Shown here: positions 1 through 64,000 of the stretch, one piece after another
Layout of the letters: every line of letters starts with the position of its first letter
Position numbering within the stretch: the stretch's first letter is position 1
NCBI GenBank assembly: GCA_001662655.1
Contig: KV460211.1
Origin: Pseudogymnoascus verrucosus
Lineage: Eukaryota
Length of the DNA stretch: 64,000 bases
Strand: one strand, 5' to 3'
Notes under the pieces: generated by a model
Told to the model about the DNA's origin: nothing
What the model saw: the letters and a program-made list of their open reading frames with translations, nothing else
Databases searched by the model: none
Position numbers and translations under genes: made by a program

Positions 1-605
1 TGCGCTTATTGTGCAGATACATTTACAGCAGAACCGCACCGATTTGGCTCTTAAGGAGGTGCTTGCGGCGAAGAAGTGGGCGCAAGATAACTTGTTGATC
101 AATATCGCGGAGTCGTGGGTTGCACTGAGGGTGGTACGTATTTGATAATCCGGCGGTGCTGGTTCAGGAGATTCAAGAAAGTTAACTGATACATCGAATA
201 GGGCGGAGAGAAGTATCAGGAAGCATTCTACGTCTTCGAGGAGATCGCACAAGCCCCTTCAGGAGCAGCAACGCTGGCCCTGCTATCACAAGCCGTTTCC
301 GAGATCCACCTGGGACGCTTCGAGGAGGCCGAGGCCGCACTGAGCCAGGCAATCAAGCAATTCCCCGAGAACGCCGATGTGATCGCGAACATGGCCGTCC
401 TGTCGATTCTGTCTGGGAAAGACCGCAGCGAATACGTGCAGTAAGTTAATAATCTGCCCCCCGTGCTGAAGTCCAAGTCGTTAACTCGTTTATTAGGAGC
501 TTGCAAAAGCTAGACCCCGAACACCCATATATTAAGGGAGTAGAAGAGAAGAGCGACCTCTTTGATAAGGCAGCGTCTAAGTTCGCGGCCAAGGTTGGGG
601 CATGA
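1..605 (+). CDS. SEC28: Coatomer epsilon subunit (COPE/SEC28), 3' portion; gene starts upstream of window; introns 134-201 and 441-496
   Basis: Spliced translation ALIVQIHLQQNRTDLALKEVLAAKKWAQDNLLINIAESWVALRV|GGEKYQEAFYVFEEIAQ...LGRFEEAEAAL...LDPEHPYIKGVEEKSDLFDKAASKFAAKVGA* matches the TPR-like epsilon-COP C-terminus. Confidence 0.88.
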
Positions 606-946
606 TGGGAATGAAATCGGAAAACTGGCGTCACGGTGCAATAGAAATCAATGAATTATCCAGTTAATTAAAAGCGTCCTATTCCATGAGGAAGTCCCCC
701 GCATATGCATGCAGGTCGTCTCTTGAAGGGTTATTGAAAGGCCGCCCGTGGCCCAGGACTCGCCTATTCGCGCCCAGACTAGAGATAATGTGAGAAATTT
801 GTGACTAGTACAGAGCTGAGGCCAATACATACGACACCACATATGATTCCTCTGTCCCGTTCTCGTGCTCCTCTGTAGATAAAAACTCGACAGTTGCCTT
901 TCAGTCCCAGAGATCTCATATCAAAACCTTTCAGTCGCCATTCAAG

Positions 947-1530
947 ATGAGGTTTTCAGTTATCACTCTCGCATGCCTAGCTTTGCTGCTACAGTCTTCT
1001 CGCATCCGGTTACCGATGCCCTTGAGAAGCGCGACGACCACACCTTCAAAACTGTTCTCAAAACAACCTGGACTGATCTTGATGTTGCTGAGAAGGCAAT
1101 CCATAAGTACGATGACGACAACTATGAATTTATTGAAGCTGTCGACACTGCCCCCAAGAATTTACAAAAGAGTGAAAAGGAGGTTAAGGCATCTGGAGCC
1201 CTCAGTAAGGCTGGTGTTGCCGACATCAAGTTGATCTTTCAAGATTTAGTGACTGTGTCCAAGGCTCTACACGATGAGTTGATTGTCAAGAGACCTACGA
1301 TTGAGGCCACCAGGAAATGCAGGTTTATCCGCGTTAAATTGTCGCTGCTCTGGGCTTTCTCGGCCAACCTCGTCAACGCTATCGCTGACAACTCTGAGCC
1401 CAAAATCAAAGACCTCATTAGGGGTTATGCTGGAGACTACCTCGTTAATATTCGAAAAGCTGAATATGGGTTTGATGAATCGAAATGCATCGATGCGACA
1501 TACGACTTGTCGTCGCAGGGTGACCTGTAG
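947..1530 (+). pseudogene. HsbA / cell-wall mannoprotein-like secreted protein with a 1-nt frameshift in the signal peptide (pseudogene or sequencing error)
   Basis: ATG 947 frame gives MRFSVITLACLA; adding one T to the T-run at 982-984 joins it to FAATVFSHPVTDALEKR (signal + Kex2 site) and a helical HsbA-like domain (ASGALS...DELIVKRPTIEA..C) ending at 1530. Confidence 0.65.
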
Positions 1531-2662
1531 CTGGCATATATCAGTCAATTGCTCAGAACAAGATAGAGGACCAACACGACTTGGTGGAGAATCGCAGGGT
1601 CCTGAGATCTAGCAATCAAAGAATCGCCGGTGGCTATGATCTAATGCTACGAGACAACTATATGATATTCTCGGATTTCTTAAGATAGGAGCATCACGCT
1701 TAACTCTATGAAATGCGTATGGACAACCTGCGAATCTGTGAACCCATGAACCCGTGAACCCCTGCTGAAGTTCGGTGTGTGAGCGGTCGAGACCAACAAG
1801 GGATTATTAGTGCTAACGGAACGGCACTTAGATCCGGCCGGTCCCTTGGCGGCCAGTATTGATTTACCACACAACTACAAACCATCACCCACCATCGCCA
1901 CACCACTATCAACAATCATGACGTCAGACATTTTATATGTTCCCCACGGTTGCCCCTCCTTTTTTTTTGCCCATGCGAATCAGCAATGCAATTCTATTGA
2001 ATGCCAATGCAAAGCTACTGTTTTGCCCATATCAGGGCATGCGGCTGTGCACCACACACATACCGGCCCCAGAAGATCGTTCTGGTTCCGTGAATCCCGT
2101 GCTTCCAGTTGGATTTGATTAACCGTCCGGCCGACCCCGCGCCGCCTGTGTGATGTGAGCTCACGATATCTCAGGGCCGTTATACCTTATCAGTCCTCCC
2201 GTGTTTCCTCAAAAACAAACCCTTTGTCGTCATCGAATGCAGAAAGCCACGACGATGCAAGGCGAGAGTACTCACATGGACATGGACATGCAGCTTACCG
2301 CCTCTCCATGACCGAAGCCCATCCTCGTTATCGTCGTGGAGACTCCAATGGGTGGACCCACTAACGGTATCCGACTGGAACCCTCTCGCTATGGGCCAAT
2401 GAAGCGCTGAATCCAGACGTGTGCCTGACTTGGTAAAAAAAATGGCCTTTTGGCGGGCGGTGACGGAAGATTGTCTCATGGTCTATGATATAAGCTAGGG
2501 GTGAGCCACGACAACCCCTCCTCAAACTGCACCCCTAAATCGAAAGATTTTTTTTGAGAACGTTCTGTCCACGGCAACTGTTTGTTGACAAGGAGGACAT
2601 ATACAAGAGGAAATAGAGAGATTTACCGGCAGAGTCCATATTATACCCCGCCAATGCACACG

Positions 2663-3614
2663 ATGCCTTCTGCTCTGACGCCACCGGTTGAGGGCGAGAA
2701 TGAGGATCTCTCCGTCCCCAGAACGAGCTATCAACCTACACAAACTGATGCCGCCAGCAAGAAGCGGAAGGTGATTTGCTTCTCAGGTATGATTTGCCCC
2801 CATGTGCATAGTGCGTGTGGTGGGTATAGCAGCTAACAGCTCCCCAGACTTCGACGGCACGATATTCATGCAAGACACCGGGCACATCCTCTTCGACAGC
2901 CACGGCTGCGGCAGCGAACAGCGCGCCATCCTGGACGAGCAAATCAAATCCGGCGAGCGCTCCTTCCGCGACGTCTCGGAGGAGATGTGGAGTTCCCTCA
3001 ACGTGCCCTTCGAGGACGGCTTCGAGATCATGGAGGAGAAGCTCGAGATGGACCCCGACTTCCGCGAATTCCACAAATACTGCCTCGCCAACAGCATCCC
3101 CTTCTACGTCATCTCCGCCGGCCTGAAACCCGTGCTCCGCGCGGTCCTGGATAAGTTCCTCGGAGAGGAGGAGTCGTCGCATATCAAGATCGTGGCGAAT
3201 GATGCGGAGATTGCAGAGGATGGGTCGGAGTGGAAGCCGATCTGGCGCCATGATACGGAGCTGGGGCATGATAAGGCGCGCTCTATTACCGAGTACCGCG
3301 AGTCGGCTAAGACGGCTGCGTCTACCGACGAGCTGCCGCTGATTGTCTTCATCGGCGATGGTGTCTCAGATCTGCCCGCTGCGCGCGAGGCGGACGTGCT
3401 GTTCGCGCGCAAGGGGCTGAGGCTCGAGGAGTACTGTGTTGAGCACAAGATTCCGTATATCGGGTTTGATACGTTTGCGGATGTGCAGAGGGAGATTGAG
3501 AGTATTACGGAGGATGATGTGAAGAAGACGGGTGGAAAGGGGAAGCCGGCGAGGTTTAACCCGCGTGCGAACTTCTGGAGGAGAGTCTCCAGCCAGCAGT
3601 CGGTTACGAGGTGA
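2663..3614 (+). CDS. HAD-superfamily phosphatase (YNL010W/PYP1-like, MtnX-like); intron 2787-2847; alternative start 2654
   Basis: Splicing restores motif I ICFSDFDGT; also ISAG (motif II), GHDK and FIGDGVSDLPAA (motif IV). Confidence 0.85.
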
Positions 3615-5601
3615 TTGGGAGAGGGATAGACTGGGGGTGGGCGTCGTTAGCGTGGCTGTTTGCTTTGGGCGATGTCTAGATATCAATATATTATATTATA
3701 ATTGCTGTGTAGTTATACTGTATTGTGAGACTCTATAGTTCTCGGAATGCATGTGAGAGGCCTGCCTATACCATTACTTTACCACTAACCAAGTTTTTCA
3801 ACTTACTCTCCCTACAATTCCTCCACTACTCAACTAGGCAAAGAACGGGATGATGACCCAAAGAACTGTCTCACTCGGATGGCTGTGCTACACGCACATG
3901 CGCGAATGCCGCTTGCCTGTCTACATGCATTGAAACCCAAATCTCACGACGAACCCAACGCGGGACGGACGCGCAACGGATAAGGCTGAGCATCCTTGGC
4001 GGCTAGGAAGGAGGTCTAGCAACTCTGGGCAGGTTGAAATAGTACGAGGGATATCGTCATGCGCGGTATAATATCTTCTCTCGCGGTACACCTTGGATGG
4101 AGTTAAGTGCATATAGCCGACTACACCCGTTGGAGTGATATCCGGAATGAGATGTATTTACCATCACAAACCTGATATTGCGGGAAAGCCCGCGCTGTAA
4201 TGCCGGAACGGGATGCATCTTAATATCTCACTCACCTCCACGTCGATATTGCTTTTAGTATTACCCCCCCACATCGATATTACGATTCCTGTCATCTCGC
4301 CGCCGCCGCGGGGACACTGACGCATCACCGTGACACCCGCAACCACGGCCTAGCCGACGGAGGGGAATATATGTGAATAAGACGCATGAATGGCCGGCCC
4401 CCGTCACATGTAGATTTACCTCCTTGTGCCACATCTTCACTAGGAAACGCCATTGGAGCGGGAGGGAAGCTATACCCATGGGCCAATCTTCGGCTAGCCC
4501 TGCGGCAGGGTGGTGTGGTGGTGTGGTGGGAGCGGCGCGTTTGGACGTATGCGGCGGGCTGGGCTGAGACTGAGCTGCAGACAGTGCAGTGCAGTGCGTG
4601 AGAGGGGTGTCTGTCATGTTGTGGTACTGGTGGTCCTTCAGCTTTTGTGAGGCGTGGGGGTATGTGAGATGGAGGAGGGGGTCTGTGGAGTTGTTAGTAT
4701 TTGTTAGAAATGATTATGGGGGTTTTGAATATATAAATATTGTGGTATTGTTAATAGATGTACTGTGGGAAGATGAAGCCTGTAGATAGAGGATTTTCTA
4801 TACCTTCAATGATGTCGATTGCGGGGTAAAAATTTATCTGAGAGCTCCAGATCGTGAATATCCATGGCATCCATGGCGTCCGTCGCTCCGTCGCTTCATC
4901 GCCTCTATTGAAGCTTGTTACTACTAGAACAGTACCATTTCAGTAGTGCTGGTCTAGACTATACTCTTTCCAAAGTGGTATATACCCTTCACAGGCTGAG
5001 TGGAAGACATCGCTGCCGTGCAACCCGCGGAGCCAAGTGTACTCGTCATCATGGCCGAGTCAACGACCAGTCCACGACCAGTCTACCTCCAGGTCCCGCC
5101 GCTGAGATAATCGCAAATAGAGCCAGAATAGGGCAAAATTAGGTCTGAACAGGTCACGGTTGCAAATCCCCACATCGCCGTTACCCACTGTGGTATGTAG
5201 TAGTTGAAGTAGTAGAGCGATTTATTAGTAGAGCAATTTATTAGTGTATGTGGAACTCTAGAGTACCGCCGACCAGAGCACCGACCAACATCCACCACCA
5301 CTACTAACCACTGCCACCCACTACCAACCGCTTCCACCCACCTACCACCCACTACCACCCACCTACCACCCACCATAAGTCGAGTAACGGTGCACTACCA
5401 CCATTCACCCCCCACCACCTAAGCCGGCCCTTCCCCAGGCCGCCAATCACACCCTCTTCCCCAACTGCCAATGCGCAAATAGCTCACACGCTCAACGTCA
5501 GCTCTCCCTACCACCCTCCCCCAATTCAAGATCGGCGGGTAGAGCCACTGTGTAGTACCTTGGCCTTTTATGAGGGGCCAAGAATACTTAAATCGATAGC
5601 A

Positions 5602-8600
5602 ATGGTTCGCATCATCCCCTCTCGCCTGAAATCATATACTGGCGGAGGAGGTTCAGGTTCAGGAACAGCAACCCCAAACACCAACAGCAACAACAGCTCC
5701 GTCGCCAACAGCACCTGTGCTCCCGCCGCGTCCCAGAAATCAAACATGCACGGCAAACGCGATGCCAGTCCCGCCGGAGGTCCGGCCAATGGCCTCATGC
5801 TGAGGATCGTGGTATTGAGGGTATGTCCGTCTTGTCGAGGGTTGGCGTTTTGGGGGTTGGAGGAGCCAAGGAACTGACAATATTGGCTTTCCAGGGCAAG
5901 AATCTCGCCGCCAAGGACAAGAACGGTACTTCTGATCCGGTAAGTGATAGCTCCGTGGAGATGGCCACGATGGCAGGACACGAAGCTGACGGACTTATTT
6001 ACAGTTCCTGGTCATCTCGCTGGGCGATACTAGAGATACGACGCAGTATGTGCCGAAGACTCTCAACCCCGAATGGAACCACCTGTGCGACATGCCTGTC
6101 TCCAGCATCAAGGACCTCCTGCTCGACGTTGTGTGCTGGGACAAGGATAGGTTCGGGAAGGACTATATGGGGGAGTTTGAGGTGGCATTGGAGGATATAT
6201 TTGCTAATGGCAAGGTTTCACAAGAGGCGCAGTGGTATCCGCTGAAGAGCAAAAGGGGTGGCAGTAGGAGGAAGGAGAAGAAAGATAGCAATATCTCCGG
6301 GGAGGTACAACTTCAATTCAAGCTATACGACTCGTCGACCCCCGGGGCTTCACCACCCCAGGTCATGGAGAAATTCTGGGCTATTGCTGGGATCGAAAAC
6401 GATAACCTTACAACCACCAAGTCAGGCAGTGATGATGCCAGCCCTACGGGTGACGAGGATGACGACGACGAAGATGAAGAGCGAAGCGGCTCGGCCGACG
6501 AGGTCGACGAGGTTGACGACCCTTCGAAGCCGGAAACGGTGGAGAAGAAGAGGAGGCGGAAGAGGATAAGAGGGCTGAAGAAAAGGAAAGCACACCAGCT
6601 ATACGAGTTTGTTGGAGCGAGCAGTGTGACTGGGATCATATTCTTGGAAATCTCGGGCGTTACTGACCTGCCCCCGGAACGGAACGTGACAAGGACCTCA
6701 TTTGACATGGATCCCTTCGTCGTTGCGTCGCTGGGTAGGAAGACTTACAGAACCCGAGTGGTCCGCCATAAGCTTAACCCTGTCTTTAACGAAAAGATGA
6801 TATTCCAGGTTCTCCGACACGAACAGGCATACTCGATATCCTTCTCGGTTGTCGACCGCGACAAGCTCTCCGGCAACGATTTCATATGTGCGGCCAGCGT
6901 ACCGATTCAAGATATCACAAGCACAGGCCCCAAGGCCGACCCGGACACCGGACTTTATGACCTACCGGATCTGCCGGACTCTGGATCAGTGCCAAAGGCG
7001 CCCAGCAAATCAAGGTTCAAGATTGCTCTATCAAGGTCGACTTCGTCACAGAGCCTGAATAAGCAAGGTAGACCGCCGTTGTCCTCGAAACCCTCGACCC
7101 AAGGCAGCGTGACTGGTGAAGGCATTCCTCAAGTCGGAGCTAACCTAACTCCTGAAGCAATTCCACCTAGTACCCTGGAGCAAACCGACAGTACCGACGA
7201 GAGAGGAGACCCTGACCTACATACGTTCCACATCCCGCTCAAGCTCAAGAACATGGAGAAGTGGGAGGAAAAGCACAAGCCGGAATTACACCTCAAGGCG
7301 AAATACCTACCATATACGGCTCTGAGGCAACAGTTTTGGCGCTCGATGCTCAGGCAATACGATGTCGATGATAGTGGCAGCATTAGCAAGGTCGAGCTCA
7401 CCACCATGCTTGATACGCTTGGCTCGACGCTTAAGGAGTCAACTATTGATAAGTTCTTCAAGAGGTTCCCTCACATGCTAAATGATGAAGAGGGCATGCT
7501 CTCTTACGACGAGGCGGTGATCTGCTTAGAGGACCAACTCGAAATGAAGAGCAAGCAGAGCCAATCCGCGACCGACAAGGTTCGCGAACAGATCCAACAG
7601 CGCCTCGGCCGAAGCGCTGCCTCGTCAAGTCTGTCATTGCCGGTAACGCAGGGAGAGTCAGAGGCGACGCTCTCAGAAGAGGCTGATGCAGCAGAGCTTA
7701 GTAACGCGGAGATCGGCACACCTCTTGAAGAGGGCGAATTCAGCAATTCGTACGATCTGTACGATAAAGATGAAGAGCACGTTGTGGAGATTAAGGAGTG
7801 TCCTATTTGTCACCAGCCCCGTCTTAACAGGCGGTCCGATGCCGATATTATCACACATATTGCTACCTGTGCAAGCCAGGATTGGCGACAGGTCAATAAT
7901 ATTGTCATGGCGGGCTTTGTCACGTCAAGCCAGGCCCAGCGGAAGTGGTACTCCAAGGTTATCACTAAGATCTCGTACGGTGGGTATAAGCTTGGTGCGA
8001 ATTCGGCGAATATTCTTGTGCAGGACCGCATTACTGGACATATCAATGAAGAGCGGATGAGTATATATGTACGACTTGGGATTCGACTGCTGTACAAAGG
8101 CCTCAAGTCGAGGGAAATGGAGAAGAAGAGAAGTATGTATTGGACATTACCCCTTAAATGATTATCAACAATGCTAACATCTCCCAGTTCGCAAGCTCCT
8201 GCGTGGCCTCAGCGTCAAGCAGGGTGTCAAATACGACGACCCTGCTTCAAAGAACGAGATCCCCAAGTTCATCGCCTTCCATCAACTCGACATGTCCGAG
8301 GTGCTCTACCCAATCGAAGACTTCAAGAACTTCAACGAATTCTTCTACCGCGAGCTCAAGCCCAACGCGCGCCCCTGCTCCGCGCCCGACAACCCGCGCA
8401 TCATTGTCTCCCCGGCTGACTGCCGCTCTGTCGTCTTCAACCAGATGGACACCGCCACCAAGATCTGGGTCAAGGGGCGCGAATTCTCCATCAAGCGTCT
8501 TTTGGGGAATGCTTACCCCGAAGACGTGGAGCGCTACACCAATGGCGCGCTGGGTATCTTTAGACTGGCGCCCCAAGATTACCATCGCTTCCATATCCCC

Positions 8601-9200
8601 GTCGATGGAGTGATGGGCACACCCAAGACCATCGAGGGAGAGTACTACACCGTCAACCCCATGGCGATCCGCTCGCAACTCGATGTCTACGGCGAGAACG
8701 TACGCGTCGTCGTGCCTATTGACTCCGTGGCTCACGGCCGCGTCATGGTCATTTGCGTCGGTGCCATGATGGTAGGCAGCACAGTCATCACTCGCAAGCA
8801 GGGAGAGACAGTCAAGCGTGCCGAGGAACTGGGATACTTCAAGTTCGGCGGCAGCACGCTGCTCGTCCTCTTCGAGCCGGGTGCAATGCGCTTCGACGAC
8901 GACCTCGTGGATAATTCCAACGGGGCGCTGGAGACACTGGTATGTCACCCTTCACCCCCTTACTATATACAAGTGAAGAGACTAACAACCCCCCAGGTCC
9001 GCGTCGGCATGTCCATCGGCCACCACCCGCAACAAGACCAACACACCCCCGACATGCGCAAGCCCGACGCCGAGATCTCCGAGAAAGACCGCGCCGACGC
9101 ACAGCGCCGCATCGAGGGGAGTCTGGCACCCGACCGCGTCGTCAATGGCGCGGCGGACCTACTGCCGGCGGCGCTGCAGAAGCCGCCAGGGGCGTACTAG
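5602..9200 (+). CDS. PSD2: Phosphatidylserine decarboxylase 2 (two C2 domains, EF-hand, PSD domain); introns 5821-5894, 5940-6004, 8133-8187, 8940-8996
   Basis: C2 motifs NLAAKDKNGTSDP / FDMDPFVV; FKNFNEFFYRELKP, SPADCR, RLAPQDYHRFH and the pyruvoyl self-cleavage motif FKFGGST. Confidence 0.95.
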
Positions 9201-12200
9201 ATGAGCGCCTCCTGGCTATTGAGGAAAAAAGAGCAGAGAGAGAAGGAGTATGAGGAAGGCATAGGCAGGACCTGTGCTGGCGACCACACACGGCGAATGG
9301 GATGGGAATGATGTATGTACGTGCGCACGCGATTTCAACATCGGAGATGATTTCAACAATGGGCACAGGCGGGACGGGAACAAAACAAAAAAGAGATTTT
9401 TTACATAAAAATAAACGGGGCTTCCATTCCTTACTATTTTATTTAGGGCTCTTTCGGGTTGCGTTGGATGGGGTTTGTAGAAAGGGGGAAAAGGAACATA
9501 CATGGGCGCGCCTGTCTGAGAAGGGGAAGATATATACGAGGGCATGGCGGCGCGGGGGAGGAATGGGGGGGAGGATTTGGTTTTTGTTAGCAGTATATTC
9601 TTCGTGTCGTTTCAGAGCAGAGCAGCGCAGAGCAGAGCATGTTTTTTTGATAGCAGAGCAAGCAGGCAGTAGCGATGAATTGGATTGGCACATTTTTCAA
9701 CTTTGCAAAAAAAGCTTCTGAGCAAACAAACATACCTGATAAAGCTACCTTGTAAGCCTCGTAAGCCTCGCAAACCTCACAAGCCTATCGCAAACCCATC
9801 TACTTCGGAAACTTCCTTCGCAAGCCTATCTACTTCGGAAAACCTACCTTGCCTCCCGCAGCTCTCTCCCATCATCTGTCACCCCTGAGCGCCTCACTCC
9901 CCGGAGCTACCTCCGCAAACAGCTCATTCGAGACAAAAAATCACTTGGCACCCACCTGCCGACGCACAGCTCAATTCTTGTGACAAATTATTGGGGGCCA
10001 TCACCCCCTTGGCGCAGCTTAATCCCCCATCCCCCTTGAATCCCACGATCCCGAAGACCAGGCAAGCCTCACCACACAATCTCACTACTGCACCCCCATC
10101 CCCCCTTCCCAAATGCCGCCGCGCAACTCTCGGGGGGGGAGTGGGTGTGATCCAAAAAAAAACTGCAACCAGCAGCGCACGGCCTCCATTCCCGTCGCCC
10201 GTCCTTCTCGATCCCTGGGAATAGCCACCGACGGCCAGCTGGGTGGTATCGTAGTGGCAGGTGGTAGTGGACAAGCCCACTTTCTCGGGGGCACGGCACC
10301 CCAACACCAGGCCCGCCGGCGTGGCTTGGCCGGCACCCGTTACCCGGAGTAAGGAGGTGGGTGGTAAGGGCGGACTACGCTACGCCTACGCTACGAACGG
10401 GGCCAAACAAGCAGCGCTCCTGCACGGTATGGGGGGCTCGTCACACACCGAGCCCGCCGGCGAAGGAATCGCATCGTGCTTGCGTCCGCCTGCGCGTCCA
10501 GTGGCGTTGGTTCGGGGCGGGGGCGAAAGGGGGGGCAAGGCTCACATGATGGATGCTGGGTCGCGACGCGGTGGCGGTCGAATGCGCGTTGTGGTTTTTG
10601 GCGCGGACTCCGCGGACGCTGCGAACACCTGGGAGGCAGGGGGACCAATGGCGAGGGGAGCGCACACCATCAAAAGAAAAAGCACATCACACCGCCGGCG
10701 CCGGCGCCACTGGGGCGCCGAAACAAGGTGTCTCACTCGCAAACCATTGTCATAAGTGCGCGGCGATTGGCCGCGTCGGTGCGGGCTGGAAACGTGGCAA
10801 GGGGAGGGAGAGAGAGGGAGAGACAGGCCAGTTCTAATCCCTCTATCCCCCATCCGGCCCCTACAATACACCCACCGTCCCCCGCCAAGACGCGACCACG
10901 TGCCGCGCGCCAATCCCGTCCCAGCTTCCCCCGGCGTGGGAATCCGTAGCGCTTGGTCCTTTGTCTCAAGGTCATATCCGGGAGGTGCTGATGTCGCATC
11001 GCGCGGGAGGGCGTGAATAAGGGGCGAGGGGGAAGACGGGATTGGGGGACGGGGGTTGCGTGTCTCAGCCCGAAGGAATCGTTCGCTCGCCTCTTTTTTC
11101 CGTCCGCAGGCCGTGCTCCAAGGGTGTGCCGAGACGGTGGTCGTGGTTGCAGATCGAGATCCGATCTTGATCGCGGGCCGGGTGGGTGCCAGAGGTGCTG
11201 GTCGGGAGTTTGCCGGGTGCTGGGGCTCGAGAGTGAGGGTGAGCGCGGGATTAGAGGGTTGGGCGCGGGATGGGGTGTGCATCCGCGGGATGAGTGGTAA
11301 TCAAAAATGCCCCTTTTCGGTGCTATTGTTAGGAAGGAAAGAGATGAGATGGTTAGGGGACTGTACTCTGTGCTCGCTCGTCGTTCGTAGAGTATACATT
11401 GGAGCAGATGACGCATGTGCGATATTGGGCTTCTGTGCGTCTCCGTCTGTCTCACAGAATCGGACTGGAGGTACGTTCTCCGCATGTGCGGCACGGTACG
11501 CACTATAACTGTATGTACGTACGGAATATTGTACAGCACAGTACATACTGTACATAACTGTATGTCTATCGGGGAGCACAGCGCACCCCAGGGCACTCCC
11601 CCTTCTCCCCCTTCGCTGTGAAACCCTTGCACAATGGTACGCCACTGTTATGCCCAGTATTTGTAAGTCGGGAACGTGTGTGTCCCGGTGAGTTAGAGTG
11701 CTGTGCGCGCTGTACAGTGTACTCATCTGCAAATATACAGCGCAATATGTACGGTAAATGTACCAAAGTCTGGTAAGCCCAGCGATTCGCAAATCGCCCG
11801 CCGTGCCGGGAGGGGAGTTACGTACAAGCCCGCCAGCCCTCCGCAGACCCACTCCCCATCTCCAGAACATCCCCGCTGCCTCGTGGTGCGGAAACCGGGC
11901 GTTGCACACCCAATCTCGCCCGCCGCGCGCCCCTTTTTAGGCTCTGGGTTTCGGCGGTCCCGCCATGTGCGCACGATCACACTGGGGAGGGGGTATCCCA
12001 AGGATCTGTTAATTTGCGGCCGACGCCTCTTTTGCTTCTTTGCCGGTAGAGGGAGCGGGCGGGGGGGTCTGTGAGCTTCGATCCTGGCCTAGTGTGCTTC
12101 ACTGAGATACTCTGTGCAGGAATTGCGCGTATACTTTCCGTTTGCCCTTTTGCTTCTTGCCGCGGGTTGCAGGATCATATCCCACGTACTCAATCTTGCA

Positions 12201-15200
12201 GGGAGGGAGCCTGTTGTGGCGTGTCTTGAAAGACAGTCAGGCTTTCGTGGGGGTCGAGAGGTCGTTTTTTTGGTCTCGGGCGCCTACGGGTTGCCTCGAG
12301 CCGCTCATCACCCCGTGCTGTCAACCTGTGCAAGGCGGGTGACTTGCTAGAGGATCGTACAAATACCAAGGCGGCGACAGTGTCTGTCGTGTGCTCTCCG
12401 CTACCGAACCGTGGCACCCAGGTGACAAGAAGTTATCTTTGGTTATGAAAAGTGATGTGTGGAGACTAGCGAGTACGATGATTTGCTCTCGTATTTGGTT
12501 GCTCCGATGATCGCGATTGAGATTGAGATGAGATGAGATTGTCGCAATCGCAAATGCGTGGCCCCCTCCCCCCACAGCGTTCCAACAGAGCTTCGGTCTC
12601 TTTAATGATTGGATTGGCTTGCCACGCATCATGCATACTAGAGTAAGCGGGGAACAATCCCACCGTTCTGAGCAAGGCTGACGTTAGCACAAGGATATGT
12701 ACATGGTATGTACAGGATATGCAGGCCGGGACCATACTTCAGTGAACAGTGCGCGCGGGCAGGAGTGGCACAGAGCAGCATAGTGCAGTGTAGTAGCGTA
12801 CCAGTAGCGTACCAGTATCAGATACGAGGAACGAGCGCAAATTGCAACTCCACGCTCGCCGACGACCCTGAACCCTGAGCGCTGGGCGTGGCGCGAGGGA
12901 TTTGGGGCTGTTTAGCAACAGGCTAGCCACGGTGCTAGCCCAGAGACGTGGTACTCACTCAGGACCGCATGGTCCCCGCCCGAGACATCGCGCTGAGCGA
13001 ATCGCAATCGGCTCAACCCGCCTGCTGCCCGATCGCCGATGCGCTATCACGTCGGAGCCGACTGGTCGGCGGGTCTCAAGCCCACTTTCGCTATAGCGCT
13101 GGGGGAGGGGTGAAACGGGACGTGACGGGCGGAGTTAATTTGGCCAGTCGGGTTTTCTGGGAGTCCTCCATTGGTTGGCGGAATTAGTATTGCAAGCTAC
13201 GCGGGATTGTACAGAAGGCACTGTGCACTTAATGCACGGCGTGTATGCATGTGTTGTATTTTTGTGCATTGTTACCTGGCCCCTTCTTCTTAGTCGCTTC
13301 CGCTGTGGCCGACAAAAATTAGAAACACAATGTCTCTGAGATAGAGCCTCTCTGGGCGATGAAGGTAAGGATGCTCTGCCGTGTCTCTCGCTCTTGTCGG
13401 TGAAAATAGCTGTAATAATCCTAAATTCCGACGTCGCCGCAGGAACGCCGACGGAAGTACGCCGAAAGATGACGAAAAGTTCGAGAATTGTGAGCGGGAA
13501 GAGAGGTGTACATGAATCGCCCGACCAAGCCTAGTGTACCACCAACACAAAATCCACGATGGGTCTAGCGGACACTCCCATTTCGCCCTTGTAAACAAGA
13601 TTGATTGATGATCTCAGGTAGCTCCTTCCTCACAATCACTGTACTTTGGGGCGCGTCTCACTCCACTCTTCTGATCGCGTTCCAAACCAAAGAGACCCGT
13701 TCTTGTCCTGCAATTTGGCCCGCCCTTTGGTCCACTATTTGTGGCGTACGAAGGCGGCATGATCTATATAGGGATAAAATGCTATTGGCGGAGATAAAGA
13801 AGTCTGGTATACTTATTCCAATGTTGGGGACAGATGGTCGCGAGCTCTGATCGTACCGTATACTCTGCGCGTGGCCGTCGCATGGCAGGTGGCTCCGAGC
13901 CCTCGGGATCCAAATTGAGGAATGCCGGCTTTTGTCACAAAGGATAGGGTATTTGCAGGCGCCTCTCGCATTGTCATTGATACTCTAAAGCAGCTGGCTA
14001 AGCTTGACTGTCAGAATTGTTGGTAAAGAGACCTGTCAGGTCAGACACGCGGTCACCCCTCGCGGTTGTCGACTCCTCGACCTTGGAACTCCGCCCTTCC
14101 TTGCCGATCGGCCAACGGCGGTGGGCATCTCATCGACTAGGGCCACAATCACCTCCAGTACAGCACAAAATGTACCTTTGTATGCATTCTAGACTATTGC
14201 AGCTTCTGCAGGCCAAGAAACGCTCGGCTCGAGCTTTCAGCCAGTATCCCTGCTCGCACGCACTAGGGGGGGGAGTTGGTGTGTGATCACCTAAAAACGG
14301 TCCTTCGGAGCGAATGGTGATGACCGATACACGGAGGCAGCCCACCATCTTGCTCTCGTATCCTTACCACATCCCGTTGCCAACGAAGAGCTGGCTCTGA
14401 ACCGTGTTTCTATTGAATTTGTACATGCGGCGTGCATAATAATGTGCCTGTATGACTCGTTAGGCTGAGAACGGCAAGATATTCGTTCATAGGAACACAT
14501 CCTGACACGTTTTTGCCAAGACAATGGCAGCGAGGCAGTCAGGCGGATCGCTTTCGACTCGCATTGATAGGATGGTGAGATGGAATCTTGAAGAGGTCAT
14601 GGATTTCATGCGCGCCATGAGATCGATGGAATCCTTCCGCAGCCGATTCCCAGCACGACTGCTGAATCTTACAGACCGCCAACTCTAAATGGGATCAATC
14701 TGACTCGAGTTTAACCGCCGCTGCCATGTGAGGCTGTCTGTACAACGGCGATTTGTTTGCTTCTGTCCCAAAAGAGGAAGCCGCGGTCTGTACGTACCTC
14801 TGGTATGAATGGGTAACACGGCGCCGCTCTGTCGTTTGTCAGTTCTGCGATGTCTCTTTGGCCCTCTTTTGCCCATGGGCAACAACGAATTGGCATGCAG
14901 TGTATACGATGATTGATTCACACACGCGGTTCCCTCATTTGGCATTTTAAGAGTGACCGATGCGTTTGGGTCCGGTGGTTTCCCAGCTGCAAGGATTCGA
15001 TGACAACAAGGGTTCACCATCTGGATGGCCGACCCTTGTCAATCTGTCGGGAGAGCACTAAAATCCTTCCCTCCGATCTGTGGTAGAGGAGCACGCGTAC
15101 GCTTGTTCCACGGAGTACATGCCACAAGCTCCGAGAAGATTTGACAGCCCCGATCACCACTCCCCAGGTTGTCTTCCGAGGTCACGACAATGTTTGATGG

Positions 15201-17171
15201 CCCATGCGGATGAACCTTGCAGGAAGGGGCGCTTCCGTCTGTATGTCTGTCTCTTGTCACTCCAACCTATCTCACCTCATCCTCACAAATCGTCTGAATG
15301 CATGGCACTGTTGGTGGTGGCGTTGGGGGGGGGAGAGGATGATGCCCATGCCACATGCCCCATGGGCCATGACACGCCCTTGTTCCGTTCTTTTCCCAAC
15401 CCCCAACCCCTAGCACCCCACCATCAGGGACGGCCATCGCTTGGCGACCACGAGCAACTCTCCCAGCGATCAGAACTCTCGGGAGGCAGCGGCTAGAGGG
15501 ATCCCATCATGCGTCCGTCACACTCGGTTGGGTAGCCCAAGCTAAGTAGCCACAAAAGAGATTGGGGGGATCGCGAACAATGGACGCCACCCGTACCAAA
15601 GGAGAGGTCGCGAGATGAGAGAAGATGGAGCTACTGTAAGACTTACTCCGGTCGGATGCACCTATTTTTTCTTCTGAAGAGCCATGAGCATAGTGGCCTA
15701 GATGGGATGTAGTTAGTGAGGATACACAGTTCGAACATAGAGTACATACATTGCATATAGTGCATAGAGTGGAGTCAGTGGAGTAACCTTTTAGTTTGAA
15801 TTTAGTGAGAATCATCATGGTGAGAAGTGCCAAGATCGGAAGCAGCGGCGGAGATTCTGTTTGATAGGCAGACAGAAGCATATTCCAGCCTCTCTAGCGC
15901 GGGATGATGATCCTGTCGCGTAGGCATTCGTATGTATGGCAGGGTGACACTGGTTCGTCAGCTCGGGATGGGGAGGAGAGGGAAGGAGCATCTCACAAGA
16001 AGGGAACAGGGGATGATAGGGATGGTATTGTGCCACAGCTGAGTTACTTTTGTTTTGTATGGCGGGGAGGAAAAGGGAAGCTGAGATGGGGGAGAAGCAA
16101 GCAAGTATTGTGCATAGTATAGTGAGGTCTGTGATGTGATGGTAGGGGGGGGGGTGTAGGGGGAAGGGGAAGGTTGGGTGGGGAGTGATGGAAATAGGTG
16201 ATGGGCAGCGAGGGGGGGGGGTGATGGGCAGTGTTGGAGGGGGGCCATTGGTAGGGAATTTGGGAGGGTGGATGGGGGGTGATGGGGAAGGATGGGGCCG
16301 CACCAGAGACAGCCAGAGACCACCAGAAACACTGAGGGCAAATCCCACACGATGGTAAGCGAAGTACCTAAGACATCTATAGACCCAGAGATGGAGACAA
16401 GCTAGACAGTAAGACACACCTAAGAGACTACTAGACACTAACAGACACCACCAGAATACTACCAGATACCCCAGCCACACCCCCTAAGATTGTGTAGTTT
16501 TTGTCTTTATCCCCAGCCCTGGCAATGTATGGAGTACTTACCGACTGGTTTACTAACGGGCTTGACCTCCGTACATGCTGTAGTCTAGGGTAGGGTAGTG
16601 AAGGTTAGTACGCTATTCTACTCTACGCTAGCAGTAAACCAACTTAACTCTCTCCCTCTACACCTAAAGTTACAGCTACTAGGTTTTATTGTATAGGAGG
16701 TGCATAATCAAACATATTGTAGGATATAGGTATATAGGAGGTACTACTATTATATCCTTCTGTCTTCCACCCCGGAATTCCCAGGAAAATCTATACCTAT
16801 AACACGGACTTAATAGGGACTATAACAGGTACTACATACCGTAGTATAACAGCCACTATGCTACTAAACGTATCCGCTTTTTGAAGTTATACTAAGTAGC
16901 GTAGACTGCATTAGATGGACAATTACCAAGTACTCTACTAACTATAACTATGCTAACTCTACTACACTACTCACAGTACTCTACTATCTTTCCTAGCTCC
17001 ACTATACTACCTACACTGTGTATACTTTCATATTATACATAAGTGACTTCAATTCGACTCCCACTAACTATCTTTACTTTCTCATCTGCCTCTCATTTCC
17101 CCGCTGTCTCTTACCAACTACACTACTATTACAAAGTATCTTAAAAGTACTCTTCCGCTGTCAATTTATTT

Positions 17172-17213
17172 CCCCCCCCCCCCCCCCCCCCCATCCCCCT
17201 CCCCATCCCCCCC

Positions 17214-17247
<34 letters not shown>
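17172..17247. repeat. Near-pure poly-C tract (poly-G on minus strand) upstream of nsdD
   Basis: ~75 nt almost entirely C. Confidence 0.9.
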
Positions 17248-17250
<3 letters not shown>

Positions 17251-18052
17251 TCTTCTTGCCCGTCTCTCAAAAAAGACCCTGGGACCCCTCGAAATACCCT
17301 ATTCGTTCAAGTGTTACTCTATTCAAGACCGACAGAACGTCTCCAATCAAATAATCAATCGATCGATCGATCATCCTTCCTGATCCCCTCATATAATTAC
17401 TCAGTATTCCATCTCCGTCACCTACATACACTACTCACTCCCACCCACTTCACTCCTACATACCCATACATACCACAGCCTCCCCCCAGACCATACAGAC
17501 CTCTTTCCCAGAGACCAACCCGCAGGTCAACTACATAACGCACTCTATAGCTTCCTTGCTATACCATCTGCACTCCGCCGATTACCTATCGTCTTCTTCC
17601 CCATCCCATCAGTCACTTGGGACAAGGCTAGCGAGCGAATCTGGCGATCGGCTTCAGATCAGATCTCATCGAAGTGCAGAATATATCCTGAACGAGCGCT
17701 TTCCACGAAACCAACCCACCTCCCCAAACTCGGACATACTTCCTAGAAACCTCCCCAATCATCATTGCAGGCCAAGGTGCCTCGTTGGAACGGAGATTTC
17801 TTCTATTAAGGGATCCGCGGCCGAAATAGCCCCCCACGAGTTCCGATTATCGACCTCGTCGTTATCAAGGCAGCCTTGCGCCCCTCACAACCCAACACCC
17901 ACCCACTTGGATCATCTGGGATTTGTGGTTGCGCCGTATCCACGTTCTCAGCTGAAGTGAAGCGCCAGTCGCCTTCAGAGAATCTCCCTCCACTACCACC
18001 TACTCGAGCGCCAAACCACGTTGATATGGAAGTGTAAGAAGCAAGTTCACAG

Positions 18053-18107
18053 GTACGCCCGCCGCCTCCTCGTAAGGCTCCCCCAATTTGCTGACTCTCC
18101 ATGGCAG
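18053..18107 (+). other. Probable 5'UTR intron of nsdD (donor GTAAGA at 18053; GTACGC at 18053+ region is an alternative donor)
   Basis: Donor-like sites followed by branch GCTGAC and CAG acceptor near 18107, upstream of ATG 18193; boundaries approximate. Confidence 0.35.
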
Positions 18108-18192
18108 CGTATCTATAAACAAGACGGATCCGACTTAATCTTCACTTCAACCATATATTATTATTATATCATATATTCCCACCTACAAAACA

Positions 18193-19720
18193 ATGGCAAC
18201 TGTTGCAACCATGAGTCCCGCAAAGGCCTACGGACCGTATTCTCTAGGAAACCGCCCTCCGCCCTCCCCATACTCGCAACCTCAGTCCGCGCAACCGAGC
18301 CCATACTCCGTCTCTGGTTTAATATCACCCCCAATTTCGAACGCAGCAGAGTCGAGGAGGACATCAGACGACCCAGCCGAATACGCTCCACAACAACGGC
18401 AATCGCTGCCATCGATATCAGAGGCGATCTTCAGATCAAGCACACAAGCCCCCTCGCAACCTCCAGCCGCAGCCTCAGCACCATCACAACAGTTCGCGAA
18501 CCCGAATCCCTTCGCCCACCCATCTCCAACACCTACGTCCCGGTCATATAGCAGCGAGGGACCACCCTACTCGACGCAGCAGCCGAACCACTCCCAATAT
18601 CCACAAAGGCCCTCACCACCACCTCTACAGCCGCCCTCCTCATTCCCCGGCTACAACCACTTCAGCGCCCCAAACTCCGATGCCCAAAGACACCAATCTC
18701 TCCCTTCACTCCCGTCACTCCGCACCGCGCTACCCTCACAAACGAACCCCTTCCCGGCGCGCCAGCCTGAGCAAGCCCGATACGAGCAGGCCCCGCGCCC
18801 AGGGGAGCGCCCAGAGAACCACGTACCGCGACGACACAACGATCCCTATTACGGCTACCCTACCGATTCGACCGGATACACACCAGAGTACTCTGCGCGA
18901 CCTCGCTCTCTCCCATATTACAATGGTCAAGGCCCGCCCAGCCGCGACGAGCCCAGGGGCATAAAGCGTGATTTGGAGAACGGGGAGCCCGAGCCATCGA
19001 TGATGTTCCAGAAGACCCTCCAACACAACCTGCGCAACCACGATTTCGAGATGGCCCTGAGCGAGGTAAGTTCAGAACACTCTTAAACCACTTATATGGC
19101 CACATATCCTAACAACCCCCTAGCTCCAACAATGTGGCACCGAGATCTCCAAAATCTCCGAAGACATCCTCGACACCATGCGCCGCAGCCAGCGCGACCC
19201 CGACGCCCAAGGTATCCCCGTCATGCGCTTTCACGACCCCATGCTCGGATGCCAGCGCAAGCTCGACGAGGCCTTCCACAACGTCAAGCAATACATGGCG
19301 CAGCAGCAGCGCATTCTCGACGATCATCGCCAGCGTAACCAGAATGGGGGTCCAGGGCCGGAGTATGGAGGCGAGGAGGAGCAGTGGGGCGTTGATAAGG
19401 AGCAGGGCTTTTCGGGGGGCCCGGATCCGAAGAAGATTAGGAGAGGTGTAAGTTTTTGACCCTATTCTCTGTTTTAGTAGTGTTGAGATGATGAACTGAC
19501 ACTTTACTAGCGCGCTGCACCACCAGGACGATGCCATAGCTGTAATCGCGCCGAGACTCCTGAGTGGAGACGCGGTCCAGATGGCGCGCGTACGCTCTGC
19601 AATGCGTGTGGACTTCACTACGCCAAGCTGACGCGGAGGAACGGGACGAAGCAGACACAGGGGATGGTAGGAACATCACTGCGCCCTAAGTCGCTGGATG
19701 GCACGTCGCCGCTGTCATAG
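18193..19720 (+). CDS. nsdD: GATA-type zinc finger transcription factor of the NsdD/SUB-1/Ltf1 group; introns 19066-19123, 19448-19510
   Basis: Spliced C-terminus [43 protein letters not shown] (CX2CX18CX2C); Pro/Ser-rich N-terminus with [10 protein letters not shown] motif. Confidence 0.9.
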
Positions 19721-22700
19721 GCGCTTTCACTTCACACACACACCGCCAGGCGCTGGGAATGCGGATAGGGAGGAGGGTAATCAATATACGGATTCGATAG
19801 ACGGAGCTCCTCAGCCTTACAGAAGGAGCGATAGGGATTAGAATTGGCCTGGACAGCCTTGAGCGATTTAAATTGGGCTGGGTCCGGCTCAGGCGTAGAG
19901 GTGCCTTGGAGCATATCTACAGCCACTCACACACGACTGCATCATTCACAGCGATGGATGCCTGCCTTGACGGCAACAACTACTATTATTACGATCACCA
20001 GCCACAGCGACTGGCTGGAATAGACACCACTACCACACTACACCACATCACAGACACCAATACCTCGATACCCCATTTTCGGCTTCCGGGATTCGGGATT
20101 CACACATTTTATTTTTTTACCAGCATTTGTTTGTACGCATCTGTATAACGCTGTCCACCACATATCGTATCGTTGCGGCGCGACTGTTATGTCATATATC
20201 CGAGGAGAAGGAGGGAGGGCCGCATACATATAGGCTTCTAGGCTGTGGGAATAAGCTAGTATAGGGGTGATTATTAGAAGGGAGGGACGGAGGTGGAAAG
20301 GGGCATAGATGGGAATGGGATGGGATGGGATGGGAGATATGGGAGTTATTTTTGAGCGGGATTTTTTACTTTGGGCAAGGGTGTTCTTTAATGTATGTCG
20401 TTTTTGGGGGGGGGGTTGAAAGGGGGAAGGGGATACCATGGCATATTATCATATTATACCAGGCTGCGTTAGGGGGGGGGTTATACCATACCTATTATAT
20501 CATACTGTTCATCTTCACTTCATACTCTTCTTACCTCGCCTTCTTACCACTGCCGCCCTTTTCCCATCTTGCCGCCTCTGCCCTCCTAACATACTCCCAT
20601 CCCCCTTTCCCCTTTCCACCACGAAGTATGCTCGTTTGCCCTCCCCTTCCCCTTCCCCCCGTCAACCCCCCCCCCTGTGTAACACCCACCATCTGCTTAC
20701 CAACCCTCACCACAATCTTATCCCCCCCGTACAACCACAACAACCACAGCCTCACCACCTTATCGCCTCACCTTCGTACTACCCCATCCATCCTCCCTCT
20801 CCACTCCCACAACACTCCCACACGGCGCTGACAAACCCCCCCATCCTCATGGTACGGAGATGGAGATGTATGGGGACTACAAACAGACAACCCCCCCCCC
20901 CCCTGATGGTTTCGTGATCCCCGATCTGAATCCCTCCGATAACCTGCTCGACACACACACATAGCGCGCGTGCAACGGACAATTTTCGTGGGACATCGCT
21001 TCCCCCCCCCCCCCCCCCTCCCCCCCCTCCCCCTTCAGCCCCCGTCACCCATCCACCATCGCCTACCCACGCATCTCACAACTCGCTTACCCATCCCAAA
21101 TCTAGCCCCCCCCCCCCCGGCTCCCTAAGAAAAACGCAGTGAAACCCGCCATCCCTCCTCAGTCAGTGGTACGAGCCAGTAACCTCATCGTCGGAGTACG
21201 GGGGGGCATTGCGCCGGGATGGCTGGGAAGGGCAAGACGGGCGTAGGCGGGGAGCCGTGTGGCGTTTTCCTGTGGCTCTCCTCGTTTTCGTTGCCGGGGG
21301 AGGGAGGGGCGGGCTTACGATTTCGGGAATCGCGAATGGACGCGAGGGGGGGAGGAGAGGGCGTGTCGGGCAAGCATGGGATAGGGATGGGTGATCGGGG
21401 TGTGGTTATGGGGCGGTGGGAGGTAAGGGGGCGGGGGGAGGGGAGGGGAGGGAAGGCGGGAATGAGATCGCATGCGAGGGGGTGTGAGGATGGGCGATGA
21501 GATCGGATGTGAGGGGGGGGATGGGGATTCAGATCGGATGTGAGGGGGAGAGGTGTGTGAGATTGAGTAAGCGTGTCTTAGATTTTTCTTGTGAGATGTG
21601 TGGGGGTAGGGTGAGGGTTGTGTTTTTGAGGCTTGGGGAGGAGGCGGTGAGGGAGGGGAGGGGAGGCGGGGAGGTAGGGAGGTGGGTTGTGGGATGGGGA
21701 TGGGTATGGGATGGGATGGGATGGGAGGGGGGAGATGGCATGGATGGGATGGATGAGATGGGAAAGATGAGATTGCGGGGATCGCGGGGATCGCGGCGAT
21801 GGACGAGGTGAGGTGAGGTGAGGGAGAGACATGCGAGTCATTGGCACGTGTGTGAGTTGTGATGATATGTGATAACTGAGCCGCAGTTGCTTCCTGGCGG
21901 TTTCAGTACATAGGATCGTGAGTGAGTGAGGGTGTGAGTGAGATAGTGAGATATATATCTCAAGACAAACTGTTCCATTCCCATCACCATCACCATCACC
22001 ACATCCATCCATCCCCATCCTCCCCCCCCATCCCCCCCACACACTTATCACGGTGTTGAAAGCGCCTGAAGGGGATTAGCTCCATCGATCTCAACTTTAC
22101 GTACAGCGGCTGGAGCGACGGTAGATTCGGTAGATTCGGTAGATCCATTTATCCGATTTCCGACTTACGAAAGGGCTGTTGGTTAGGCCGACGAACGAAA
22201 CGACAGCTGATTTGTTCTGGCTGGCTGGGCCTTTTTTTTTTGCACATGAATGGAATGTATGGATGACGTTATCCGCTACTGCAGGTTGTGCGTTGACCGT
22301 TGGTGCGGTGCGGTAGCCGCTTGGACGCTGAAAGAAAAAAATAGAGAGGAAAGGGTATTGTAATTGTTAATGATTAGTGGGTGGTGGTGGGATTGGTAAG
22401 CTTGTAATATTTGAAAATCCTCTAAATACCGCACTTTACTGTAACAGACAGCAAAACCCTCAATGTAGCAGGCGGGGAGGGGAGTGTGTTTTCTTTTTGC
22501 GGGGAAAAAAGAAGGGGTCCTAGCTAGATTTCTTGGTTTTGCCTATGGATTACCAATTCTAATAAATGGCCTTTTTTTTTGAGGGAGGAGTTTCCTAATT
22601 CAAACGAACTCCCCCCGCGGTTGATTCCTTGTCGCCTTCTTATTCCCATCGGAAGTGTGCGCCAGTCGTCAACGCCAGCATATGATAAACGCCGGCAATC

Positions 22701-23097
22701 ACCAACTACCACCAACCACCACCACCACCCCCACCATCACCCACTATCAGCACCTCAAAGAAATATAATCTTACATTTACCCCTCCACCACACACGCCCT
22801 TCATCCACATCCCTCACCGGCCTGCCTCGGGCATCAACCCCCCCTTCGCCAAAATCATAACCCGGCTTTGTAATCAGCCCGTTCTCACCCCGTCATCACA
22901 CTGGCTGCCTCGGGAGCCGCGCCCGCTAGAAATATATCCTGCCAAGGCCCACCCCACCAAGGCGGCGCCGCGCTTCGGAAAGAGACCTCCTCCCCTCCAT
23001 TGACATATTTTATTCCCCCCGCCGCCAGAGAAACAGACTGAGTTTGAGTTGCGTTCGCGAACAAGAATAGAAGAGGGGTTAGGACGACTGCGCTGCG

Positions 23098-25445
23098 ATG
23101 GGCCTTCTGTGAGTTTTCTTGCGCTTTGTGGGGGGTTGTGCGGGGTGTAGTTGCGAGCGAGGGGGCAAGATGGCTGACTGTGGTGTCGATTTACAGTGCC
23201 CTGGGGACCCCGCTGGAGTGGCCCGAGGCAAAGAAGAATGCGGATCAGGTTCGCGATTGGGGGATTAAGGTATGCATCTGTCCGATTCGCGTATGAGCGA
23301 CTGGCAGCGGCTGACGAGGTGTGCAGCAATTACTAGCGATATGGAATAAGGCGAAGGGCAAAGAGCGGGATGCTCTGTTGTGGGGAGACGAGGTGGGCAT
23401 TTATACACATCTGGGATTGAGGGAGTAAGGCTGACGATGGGAAAGGTCGAATATATCGTCGTCAACTACGATGAGAACGACCCGAAGGTCACGTTGTCGT
23501 TGCGACAGGCGGATATCCTGCACTCGCTCGCCCATGACGATGAGCTGAAGGAGAAGGGCGGGTGTGTGCCTGATCTGCAGGATGTGGCTTCCGCGAAGTA
23601 AAGCTCACATTCTTTGGTGCTGGAACGGTTCTGACAAGTGGCAGCGGTGATACTCTCCCAGTTTTCCACCCCGAATTCGGCCGGTTCATGCTCGAGGCGA
23701 CACCAGGAAAGCCATGGGGAATTGGGTTCAAGGATCTCCTCGACGTGGAGCAGAACATGAAGTGGCGGTACGTTTTCACTCACTTCCAATGCCTAGGGCC
23801 CATACTGACACAAATAGGCGGAAGCTTGCCAAAGAGCACATGAAGCCCGAGGAATACCCCATGACCCTAACGACCTACCCACGCCTAGGATCCCCCGGCG
23901 TCTTCACCGACCCCTACTTCCCCCCCTCCGGCGAGAAACTCCGCTCCCAATTCGTGCCCGACGAGATCGCGAACCCGCATATCCGCTTCCCCACCCTCGC
24001 TGCCAACATCCGCTCCCGACGTGGCCGTAAGGTCCAGGTTAACGTGCCAATTTACAAAGATGTGAACACGCCCTGGCCATGGAAGGATCCGACTGTCAAC
24101 TATGACCTGCACAATTGGCCGGAGGACGACGATGTGCGTAATGGCGCGGCGCCGGATAATTTTATCCATATGGATGCGATGGCTTTTGGGATGGGCAGCT
24201 GTTGTCTGCAGATCACATTCCAGGCTAAGAATATTACTGAGGGACGGAGGATGTACGATCAATTGAGCCCTCTGGCCCCAATTTTGCTCGCCTTGACGGC
24301 TGCTACGCCGGTGTACAAGGGGTTCCTCGCCGATACCGACGTGCGCTGGAACCAGATCAGCAGAGCCGTAGACGACAGAACAGCCGAAGAACTCGGCGAG
24401 AAGGTCAGAACCCCCCATCTCTCCCAAACCCAGTAGCCCAACTAACCCCCCCTAGCCCCTCGAGCACGACCGCTGGCGCATCCCCAAATCCCGCTACGCC
24501 TCCAACTCAACCTACATCTCCAACGACTCCCGGCTGCGCAAAGAATACCTCGACCCCGACCTCGTGATCGACCCAGATATCAAACAACAACTCATGGACG
24601 GCGGCATGGACTCCCGCCTCGCCACGCACTTCGCGCACCTCTTCATCCGCGACCCCATCGTCATCTTCGCCGAGGACTTGACGACTCTCGACCTCACCAA
24701 GACCGACCACTTTGAGAACCTGCAGAGCACCAACTGGCAACACATGCGCTTCAAGCCTCCCCCTGCAGGCGTCGATATCGGATGGCGTGTCGAGTTCAGG
24801 CCAATGGAGATCCAGATCACGGATTTTGAGAACGCGGCGTTCGCGGTGTTTATTGTGCTTGTCACCCGCGCGATTCTAAGTTACGATCTTAACTTCTACA
24901 TCCCGATTCAGAAGGTTAGTGAGAACATGGAGACAGCGCATAAGCGGGATGCGGTGCTGGAGGAGAAATTCTGGTTTAGGAAAAACCCGCTCCCGACGCG
25001 GCTGCCGAGGCCTTATAACGCTGCGGGGAGCGGGGCATCTACACCTGTTATGTCGAGACCGCCTACGCCGACGGGACCGGTGGAGGATGAGTACGCGCAG
25101 ATGAGCGTCGATGAGATTGTGAATGGGAGTGCTGAGTTCCCCGGGTTGATCCCCCTGGTGGAGTCATACCTCGGCAGCGTGAATGTTGATGTTGAGACGC
25201 GCTGTGAACTACAGCGGTATTTGGATCTGATTAGGCGACGCGCGGATGGGACGCTGTGGACGGCGGCGAAGTGGATTAGGGAGTTTGTGAAGGGGCATGA
25301 GGGGTATAAGGGGGATAGTGTGGTGGGGGAGGAGATTAATCATGATTTGATTGGGGCGGTTATTGGGATTGAGAGGGATGGGGGGGAGGGGGTGGCTAAT
25401 GTGGAGAAGTTGCTGGGGAAGCAGAGGCAGAGGGGGGGACTGTGA
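23098..25445 (+). CDS. GSH1: Glutamate-cysteine ligase catalytic subunit (gamma-glutamylcysteine synthetase), multi-exon
   Basis: MGLLALGTPLEW start, LLWGDEVEY, HPEFGRFMLEATPG, IHMDAMAFGMGSCCLQITFQ, HFENLQSTNWQ, GWRVEFRPME. Confidence 0.96.
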
Positions 25446-25707
25446 TTTTGCACAGGAGATATAGTGCATACTTTTGTTTATAGAGGGAGGAGATAGGGGG
25501 AGGGGGGGACTTGGACATAAAATTACTTACTTACATAGCAGATCTCTCAGGAAGAAACTTGGGATGGGTATATAGAGCGCAGCATACGGTTAGGATATAA
25601 CAATGCGAAACATTATCCGCTTTTATTGACTTTAATATGTCTGTGATATCTATCCACCATAAGGTGTCCGTCCACCCTGTACGAGTCTAGACTGAGTCGA
25701 AAACTTC

Positions 25708-27236
25708 TGGCGCAAGATGATCCCCATTCTGCTAAAAGTGCGCCAATCCAGCAGCTGCCGCCCCTTTCCGCCTCGTAACCGTCCCTCTCTTAGTTATCTT
25801 CTTGCTTTCATAGGCTCTCATAGGCTTTTAGAAGCCCCTACATTCTTTCACAAGCTTTGCTTGTTCTCATGAACTGCTGTCGATCATCATGATTCACCGT
25901 CGCTACCGTCGACCTTCGTTAACTCCTGGAGGCTAACGGGGATTACCGTTTTTGCGCAAATCCAGCGCTATGGAGCTGGATTTGCGCAATTGCAGTGCTT
26001 ACCATAGCGGCTACTGACCTTTGCCGCCCCTCGCCTCTTGCCTCTTGCCGCTACTGCTCCCCGTAGACCACCGGCATCACTTTCCCCCGCTTTCGCGCAA
26101 ATCTGCTCCTCACTAGACAGATCTGCGCGAAACCGGCCAAAAGTGAGGCCGGTGCTCGACTAACGGGCAGGTTTGCGTACAAACATAAGCGCAGCACTAG
26201 CTGCGCCTTACATATCCCATCACACCTACTCATAGCAGTAACTAGGGCCTAGGATTGTAGGCAGACAGTTTGTCTTGCGGATGGACAATGGTAGTCAGCT
26301 TTGTTAGTAGTTTGCCCTTAGTAGGGGGCGGCAAGAGGCGGTAGGCGGAAGGTGGCGGTAGCGGCCGGTGAGGGGCGGCAAACCCCTTTTGCGCACATTC
26401 GACGCTTGTAGGCGGAATTTGCGCATAACCAAAGGCTCGGCGGCTTTGCTAGGCTTATGGCAGCTTCGCAGGGCTTCTAGCAGCAGCCCTTATGGGGCTT
26501 GCGGCAGTTTGCTACACGTACGTGCCGTAGCTTTGGTGGCCTTTTAGCTGTTTGCTACACTTGTAGCCGCCTTAGTAGTCTACTAGACTCATAGCAAGCG
26601 GCAAGCGACAGGCAGCAAGCAGCAGGCGGCAGCGGCGCTGTCGGTGAGGGGTCGGTGAGGGGCGGCAAGCCATTTGTGCGCAAATCCAAAATCTTTAAGA
26701 TGGATTTGCGCACAAATCAGTTGCCGCCCTCATCCTCACCGACCCTCACCCTCACTAACACTGTTGCTGCTGTCGCCTGTTGCTTGCTACACTTATAGCA
26801 GGTACTGCCGGCTAGTAGCAGCTTACCACACTTCGGGTAGCCAGCAGCTGGTAGCAGCAGTAGACCTCGGTGAGGGGCGGCATGCTGGTTGTGGGCAAAT
26901 TTGACCGCCTTAGGACGAATTTGCGCCAAACTGGAGCGCGGCCGCTCACAGGCCCTACGGCGGGCAGCAGTATGCAGTAGGACTTACTGCTTGCTGGTTT
27001 TATAGAGGGCTGATTAGACAGGCAGGCTAACGGTTGCTCGTGCGCCATCAGCTTGCCAACCGGCTTCGAGGCAATTGGACGTATGAGCGGTAGGGGGTAG
27101 GCGGGAAGTAGCAGGTGGAAGTGGGCAGCGGCAGGTGATAGGGGGCAGCGGCAGCAGGCTGCGGCGGCTATCGCGGTGAGAGGCGGCAAGCTGTTTTTGC
27201 GCAAATTTATCCCCTCTCCGACAGATTTGCGCAAAA
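25708..27236. repeat. Array of seven spaced palindromes GCGCA-N24-TGCGC with associated GGTGAGGGGCGGCAA motif; no convincing ORF
   Basis: Units at 25708-25745, 25952-25989, 26091-26132, 26387-26428, 26672-26717, ~26889-26930, 27195-27236; 24 nt between the cores in all seven (unit 6 left core GGGCA). Confidence 0.85.
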
Positions 27237-27747
27237 CGCAAGCGAAGCTGTTGGCTTGCTAGCCTTGCGGCGGCTTGCATGTCTTCTGCGAAAAGCTTAC
27301 CAAGGAGGTTTAGAATCGGTTTTGAACTAGTATTATGTTAGTTTGGACTCCAAATAGGGGCTGAGTAGTTCACGAGCCTGCCATAATGCACAATCTCTCT
27401 CCGAACTTTTGGGCAGCACAGTAGCTTCACAATCACCACTCAATTCAAACCAGGGGCCCATAGAAACGTACTAAATGCACTACAGCTAGCTCGCGCAAAG
27501 AGAGATTTGTAAAGTACACGAAAACTAGAGTATCCTAAGCATAAACAAGAATCGGACACACAACAAAATTACCCAGTCCTGAAGGCTCCACCAAGCGGTA
27601 AGGCCCATGAGATAAAAGATATATGGCAAAATCGACTCCCCAACTCCTTCACGTTGCTCAGAACGGCAGACGGTGCGGATCTAGGAAATAGAACGGCTCG
27701 AAAGACATGCGTACTCAACATATGAAACCCATCCTCCGTGACGTGAA

Positions 27748-30391
27748 TCACCTCAGCGCCTCATCGGCCATCATGATAGCCTCCTCCATTTTATCGCCCT
27801 CGTCCCTCTTTGCAGCCGCAGAATCAGAGTAATACCCCCCTCCATTACCACCTTCCCTTTCGGCCCCACAAAGCCTATACTCCCCATCCTCTCTCCTCTC
27901 AATAATACCCTCATCAAGCGCCCACCTCGCCAACAACTTATCAACTCCCAACCGCCCCGCCTCGCCCTTCTCCATATGCCTTCCAACGTGCTCCGTCCAG
28001 TCATCCCAGCTGCCAGTACCCTCAAACACATTACTGCAGTCAGCCTTGGGGCACGCGCTCCGCTGTGGCGGCGAGCGGCGGATCACCAGGCACGATGCCT
28101 GCATGTCTTTGACGTGCGTCTCCCACTCGACCTGGAGCTTGCTATCGCCCTTGGCCAGGGCCTTCTTGATCGCGAACGGGGCATGCATGCGCCGCAAGTG
28201 CTGGGTGAAGAGATCCTTGCGGTTGAACTCGTTTCCTTTGCCCTCGACGGTGCTTTGGGGGCAGCTAGAGCAGCGGTAGAAGGTCAGACACAGATGTTGC
28301 GAGGCGATGTGGCGCTTCCATTCGTTCTTGGAGCCGAAAGTGCTCGTGCAGCCTGCGAAGGAGAAGGCGCAGGGGAAAGGGCGCGTGTGGGCGGCGGCGA
28401 TGTGCTTCCGTAAGGAAGAAGAGTCTTTGAATGGCGCGTGGCTGCACATGTTACAGCGGGTATCTTGTTTTGGGCCGGCCTTTTGGCTTGAGCGGCGGGC
28501 CTTGGGGCGGGAGGCGGGAGAGTTGTACTCAGATGAGTAGATGTTGTCTTCCATGCCGGACTCACCACCGTCGTGGGAAGAGATGGAATGTTGTCTCGGG
28601 CTTTGGAAACTGGGAGACTCGCCGGCTGGGATATTTGACGCGCCTCTGTCCTGGCGTTTGCTGTCGTGGCTGACTGGCCGAACGTGGCTAAGCGCCTTGA
28701 GTTGTATGGCAGCCTCGTGCATCTCATCTGAATCCTCAACATGATCTTTGTGTTCAGGTATAAGGCCTGGTTCGGGCGGTGCCGACATGCTTAATGGAGG
28801 CGGCGGAGGCAGGCTATGGGGGGACTGATGTCCGTGCTGGTAGGTGATGTTGGACGACGATCCGGCCAGCGAGTCGTTCCTTGGTACGCCAGGGCTCGAT
28901 GCCGCCGCAAGTGCATCCGCTGCCTCGAGAAGAATCTTGCCATCCTCCAAATGCTTGGAAGATGCATGATTGGCGATGGCGGTAAGGTCAACAAGGCTCT
29001 GATGCTCTCTCAACAAGTTATGAGATTTGATGTATCCCAACAAAATGCACTGCTTGTCTTGCGCAATGGCATTGTAGACATCAAGGGGCATCGAAATGAG
29101 TATAACAGTCGGTGGTCCTTGGAATCTTCCTTCAACTGTAACTTTGGCCGCAGTTGCAGGCGTGCTGTTTAACCAGTGCTTGAAAGATGCCATCTCATGA
29201 TCAGGCTCGCCATGGAATAAGATGCTGACAAGGGCTCTCTGCTCTTCAAATACCATTCCTGGCCTTGATGCATCCTGTAAGGCCTGCTCTCCGTGGGTGA
29301 GCGCTTGGTGAACATCTCCATCAGCTGCGCCGGAAGGCGACGCGATATGTGGCGCCCCCATGGCAGTAGGGGGAACCGGCGTCAATAGTATTGCCCGAGA
29401 TGAGTTTGGAGTCAGCGTGAAGAATATCGGAGTCCTTTCGGACGTGCTATTTGCCTTTCCAGAGCCATTGGTAAGGCCATTATGATCCAACGATCTGTAA
29501 TGGCGCAATGACACAATTAGCTCGTCATGAAGCTGCTGGGCCGTAAATGGCGGCTCGGAGCTTAGTTTATGAAGAGCGTCGATAAGATGATAGGTAAACG
29601 AGTGTGGTCCCGGGTCTTGCTCTGCAGTATCTGGTGCAAATGCAGCAATTACTTGCTTCAATCCGTTGCTCCCACTGTCTGGTGCCTCCACGACAGCACA
29701 GCAATCGAGCAGGAGCAGAATATCGGAAGGTGCATCTTCCAAGGGGCTTTTAATGTTATCCCACTTCACCTTAGAGGAATCTTCTCTCGGATTGCTAGCA
29801 AAAGAGTCAGTTGGTTCAGTATCCGACAGTCATGATGCCATCTCACCATGCCCAATACAACTGATTATCTGTTCCTACGTAGCTGTAGCCAACATAGTAG
29901 ATGATCAGGAGGTGTCCGGGACGAGCGTATTCAACATGCTGTGCGAGTTGAATCGATAGCTTAGAGGTTGGGTTGGGGCAAGTGGGGATGCTCCACGCCT
30001 CTGTTCTATAATTGTATCGCTCACGAAACAACTTCTGGAGGGCCAAGAGGTCGTCGGCGACACTCAAGTCATCTTCCCAACGTAACAACAACACCGATGC
30101 ACTACTATATGGAAGTCTGTTGTTTTGGGTCTCTATGACGGATGCAGCACCTTGAAGTTGTCGCGCGAATCGTTCGAGGTCCGCCTGGTCGGGTGAAGGC
30201 TGAGGGGGAGGCTGAGGCGCGTCTGGGAGCGACGACGACGCCTGGTACTCAAAAAGCTGCTCATTCTGTGCCTAATGAATCAAGTTAGCCCAAGAATATC
30301 ATCACAATGCTGTCTATCTACTCACCTGGTCCTGGATTGGATTTTCAGTCACTTTCGGCGCAAGGCGCCGCTTCTTCGTGAATGGCTCCAT
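27748..30391 (-). CDS. C2H2 zinc-finger protein with N-terminal caspase-like (C14-fold-like) domain; introns 30272-30325 and 29795-29846
   Basis: Spliced ORF from MEPFTKKRRLAPK; VLLLRWEDD...LLIIYYVGY...DILLLLDCC...GPHSFT; C-terminal CNMC..H..H, FPCAFSFAGCTSTFGSKNEWKRHIASQH, FNRKDLFTQHLRRMH. Confidence 0.8.
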
Positions 30392-31621
30392 CGAACAGGA
30401 GTTGCAGTTTGGATCGTGTCAATTGTAGAATCGACGAGGATAGTCGAAAACACTCGATGAAACGCAATAATAAGGGAACAGTCTCAAGTATAAATCTGAT
30501 GGTGACAAGGCGCCGATGAGAGTTGTTGAATGGGAAGGCTACAGAGCCTCGAGTTGATCCGCTGGATCGCCGACTTAAACGAGGCTGAAGGGCAGCAAAT
30601 CAGGCTCGGCAAATTGAGGAAGTGCGCCTCAGCCACCTGTACTAAGCGTGTCACGTGATAAATCCGCTTTTCTGCCTGTTCTCATTGGCGACCCTGGTTT
30701 GTTGTTATTTAACTGGCCCCCGGATTATCCACAGCCTTACGATGTTGGCAAAACAGAGGAAATGGGATGGATGGGAGGCCTAAGAACGCGTGCATGTCAA
30801 ATGCTGCGCCACATCAATATAGTGAGTGAGTTCAGTGAGTTTTGTCTGGATATCGAGTGGCGCTTCACAACAGCCACACTCCTAATATTTGATTTATGAA
30901 CCCAACCAATACTGTGGATTGCACTATCAACAGCATTTCAAATACTTCTTCAGTGCTATCATCTCAGTTCAGGTTTGTTTGCAGTTTGCTTAATTCACTG
31001 TTGATATTCACTTAGCCGCAATAGACGCGTCGTGTTGTTGTCGCGGCAGTGTACGGCCCGTGCATTTCTTTCGTCGGGACAACTGATAGAACCTCACATT
31101 TTCCAAAGGCGAAGGGTACAAAGGATGTTCTGTAAGTTTAAATAGATGCATATAGGTTCCGTATTTTCTATTATATTCTCAGTTCTGTTTCCTTAACTGT
31201 CAAATAAATGTTATTTTATCAAGCTGTACAGGATCTTCATAGTCCTCCTCTCCTTGTGGATATTATTCTGAGCGGCTATCACATTGGAGACTACAGAAAA
31301 TAGGCGCCTCAAAGGCCTCATACAAAATACTAAGCGATCGGATCGGATATTCATTATTTCCAGGCGAACCCAAATATTGTTTTGTATGTCCCTCTTGACC
31401 TTGAGTTCTCTTTTCATAACAAACCTCCGATCTTGAAGGATCATCTTCAAATCCTGCTTCATTCCACTTCCAGCAAAGCTCTGTGAGTCCATCACAGGCT
31501 TACTCAAGTATAGATTGTTTCTTAAAGGTATGTCTTGATTCTTTTATTGCTTTGGATCAGGTCCCTTCACAAGTTGCACCTCTGGAGTGCATACTCCAGA
31601 GCAACTTTCTTTCCAACAGGA

Positions 31622-31705
31622 CTCCATCAAGTCTCCGGTCGTATCATATCTTCATCAGGCCTTTGGTTAGATCCTATCTTCATCAAGTCCCTGGTCAGAT
31701 CCTAT
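31622..31705 (+). repeat. 3 x 28-bp tandem repeat inside a probable 5'UTR intron (31528-31806) of the zinc-knuckle gene
   Basis: ctccatcaagtctccggtcgtatcatat / cttcatcaggcctttggttagatcctat / cttcatcaagtccctggtcagatcctat; GTATGT donor at 31528, GCTAAC branch and CAG at 31806. Confidence 0.7.
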
Positions 31706-31850
31706 CATGAAACCTTCCCCTTTGAGCACCTTTCTATTTCAAGTTGCTCATACCTCCACACTCTGTTTTTATTTCATTCTAAAATACAGCTAACCTCTGT
31801 ACACAGTCCTTCAGGAGCCTGTTTAGAGATACCCCAACTCGAACAACACA

Positions 31851-33923
31851 ATGCCTGGCTTTGGTGGAGGCTTTGGTGATGGAGGTCAAGATGATGGTTT
31901 TGGTGGTGGCTTTGGGGGAGGCCAAGGTGATGCCGGCGCTGCTGGTGGTAACGATGGTGCCTGCTTCAACTGCGGCGAGCAAGGGTATGGATGAAGCATC
32001 TCCCATAACAATTGTTTCTAACTTGCACAAAGCCACATGAAGGGTGACTGCCCAAACCCACGTGTGGGTGGTGGCCAGCTCACTGGAGAGTGCTATAACT
32101 GTGGCGAGGTCGGGTAAGATTCCACAATCCAACTACATTATCATTGTTTATACCCTCACTAACACACATTTAGCCACAACAAGGCCGATTGCCCTAACCC
32201 CCAGGTTCCTCGTGAGTTCTCGGGTACCTGCCGTGTCTGTGAAGCTGTCGGCCACCGCGCTTCTGACTGCCCAACTGCTGGGCCAAAGTTGTGCAAGAAC
32301 TGTGGTGACGAGGGTTAGTCTCCCGAGGAAACATTCTTCCGTCAGCAAATACTCACCTGTAAATTTTCTAGGCCACACCATCACTGCTTGCACCAACCCA
32401 CGCAAGATCGATCGCAGCAACATTGAGGTCGTCGAGGCCGAGGTTGCCTGGGAGGGCCTCTGCAAGGCTGTCAAGGATCGCGACATGGACGATGTCAAGG
32501 AGGCCTTCCTCAAGTATGTCAAGGCTTGCCCTGACGCCACCTACCCTCAGCTCGAGGAGGGATTCCGCGACATGAACGTCCCATTGTACCTCATTGGCTT
32601 GCAGCGTGAGCTTGCCCCGACCTACACCAACATGGACTTGCAGGGCAACCTGGACAAGGAATTCACCGTTACGCTTAGGCTCGATCCTAACCCTAGGCGC
32701 CCCAAGGAGAATGTCGGTTGGCCCGAGACCAAGGAGGAGAACATTGAGCGCCTGACGAACGGTGGGCAGCCTGTTCCCCGTGGCATCCCTAAGTGCAACA
32801 ACTGCAATGAGATGGGCCACATTACCAAGTCCTGCCCTGAGGGGAAGCGTGAGGTTCTTGATCGTGCCTCTGTCACTTGCTTCAACTGCAACGAGACTGG
32901 CCATCGCATGCGTGATTGTAAGTTGATTAAACTCCACTATCTTGTACAAATATCTAACATTCTGTGCAGGCCACAAGCCCCGTGAGGATCGTTTCGCCTG
33001 CCGCAACTGCAAGTATGTCTCCCACCTTCCCTGAAATTTCGCGCGGTGCATAAACTGACAAGTCCACAGGCAATCCGGCCATAGTTCCAAGGAGTGTAAG
33101 TTGTCGGAGGTCCAAATATGATTGGAATATAACTGAACATTTCCAGGTACCGAGCCTCGCTCTGCTGAGGGCGTCGAGTGCAAGAACTGCAACGAGAGTA
33201 TGTCATCCCCATCCGGTCCTATAGTTTCCTATTGATATGTCCATAGTGGGCCATTTCTCGCGCGACTGCCCAACCGGCGGCGGTGGTGGTGGAGGTTGCC
33301 ACAACTGCGGCCAAGAGGGCCATCGCTCCAAGGAGTGTAAGTTCACTTTGAAATAACAAATCAGTACCCAACTAATCCCAACAGGCACTGAACCCCGTGT
33401 TCCAACTTGCCGCAACTGCGATGAGAAGGGTCACATTTCCAAGGAGTGCCCCAAGCCCCGTGACTGTAAGCTCCCCTTACCTATCAACATCAACAATAGA
33501 TCGTACTAACAACCACTTCCAGATTCTCGCGTCCAATGCTCCAACTGCCAGCAGAGTAAGCACACCCCTCTCATACCAAAATTCACAACTAACAATACAC
33601 CAGTGGGCCATACCAAGGTTCGCTGCAAGGAGCCTGTTGCCGAGTTGCCCGCCGAGGGCGGCGGCAGTGGAGACTTCGGCGGCGGCGGTTTCGGGGAGTC
33701 TGGCGGCTTCGGCGATTCCGGTGGCGGTGGCTTCGGCGCCTCCGACGCTCCCAAGGGCGGCGCTGCTCCTGCCTCTGCCCCCTTCGGAGATGGCTTTGGC
33801 GCCGGATCCGGCGGCTTTGGCAACGATGATGGATTCGGCGCTCCCGTCGCTCTTGTTGTCCCCGTTGCCGTTAGCGCAGCTCCTGCCCCAGTTGCTGCTG
33901 GTGGTGATGATGATGGATGGTAA
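31851..33923 (+). CDS. CCHC zinc-knuckle nucleic-acid-binding protein (CnjB/CNBP-like), 11 knuckles, 10 coding-region introns, Gly-rich termini
   Basis: Spliced CX2CX4HX4C motifs: [84 protein letters not shown] and five more. Confidence 0.88.
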
Positions 33924-34414
33924 ATGCATCATGATGAACTGTCTCTCACAGCGCGGCGTTTAGTCATGGTGGATTTGTTCGGTCAAGATGGTGCTCGGTG
34001 CGTCTGGTGCACTTTGGGACAGGTTTTCTGTGTTTGTGGCGTTCAGCTGGGTGATGGAGGCGGGTTTTATCAGCGCATTAGGGGGTCGTGGTTGGATCTG
34101 GGTGCAGGACTGCATATGTGGAATCTTGCGTTCAGGATCTTGACTGAGGGCGACACTGATGTATGCGGAAGATTAGGCGTACGTATCAGAAAGTAAATCA
34201 ATTGATTCATAAAATGCAAGACTTAATGTGACTTCAGTGCATTCCATGATTTTAGAATAAATTATTCCGACCAAATTATTTATTTTACCGTATACATTAA
34301 TATTCATTACCAATAGCTAAATCCAAATAGCCATCCAAAACCCCATAATAACCCATCCCAAGTCTAATTCCCCTTTAACCCCCAGACTCCTTAACCCCTA
34401 TCTTCCCCCCTCCC

Positions 34415-35056
34415 CTAAGCACTCTCCCTCCTCCTCCCCTCCTCCAAATCCCTCTCTCTCCCCCCTCCCCTCCAATCCCCCTCACTCCCCCTCCTAACGA
34501 TCCTCTCCGGAACCGCCAATCCCACCTCCCCACTCCTCCTCGGCCCAACCTCATCCATCCTCCCCCCACAAACCTCCTCATAATCAGGCAACCCAGCATC
34601 ATCCCCCGCATTCCCCCCTCCCTCCTTCCACTCCCCCGCATAAGGCGGCGGCGCCCGCCCAACCTCATCAACATCCAACTCCCAATCCGCATCCTCATCC
34701 ACGACCCTCCTCCTCGTCGGCAACCTCAGTAGACGCGCGAATCTCCACCCCCTCGGCGGCGACGGGGTCGAAGGGGACAGTGTCCTTGGGTGCTGGGCGC
34801 CAGCGAGGGCTTCGACGTCGAGAGCTAGGGCGCGGACGCCGGCGTGACGGGCGGCGATGGCGCGGGCCCGGTGACGCCGGGAGACGAGGTAGAAGGCTGT
34901 GACGAGGAGGAGGACGGCGACGAGGAGGAGGAGGAAGAGGTAGGTTGAGGGGTTGGTGGAGGAGGGGGTTGAGGTCGTTGGGGCGAGGGGGAGGGTTGGT
35001 TTGGCGGGGGTGGTGGTTGTCTGGGGGAAGACGCCAGGGGCTATGGGGTTGGACAT
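34415..35056 (-). CDS. Hypothetical single-pass membrane protein with PPPY/LPxY motifs
   Basis: 213-aa ORF: Thr/Pro-rich N-terminus, hydrophobic YLFLLLLVAVLLLVTAFYLV followed by RRHR, APPPY and LPDY motifs. Confidence 0.6.
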   Translation of the reverse strand: MSNPIAPGVFPQTTTTPAKPTLPLAPTTSTPSSTNPSTYLFLLLLVAVLLLVTAFYLVSRRHRARAIAARHAGVRALALDVEALAGAQHPRTLSPSTPSPPRGWRFARLLRLPTRRRVVDEDADWELDVDEVGRAPPPYAGEWKEGGGNAGDDAGLPDYEEVCGGRMDEVGPRRSGEVGLAVPERIVRRGSEGDWRGGGRERDLEEGRRRESA

Positions 35057-36204
35057 TTTGTGGTTGTGGCGTGTGTGTGTGTTGTCGATATGAGTGAGGA
35101 GATGGCTCTTTCGAGTATAGGAATGTTGATATCTTCGAGTCCTTTGATCTTAGGGATAGATTCGAGTCTTATCCCCTTCCAAACTGAGAAATCCCACGCT
35201 GCCGAAATTGTATATCCTTAATTTCTCCCAACTCCCTCACAAAAAAAGAGGTTGTGCTTGATAAATGTTTGTCGAACAACGGCGTTCAGTGCACCATACC
35301 CAGCTCCAACATGATAAATCGACTGGGCGCAATGGATGCGCGTGGTAGTGTTTGTTTTTGTGTCCTGCCAAACAAGCTGTAAGTGTAATCCGTTATAGTA
35401 ATCGACAGGAGGGTTTGATAGATGACGACGAGAAAGGTGCGTCGGGTAGCACGGAGGGGGAGGGTGCGTGGGGAGCCGTAAGGGGTTACACAGGGTCCAT
35501 TACTCACCACGGGACGCGCTATGTTAGGGGGTTTTTGTTTCTTAGTGTAATGGATTGGGTTTGCGGGGAGTTGAAGGTACAGTACAAGCCTTATGTCCGT
35601 GTTGAAGATATGCTGTAGATTCGTATATGAAAACTGTATGCGTTGGCGTCGGTATATAAAAACATGTGCCGACCCAGACAGCCTTATTAAATAAACCAAT
35701 ATAAATCCTCACAATTAAAATAAGAGAACATCTTATACCCATAAACAAGATTCCCCCTCCCAACCTCCCTTATCGCCTCTCCCCTTCCCCCACAAATCAA
35801 ACCCCCCCTTCCCCCCTCTTCTAACCACCGAACCTCCCGAAGACGTAATCCCCTATAGTCCATGAGGTCAGTCTCACTTACCGGACCTCCTGCCAATGAG
35901 ACACGCTGACCACCATAAACAGCGCCGGAAGCTACGGATACACCTTGTTCCTTGGCCCATGCTTATCGCATCCACTCATCCCCACCCCGCTGTGGCTGAT
36001 AAGCGATGGTGGTCTGTGCGGGTGGGCTAGGCAAGGCTGTAAGGCTGCGATGGACGACGAGGATACGATATCTTGGCTTTGAAGGACGTTGAAGGGGAGA
36101 TCAGGGTCAACGACGACAACGCTGGATGGATTGATGCATTAAACACGTCTACGGGTTAGATATACAAATCATCACCCATCCCTACTTCCTTCACCACCTT
36201 CAAA

Positions 36205-36534
36205 ATGCCCCGCGCAATCCGAGGTTCGCCCCCACCCCCATCCTCCTCTTCCCCAACCCAGCACTAACCCACCCAGGTGTCCTCGTCGAATGCGACCCCA
36301 GCATCAAAGCCATAATCGTCAAACTCGACAGCGAGCGCAACGACTTCATCGTCGAGGAGCTAGATGACCAGACGCTCGTTATCAACGAGGCTAAGTTGGG
36401 GACGCTGAAGATGATGCTTGAAGATGTGAGTTGGCCGTGCGCAGTGTGATGGGCGGGGGAGTTTTGCTAATGGTGATGATATGTAGAAACTTAAGGAGAC
36501 GCAGCAGCCGGCGGATGAGTCGGGGTCGGATTAG
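36205..36534 (+). CDS. TFB5: TFIIH subunit Tfb5/p8; two introns
   Basis: Spliced [71 protein letters not shown]; absent from the ORF track. Confidence 0.9.
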
Positions 36535-36923
36535 AGGGGTGTGTGAGAGGGATGATGCGGAGGAGTTGGGTGGAGATTTGATGGGATGGAAAATAAATGC
36601 AGAACTGCTACGACGACGATTTGGAGATTGGAGATAGGGAGTTTCATGGACACGACATAGATTCGTTGTGAAATTCCGAAGAGGACGAACAGACAGAAGA
36701 AACACGGCCTTTGGCCTGTAACAATTAAACAGCCTAGAATGGATATAAATTCCTCCCACCATATAAATCTATGACATGACCCTCCCAATGCCTCATTAAT
36801 ACCCCCAATCCCAAATCCCAAACCCAAGATCCCCCAAAAATTGCTCAACGCTAATCGCTACAAAAAAGATATCTCAACATATGCCCGCTCCCCTGCTAAA
36901 TTTTGGCCACTCCCACCATGCCC

Positions 36924-39869
36924 TCACTCCTTCTTCCCCACTTCCTCCTTCCCCTCCTCCACAGCCACCACCGCCTCCTTAACAGCCTCCAACTCCCCCA
37001 TCCGTCTAAAATACGCCTTCAGCCTCGGAAACTCATCCCCACCGCCCCTCGCAGCCACAATCGCCCTCAGCACCGGCCAAAACGCAAAATCGGCAATCGA
37101 CGGCGCTGACCCAGCTATGAACGCATCCTCAGCCGCGTACGTCTCCCATGCGTCTAGGGCGCGCGGATCGCTCTTGCGGCGCGCACCGAGGTCGAGGGCG
37201 TGATGGAGGCGCGTGAAGAGGCGAGAGTACTGGAGTGGGGTGGGTGCGGGAGAGGGCGCGGCGTAGACCATGTATAGGTACAGGAAGATGGCAGAGGGGC
37301 TCTCGATGGTAGAGCGACTGAGGTCCGTGTCGACTAACTTCATGACCGGTGCGTCTGCCGTCCCGAGACTGGGGTCGACGGGTGCGGCGATGCTGCTTGA
37401 GGTCCAGTCTAGGCCCAGTTGTGCGAGGTATGCTACGATTCCAATATCGACGGTGGGGTTGCCTGACAATAGGAGTTTGCGAGTATTGGAGATGTGGAGA
37501 GCGTCGAAACCCTGGCCGTATACCTCGGGCCAGTCGAAGTCGCTAGAGCGGTTCTCAGTCCCAAAAGCCTCGATCATCTTCTGAGCAACAGGCGTGGGTC
37601 CGTTGACAACAGGGCGCGCGTGGCGCTTGTGTTTTGCGACGGCGCCTTGACCCCAAACTTTGGCTTGGTCTTTGTCGAGGAAGGTGCCGATGAGGCGGAA
37701 GGTTAGGGAGATGCGCACGCCGCTGTACTCGAGCTCTTCGGGGGATTTGTCACGCTCGAGGCGCTTGTCTTGGCGGATGCTGTGGAGCCAGCGCATGTTG
37801 GTCATTAGGCCCATGCGGCATAGGGAGTTATGAGGTAGTGCAGCTTTGCATGTTGAACGCGGGTTTTCCTCGTCTGTTTGGAGCTGTTTTCCATCCTTTA
37901 GGATTCTCTTGGTTCTGAAAGTCATGGTGCGTTGAGCCCCGAGGCTTACATTGGCGATATAGGTGTCAGGAACGATATCTAGGGTCTTATCACTGTGCTC
38001 TGAGATGTAGTCGGTTCCGCTACGGTAAAGCTGGATCAGGCAGTGGTTGACTGGGTGACCTAGCTTCTTCTCGACTTCCCGCCGAATGACGTTTACTACG
38101 GGAGAGAATTCGAGCAGTGGCGGAGACTCATCTGCCGGGTGTCGATAGATAGGAATGCTTCCATCTTTTCCTATCTCACCCTGAACAGCGACTAGCCTCG
38201 GAACCTCCCCACCTTGGTGCGACATCCTCTGCCACTGTACCTCTGTCTTGACCCTCTCAAATATCCCTGCCTCGTCTTTACTCGGAAGCAGATCAGTTAT
38301 AATAACTGTGTCGCCCTCGCAAATCGGCTCTCCTTCTGTGGAGGTTAAAGATGATTCATCGCTGTCACTGCTCGAAGGTTGCTCATCTGCCTTCAGACCG
38401 TTCTCCTTTGCTGGTATCGGAGCTACCACGGCAGCCTTACCAGTGGGAGCAGGTGGAGAAACAATCGATTCCTTCTTACTCGGCTCATTTTCTTGGGTTC
38501 GAGGCGTCGGGGTTGGCTTCTCTGGTACTGGCGTAACGCCATTTGACTCATCTTTCGCCTTTTCCTTGCCCTTCACCGAGCTTTCCACAGGAGCCATAGT
38601 AGCGGACGGTGAGGGCGACGCTGTCCCCTTCGATTGCTTTGGATCAACTCTAGACTTGCTCTCGCCAGACTCGGGAGCCACACGGTTTGACGTACGGCGA
38701 CGAATTTTGATTTTGTTCGGAACACGGCTCTTGATAGTAGCTTCAGCTGTTGGTCGGGGTTGCGACGCCTCAGGCACCGGCGCATCCGAAGTCGTGGCTT
38801 CATTGGGTGCAGATCCATCGCGCACAGCTGAAGTTTGGGTATTCACATCCTTCTGAACAGCCTTTCCGGGGACGGGCTCCGCGATTGAAGCTGCTTTCGG
38901 ATCACTTTTCAGCTTCAACTTTTCCAGCATCTGGTTAATATTTTCGCTGTCCGGGTTTTGACGTACCGGCCTTTTCGATGCCGTCTTTTCAACTTTAGAC
39001 GATTGCTTGGGCTTCTTCTGAATCTCTTCAATGACGTATGAGCTAGTGGACATGTCGCAGCCAGTCGCCTCGTCTAGAGACCGTAGAGCTTGGTCATGTC
39101 TGGCCTTGCTTCGGTAGCCCAGGCAGTCGTCGACAAGAGTAATTGCGTATCCGTAACGTGCGGCGTCCATTGCCGTTGCGAACACGCTCATATTTGTCAG
39201 AGCTCCGCATATGAAAATCTCCGTGACAAACTGGCTCCTCAGAGTCTGTAGCAATGGACTCGATTTGAACGCAGAGTAGTACGACTTCGTGAAGAACATG
39301 TCCTTGGATTGGTCCACCACAGCTTCCAAAGCAGGTACCAGACCAGAATCGGATGCCCTGCCCTTGAGCGACATGTGTTCCTTCCCAGGCTCCAAAGACA
39401 GGAAAGCCTCGCTTTCTTCCACCGGCTCCTCTGGCTCATCGGGTGTAGTTTTATCATCCACCTCAATCGGCCCTGCTCCTTCCAAATCGGCCGACCCAGA
39501 AGATTCCGCAGAAGCTTCAGTAGCAAGCTTCTCCATCATCGCTTGTAATTTTTTGGAACCTCGTAATGAGTGTCTGGAGGGAGATGGCTTCGGAGGGCGC
39601 ATCACGACCTCGTCGTCGGTGATAACATTTTCGCATCGACTTGTGCCATCATTTATACGACGGGCTTGCTCGAATTCGCTTTTGACCCAAATGACTGTAC
39701 CGGATTGTCGGAAAACGGGGATCAGTTTCGCTACATGGTCGGCGAGATTTGGTGGTAGTTCGACGGGTGTTATCCCTCCGGGTGCAACGAGGTTCTTTTG
39801 GAGGTCGAGGACGAGTAGCGCCCGCCGTGTGCGCACGAACGGCACGTCGCCCTCATTGATCTTAAACAT
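36924..39869 (-). CDS. Fusion: isochorismatase-like hydrolase + AlkB-type 2OG-Fe(II) dioxygenase + GST C-terminal-like domain
   Basis: ALLVLDLQ, KSYYSAF, ICGALTNMSVFATA; NHCLIQLYRSGTDYISEHSDKTLD, WLHSI, RISLTFR; FIAGSAPSIADF...FPRLKAYFRRM. Confidence 0.85.
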   Translation of the reverse strand: MFKINEGDVPFVRTRRALLVLDLQKNLVAPGGITPVELPPNLADHVAKLIPVFRQSGTVIWVKSEFEQARRINDGTSRCENVITDDEVVMRPPKPSPSRHSLRGSKKLQAMMEKLATEASAESSGSADLEGAGPIEVDDKTTPDEPEEPVEESEAFLSLEPGKEHMSLKGRASDSGLVPALEAVVDQSKDMFFTKSYYSAFKSSPLLQTLRSQFVTEIFICGALTNMSVFATAMDAARYGYAITLVDDCLGYRSKARHDQALRSLDEATGCDMSTSSYVIEEIQKKPKQSSKVEKTASKRPVRQNPDSENINQMLEKLKLKSDPKAASIAEPVPGKAVQKDVNTQTSAVRDGSAPNEATTSDAPVPEASQPRPTAEATIKSRVPNKIKIRRRTSNRVAPESGESKSRVDPKQSKGTASPSPSATMAPVESSVKGKEKAKDESNGVTPVPEKPTPTPRTQENEPSKKESIVSPPAPTGKAAVVAPIPAKENGLKADEQPSSSDSDESSLTSTEGEPICEGDTVIITDLLPSKDEAGIFERVKTEVQWQRMSHQGGEVPRLVAVQGEIGKDGSIPIYRHPADESPPLLEFSPVVNVIRREVEKKLGHPVNHCLIQLYRSGTDYISEHSDKTLDIVPDTYIANVSLGAQRTMTFRTKRILKDGKQLQTDEENPRSTCKAALPHNSLCRMGLMTNMRWLHSIRQDKRLERDKSPEELEYSGVRISLTFRLIGTFLDKDQAKVWGQGAVAKHKRHARPVVNGPTPVAQKMIEAFGTENRSSDFDWPEVYGQGFDALHISNTRKLLLSGNPTVDIGIVAYLAQLGLDWTSSSIAAPVDPSLGTADAPVMKLVDTDLSRSTIESPSAIFLYLYMVYAAPSPAPTPLQYSRLFTRLHHALDLGARRKSDPRALDAWETYAAEDAFIAGSAPSIADFAFWPVLRAIVAARGGGDEFPRLKAYFRRMGELEAVKEAVVAVEEGKEEVGKKE

Positions 39870-41872
39870 ATCGTCGTGCTACTTCATGCGCACGCACGAT
39901 CAACTCCCCCTCGGATTGTATATAGCTGAAGAATGTGTTTTGGTTGGTGGAGTGGTTCGAGAATGCGGTCTGGAGGTTGGCCAACAATGGCGGGTGGGTG
40001 TCGAGTGGGCGGCGAGATCGGTATGCACTGGGGATCCTCTAGATCTGTGTTACGACAAAACTGCGAAATACAGCGGGGTTCTGCAGGTCGCCATTATATA
40101 TATATATATGTATATAGGGCGGTTAAAAGACAAAAGATCTTCCTGCGTTTCCGCGTCGGAAGTCACCCGACGTCGTGCTGTATGTAGGTAAGAGTATGTA
40201 TGATGTATGAAAATTGTTAAGTTTCGGGGTATTGAAACCATGTGGGTAGGATATTAACCAATTCCCATGTAGGGATGGGACAAATTTATTACTGCGTTTG
40301 TGCAATTCGGCCGATAGACAAGGGGTGTGCGGAGACAGATGCCTGTAAGAACGTGCGCGTAAGGATTTGGCACGTCCGGGAGTAGCTCTAGCAGCTATCT
40401 CACATATGACTCTCCTAGTATGGAAGGCGGGGAGGAGGAAGGAGACAGGGTGGAAAAGGTGGAGAGGGTATAGGGTAAAAGAGATCAGAGGGGGAAGAGC
40501 TAGAGGGTATAGAGTATATTGAGGTGCATGTTAAGTATATGCAGCACGATAATTATATGGACAATTAATCAAAGAGAGAGTAGAGAGGGTATGCGGATTG
40601 GTTGAGAGGAAAGAAATTGAGAAATTGAGGGGGAAGAGGAGAGGGGACGAGGAAGATGAGGAGAGATGGAGACGACAGGGCTGTACGGAGTATTCCGCAC
40701 AGTATGTACATTGCAGTATAGTATATAAATCTGCAGTACTCTTACTCTTCATTACATATATATATGCCTACTTTACTCTATATACAGCACAATATGCAGT
40801 AAAGTAGACTACATACGGAACACAATTGAGCGGTGACGACAGCTTGAATTAATTTATCTGGCGAACTAGCATCATGGATGCACGAGAAATAAGAAGCCGG
40901 TGCTGTACTGTGATGTGCTGTACATTAGCGGCCTGTACGATATCTTCACCAGTAAATTAGATATGGATCTGCTATATTATACATGCGTCAGAGCACACTT
41001 TACCACCACAGAGTAAGTACCATGCCGGCTTCTAACGGATGAAAAACACTCACCGCATCTATTACATTAGATTAGTGTTGGCGGATGCAGGCGCCGTAAA
41101 CGCGTGAGACCAACAGGCCATGTAGTGTGCGTCCAGCTACTCTGCCAACTCACCTACCAGAGTACGGCGCTTCTGTGACATGGACACGGTCAAGCTGCTT
41201 GAGACATGCATATGGCACACAGATCCCACTCCCATTCATTCTCAACATATTTCGTTGGCTGAGAAGATCAATAAGCAACGTTGACACCAACCCCCTCCCC
41301 TGAGAACAGACACAGAAAAGCAAACATGCCATACGCAATGTCAGACGGAGAGAGTCGATCCGCCACACAGCCTCGACAACGTGGTCCGAGAGGTCGGCCC
41401 GAGTCCACGGACTCCCGACCGCTGTCAATATCACCGTAATATTATCTGATTTTGAATATCAAACTCCCTATTGGGATACTCTCCGCCGTTCTTGGACGGC
41501 TGCATTCTCCCGGCCCTGTTACATGACCATATCTCATTTCATATTCTTCAAGGGGAAGAGTTTCTAGTTTCATCCACGAGTTTCGTACAGTAAGCAGTTC
41601 GGCATGAGCGTTGGAAGATGAAGCACCACCTATAATACGCATATTAATTAACGGCCGTAGTCACGTGCTGTTCATCCAGCAACGCCCCGCCAACGTGCTA
41701 CCCAAACGTGCCGAGGCATGATCACAAATTCTGGGGTAGCTTCATGATAGCCTTGGGCCATTTATGTGTACCGGTTGAAAAACCCGAACACATTCATTAT
41801 ATCTTTATGTACTAATTACCATTCTATTCTTTACTCTCTTCGAATATCCATAATCCCCATAATACCGCCGCC

Positions 41873-42829
41873 ATGTCTATCGAAGGATATACCAACTTCA
41901 AGTGGTTCCTCGTCACATCTCCCGCCGAGTATGTGGCCCATGTGCAAACCAACCGCCCGGCCAAGTTCAATGCCTACCACGAGCCCATGTGGCTGGAGCT
42001 GAACCAGATCTTCAACAAGCTCTCTGTCGACTCGAACGTCCGCGCCGTTGTTTTCTCTGGAGCCGGCGATAAAGCGTTCACCACTGGACTCGATGTCCAG
42101 GCTGCCAGCCAGGGCGGCATCTTGGGCGGCGGCGAGAACAAATTAGATATTGCTCGCCAATCCGTGCAGATCCGTCGCCATGTTGAGGAGTTCCAGAACT
42201 GCATTACCTCTTTGGAGAAGTGCGAGAAGCGTAGGTTCTTCCTTCCTCAATGGCTGTCCAGGGAGAAGTTACTGATCATGTTACAGCGGTTATTGCGGCT
42301 ATGCACGGCTATGCCTTCGGTCTCGCCATTGATCTGTCTTGCTGTGCGGATATCCGTATTGCCTCGAAAGATACGAAGTTCTCTGTCAAGGAGGTCGACA
42401 TCGGTCTTGCTGCAGACATCGGCACCCTCGCCAGACTGCCAAAGATCGTCGGCAACCACAGCTGGGTCAAGGAGGTGACATTGACGGCCCGTATCTTCAC
42501 CGCCGAGGAGGCACGCCAGGTGGGATTCGTTAGCCACGTTGAGGAAAACAAGGAGAAGGCAGTTGCGAAGGCCGTCGCATTGGCCACCCTGATCGCCTCG
42601 AAGAGTCCCATCGCTGTCCAGGGCACCAAGGAGCTCCTGAACCACGCGAGAGAGAACACCACTGCCGCAAGTAAGTCTCATACCCCCTCCATTTCGAGGG
42701 CACCCACTAACTATGATAGCTCTTCGTTACACTGGAGTCTGGAACTCTGCCGCTTTACACACCGACGACGTCAAGGCCGCTCTTCTTTCTGGGATCAAGA
42801 AGACGAAGCCTACATTCTCGAAGTTGTAG
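41873..42829 (+). CDS. Peroxisomal delta(3,5)-delta(2,4)-dienoyl-CoA isomerase (ECH1-like crotonase); introns ~42231-42286, 42671-42719
   Basis: FTTGLDV, VKEVDIGLAADIGTL, SKSPIAVQGTK; C-terminal PTS1 TFSKL*. Confidence 0.88.
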
Positions 42830-42954
42830 GGGGAAAACCTTGCAATTTATATCGCAATGTATCTGTGTTTGAGTATATACCGTAACGACTAGAAGGGAAG
42901 CTACAATAAGCAAATGAACATATATCAAAACTATCTCGCACTCTCACCGTAGTC

Positions 42955-43723
42955 CTACTCCTCCATCCATCTAAACTCCCCATAATCGCTCTCCGCCCTC
43001 CACCCACTCCCGTCCACCATCTCCTGTCTCTCCCCCCTCTCCCTCATCGCCTCCTCAACACTAATCCCCACTCCAAACCCCTCCACCCCCGTACCCCTCT
43101 GAACCTTCATCCACCCCCTCCAACACCCCACTACATCCGCCCCTTTCCCTCCCTCCCCGCCACTCACAACCCTCACCACCAATTCCCTCCCCTTACTCCC
43201 ATGCTCCCCATAAACCAACCACCTCCTCCCCTCCTCCAGACACCTCTCCACTCCCTCCTTCCCACATCTAACCACATAAACATGCCTCAACTCCTCCTCC
43301 GAGCAGCTCAACCTCGTAACATCAAACCGCCCATCCACATCCACCACCAGCGCGACGCCTGACCGCGGCGCCGTCACAGCAGTGGACACAATATGATACA
43401 ACAGCGCCTTGTAGCGCCCACACACGTACAGCTGTCCCCCGCGCCGATCCCAGATCTCGTCCAGCTCCGGGATACCCAGGCGGCCGGGCGCGGTGGTAGG
43501 GGGTTGTAGGGATTTGAGGTCGCGGAAGAGCTGTGGTTGTGGTTGTGATGTCAGCCTTGTGTCGTTATCGATAACGGACTTGTGCGGCAACTTCGCATCA
43601 TCACCACCACGCCCAGAACAAAAATCGGAGAAGAGAGGAAGGAAAGGGAAAGGGTGTACATGCCTCATCAAGCGTGCCGATTTCAATCTCACCTAGCAAT
43701 CGCGCTCCCTGCGCCGCCGCCAT
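42955..43723 (-). CDS. Divergent RAD51-paralog-like (XRCC2/Shu-type) protein; GC-AG intron 43531-43663
   Basis: MAAAQGARLLGEIEIGTLDE|LFRDLKSLQ...RLGIPELDEI...ALVVDVDGRFDVTRL...LRHVYVVR resembles the RecA-fold paralog core; Walker A not recognisable. Confidence 0.65.
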
Positions 43724-43771
43724 CACCACCCACTACCTAACTGCCGCCACGAGCGATTGTAGAGCAACAAA

Positions 43772-44115
43772 ATGTCACCCCCCGTCGAAACCTTCAGCGC
43801 GGCCGAGCTGCCCACGCGCGTGCTGGGCGACGTGAACGGAAAGCGTCGGAAAGGGATTGAAGGGCTGAAGCTGGAGGAATGCGAGATGTTGGAGATACTG
43901 CAGTATTCGTGTGTTATTCAGGGTTACGAGAAGGGGGAGGTGACGAGGGAGTCGATTGTCCAGTGTACGCCTATTGCGAGGTTGTTTAGGAGGTGAGTTG
44001 ATGATGCGGTTGGGGGTAGAATGGGATGTGCGCTGATGATTGTAGGTGTCAGGATCGGAAGGGGAGTTTTTTGGTTGAAACGACGGCGTGGGAGGGTGAG
44101 AAGACGGAGAAGTGA
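43772..44115 (+). CDS. SOM1: Mitochondrial inner membrane peptidase subunit Som1-like; intron 43993-44045
   Basis: MSPPVETFSAAELP...CEMLEILQYSC...VQCTPIARLFRR|CQDRKGSFLVETTAWE. Confidence 0.75.
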
Positions 44116-44511
44116 GGCTGGAGAGCTGGGAACTTATATGGATATTTGGCGCTGGTGGGAGGTTTGGGCGATTCGGCGTTTATGGGTTGATTGGAGTTAT
44201 TGGGCTTCAGCTACTGGGTTAAGTTACTAGGCTCAAATTACAAGATGGATATCACATAGCAAGAACAGCGACTCTTCTACAGAGGATACACAAGAGATCC
44301 TGAGACCTTTTATTCGCTGATACCACGGGATATAGCCATATCGCCGGCGACAAACCTATCCCGAAAACCATTGCCATCCGTTCCTGACACCTCAAATCTC
44401 TGTAACCAGTCACATTCCCTATTAGTCTTTCTCTGAACGCCTCGCTATGCTTCAAATCCCAGAGCGCCACCCACATCCCAAAATCGCACCTCAGACCCCA
44501 TCCCACGCCAA

Positions 44512-45608
44512 CTAATTTTTAGCCCTCGTTGTAGACTGCCTGCCGTACTTCCTCCCAGCATCGATTAAAATACCCCTCTCACTTCCGTCCAACTCAGGCT
44601 TCGCGGCGGGGGCTTGCACAGTGTTTAACTTGAGATCTTGCATAGCCAGATCCCACAGCTCATGCCTGTGCTTCTTCGCAGGATTCTTGAGGAGCGACTT
44701 CCTAACGCCCTTCTGGTCTCCAACCTTGCCAACGCCAACTAGACGTCGCAGAGCCTCTTCTCCGTGTCTCGATGCCTCCGTCGCCTTCTCTCTTATTTTT
44801 CTGGGGTCGGTCTCCCGGTCTGGCATGACCTCAGTTGCTTTGTATGTGTGCTTGCTGGGGAAAGCCGGGAACTGCTTCGGTATGAATGGTTTCGTGAGCT
44901 TATCCACCGCGCCGCTGAGCTCTTGGCCGAGGAGTTCGGGGATGACCTGGACATCTTGTATCTCTGGCTCCTGAGCTTCGAAGACGAGTTGGGTCTTGGA
45001 TCGCGGAACGGGAGGTTTGAGATGGGGTCTGAGTAGACTGTCTGTGAGTCCATGCCGTCGAAGGGCATATTCGTAATCGAGGGGTATAGGTTGAGCTCGG
45101 CGGCAGGAGAGCATCGATTCAGTCACGTAGGAGAGGAACTTGTCCGCATCTAAATGGACGTTAGTTATGTGCTTGCTCGATGCAAACTAGGGTACATACA
45201 TGCGCTAGCCTGGGCGCATATGCTCTCCAAGGCCTCTTTCGAGGCGCCATCAAATCCGACGTGGTTTAGGATCAACGCAGCAGATCGCTCGAGCAGGTAT
45301 TGAGGCTCCTCCGCGAAGAGAGGTTTGGTGTATGGTACGGCGGTGATGAGGTCGTCCCATGAGACGCTTTGTGGTTCGACGGTGACTGTGATTGCTTCCT
45401 CTGCCTCTGAAGTGCGCAGTCTTTTTGCAGCTGGTTCTTCAGATGGCCTACGTGCTGTTTGGGTGGAGCTGGACCGTTTTCTTGACGGTAGAGAAGGCGC
45501 ATCTGGAGAGTTTGCGTCTTCTATCCCGCCGCTGGCTACGGATTCTGGCCGTGACGCAGGTATTGATTTCGGGCTTATTGGCCCTTTTGGAATATCTGGT
45601 TCCTCCAT
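44512..45608 (-). CDS. TAF8: TFIID subunit 8 (histone-fold/bromodomain-associated + TAF8 C-terminal); intron 45150-45199
   Basis: LLERSAALILNHVGFDGASKEALES, SCRRAQPIPLDY, FIPKQFPAFPSKHTYKAT, DPRKIREKATEASRHGEEALRRL. Confidence 0.85.
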
Positions 45609-45857
45609 CCCAAGAATCTGAGTTGTCGCATGTGCTTCCGCACCATATCCTTCTCGTGGGTGGTAGTTGTGAATCTGATGTCCGGGCCTGGAGAGCTGGT
45701 CGCGACGCGACGCTGATTGGCCCGGCATCCTCAGGCTCGACATTCTCGCCTTAGCTCCTACCGCTGAGCCGACGTCCTCCACCTCACGTCAATCGTCACA
45801 ATAAGCAATCACAACTCCCGAACCCAGTTCGCTCTACAACATCACTCTCCTTTCAAA

Positions 45858-46351
45858 ATGGCCATCAAACCAATTACCGGAGTAAGTAATTCAATTGGAT
45901 CTCAGCTCCAGCTGTGATCGGTGCCGGCGGTGGTGCCGCGGAGTTGTCGTTCCTTGGCTGACCTCTTTTTGCAGATGCTCCGCAGGGGCCTCGTCCTCGA
46001 CCTCAGTATCGCCTTCGGTGAGTAATGATGGGCTGTCGCTATGTCAGATGGAAGGGGCTATTTGTCTATGGGTTGCTGGCGTACAATTGGCAGAGACGTG
46101 CAATTGATGGACGGATGGCCCTCGCTGTCTGGCAGGCACTTGGAGGGAACCTTGACTGATGTGACTGGAAATAGGTATTGGAGGTGCTACCGGATACGCT
46201 TTCTGGTGTGTATAATCAGCTACTCATTCTATCTACGTGGGCTATGCGTTAACTTTTATATAGGTACGGCTACCACATGCCAATCGTCCACAGGCGCGAT
46301 GCATACTACGCCAAGCTCGAGGAGAAGAGAGTCGCCAACCAGATCCAATAA
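45858..46351 (+). CDS. COX9: Cytochrome c oxidase subunit VIIa; three introns
   Basis: Spliced MAIKPITGMLRRGLVLDLSIAFGIGGATGYAFWYGYHMPIVHRRDAYYAKLEEKRVANQIQ*; absent from the ORF track. Confidence 0.9.
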
Positions 46352-47351
46352 GTCAAAGATTGCGGATTCCATGTTCGATTGGGAAAGCAAAGGGAGGATT
46401 CATTGGAATATAGGATGGGATAGGGCTGGTGGAATAGAAGGTGGTTGAAGATACTCGATGGTGCCCTTGAAGGGTCGAACTGTACAAAACGCCAAGCGGT
46501 CCTGAATAGAACATCAACTCAGTAATCTTTGTTATATGCTGCCTTTTGAGCTCTGCACTGGTGAATTCTGTGGGCTAACATCCATTGCTGGGCTGGTCTG
46601 GGCTGGTATCCACGTCATGAAAGCAAGTTGGCCGTAGGCTCTTCCATCTGCTTCCTGCGTTGGTATGGGTTATGAAAGCTTCACGAGCCTTTCAGCGTCT
46701 GAACAAGCCATGCTATATGGCAGTTTCACTTTGTTATTTCCCGGAACTCTATGGCATAGGAACTTGCAGACTACGATTGATGACGAGGGGACGTGGGGGG
46801 CTAATTGGCATGCAAAGTTGAAGTACTTCACGCTTTGGAACGCTTTGAAATACAACAACTTGCCAATGGATGTTATTAAATGGAACAATATATCTATAGG
46901 ACGCCAGGGACAATACTCTGTAAGCCTAACTTGCTGAAATTCACTTCGTCTTTACTGAATTTTCCTCTTCACTCTTGATCGGCCATAACCGGAAGCATGC
47001 ATTAATAGGTACAGTTACAAGAGCCACCTGCCAAGAAATTCAAAAATACTCTCTTAAACAAGATATATCAGAAGAAGACCATAATTAAAACATATTTTCT
47101 CTATAATATGACGCTGTAATAGTAGAACTCCCCTTAGTAAACTCGATTTGCAACTGGCCAGTGTTTTTGATTTTGGTGGTTCGAGTGACTTTCAATCGGC
47201 GCCCACCCAACCTTAAATTTTAGCGCGGAAATAAACGACAACCCTAACAATTCCCACACTGACTTTGACGATAGCGAAGTCATCTGAGATCGAAGGATAT
47301 TTCTACGCTTTCACCACCTTCAACTCGAAAGAAACGTCAATCCCGCCCAAC

Positions 47352-48635
47352 ATGACGGAACAACTTATCCTGAAGGGCACCCTTGAGGGCCACAGCGGCT
47401 GGGTCACCAGCTTGGCTACCTCAATGGAGAAGTAAGCGCAAAACTGGCAGCGAAGTTTCTTCGAAGAATATCGATGCTGACGTTCTGGATAGCCCAAACA
47501 TGCTCCTGTCTGGTAGCAGAGATAAGACTCTGATCATCTGGAACCTGACCCGCGATGAGAGCTCTTACGGATACCCCAAGCGCTCCCTCCACGGCCACTC
47601 CCACATCATCTCCGACTGCGTACGTTCAACCATTTTTGCCAAGATGGCGATTGTGAAGAAGGAAAATTAACACGCGCGCAGGTCATCTCCTCCGACGGTG
47701 CCTACGCTCTCTCTGCCTCGTGGGACAAGACCCTCCGCCTCTGGGAGCTTTCCACCGGCACCACCACCCGTCGCTTCGTCGGACACACCAACGATGTTCT
47801 CTCCGTCTCCTTCTCCGCCGACAACAGGCAGATCGTTTCCGGCTCGAGAGATCGCTCGATCAAGCTCTGGAACACCCTTGGTGACTGCAAGTTCACCATC
47901 ACCGAGAAGGGCCACTCCGAGTGGGTTTCCTGCGTCCGCTTCAGCCCCAACCCCCAGAACCCGGTTATCGTCTCCTCCGGATGGGACAAGCTCGTCAAGG
48001 TCAGTACACTACTCCATCGGCAGAATCGCGCGCATGTGGACCTATATGATGTTACAAACGAATTAAAGTATTTGCTACTTCAGAGCCTGGGAGACCTTGC
48101 CATGAGACAAACATTCACCAAATTTCTGATATGGTCCACAAAGCCGCATTTTGCTAATTAAAAATATGCAAAAACAATGATCACGTTTACTGACTTTTGA
48201 TCAATTCAGGTTTGGGAGCTCTCTTCCTGCCGCCTCCAGACCGACCACATCGGTCACACCGGCTACATCAACACCGTCACCATCTCCCCTGACGGATCCC
48301 TGTGCGCCTCCGGTGGCAAGGACGGAACCACCATGCTGTGGGACCTCAACGAGTCCAAGCACCTCTACTCCCTCAACGCCGGCGACGAGATCCACGCGCT
48401 GGTCTTCTCCCCCAACAGGTACTGGCTGTGCGCCGCCACCAGCTCCAGCATCATCATCTTCGACCTCGAGAAGAAGAGCAAGGTCGACGAGCTCAAGCCC
48501 GAGTTCGCCGTCGTCGGCAAGAAGAGCCGCGAGCCGGAGTGCGTCTCCCTGGCGTGGAGCGCTGACGGACAGACTCTGTTCGCTGGTTACACCGATAACC
48601 TCATCCGCGCGTGGGGCGTCATGTCGAGGGCTTAG
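47352..48635 (+). CDS. cpc2: RACK1/Cpc2/Asc1 WD40 ribosomal protein; three introns
   Basis: [74 protein letters not shown]. Confidence 0.97.
48038..48137 (+). ncRNA. snR24: Box C/D snoRNA U24 (snR24) in intron 3 of RACK1/cpc2
   Basis: Box C ATGATGT at 48046, guide TATTTGCTACTT + D' CAGA, C' ATGAGA, box D CTGA 48126-48129, terminal stem GGACC/GGTCC; U24 is known to be hosted in ASC1/cpcB introns. Confidence 0.9.
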
Positions 48636-49018
48636 ATTAGGGGTTTGCTAAATGGTTAAATCTGCTGTCGGGCTGGGGATTAGGGAACTGCGGGGCTCTT
48701 TTGCGATATCTGGCTCTTCCTCGGGGCGGGTTGTATTTCACGGGATGTTTGCTTTAGGGCAGACGATCGGTGGAAAATAGGAACTTTCAAACGTAAAAAT
48801 CTATCCTGCGATCCCTAGTTGTGCGTGTGATGGTTTTTTGTGATTTCGATGCATTGCATGTTAGGGAATAATAAAAGTTTTTTATTCTTCGAATATACTC
48901 TGCACCGTGACAGATATACATATACTTCCCAATATAATTATGGCTCAAACTCCATCCACAGATTTGCAGATACGCCCCCAAACTCCACCCCTCCATCCAA
49001 ACGCCAGCCCTTACGTGC

Positions 49019-51132
49019 CTACTTCTTCCCAAAAAACCCCGTAATCTTCTGCTCCCCTTTCTCTGCCTTCTTCCCCTTCTTCGGCGTCACAACACCCCTA
49101 TCATTCCTCGTCGAACTCCTCAACCCCCTCCCCTCAGTCTTCACCGGACTCGCCAACGTCCTAGCCTCTTTCTTGACCGGCTCTGCTTTATCAAGGTCCA
49201 GGTTATCGTCATGCTCGCGCTTGATACCTTGTTTGCTCTCTTCTTCCTTTTTTGCTGGCGAAGAGGGGGGTTCCTTCTTTGGTGTTTCGGGTTTGTATTC
49301 CTCCTTCTCGTCGGGTTCTTCTTTCTTTGGTGGTTCTCGTTGGTGGGCGTGTTCAGAGAGGTTCTCAGTTTCGATGGATTCCATTTTGATGTCCCCTTCG
49401 TTGGGTTCTTCTTTCTTGGTCGATGGTTTGTGTTGTATGTTGCGTTTGTGATCTTGCCCCTCCTCATTCTTGGTATCCTCATCCTTGACCTCCTCTTTCT
49501 TGTCCACTTCATCCTCAGCCTCCTCTTTCTTCCCTACTTCATCTTTAACCTCCTCTTTCTTCCCCACCCCCCCCTTCCTCCCCCCAAAGAACCCCTCAAT
49601 CCCCCCCCTCCCCTTCCCCACCGGCACCACAAAATCCGCCGAATCATTCCCAACCTTCCCCACCCCCCTATCCACCTCAAACACCTCCAACTCCGCCTCC
49701 CACCCCCCCAAGCACCCCGCCACATCCCCCCCCCAACCCCTCCCCGGATCCAACCACCTCCACATCTCCTCTCCCCCCGGCTCAAGCATCACCGGCATAC
49801 GGTCATGCAAGAAACTTAACTGTCTACTACTCGCCTTCGTAACAATAGTATACGTATACACCCTCTCCCCCTCGCCCTCGTATTTCACAGAATCCCATAA
49901 TCCGGCAAGACACAACATCCTCCCATCCTTCCTCTTGATATAATGTGGGATCTTCTCCCTCCCGCGATGGAGCCACTCATAAAACCCTTCCATAAGCACA
50001 ACACAGCGTTTCCGCTGCTTCATAGACGTCCACATGCCGTGGGTGGACATCAAGGACTCCGCTCTGCAATTTATCGTCTTCAGAGAGGCTGAGAAATCAG
50101 GGGCGCGCTTGGTCCATGAGGGGATCAGCCCTAGCAATGATCTTGTAAGTTTGGGTCTGTTGAGGGAGGAAGGAAGGAACGAGTGACTGCAGAAGGAAAC
50201 AACGACCCCATAAAAATGGAAGGAACGACCGTCTGCAGAAGGAAGGAACGACCAACTCGAGGAGGAAGGAACGACTTCTTTAACTAAGGAAGGAACGACC
50301 ATGTAAAAAGGGAAAGAACGACCCATTAACTGAGGAAGGAACGACCCATTAACTGAGGAAGGAACGACCGACTTTCAGAGGGAAGGAGCTACCCATTAAC
50401 TGAGGAAGGAACGACCCATTGTCTGAGGAAGGAACGACCGTGTAAAAAGGGAAGGAACGACCCATTATCTGGGGAAGGAACGGCCCATTGTCTGAGGAAG
50501 GAACGACCCTGTAAAAAGGGAAGGACCGACCATGTAAAAGGGGAAGGAACGACCCATTAACTGAGGAAAGAACGACTGACTATAGAAGGAAGGAACGACC
50601 GCGTAAATATGGAAGGAGCGACTCCTTCAACTGAGGAAGGAACGGCCGTGTGTGTAAAGAGGGAAAGAACGACCGACTTTCAGAGGGAAGGAACGACCGC
50701 GTAAAAAGGGAAGGAACGAGAGGGATGGTACGAACCCCATTTCATAGTCTGTAATTTATACTGAACTTCCTTCTCCCCCTCCTTCTGCCCCTCCTCACCT
50801 CCTCCCTCCTCTACCCTACCTCCTTGCCCCTCTTCCCCAGCTTTCTTCGCCTGCTTCTCTCCCCCACCCTTCTCCCCCTCTTTACCCCCATCATGACCGA
50901 CGGCTCTATAAACTAACCCCCGATACGTTGGGGCAAAGTTATGGGTTTGTCGAGGGGCGTCGTCTCCTTCATCCGGGGGGGCGGAGGAGACGGGCATGTT
51001 GAGGTCGGTGTGGAGGTGGGTGCGGACTAGGTAGGGGCGCTGGAAGGGGGGGGGGTTAGTATGGGTTTCCTTGATGAGGGGAGAGGGGAGGAGGGGGGTG
51101 GTTACCATTGAGAGGGAGTAACGGCCACACAT
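49019..51132 (-). CDS. SRAP/HMCES (DUF159) abasic-site protein; introns 51040-51105 and 50131-50735
   Basis: N-terminal MCGRY (catalytic Cys2), NFAPT, MKW|GLIPSW, TINCRAES, RCVVLMEGFYEW, LAGLWD, LHDRMPV, VGKVGND. Confidence 0.92.
50172..50720. repeat. ~24-unit tandem array, 23-27 bp units: conserved GGAAGGAACGACC core + ~10-nt variable part, inside SRAP intron 2
   Basis: Units such as ggaaggaacgacccattaactga, ggaaggaacgaccgtgtaaaaag, ggaaggaacgaccgactttcagag, ggaaggaacgaccgtctgcagaa. Confidence 0.92.
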
Positions 51133-53715
51133 CTTGAACCAAGTCGAAGGTGAGTTATGAATATTCGTGTGGTGAAGCTGGTGCTGCCGACCCAGTGGTT
51201 TGCCCACGCATCAACTGCGCGTGAAGCTCGTAAAACAGTGATAATCAGAATCCAAAGATCGGTTCTTATTCATGTACTATGCAATGCGCAGCTGTTACTT
51301 TATTTTAGAATCCTTGAGCTCCCAGCTTCGAGGCGCCATGGCCAGGCAGCCGCGGCGGCGGTGGGAGGTTTGGGGGAATCGTCATAGGATGCTTATCTTA
51401 TCGGCGACAACTTGCCTTTGGGGAAGAGGGTACTTTATGGGTGAAGAAGAGCAATGGTGATGGACTGGAGGGAGTAGGCAGGTATATTCACAGATTCACA
51501 GTTCCCTTTCTTTGCCTCATTATACCTCATACTGGCACTCCCCTCTCTCCCCCAGATCTGATTCCACAGCTTGCAGTCTATCCTATCCTCTCCCCCTCCT
51601 CCCAATCCATCATAAACCACAACCACCTCCCACCTCCCCCTCCCCCTCCCCCTCAAACAGCAGCAGCAAATGTCTCAGCAACTTCCGTTATAGGGCTAAC
51701 CACGATAATCCCTCAACCCGTACGTACATGCGTGCGTGATTATCGTCCGTGATGCAACGCCGGGGGATCATCATATTTCACAAATTCCCGTCTTTGTCAC
51801 TGACGCAGGGGGCCGCAAGCGTGTTATTTTTGGTTCGCGCGTGTGTGCAAACAGCGTGATAGATGATTTGTGTACAATACTGTTTCTCTACTGGACTGGG
51901 GACTGGGAAAGAGGGGATTGATGCACTGTAGGTATAACCAGTATCCTCCGCCGTCGTGATGAGGGATGCAATTATGATGCTCTGTATGTATAACCTGTAT
52001 CTACCACCGTCGTGATGAGAGATGTGAGTAAGTAAGCCTCGTTGAGTCGGTGGACACGGAGTCAGTCAGCATAGGCAGCCTCTTTACTACGTAAATAGTA
52101 GTGATGTTCTCCTTCCTTCCATACGAGGAGAGGAAGTGAGTAAGTAAGTATATACGCAGCTTACCATCCCGCTGACTGAGACTTGCCTGCCAGCCTACCT
52201 GCCTACCTGCCTACCTGCCTACCTGCCTTGGCCCAGGCGTCTTTGATGAGTGAGCGAGGCAAGAAACCAAGCAAGGGAGGATCGGGCGGGCGAACAAACA
52301 ATACCCGTCCCAGCCCATCCCTTCCGTCCGTTTATCGGCAGGAATGTATGTGGCAATACCGTGGTCGAAAGTGGGAAAATAGGAATAGCCCGAGTCTTTC
52401 TTCGCCTGTGACACCTCATGAAATTCACTTCCTCGGCACACGCAGGCACAAGACTGGTCTGTGGGTGGTGGGTGATTGGCGTTCTTTTCGTAGGGAGGAC
52501 GCGTTGGTTGTAATTTAATTGGGAATTATGGGGACGATGGACGGCGACGGACGAGAACGTTGACGCGTGTGGTGTGGTACGGTGGCGGTGGTGGTTGTAC
52601 TTTGTGCAAGCAGTACGGTATTTGTATGTGGGTGATTAGGAGATGAGGATGTTTTATACGTGTGAGATGGGATGGGATACGTGGACTGTACGATGGACTG
52701 TACTATGGGATAGATGAGCGTGTGTAGAGTATCTGTATACTGCGAACTGTCAGTTGTCAACTGTTGCTGTTGCTGTTACTGTAACTGTTACTGTAATCGT
52801 AGTGCATGAGGTGTAAAGTATCTGTATACTACACTCTGTAACTATACTGCTGTGTATGAGGTATGAGATATGAACGCATACCAGATGAAGCAGTAGACGG
52901 AGAAAGGCAGAGCAGACAGTGCATGTACCAAATACCTCCACCCACTACTCCCTGCCATACAACCCCCCCATACAAACGACTAAACTCCCCAAGTCCCAAC
53001 CACCTCACCCTCCTAAACTCCACCAAAAACAGTCGTAGTGTAATCCCACCGGTAATACTAATGCACAGTAATGCCCAGCAATTATCCCCAATTATCCCCA
53101 CGCTTACCCCCATCCGGCAATCCAAGCGAGGAAAATCGCAGCCAAAAACCCAAGGAGTCAAACTACACTACTGCTAAACTCCGTTACTCTAACTTTAGCC
53201 CCCAGGTCATTTTGTTGTGGGTTGGTGTTGGAAAGAGGTTCACTCACAACCCACCACCACCCCAAGAAAAATGTCGACGGGGCTGGCTGGCAACCACATA
53301 CCGAAACTTCAGCCCATACATCCGCCCTTCCCTTCCCTTAGTATTAGTAGACCAAGAGCCACCATGGCCCCGAACAAAAGGCTATCAATGCCACTTTGGC
53401 ATCATCCCATCCCATAATTACCACCAACTCCCCCATACCCAACACACCGACCAAACAATCCATCATCACCATCACCATTACCCATCACCCATCATTCATT
53501 TTCTTGATAAAACTACCACATCACGACGACAGACCTCATCGTCACCACCACCAACCATAATCTGAGTCGTCGCTCGATCGATCAATCTATCCCCCATAAA
53601 CCCATCCGTCACTCAACGACGCCATCACCACGAGGCCCCCATCAAACACCCGTACAAAGAACCCAGTTTGCCTTATCACCCTCACCCCCAAACGCGACAC
53701 TCCCACGCGCACACC

Positions 53716-54675
53716 ATGGCCAGCGCGCACAAAACCTCCCCCTCGACCCCCAGCGGCAGCGGGAGCAATCGCTCCAAGAAAGCCACCTCCAAATCCCTCA
53801 TCGTGCGACTAAAGCTGTCCTCTGCCTCCCTCGCCAAGTTCCTCCCCGCTGCCGCTGAACCCATCAAGAGCGAGTCCCAAGCCACAGACGACAAACCCGC
53901 GTCATCATCTACGACCTCATCGCTCTCGGATTCCAAGGCTCCGACTGCGTCGCCGCTGGCGGAGGGAGAGGCGTCGAATGGGAATACGCCTGTGCCGAGC
54001 GGGACGGACGATTCGGTCGCGATGCCGCCGCCTGCTGAGGGAGTGAAGGGGGGAAAGGGGAAGAAGAGGGCGAGTTTGCTGGTTGATGGAGTTGTGAAGC
54101 CGAGGGGGAAGCCGGGGCCGAAGAAGAGGAAGCTGTGAGTTATATCCTATACCATCCATCCATCCCTTCCAGCATTACACAGATCGACCTCCTATGATCT
54201 CAATTCCCTATTCCTCCACCTTCACACTACACTACAAAGAAAGAGAACATCTACTGACACCCACCTCAGCGACGACGGAACAGCCGACTCCCCATCCTCC
54301 AAACCCCCCCACCTCTCCACCGCCCACAAACTCGGTCCCAAAGCCAACCAAGGCGCCATAAACGCCGGCCTGCGCGCGCTCGACCGCTCCGGCGCCCCGT
54401 GCCGCAAATGGGCCCGCGGCGGATTCGCCATAAAGAGCTTCACGGGGACGACGTGGGAGATTCCGAGGTGGAGGGCGCCGCCGAAGGTTTCGGTTACGGG
54501 CGTGGATGGGAAGGGAGAGGGGGAGAATGGAGGGGAGGGGAGTAGTGGGAAGGAGAATAAGGATAGTAGCCAGGTGGAGAGTGAGAAGAGCAATGCGGGG
54601 AGGGATGTGGAGATGAGTTCGCCGGGGGTGCAGGCTAGTTCGCCGGCGCCGGCTATGGTTGCTGCTGCTTCTTAG
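53716..54675 (+). CDS. IES4: INO80 complex subunit Ies4-like (DUF1711); intron 54135-54269
   Basis: SLIVRLKL, KPRGKPGPKKRK, HKLGPKANQGAINAGLRALDRSGAPCRKW...KSFTGTTWEIPRW. Confidence 0.85.
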
Positions 54676-55395
54676 ACTTCCGACTGGCTGTTGTGTCTGG
54701 TCGGTCAGTCGGTAGGCTGGAAAGGCGTCGGGCGTCTCTCCCTCTCATCGCTGGGAGGGGGTTGTATAACGGATCGAGTGTGTGCGTTTCTCTTTTCGAT
54801 GTTTCTGTCATTTTCTGGCGTTTTTTCGGGGTGTTTGACGGTCATCATCCTATGGGTAGAACGGGGCGAGGGACAGCATGGGTATGGTACTGGGTGCTAC
54901 GGTGCGCGGCTTGAACTCTCTGGTTTTCTTCGCTGGGTTTGGGGGGTTGTAAAAGGGTACTGGGGATAGGGATTGGGATGGGGGAGTTACGAATTGTAAC
55001 AATAGAAAGATTGGAAGAAGGGTATGCTTTAAGGTCGTTGGTTGTGTGTATTATACATTATAGGAGAGAGGAGAATGGATTGGTATATCTTATGCATGTA
55101 TTTCTGCTGTGATTGTAACTTGCTTGGGGTATCTTCTCGTGGTTGGAAAGCATCCGGTGATATATATACCCCCCCCCCAAAATGCACCCCCATTTCACCC
55201 TGCTCTATGCTGGTGAGGGTGGACGCCACGAGAAAGCCCCAGATCTGGCGTGACGACGTGGTAAGGCATAACTGCATCACGCCATGCCTGACTGTCAGTC
55301 CAGCTGCGATTTAGAGGCAGGTCGAGGGTAGCATCCTCTATATCCTCTATGTTCCCTCGCCGCCTCACCCCCGTCTTTCTAACCTCCCTCTTTCT

Positions 55396-56051
55396 TCAAT
55401 TCTTCGCCTTCCCATCTACCTCCTTCCCCCTCAACTCCTCCAAAAAGTTCGTCCCAAACCTAACCGCCTGCTCATACGCCACCTCAAACCCCTCCTCACC
55501 ACCATAATACGGGTCCTCGACCTGCTCCACCTTCCCATTCCCGCTGTACTCCCCGAAGAGGAGAACCTTGGCTTTCCCATTGGGGGCTTTGAGTTGTTGT
55601 ATCCGCTTGGTGCCAGAGAGGTTCGAGGAGTCCATGGCGAAGATGTAGTCGAATTCTTGGAAATCTGAGGGGCGGAGCTGTGGGGTGTTAGCCGGGGGAC
55701 TTTCTCTTTCGGGGGGGGGGGGGGTGGGTTTTGGATGGGGGAGAGGGGGGTTGGTTTTGGATGAGGGAGAGGGGGGAGGGGAGGGGGAACAGCGGGGGAA
55801 AGAGGAGGAGGAGGAAATACCTGTCTAGCAGCATGTTTATACCCCTTCACCCCCTTCGCCTTCAGCGTCGCCATCGTCCTGCGATCGGGCGAATCGCCAA
55901 CATGATACGCGCCCGTGCCGCAGCTGTCGATGCGATCGATGAGGTCTGTATAGGGCTCCGTCTGGGCGAGGGATTGGAAGACGCCTTCGCTCATTGTGGA
56001 GCGGCAGATGTTGCCGAGGCAGACGAAGAGGACGGAGGTTTTTTCGGACAT
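55396..56051 (-). CDS. LTP1: Low-molecular-weight protein tyrosine phosphatase; intron 55678-55820
   Basis: VLFVCLGNICRS P-loop, IDSCGTGAYH, FDYIFAMD, VEDPYYGG. Confidence 0.93.
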
Positions 56052-56737
56052 TGTTTTTGCTGTTTTCCTGTCGGACTTCAGGTATATGGTAAGTAAGAAA
56101 GAAGATATAGTAGGGAAGTAAAGGCGGTTTTGTTTATAACTTTTCAATGTTCCTGGCTACCATCCACCCACTGCCACCTCCACCCCTCCACACAAATAGG
56201 TACGTACCCCAAAGTCCGGAAGCCCAATAACTCCGGCCGGTTGCCACCCTGTGGTTTCGAACGGCGCTAGTAGGTGTATGAGCGGTGTTGTACTTGTAGC
56301 TTGTCACCTCATCGTCCGCCCGCGGTTTAGCAGCAGTAGCAGCAGTAGTAGTGAGGGTATCCAGCGTCTATGACCGACGTCCCCTTCTTCCCCAACCACC
56401 ACAAAACACCCTCTCTTCAAATAAAACCAGTCCCTTCATTGAACCCCCCTTCGAGATATAATGTCAAGCACGAACATGTGCATCTTTTGAACGTTCCCCT
56501 GTGAGAAAACGGGCTCACTGGGTCTCTCCCCCATTCTAAGCTTCGGCCGACGAACCTATCGTGAATCCCCAACGACATCCCCCAGTGAACAACTCGCGAC
56601 GTCAACCCCCAGTCGAGACATCCATATACCGATAAGCCCATACCAACCTTACACCAGCTCCAAAGCCGCATCTCGAACTTTTCCCAGCTCCTCATAACCC
56701 TCCAACGAGCACAACCCACGAAACCAGCCCAGCCACC

Positions 56738-59366
56738 ATGGCGAACCCATTCTCGAGCCCCGGGAACCGCACCACGAACATGCCCACCGCACCCCCCGGC
56801 CACGCCCCCCGCCGCTCCTCCTACGCCGCCGTCGTCTCTGGCACAACCCCCACCACCGACGTCTTCGGCTTCGACAGCGGCAACCGCTACCTCCCCAGCT
56901 CCGACCAGCGGCACCTCATCGATCCGCGGCACACCCTCAACGGGTCATGGGGCACGCCCTCGCACGGCGGTCTGCCGCGATACTCGCGCGCCTACGCTGA
57001 GCTGATCAATACATACGGGTACGACGGGGACGGGGACCATTTCTTCGTCCCATCGTACCTGCGGGGGTCGGCGTACATACAGACGCTCGAGACGGCGTAT
57101 CGGGCTAAGGTGGCGGCGGCGAGGGAGGCGGCGCAGTCGAGACACTCGTCCCAGCCTGGATCGCTGTCGACGAGTGCGAGTGCGGCGAATTTGAACGTGG
57201 CGGGGAAACTGGCGCCGTCGCATAGGGGGATGACGTTTGAGCTGATTGAGAAGGCGGCGCCGGTGGAGGCGGAGGGCGTGCAGATGTTGCCGTCGAGGTG
57301 GAATGCGAATGATAAGTATGCGGGGTTGGAGGTGTTGAGGGATGGCTGTGAGGTTGCGTTTACGGGGGGGAAGACGACGGAGTATGAGGCGTATTCGATT
57401 AGAGCGGATCATGCGATGCCGGTGCAGTCGGGGATTTACTATTTTGAGGTCAAGATTGTGTCGAGGAAGGTGGAAGAGTAAGCGGTTCCTCTTCTTGTGT
57501 GTGTGCTTGGGATGATGGGATGTGTGTGGCTAATATTTGGAGTAGTAGCTCGATTGCGATCGGATTCTCGACGAAGGATGTGCCACTCTCTAGACCACCG
57601 GGGTGGGAGCCGAATTCTTGGGCGTACCATGGTGATGATGGGCATTCGTACTGTTGCCAGAGTTCGGGAAAGACCTATGGACCTACGTTTACTACAGATG
57701 ATGTTATTGGATGTGGCGTTAACTTTCATACTGAATCTGCGTTCTTTACCAAGAATGGTAATCATTTAGGTATGCATGGCTTTTATTTCTGCTGTAGTAG
57801 TAGGCCATGTTGAAGATTGGCAGCTACGATCTTCATCCCCTGGCTGCTCCTTCCGTCTTTAACTTTGTATACTGACATTAGGCAGGCACGGCGTTCCGCG
57901 AGGTTAGAGGGAAGCTCTTTCCGTCTGTGGGGATGATGAAGCCAGGCGAGCATGTCTGGGTTAATTTTGGGCAGAGTCCCTTTGAGTTTGATATTGATAG
58001 TATGATACTGGTTAGTACACGTCCAAACCTTCCTTCTTACTTCATTACCCTCTCTTCGATCCCACAATCCATCCCACTGAGAAAGCCCCCACGTAATAGA
58101 ACGTTCAAAGAGGGATAAGAAATATTGGCAGCAGATTCTCATGGCTACGTATGCACATGCTAAAGCTAGAATACAGAAAGAGAAGAAAGCTATTGAGGAG
58201 CAGGTTGCGGCGACGAGGTACGTGAATCTATAGCTATGTTTTGTGAGTTTATGCTGATGATGACTTAGTACTGCGAATCTTGCACCTCCACTCGATGAGA
58301 CGAGTTTGATCCAGTCGTTGGTAGGTTTTCAGTCCCGATTTTGCTTATCATGAGCCTAACACGTTTCCACCAGGTCTTACAATACCTCGCACATGACGGC
58401 TACGTCGAAACAGCCAAAGCCTTCTCCGACGAAGTACGATCCGAGAAGCAAGCCCTAAACATCGGCAACAAAGAAGAAGTCAAGGGCTTCGAATTCCACG
58501 ACGACGGCGACGCAAGCCAGCGTCAAGGTCAGCCCCCTCCTCCCCCTCATCCACCATCACCTTCTCCGGCTAACCCCCATCCCAGAAATCCGCAACGCCA
58601 TCCTCGACGGCGACGTGGACAGCGCGCTCCAACTCACCGAATCCCACTACCCCAAAGTGTTCGAAGACGACGAGGACATCTACTTCCGCCTCCAATGCCG
58701 CAAATTCATCGAGATGATCCACCGCGGCGCCGAGATCCGCTCCCGCGCCTCCACCGGCCGCACTAACGGCCATCACGAATACGACGCCTACGACGACATG
58801 GTGAACCAAGACATGGAGCTCGACCACCCGCACGAGCAGAATGGGGGGTTCGATAAGATGGACACCGACAGCGGCGGCGGCAACGGAGGAGGTGCGACCA
58901 ATGGCGCGGTGCACGATGATTATGATAGGCTCCTTGAGGAGACTATTAATTTCGGGAAGGCGATTTCGGCGGAGTTCGCGCATGATAAGAGACAGAGTAC
59001 GCAGAGGGCGCTGAGGGATGCGTTTGCGTTGATGGCGTATGAGGATCCGGTGAACTCGCCGGATGTGGCGCATCATTTGGCGTTGCATAAGAGGGTTACG
59101 CTGGCGGAGGATTTGAATTCTGCGATTTTGGGTAAGCGATTCTCACCCGTCCATTCATCTATTTGTTCTGTAGTATGGATTTATGTAGCACGTGCTAACT
59201 TACCATCGCAGTCTCGCAAGGGAAGAACCCCTCAACGGCCCTCGAGCGCTTGATCAAGCAAACCGTGGTGCTCGCAGAGGATTTGGCCGAGAATGGCGGC
59301 CCAGGGTCGTTTGTCAACGTCTATGATTACATGAAGCCACGTCCGCCATCGCCGAGCCCGTTCTAG
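56738..59366 (+). CDS. RanBPM/Gid1-like CTLH/GID complex subunit (SPRY-LisH-CTLH-CRA), multi-exon
   Basis: LPSRWN, GIYYFEV, PGWEPNSWAYHGDDG, YGPTFTTDDVIGCG, NFGQSPFEFDI, LQYLAHDGYVETA, FRLQCRKFIEMI, AFALMAYEDP, LAEDLNSAIL. Confidence 0.9.
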
Positions 59367-60006
59367 ACTCTAGACTTCCCGTCTTTCCCAGATCCCGCTT
59401 TTTCGGCCACCCCCTCCCCTCCCCTCCCCTCCCCTCCCCTTAGTCGTTTTTTTACCGTCAGGGATCGTTTATTGGTTGGTTTTGCTCGTGTGACGCGCGA
59501 GGAGTTTTGTTTGCATTTGCATGGATGGTGTAGTGGGTGGGGTGGGGGTGGGTTGGTTGGTTGGTTGGATTGTTTACTGATTTCTGGCCTGGGGACGGGG
59601 GACGGGGATTGATGGATAGTTTGGTACGGGGAGGAGGGGAGAGGGTGGGGGTTTTAAAGTTCTCTGTGGTGACGAGGGGATAGATGACACGGTGCACAGA
59701 GGGAACCGAGAGCGGATGGTGGTTTGGACGTGCATGTGGATACGTAGGATGCATAGTTCATATAATATAAGGTTTAGAGATTTAATCCTGTTGTGTGTGA
59801 TCTGACTACCGTAACGCCGCTGATGATGAAGGAAATCTGTCTATCTTGGTACATTATGTGCGTCTATGCCAACCCGTCCTTCTCGTACAGTATGTCCTAC
59901 AAATCGCTCTGATGAAATATCCACCCAAATCCTCTTGAATATTCGTACATCTCCTCAACTCTCCATCCCATCCTCCCCAGTTCCCCCCTTTTCACCCCCC
60001 TATCCC

Positions 60007-60972
60007 CTACTCCCCCCCCCAACACCTCTTCAACACCCTCTCCCTATGCTCCACAAGCGCCCCCCACCTCCTAACCTCCCTCCCCAGCCTCCCATCCCCC
60101 CACCCCATCCCCTCCTCAAGCACTAAATGCGTATACGCAAACATCTCCGCATCCAACATCGTCACCCCCCCTCCCTCCCCCCCCAAAACCCATTCCTCCC
60201 CCTCCAACGCCCCCGCAAGCGCCTCAAATGCCGCAGCTGCCCTGGCATAAATATCGTCGATATCAACCACGCCCCCTGGGGCGGCGATGGACAGTTGCTC
60301 GTGGGCTGCGCGTCGCAGGGTTATGCCTTGGTAGGTTTGGACGAGCCAGGAGGAGGTGGCGGGGGCGAGGTAGAGGCGCGTTGGGAGGGAGGCGTTGGCG
60401 GGGGTGAGGTAGACGGCGTGGAGGAAGGCGGGACGGATGGCGTCGTCTATTAGGGAGGCGTAGACTTTTGCTTTTGGGTGGGAGGGGCGCGCTGGGAGGG
60501 GGTGGCCGGCTTTCGCGGCGTAATTTAGGATCTGGCCCGCCCCAATCGGCAAGAGCGCAGCAGGAAGAAGCGGGGAGGAAGTAGGCGGCAGCAAGAACGG
60601 GAGGGCGCCGGTGGGTGAGGCGTGGTTTGTGGAGTTCGTAATTGTGTGTGGGAGAGAGGCGAGGCGGAGGGCGGTTTGGTGTTTTAAACAGGTTGGGTTT
60701 GGGGAGGGGCCTGTGGGGGAGGAGGGGGAGGTAAAGATGTGGAGGGTTGGAAGGGGGGAGGGGGAGGGGGAGCGAGTGGGGAGGGGGTTGGGGGCGTAGG
60801 TGTGTAGGGGGACGAGGTCGAAGAGGGTGCGAATTGGGGCGGGGATGGTGAAGAGGGTTCGGAGACGGGTGGGGAGGGTTGCGGTTTCGGTGTCGGTCTG
60901 TTGGGTGGAGTTGGATTGTTCGTCTTTTGGTGGGGAGGTGGAGGTGGAGGAGGGTGCCTGTGATGGCGGCAT
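60007..60972 (-). CDS. SAM35: Metaxin/Sam35-like mitochondrial outer membrane SAM subunit (GST-like fold)
   Basis: FTIPAPIRTLFDLVPLHTY, PNPTCLKHQTALRL, NHASPTGALPFLLP, AFEALAGAL, LDAEMFAYTHLVL. Confidence 0.8.
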   Translation of the reverse strand: MPPSQAPSSTSTSPPKDEQSNSTQQTDTETATLPTRLRTLFTIPAPIRTLFDLVPLHTYAPNPLPTRSPSPSPLPTLHIFTSPSSPTGPSPNPTCLKHQTALRLASLPHTITNSTNHASPTGALPFLLPPTSSPLLPAALLPIGAGQILNYAAKAGHPLPARPSHPKAKVYASLIDDAIRPAFLHAVYLTPANASLPTRLYLAPATSSWLVQTYQGITLRRAAHEQLSIAAPGGVVDIDDIYARAAAAFEALAGALEGEEWVLGGEGGGVTMLDAEMFAYTHLVLEEGMGWGDGRLGREVRRWGALVEHRERVLKRCWGGE

Positions 60973-62286
60973 TGTTGCGGTGGTGGTGAGAGGGACCGCG
61001 GGTGGGTTGTGGAGGAGGTTGTGAGAGTTGTATGTGGTGTTGTATATTTCTGGCCTTCAGCTTCAAGGAGTAGTTAACATTTGGTGCAGGGGAAACGGCT
61101 GCTAAGCCGAGGTTAGTTTAGCTTGTTCGGCAATGGAAAAATAAAGTCTCCGGCCGGGGGATCGAAGGATCATGGATCAACGCACGTGCCTTTTCGTTCG
61201 CCGGCGCCGATGCCGATAACGAGATGCAGGCCCTTATCACGAACTTTATCATTTATCAATTCGTTGCACGCATTCCTTTATCTCAAACTCGTCTGTACTA
61301 CACAGTAATAAATTAATATATTACAATTGAGTATGCTATTCATCCCGGTGGCGATACATCTACATCTCACACTCCCATCCTCCGGTCTTGATCTCATCTA
61401 CAACCGCAGATTTCCCGTCGGCCCTTTCGCCCGGTCTGCCGCCTAGAACTGCCAATCCCGCCGATCCCTCCCCATACCCCGTGTTACTGGTCGTGACAAC
61501 CGTCCGCCTTACATCATCACAGCCGGACGGGAATACCAAGAGGGCTCCGTAAAAGAAAAAAAAGAGATAAGCGTAACGTAACAAAAGGCCCGAAAACAGA
61601 AGAAGAAAAATGACATATATATCCCCCTCGGAATCCCCATCCCCCCAATTCCCATAATCCGAATCACAGAATCACATTCCCATACATTCCCATTATCACA
61701 CGCCTCCTACTCCTCCCGACCCCCCAACCCGACCACACCCGCCCCCCAAACCCCCCATTCCCACGCCCTACGCCCCCCACACCACACAACCACCCCACGC
61801 CTACACACTTACCTCGGTCCGCCCCCCGTGCAAACTCTCCGCGATAAAGGCTGTTTATCACCCTTCAGCACAAGCCTCGCCCCAAAACGCCTTCACGTCA
61901 TTGGCGATCTTTGCTCGATTAGTAGCATCTGATTCGTCCCGCGGCACTTGTCAGATCTTAGGCGCGGTATCAGCTGCAGGTCTCTGACCGGGGAAGGTGT
62001 GACGCCGTAGAGCCGCGAAGCCGAGGCTGGTTTTTGGAGATAAGAGGGTGAGAAGGTATATATTTGTACGGTTCTCCGGTTGTTGGATGGGAATTGAAAG
62101 TTGCAGAAGTTGGATCAAATCTTTCAACGGAATCGTCGGTCGTCAAACTTCACCGAACACATAAGTCAAACTTAATCGTCAAACCTCACATCACACCATA
62201 CCAACCACCACGCCACCATCCACAAATCTCACTTCACACTCACACCACCTCACACCATCTCCCATCAACTACCCACCACCGCAAAA

Positions 62287-62508
62287 ATGCCACACAGCTA
62301 CAACACCCGCTCCACCACCCACTCCTCCCCCACCTCCCCCACCTCCTCTCCCAACTCCTCGCCCGCCTCCTTCCTGCCCCCCACCCCACCGCCCTCCCGC
62401 ACGAACGACGCGCTCCCGCTCCTAAGCAGCGCGACGCTATTAGCGGAGGCGGCGAAGAGGGCGCAGATGGCGTGTTTGTTGCGGGATATGGAGGGGTGTG
62501 GGATTTAG
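62287..62508 (+). CDS. Small (73 aa) hypothetical protein
   Basis: Good start context (AAAAATG), Ser/Pro-rich N-terminus, helical C-terminus LLAEAAKRAQMACLLRDMEGCGI, and the same C-to-G skew as real genes here. Confidence 0.55.
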   Translation: MPHSYNTRSTTHSSPTSPTSSPNSSPASFLPPTPPPSRTNDALPLLSSATLLAEAAKRAQMACLLRDMEGCGI

Positions 62509-64000
62509 GAGGGCTGCAGAGTTGAGAGAAGAGAGGGACCACGAAGGACTATTATCGAAGACGTTGAACGAAGAAGAAGAAGAAGTTCGAGAAGGAAGAT
62601 GGACAGACGAAGTTGTCGTTCGTACCGGCGACGGAGCTGAAAGCAGCGCCACTACACTGTCCGTGTCATCGATACGGTTTTGAAGATGGATAGAAGAGGA
62701 ACGGGAATCACAACCCATATCGCAATCGATGGGTTGTTGGCAGGCAGGACTAGCTCTACGGGGATTTGAGTCCCTGATAATGCCGAGCAAGAAGAACGGA
62801 GCCAGCTAGTACAAAGCTGAGTAGGGAATCCAAGTATGAGATCGAAGGGGAAATAGGAGATAGTGCTTGGGGAAGAGGAAAGGGAGGAGGGGGACGAGGG
62901 GAGATAATTTTTAATAATATGTGTATAATATATATAACGATATAAAATAATACTCAACTTCACACCCCAGCCATCACCGTGTCGCCATACCCCAGCGTCA
63001 TCGTAGTGTCTTGAGAAGAAGAAAAAGCGTAGGTCCCACCTAACAATTTCACCCTTATCACCGCGCAAATCAGACACCCCCCCACCCCCCCTTTCCTCCT
63101 GCCAAAAACGACGACTGGAGACCAGGGAGGCCGGGCCAGAGGTCATTGCATTCCCAGGGAAGCTTGAAGAAGAAGCGATTCTCGTTTGTGTAGGAGAGGC
63201 GGTGGGATAGTCTGCCGTTGAGGGGGATGGGGGTGCTGTGGTGGTGGAATTTGTAGTCAGTTGTGAAGTGGATACATTTATCGCATAGATCACGTGGGGT
63301 GGAAGTTAAGGGAGTAGTTTCTAACTTCTTGATATCTGTGGTATTTGACATCTAAGCGGGCTGGCTTTGTTGTGGTAGTTGATGATGGACGGAGTGCACA
63401 TCATAGAGTGAGTATGGCGGTGAGTGAGAACAACCACAGACCAAGCAAGCTCTCGCGCAGATCCGCACCGAGTATACTAAAAATGGCACACACAACACAC
63501 AACACACAACGTTACCTCTGCCCTATACGTAGCTTTCTCCGTGTGCCCTTCGGACCTTTTGTCTCCCTCTAAGAAAGGTATGAAGCTAACAAAGCTCCTT
63601 CTGCTCGCTGAGTCGGGCCGTTGTAGAGCGAGCTTACGTATGGAGGGGAGAAACGTGTTTGTCGTCATCGTGTGTGTTCAGCCACAGTTTACGCCACACA
63701 CGCAACTGACTGTCATCGTTCTTTGTATCAGCCACAATTTGTACCAGCGATTGGGATGGGGAGTGACAGATGACATCGCTTATCGCCGGTAGATCGCTCG
63801 CTCGCTGCCGAGTATTGGAGAACTCGATTACTGTGTAATAAAACACCGTGAGCTGGCTGGCTGATGATCTTCACATCTAAGTCGAAACGATCACATCGCA
63901 CAAACCATAAATAAACAGTGCTCCCTACGCCATAAACCTTCATTTTTCTGCAACTAACCCTACTTACCATCCCATCCATCCCACCCATACCGAGAAATTC

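Follow-up and report, generated by a model that had tools for sequence, protein, structure and literature searches.

The question raised by this locus is why a series of palindromes with the same internal geometry should lie side by side in one intergenic space, and whether they are separate sites or parts of something larger. In what follows, the window is the whole stretch of DNA that was analysed, 64,000 bases in length. The pattern GCGCA-N24-TGCGC occurs in it exactly six times, at 25710, 25954, 26095, 26391, 26678 and 27199, compared to 0.08 occurrences expected, and none of 100 shuffles reached six. A seventh dyad (unit 6, at 26893) has one mismatch, reading GGGCA in its left core. The dyads span 25710–27232 and are found nowhere else in the 64 kb. 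The sequence-only reading had described seven dyads with exactly 24 nt between the cores; this is correct for six, while unit 6 departs by one core base. Its centre-to-centre distances (244, 141, 296, 287, 215 and 306 bp) are accurate, the spacing is non-random compared to shuffles, and the scan for clustering that it proposed, run within the 64-kb window, placed all six exact dyads in the reported interval.

Inside the array, a GCGCA with a TGCGC no more than 60 nt downstream always has a spacing of 24 (six pairs), the sole exception being a small dyad of spacing 8 at 26189–26206. The rest of the window holds 63 GCGCA and 54 TGCGC that form merely three such pairs, with spacings of 5, 51 and 54. 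When nhmmer models of the units were run against the 64 kb, they found the array only; the remaining matches had E >0.6. The features of the locus are as follows.

23651–25445, plus strand: pieces of a glutamate-cysteine ligase (GSH1-like) ORF; Pfam GCS, E 1e-42 and 1.9e-124; 3' end towards the array.
25700–27290, no strand assigned: the complete repeat array, located in the intergenic space at the genes' 3' ends, with all dyads, flank motifs and self-matches.
25710–25743, no strand assigned: unit 1 dyad, weak, with 7-bp arms; exact pattern; fold z -1.6, equalled in 13 of 200 shuffles.
25954–25987, no strand assigned: unit 2 dyad; perfect 15-nt arms at 25952–25966 and 25975–25989; -19.6 kcal/mol, z -6.0.
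26021–26035, inverted: flank motif GGTGAGGGGCGGCAA; diverged inverted copies follow units 1, 5 and 6 on the right.
26060–26167, no strand assigned: unit 3 long hairpin with dyad core 26095–26128; arms of 43 nt, 81% complementary.
26189–26206, no strand assigned: small spacing-8 dyad adjoining a degenerate single box at 26172–26183; weak nhmmer match nearby, E 2.8–4.8.
26367–26381, plus strand: flank motif GGTGAGGGGCGGCAA; further plus-strand copies at 26654–26668, 26869–26883 and 27175–27189, with 0–1 mismatch.
26391–26424, no strand assigned: unit 4 dyad; exact pattern; -13.5 kcal/mol, z -4.35.
26582, no strand assigned: secondary centre of symmetry, flanked by units 4 and 5 and scoring above 99.9% of 1500 control positions.
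26592–26790, no strand assigned: unit 5 long foldback of ~200 nt; dyad core 26678–26711 with a 17-bp perfect stem.
~26804: secondary centre of symmetry, flanked by units 5 and 6 and likewise above the 99.9th percentile; an inverted self-match, 26649–26955, is centred at ~26802.
26893–26926, no strand assigned: unit 6 dyad with left core GGGCA; z -3.0; symmetry peak at ~26907–26911.
27199–27232, no strand assigned: unit 7 dyad; exact pattern; z -3.5.
27748–29829, minus strand: 693-aa ORF with C2H2-like Cys/His spacing, from the ORF listing; 3' end towards the array.

The array had been placed between convergent GSH1 and C2H2 genes. Pfam GCS confirms the first; the 693-aa ORF matched no Pfam family at E ≤0.001 and is zinc-finger-like by eye only. 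Between the dyads there are no ORFs except for two minus-strand frames, stop-to-stop and of low complexity.

Six of the seven units fold at z -3.0 to -8.2, unit 1 (z -1.6) being the exception. Unit 1 is an array member by its exact pattern match, while its 7-bp arms and a fold no better than that of 13 of 200 shuffles make it a weak one. The largest structures are in units 3 and 5. A 114-nt segment around unit 3 folds at -34.7 kcal/mol (z -8.6), with a symmetry peak at 26110 and a hairpin of ~105 nt. The fold of a 231-nt segment around unit 5 reaches -81.4 kcal/mol (z -12.1), the symmetry peak at 26695 is the highest of the array, and an inverted self-match over 26614–26788 is 72% identical across 191 columns.

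The arms that had been quoted for individual units (perfect 15-nt arms in unit 2, a 17-bp stem in unit 5, compensating outer changes in units 1 and 3) were all correct, and the outer changes in units 1 and 3 are G/C and C/G pairs. Covariation of the arms over the seven units exceeds chance, as previously suggested: 14 cells are changed on both sides, compared to 6.7 ± 2.3 in shuffles (0/500). The covariation score is 0.246, compared to 0.156 after shuffling (1/500), and sliding the register always lowered it, to 0.035–0.108. Inner arm positions co-vary too. Four of the five GCGCA:TGCGC pairs are invariant across units, and the fifth is broken in unit 6 only.

Each arm carries a 10-base self-palindromic box, TTTGCGCAAA, so that every hairpin tip has two boxes with their centres 30 bp apart. 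A G-rich arm lies ahead of the boxes; where a unit is better preserved, the reverse complement of this arm lies behind them. Identity between units is 78% in the box columns, compared to 39% in the inner 18 nt (the loops) and 34% in the outer flanks. Non-Watson-Crick cells number 34 of 133, and among them 5 G.T and 5 A.C favour neither strand. The conservation of the boxes over loops and flanks, together with the absence of an RNA-strand bias, makes the constraint on the array look DNA-level and sequence-specific. Outside the array, the 64-kb window contains no exact box, and one-mismatch boxes number 1, compared to 3.2 expected for the whole window. Since the box is absent from the rest of this gene-dense 64 kb, it is not a commonly used promoter motif here. 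The self-palindromic arms are more than a hairpin alone needs. The inner 8 bases of the box, a perfect palindrome, equal the optimal C/EBP-type bZIP site.

Self-comparison indicates that the units share a common ancestry. Units 4–7 form a gap-free family of 71 nt (D1) whose members are 68–75% alike, and in this register the flank motif GGTGAGGGGCGGCAA stands at a constant distance from the dyad. Direct self-matching blocks of 99–172 columns are 66–72% alike, and units 3, 5 and 6 lie at the centres of inverted self-matches. The central sequences had been described as all different. They retain a residual homology of 39–41% in one polarity over the seven units, compared to 30% when reverse-complemented, and the all-plus orientation was the best of 64 sets tried. 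Homologous units thus lie head to tail in one polarity, as in a tandem repeat. Symmetry centres at 26582, 26695, 26804 and ~26909 follow one another every 105–113 nt, and all of them exceed 99.9% of the 1500 control positions. This alternation points to tandem foldback (long-palindrome) units with dyads 141–306 bp apart. Long self-folding inverted arms are present in units 3 and 5, and weakly in unit 6, while units 2, 4 and 7 have short arms at the 100-nt scale. The array is also rich in simple G-rich and C-rich sub-repeats. Tandem Repeats Finder, run on the window, reported small sub-repeats only and not the array, because its units are less than 70% alike. Judged by these comparisons, the dyads are not independent sites but tips of one diverged, locally amplified repeat. 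The small dyad at 26189–26206 is possibly a collapsed unit.

An array at the same site was found in three related organisms (X4, X5 and X8) and in a near-identical metagenome run (X3, at least 99% alike, with the short form over 26460–27164). This shared position also fits a host function. Unit number differs among the related organisms, as it does in tandem repeats. The interval measures 2965 nt in X5 and 2983 nt in X8, compared to 2101 in the window; the additional ~860–880 nt contain extra units, and in both organisms a unit-6-like block occurs a second time and there are additional unit-7-like pieces. The earlier statement that a plain satellite would not look like this is therefore too strong, as the array consists of tandem long imperfect palindromes whose number changes among relatives.

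The comparison with the relatives comprised 172 rows of differences, of which 40 were used. The blocks of X5 and X8 that align at 80% or more contain the dyads. The spacers at 26481–26572 and 26730–26845 are unaligned in both, as are, past unit 6, 26950–27001 in X8 and 26950–27093 in X5. The segment 26730–26845 is the outer right arm of unit 5, and the long hairpin of this unit is not kept in these two organisms. This fits a recent outward extension of unit 5 in the lineage of the window. Unit 1 has a spacer longer by 2 nt behind 25721 in X5, and its region is replaced or unalignable in X4 and X8. At position 26894, the base that breaks the left core of unit 6, contigs of all four compared runs have C. 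A second, 77-nt copy of the 26894 block in X5 shows 0 differences from the window and presumably has G, as in the window. The loose ends of X4 carry three variant dyads, one of them also in X8, and all are N24 by hand count (12+12, 15+9 and 5+19). X4 and X8 each have a second contig with a unit-3-like dyad, which may be an allele or another locus.

No cognate enzyme had been seen in the window, and Pfam supports this: among 29 ORFs (28 of the 52 with at least 180 aa, and one of 142 aa) there was no transposase, recombinase, integrase or Rep. We know of no RAYT-like enzyme for arrays of this kind. A DNA-level site for a dimeric protein and a non-autonomous repeat are both live readings. Rfam, searched at E up to 1, gave nine matches, all far below gathering scores; a tRNA search found 0 genes. 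The best was MIR1437 at unit 5, on both strands, with 49.5 and 46.6 bits compared to a gathering score of 168; the same MIR model on both strands is what any long palindrome would give.

A metagenome scan with an 18-base-specified twin-box pattern found none of this family among the 124 distinct matches listed. Of the matches listed, at least 83 are copies of a single high-copy repeat in an animal-like genome of ~40% GC, at least 11 lie in contigs of >60% GC within an apparently conserved bacterial coding stretch, and many of the remaining ones (at least 30) are by eye the same 40% GC repeat. Only one of the matches listed has the fungal flank motif nearby, on a contig of 64% GC. Pfam searches of ORFs near the 40% GC repeat (10 of the 18 with at least 220 aa; the 8 from a bacterial-looking contig, L023, were left out) tied no transposase to the repeat; the families matched were reverse transcriptase, integrase core and 'rolling stone'. 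A literature search with motif and general terms returned no account of an array like this one from the nuclear DNA of fungi.

Overall, the array looks like a foldback-type repeat and not like a new kind of genetic system. The explanation that we tentatively prefer, giving it somewhat less than an even chance, is a foldback-type repeat whose twin boxes bind a putative dimeric protein and whose symmetry is kept or extended by hairpin-templated copying. The seven dyads would be the hairpin tips of one lineage-specific non-coding repeat, amplified in place, and unequal recombination among its units would lengthen and shorten the array. Template switching in the course of replication or repair would restore the symmetry of the arms and, as in units 3 and 5, sometimes extend it outward. 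Recognition of each box by a dimeric sequence-specific DNA-binding protein would hold the boxes and their spacing constant, with two dimers per dyad, three helical turns apart. This protein may be a factor of the host or the enzyme that mobilises a parent mobile element, and no current benefit to the host would be needed.

Template switching is reported to homogenise and expand the arms of inverted repeats and to fix the pairing of existing stems (PMC13100816, PMC8794818, PMC8604942). Copying templated by a hairpin would likewise produce 'compensatory' changes without selection on each pair. Arm covariation had been taken as a sign of selection on symmetry; alone it is insufficient, because template switching reportedly fixes stem pairing without selection (PMC8794818, PMC13100816). 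Homogenisation within a unit cannot keep boxes alike between units, so selection or a binding protein would be needed as well. By eye, the unit 3 and unit 5 hairpins and the edges of the array showed neither target-site duplications nor clear ends of an element. Spacer inversion, the hallmark of one kind of template switching, is not visible in the loops. The 64 kb contain no further copies of the units, and a mobile origin is therefore no more than putative.

Several of these observations can be accounted for in other ways. Somewhat unlikely, in our view, is a host cis-acting platform, in which the paired boxes would be selected as predicted sites for a dimeric protein (bZIP-like or other) with two dimers per dyad and ~7–10 dyads. 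The array would then enhance or silence expression, form a boundary between the two convergent genes, or serve as a site of replication or cohesin loading, and its repeat structure would be no more than the route by which the sites multiplied. Such a platform would explain why the array occupies the same intergenic site in X3, X4, X5 and X8, why dyads fall inside the aligning blocks (80% or more) of X5 and X8 while several spacers are unaligned, and why the boxes are 78% conserved compared to 34–39% around them. The spacing, constant in six of the seven window units and in the three variant units of X4, agrees with it, as do the form of the box (a 10-base self-palindrome with a conserved core, as expected of a dimeric site) and the optimal C/EBP-type bZIP site formed by its inner 8 bases. 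However, the rest of the 64 kb lacks the box (1 one-mismatch match outside the array, compared to 3.2 expected for the whole window), unit number and content vary among close relatives, unit 1 is decaying, and unit 6 has a box-breaking G. Covariation of the inner arms would also be superfluous for a protein that binds the boxes. It would be explained if hairpin or cruciform extrusion were part of the mechanism, as in a related and distinctly unlikely proposal: a conserved chromosomal element of the fungal lineage in which the twin boxes nucleate a tetramer (dimer of dimers) of a putative DNA-binding protein, forming a boundary, replication origin or fork-pausing platform. Extrusion would account for the covariation of arm positions outside the boxes.

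A transcribed hairpin cluster, expressed by read-through or from its own promoter and yielding small RNAs through Dicer/RNase III or acting in fail-safe termination, appears improbable. The fold energies of six of the seven units (z -3.0 to -8.2), the ~105- and ~200-nt hairpins of units 3 and 5, and the sub-threshold resemblance of unit 5 to models of long plant MIR hairpins on both strands (49.5/46.6 bits compared to 168) would suit it, and conserved arms with variable loops are the pattern of paralogous hairpin RNA clusters. Against this, wobble pairs (5 compared to 5) show no strand bias of the kind expected from pairing in one strand, the self-palindromic arms are left unexplained, all nine Rfam matches are far below gathering scores with the best two from the same model on both strands, and the long hairpin of unit 5 is lost in X5 and X8. 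We also see little chance for a neutral palindromic minisatellite, young and fast-evolving, whose stems would mutate more slowly or repair each other and whose boxes would have no binding partner. The G-rich and C-rich sub-repeats and the changing unit number are in keeping with it, and template switching can create and maintain stems, as one study reports (PMC8794818). Yet repair between arms cannot keep the boxes of seven units alike while loops and flanks approach saturation, nor does neutrality sit well with a spacer of constant length despite 60% loop divergence. Very improbable is the earlier suggestion that the dyads delimit cassettes as site-specific recombination sites (integron-attC-like, or a recombinase core), which has in its favour only the dyad form and the variable centres. 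The dyads are parts of one repeat unit, the inter-dyad segments of 107–272 nt are that same repeat and contain no ORF cassettes, and there is no integrase or recombinase among the 29 ORFs scanned with Pfam. Known tyrosine-recombinase cores have spacers of 6–8 bp, not 18–24.

Four further candidates were rejected. A mitochondrial GC-cluster or double-hairpin element is excluded by the nuclear context; the stems and loops are too long for Helitron ends; E2F, MCB/SCB and MSE-type sites match only partially; and concatemer junctions of a hairpin-ended replicon do not fit an arm of only ~107 nt.

The array resembles several known systems in part. With the C/EBP-type bZIP site it shares the inner 8 box bases, a perfect palindrome of that form; in contrast, the box motif is confined to the array within the window, and no fungal factor of that specificity was identified. 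To our knowledge, a paired 30-bp geometry is no feature of C/EBP-type bZIP sites. Foldback elements and MITE-derived tandem arrays of eukaryotes (cf. PMC4168063 and PMC8268682) are likewise non-coding, long, imperfect palindromes in tandem, with variable unit number and no enzyme nearby. Unlike in that class, the best-conserved part of the array is the hairpin tip with two fixed-spacing boxes and not the ends, no TIR with target-site duplications was seen by eye, and there are no dispersed copies within the 64 kb. Bacterial REP/BIME clusters and REPINs are also clustered, short, imperfect extragenic palindromes at 3' ends; their stems are conserved, their loops vary and their arms alternate in orientation (PMC3116915, PMC3184786). 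However, those are bacterial and mobilised by RAYT, whereas this array is eukaryotic and nuclear, with far longer units and no such enzyme found, so the likeness is an analogy only. In yeast, homogenisation of inverted repeats by template switching is reported at dimeric transcription-factor sites, and, as proposed here, arms are made perfect, extended outward and made to mimic compensatory change (PMC13100816, PMC8794818, PMC8604942). The yeast cases are single loci with spacer inversion, whereas the array has 7–10 units and no inversion was seen.

If the foldback-type reading is true, this locus would show cleanly, in the natural setting of a fungus's nuclear DNA, how a palindromic repeat is multiplied, cut back and held symmetric. 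The array also cautions that selection on structure is not proved by covariation and constant spacing alone. A constant 10-base self-palindrome with a 24-nt spacer, in diverging surroundings and at the same site in several relatives, points to a putative sequence-specific DNA-binding protein, either one of the host's own or the enzyme of a mobile element that has not been described. The differences in unit number may serve as a strain or species marker.

Scanning the 64-kb window for GCGCA-N24-TGCGC returned six matches, at 25710, 25954, 26095, 26391, 26678 and 27199, where 0.08 were expected, and none of 100 dinucleotide-preserving shuffles reached six. Together with a seventh unit at 26893 that is one letter off (GGGCA), this confirms the seven-dyad pattern described in the sequence-only reading as real and non-random; the arms and centre-to-centre distances quoted there are also correct. 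Within the array (units 1–7, ~25700–27290), GCGCA followed by TGCGC within 60 nt always has a spacing of 24, with the sole exception of 26189–26206 (spacing 8). In the remaining 62 kb, 63 GCGCA and 54 TGCGC form just three such pairs, with unrelated spacings. The 10-mer TTGCGCAAAT, allowing at most one mismatch, has 15 matches (3.2 expected), 14 of them inside the array, and searches with a unit profile found no further copy within the window. The small GCGCA-N8-TGCGC dyad comes after a lone degenerate box that has a 2-nt insert (26172–26183); together (26172–26206) they may be a collapsed eighth unit located between units 3 and 4.

The array is located between the 3' ends of two genes:

3' end at 25445, + strand, glutamate-cysteine ligase gene (Pfam GCS), 3' end facing the array
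27748–29829, - strand, 693-aa ORF with C2H2-like spacing by eye, 3' end facing the array

The second had been named a C2H2 gene. Zinc-finger-like Cys/His spacing is visible only by eye; neither this ORF nor the one directly upstream (29843–30271, - strand) matched a Pfam family at E ≤0.001. The gene content of the window is that of ordinary fungal housekeeping genes. Consistent with the earlier statement that no cognate enzyme is encoded here, the 29 ORFs scanned with Pfam (28 of the 52 of at least 180 aa and one of 142 aa, ORFs overlapping a longer one being omitted) yielded no transposase, recombinase or Rep. Elsewhere in the window, a 984-aa ORF (36924–39878, - strand) combines isochorismatase, 2OG-Fe(II) oxygenase, thioredoxin-like and GST C-terminal domains in a single frame, an unusual fusion. 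A long low-complexity stretch (20000–22100) has stop-free frames on both strands, encoding runs rich in proline, serine and histidine, or in glycine.

Similarity between units extends beyond the dyads. Units 4–7 form a 71-nt family (gap-free alignment, 68–75% identity) that opens with the motif GGTGAGGGGCGGCAA, whose distance to the dyad is constant, and the reverse complement of GGTGAGGGGCGGCAA comes after units 1, 2, 5 and, in degenerate form, 6. Sensitive self-comparison detected direct matches of 99–172 columns between unit blocks (66–72%), as well as inverted matches with their centres in unit 3 (99 columns, 77%), in unit 5 (191 columns, 72%), in unit 6 and, in one case, between units 5 and 6. 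A ~200-nt hairpin (-81.4 kcal/mol, z -12.1) has unit 5 at its tip, and a ~105-nt hairpin (z -8.6) has unit 3 there. A scan with 100-nt arms gave symmetry peaks at 26110, 26582, 26695, 26804 and ~26909, all above the 99.9th percentile of 1500 control positions, and in the best-kept part of the array arm and reverse complement alternate every 105–113 nt. The loops share 39–41% identity in the same polarity versus 30% when reverse-complemented, with all-plus the best of 64 orientation sets; they are diverged yet homologous. The shared motif, self-matches, hairpins, symmetry peaks and loop polarity show that the array consists of long imperfect palindromes, or foldback units, arranged head to tail, with the reported dyads at their tips. 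The gap-free family, the block matches and the one-polarity loops show that the dyads are not independent sites.

Covariation was measured by pairing each column with its mirror column across the seven 56-nt units (19 pairs). Standard pairs make up 78% of cells. As had been claimed, the arms covary beyond shuffles: 14 cells are altered on both sides (6.7 ± 2.3 in shuffles, with 0 of 500 reaching 14), and the score of 0.246 (0.156 in shuffles; reached in 1 of 500) drops to 0.035–0.108 under any slid register. Arms within a unit are therefore more alike than arms of different units. When the units are folded as single-stranded DNA, all but unit 1 beat nearly all shuffles (z -3.0 to -8.2); unit 1 (z -1.6) is equalled by 13 of 200. 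The non-Watson-Crick cells (5 G.T, 5 A.C and 24 others) do not indicate an RNA strand. The only Rfam hits were sub-threshold ones, on both strands of unit 5, to models of long plant miRNA hairpins, and a tRNA search found none. Despite the stable folds, we think it improbable that the array encodes hairpin RNAs.

Between-unit identity is 78% in box columns, 39% in the inner 18 nt and 34% in the outer flanks. Four of the five GCGCA:TGCGC pairs are invariant, and the fifth is disrupted in unit 6 alone. Every arm contains a 10-base self-palindrome, a property that roughly one in a thousand random 10-mers would have by chance. Hairpin formation does not need self-palindromic arms, and a self-palindrome is the usual mark of a dimeric DNA-binding protein site. 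Because arm-from-arm repair cannot hold different units alike, the boxes and the constant spacer need selection or a recognition requirement, and we give a purely neutral repeat little chance. The positions that covary lie immediately inside and outside the boxes. For such positions a neutral route is documented, as template switching can generate perfect stems, keep them perfect and lengthen inverted repeats (PMC8794818, PMC13100816, PMC8604942). Outward extension of this kind fits the long, lineage-specific arms of unit 5. Comparison of loop orientation in the seven units showed no spacer inversion, a hallmark of one kind of template switching. The sequence-only reading overstates independence and novelty, since the dyads all cap a single amplified foldback repeat and covariation does not require selection; it is partly right, in that the symmetry is at the DNA level and a dimeric binding partner is likely.

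Contigs of four public sequencing runs (X4, X5 and X8 from related organisms, and X3, a near-identical metagenome run) were aligned on 25400–27500 at a likeness of at least 80%. With a likeness of at least 99%, X3 shows the window's form of the array in the part covered. The interval, 2101 nt in the window, is 2965 nt in X5 (one 13.5-kb contig) and 2983 nt in X8 (one 3.2-kb contig); in both, the unit-6 block is present twice, plus extra unit-7-like pieces. X4 is fragmented and otherwise similar. The aligning stretches include the dyads. Spacers 26481–26572 and 26730–26845, the latter including the outer arm on the right side of unit 5's hairpin, do not align in X5 or X8, nor does the stretch from 26950 (up to 27001 in X8 and 27093 in X5). 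Loose ends in X4 carry three variant dyads, one also in X8, with a core gap again of 24 (12+12, 15+9, 5+19; counted by hand). In X5 the spacer of unit 1 carries a 2-nt insertion, and in X4 and X8 this unit falls in a segment that has been replaced; unit 1 is a decaying member of the array. All four runs have contigs with C at position 26894, which gives the canonical core. X5's second unit-6 copy shows no differences from the window and presumably carries G there. Among the 40 differences listed (of 172), position 26129, adjoining unit 3's core on the right, is G in the window, pairing with a left-arm C, and A in X4, X5 and X8. The left arm of unit 5 contains an 11-nt stretch duplicated exactly in tandem (26640–26662); X4 and X5 are without 11 nt at 26640, so the duplication is recent in the window's lineage.

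We located no description of the array in the literature by motif sequence, and its family was absent from the at least 124 distinct metagenome matches to the twin-box pattern (loci L001–L126). Most of the listed matches belong to an unrelated high-copy, non-autonomous repeat of a ~40% GC, animal-like genome (most of L002–L126, e.g. L007 3280, 4228). It has three to four TGCGCA/TGCGCG boxes in ~60 nt near one end, two at 30-bp spacing as in the array, and inverted-orientation pairs ~940 nt apart; Pfam on 10 of the 18 nearby ORFs of at least 220 aa gave no transposase tied to it. In loci with GC >0.6 (L001, L010, L019, L021, L040, L072 and others) the pattern falls within an apparently conserved bacterial protein-coding stretch, and these matches are due to chance, through codon conservation. 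An unrelated contig (L028 3560–4186, GC 0.49) contains a 176-nt tandem repeat (3.4 copies, 79% matches) whose palindromic units of G-run, TGCGCA boxes and C-run resemble unit 5 in architecture but differ in spacing. Eukaryotic foldback or MITE-derived tandem arrays are the closest kinds, and bacterial REP/BIME clusters are alike by analogy only. We class the array with foldback-type tandem repeats and not with MITEs, the hallmarks of which are target-site duplications, dispersed copies and an autonomous partner; inspection by eye showed no target-site duplication at the ends of the array or of the unit-3 and unit-5 hairpins. An integron-like cassette reading fails, with no cassettes between the dyads and no enzyme among the ORFs scanned. 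A recombinase-site reading fails on that same lack of an enzyme and on a spacer that is too long, and we find recombination sites hardly credible.

A cis-element of the host would also fit the conserved boxes and the dyads retained in relatives; we regard it as rather unlikely. The reading we favour, tentatively and at somewhat under even confidence, is a foldback-repeat array whose boxes are putatively recognised by a protein.
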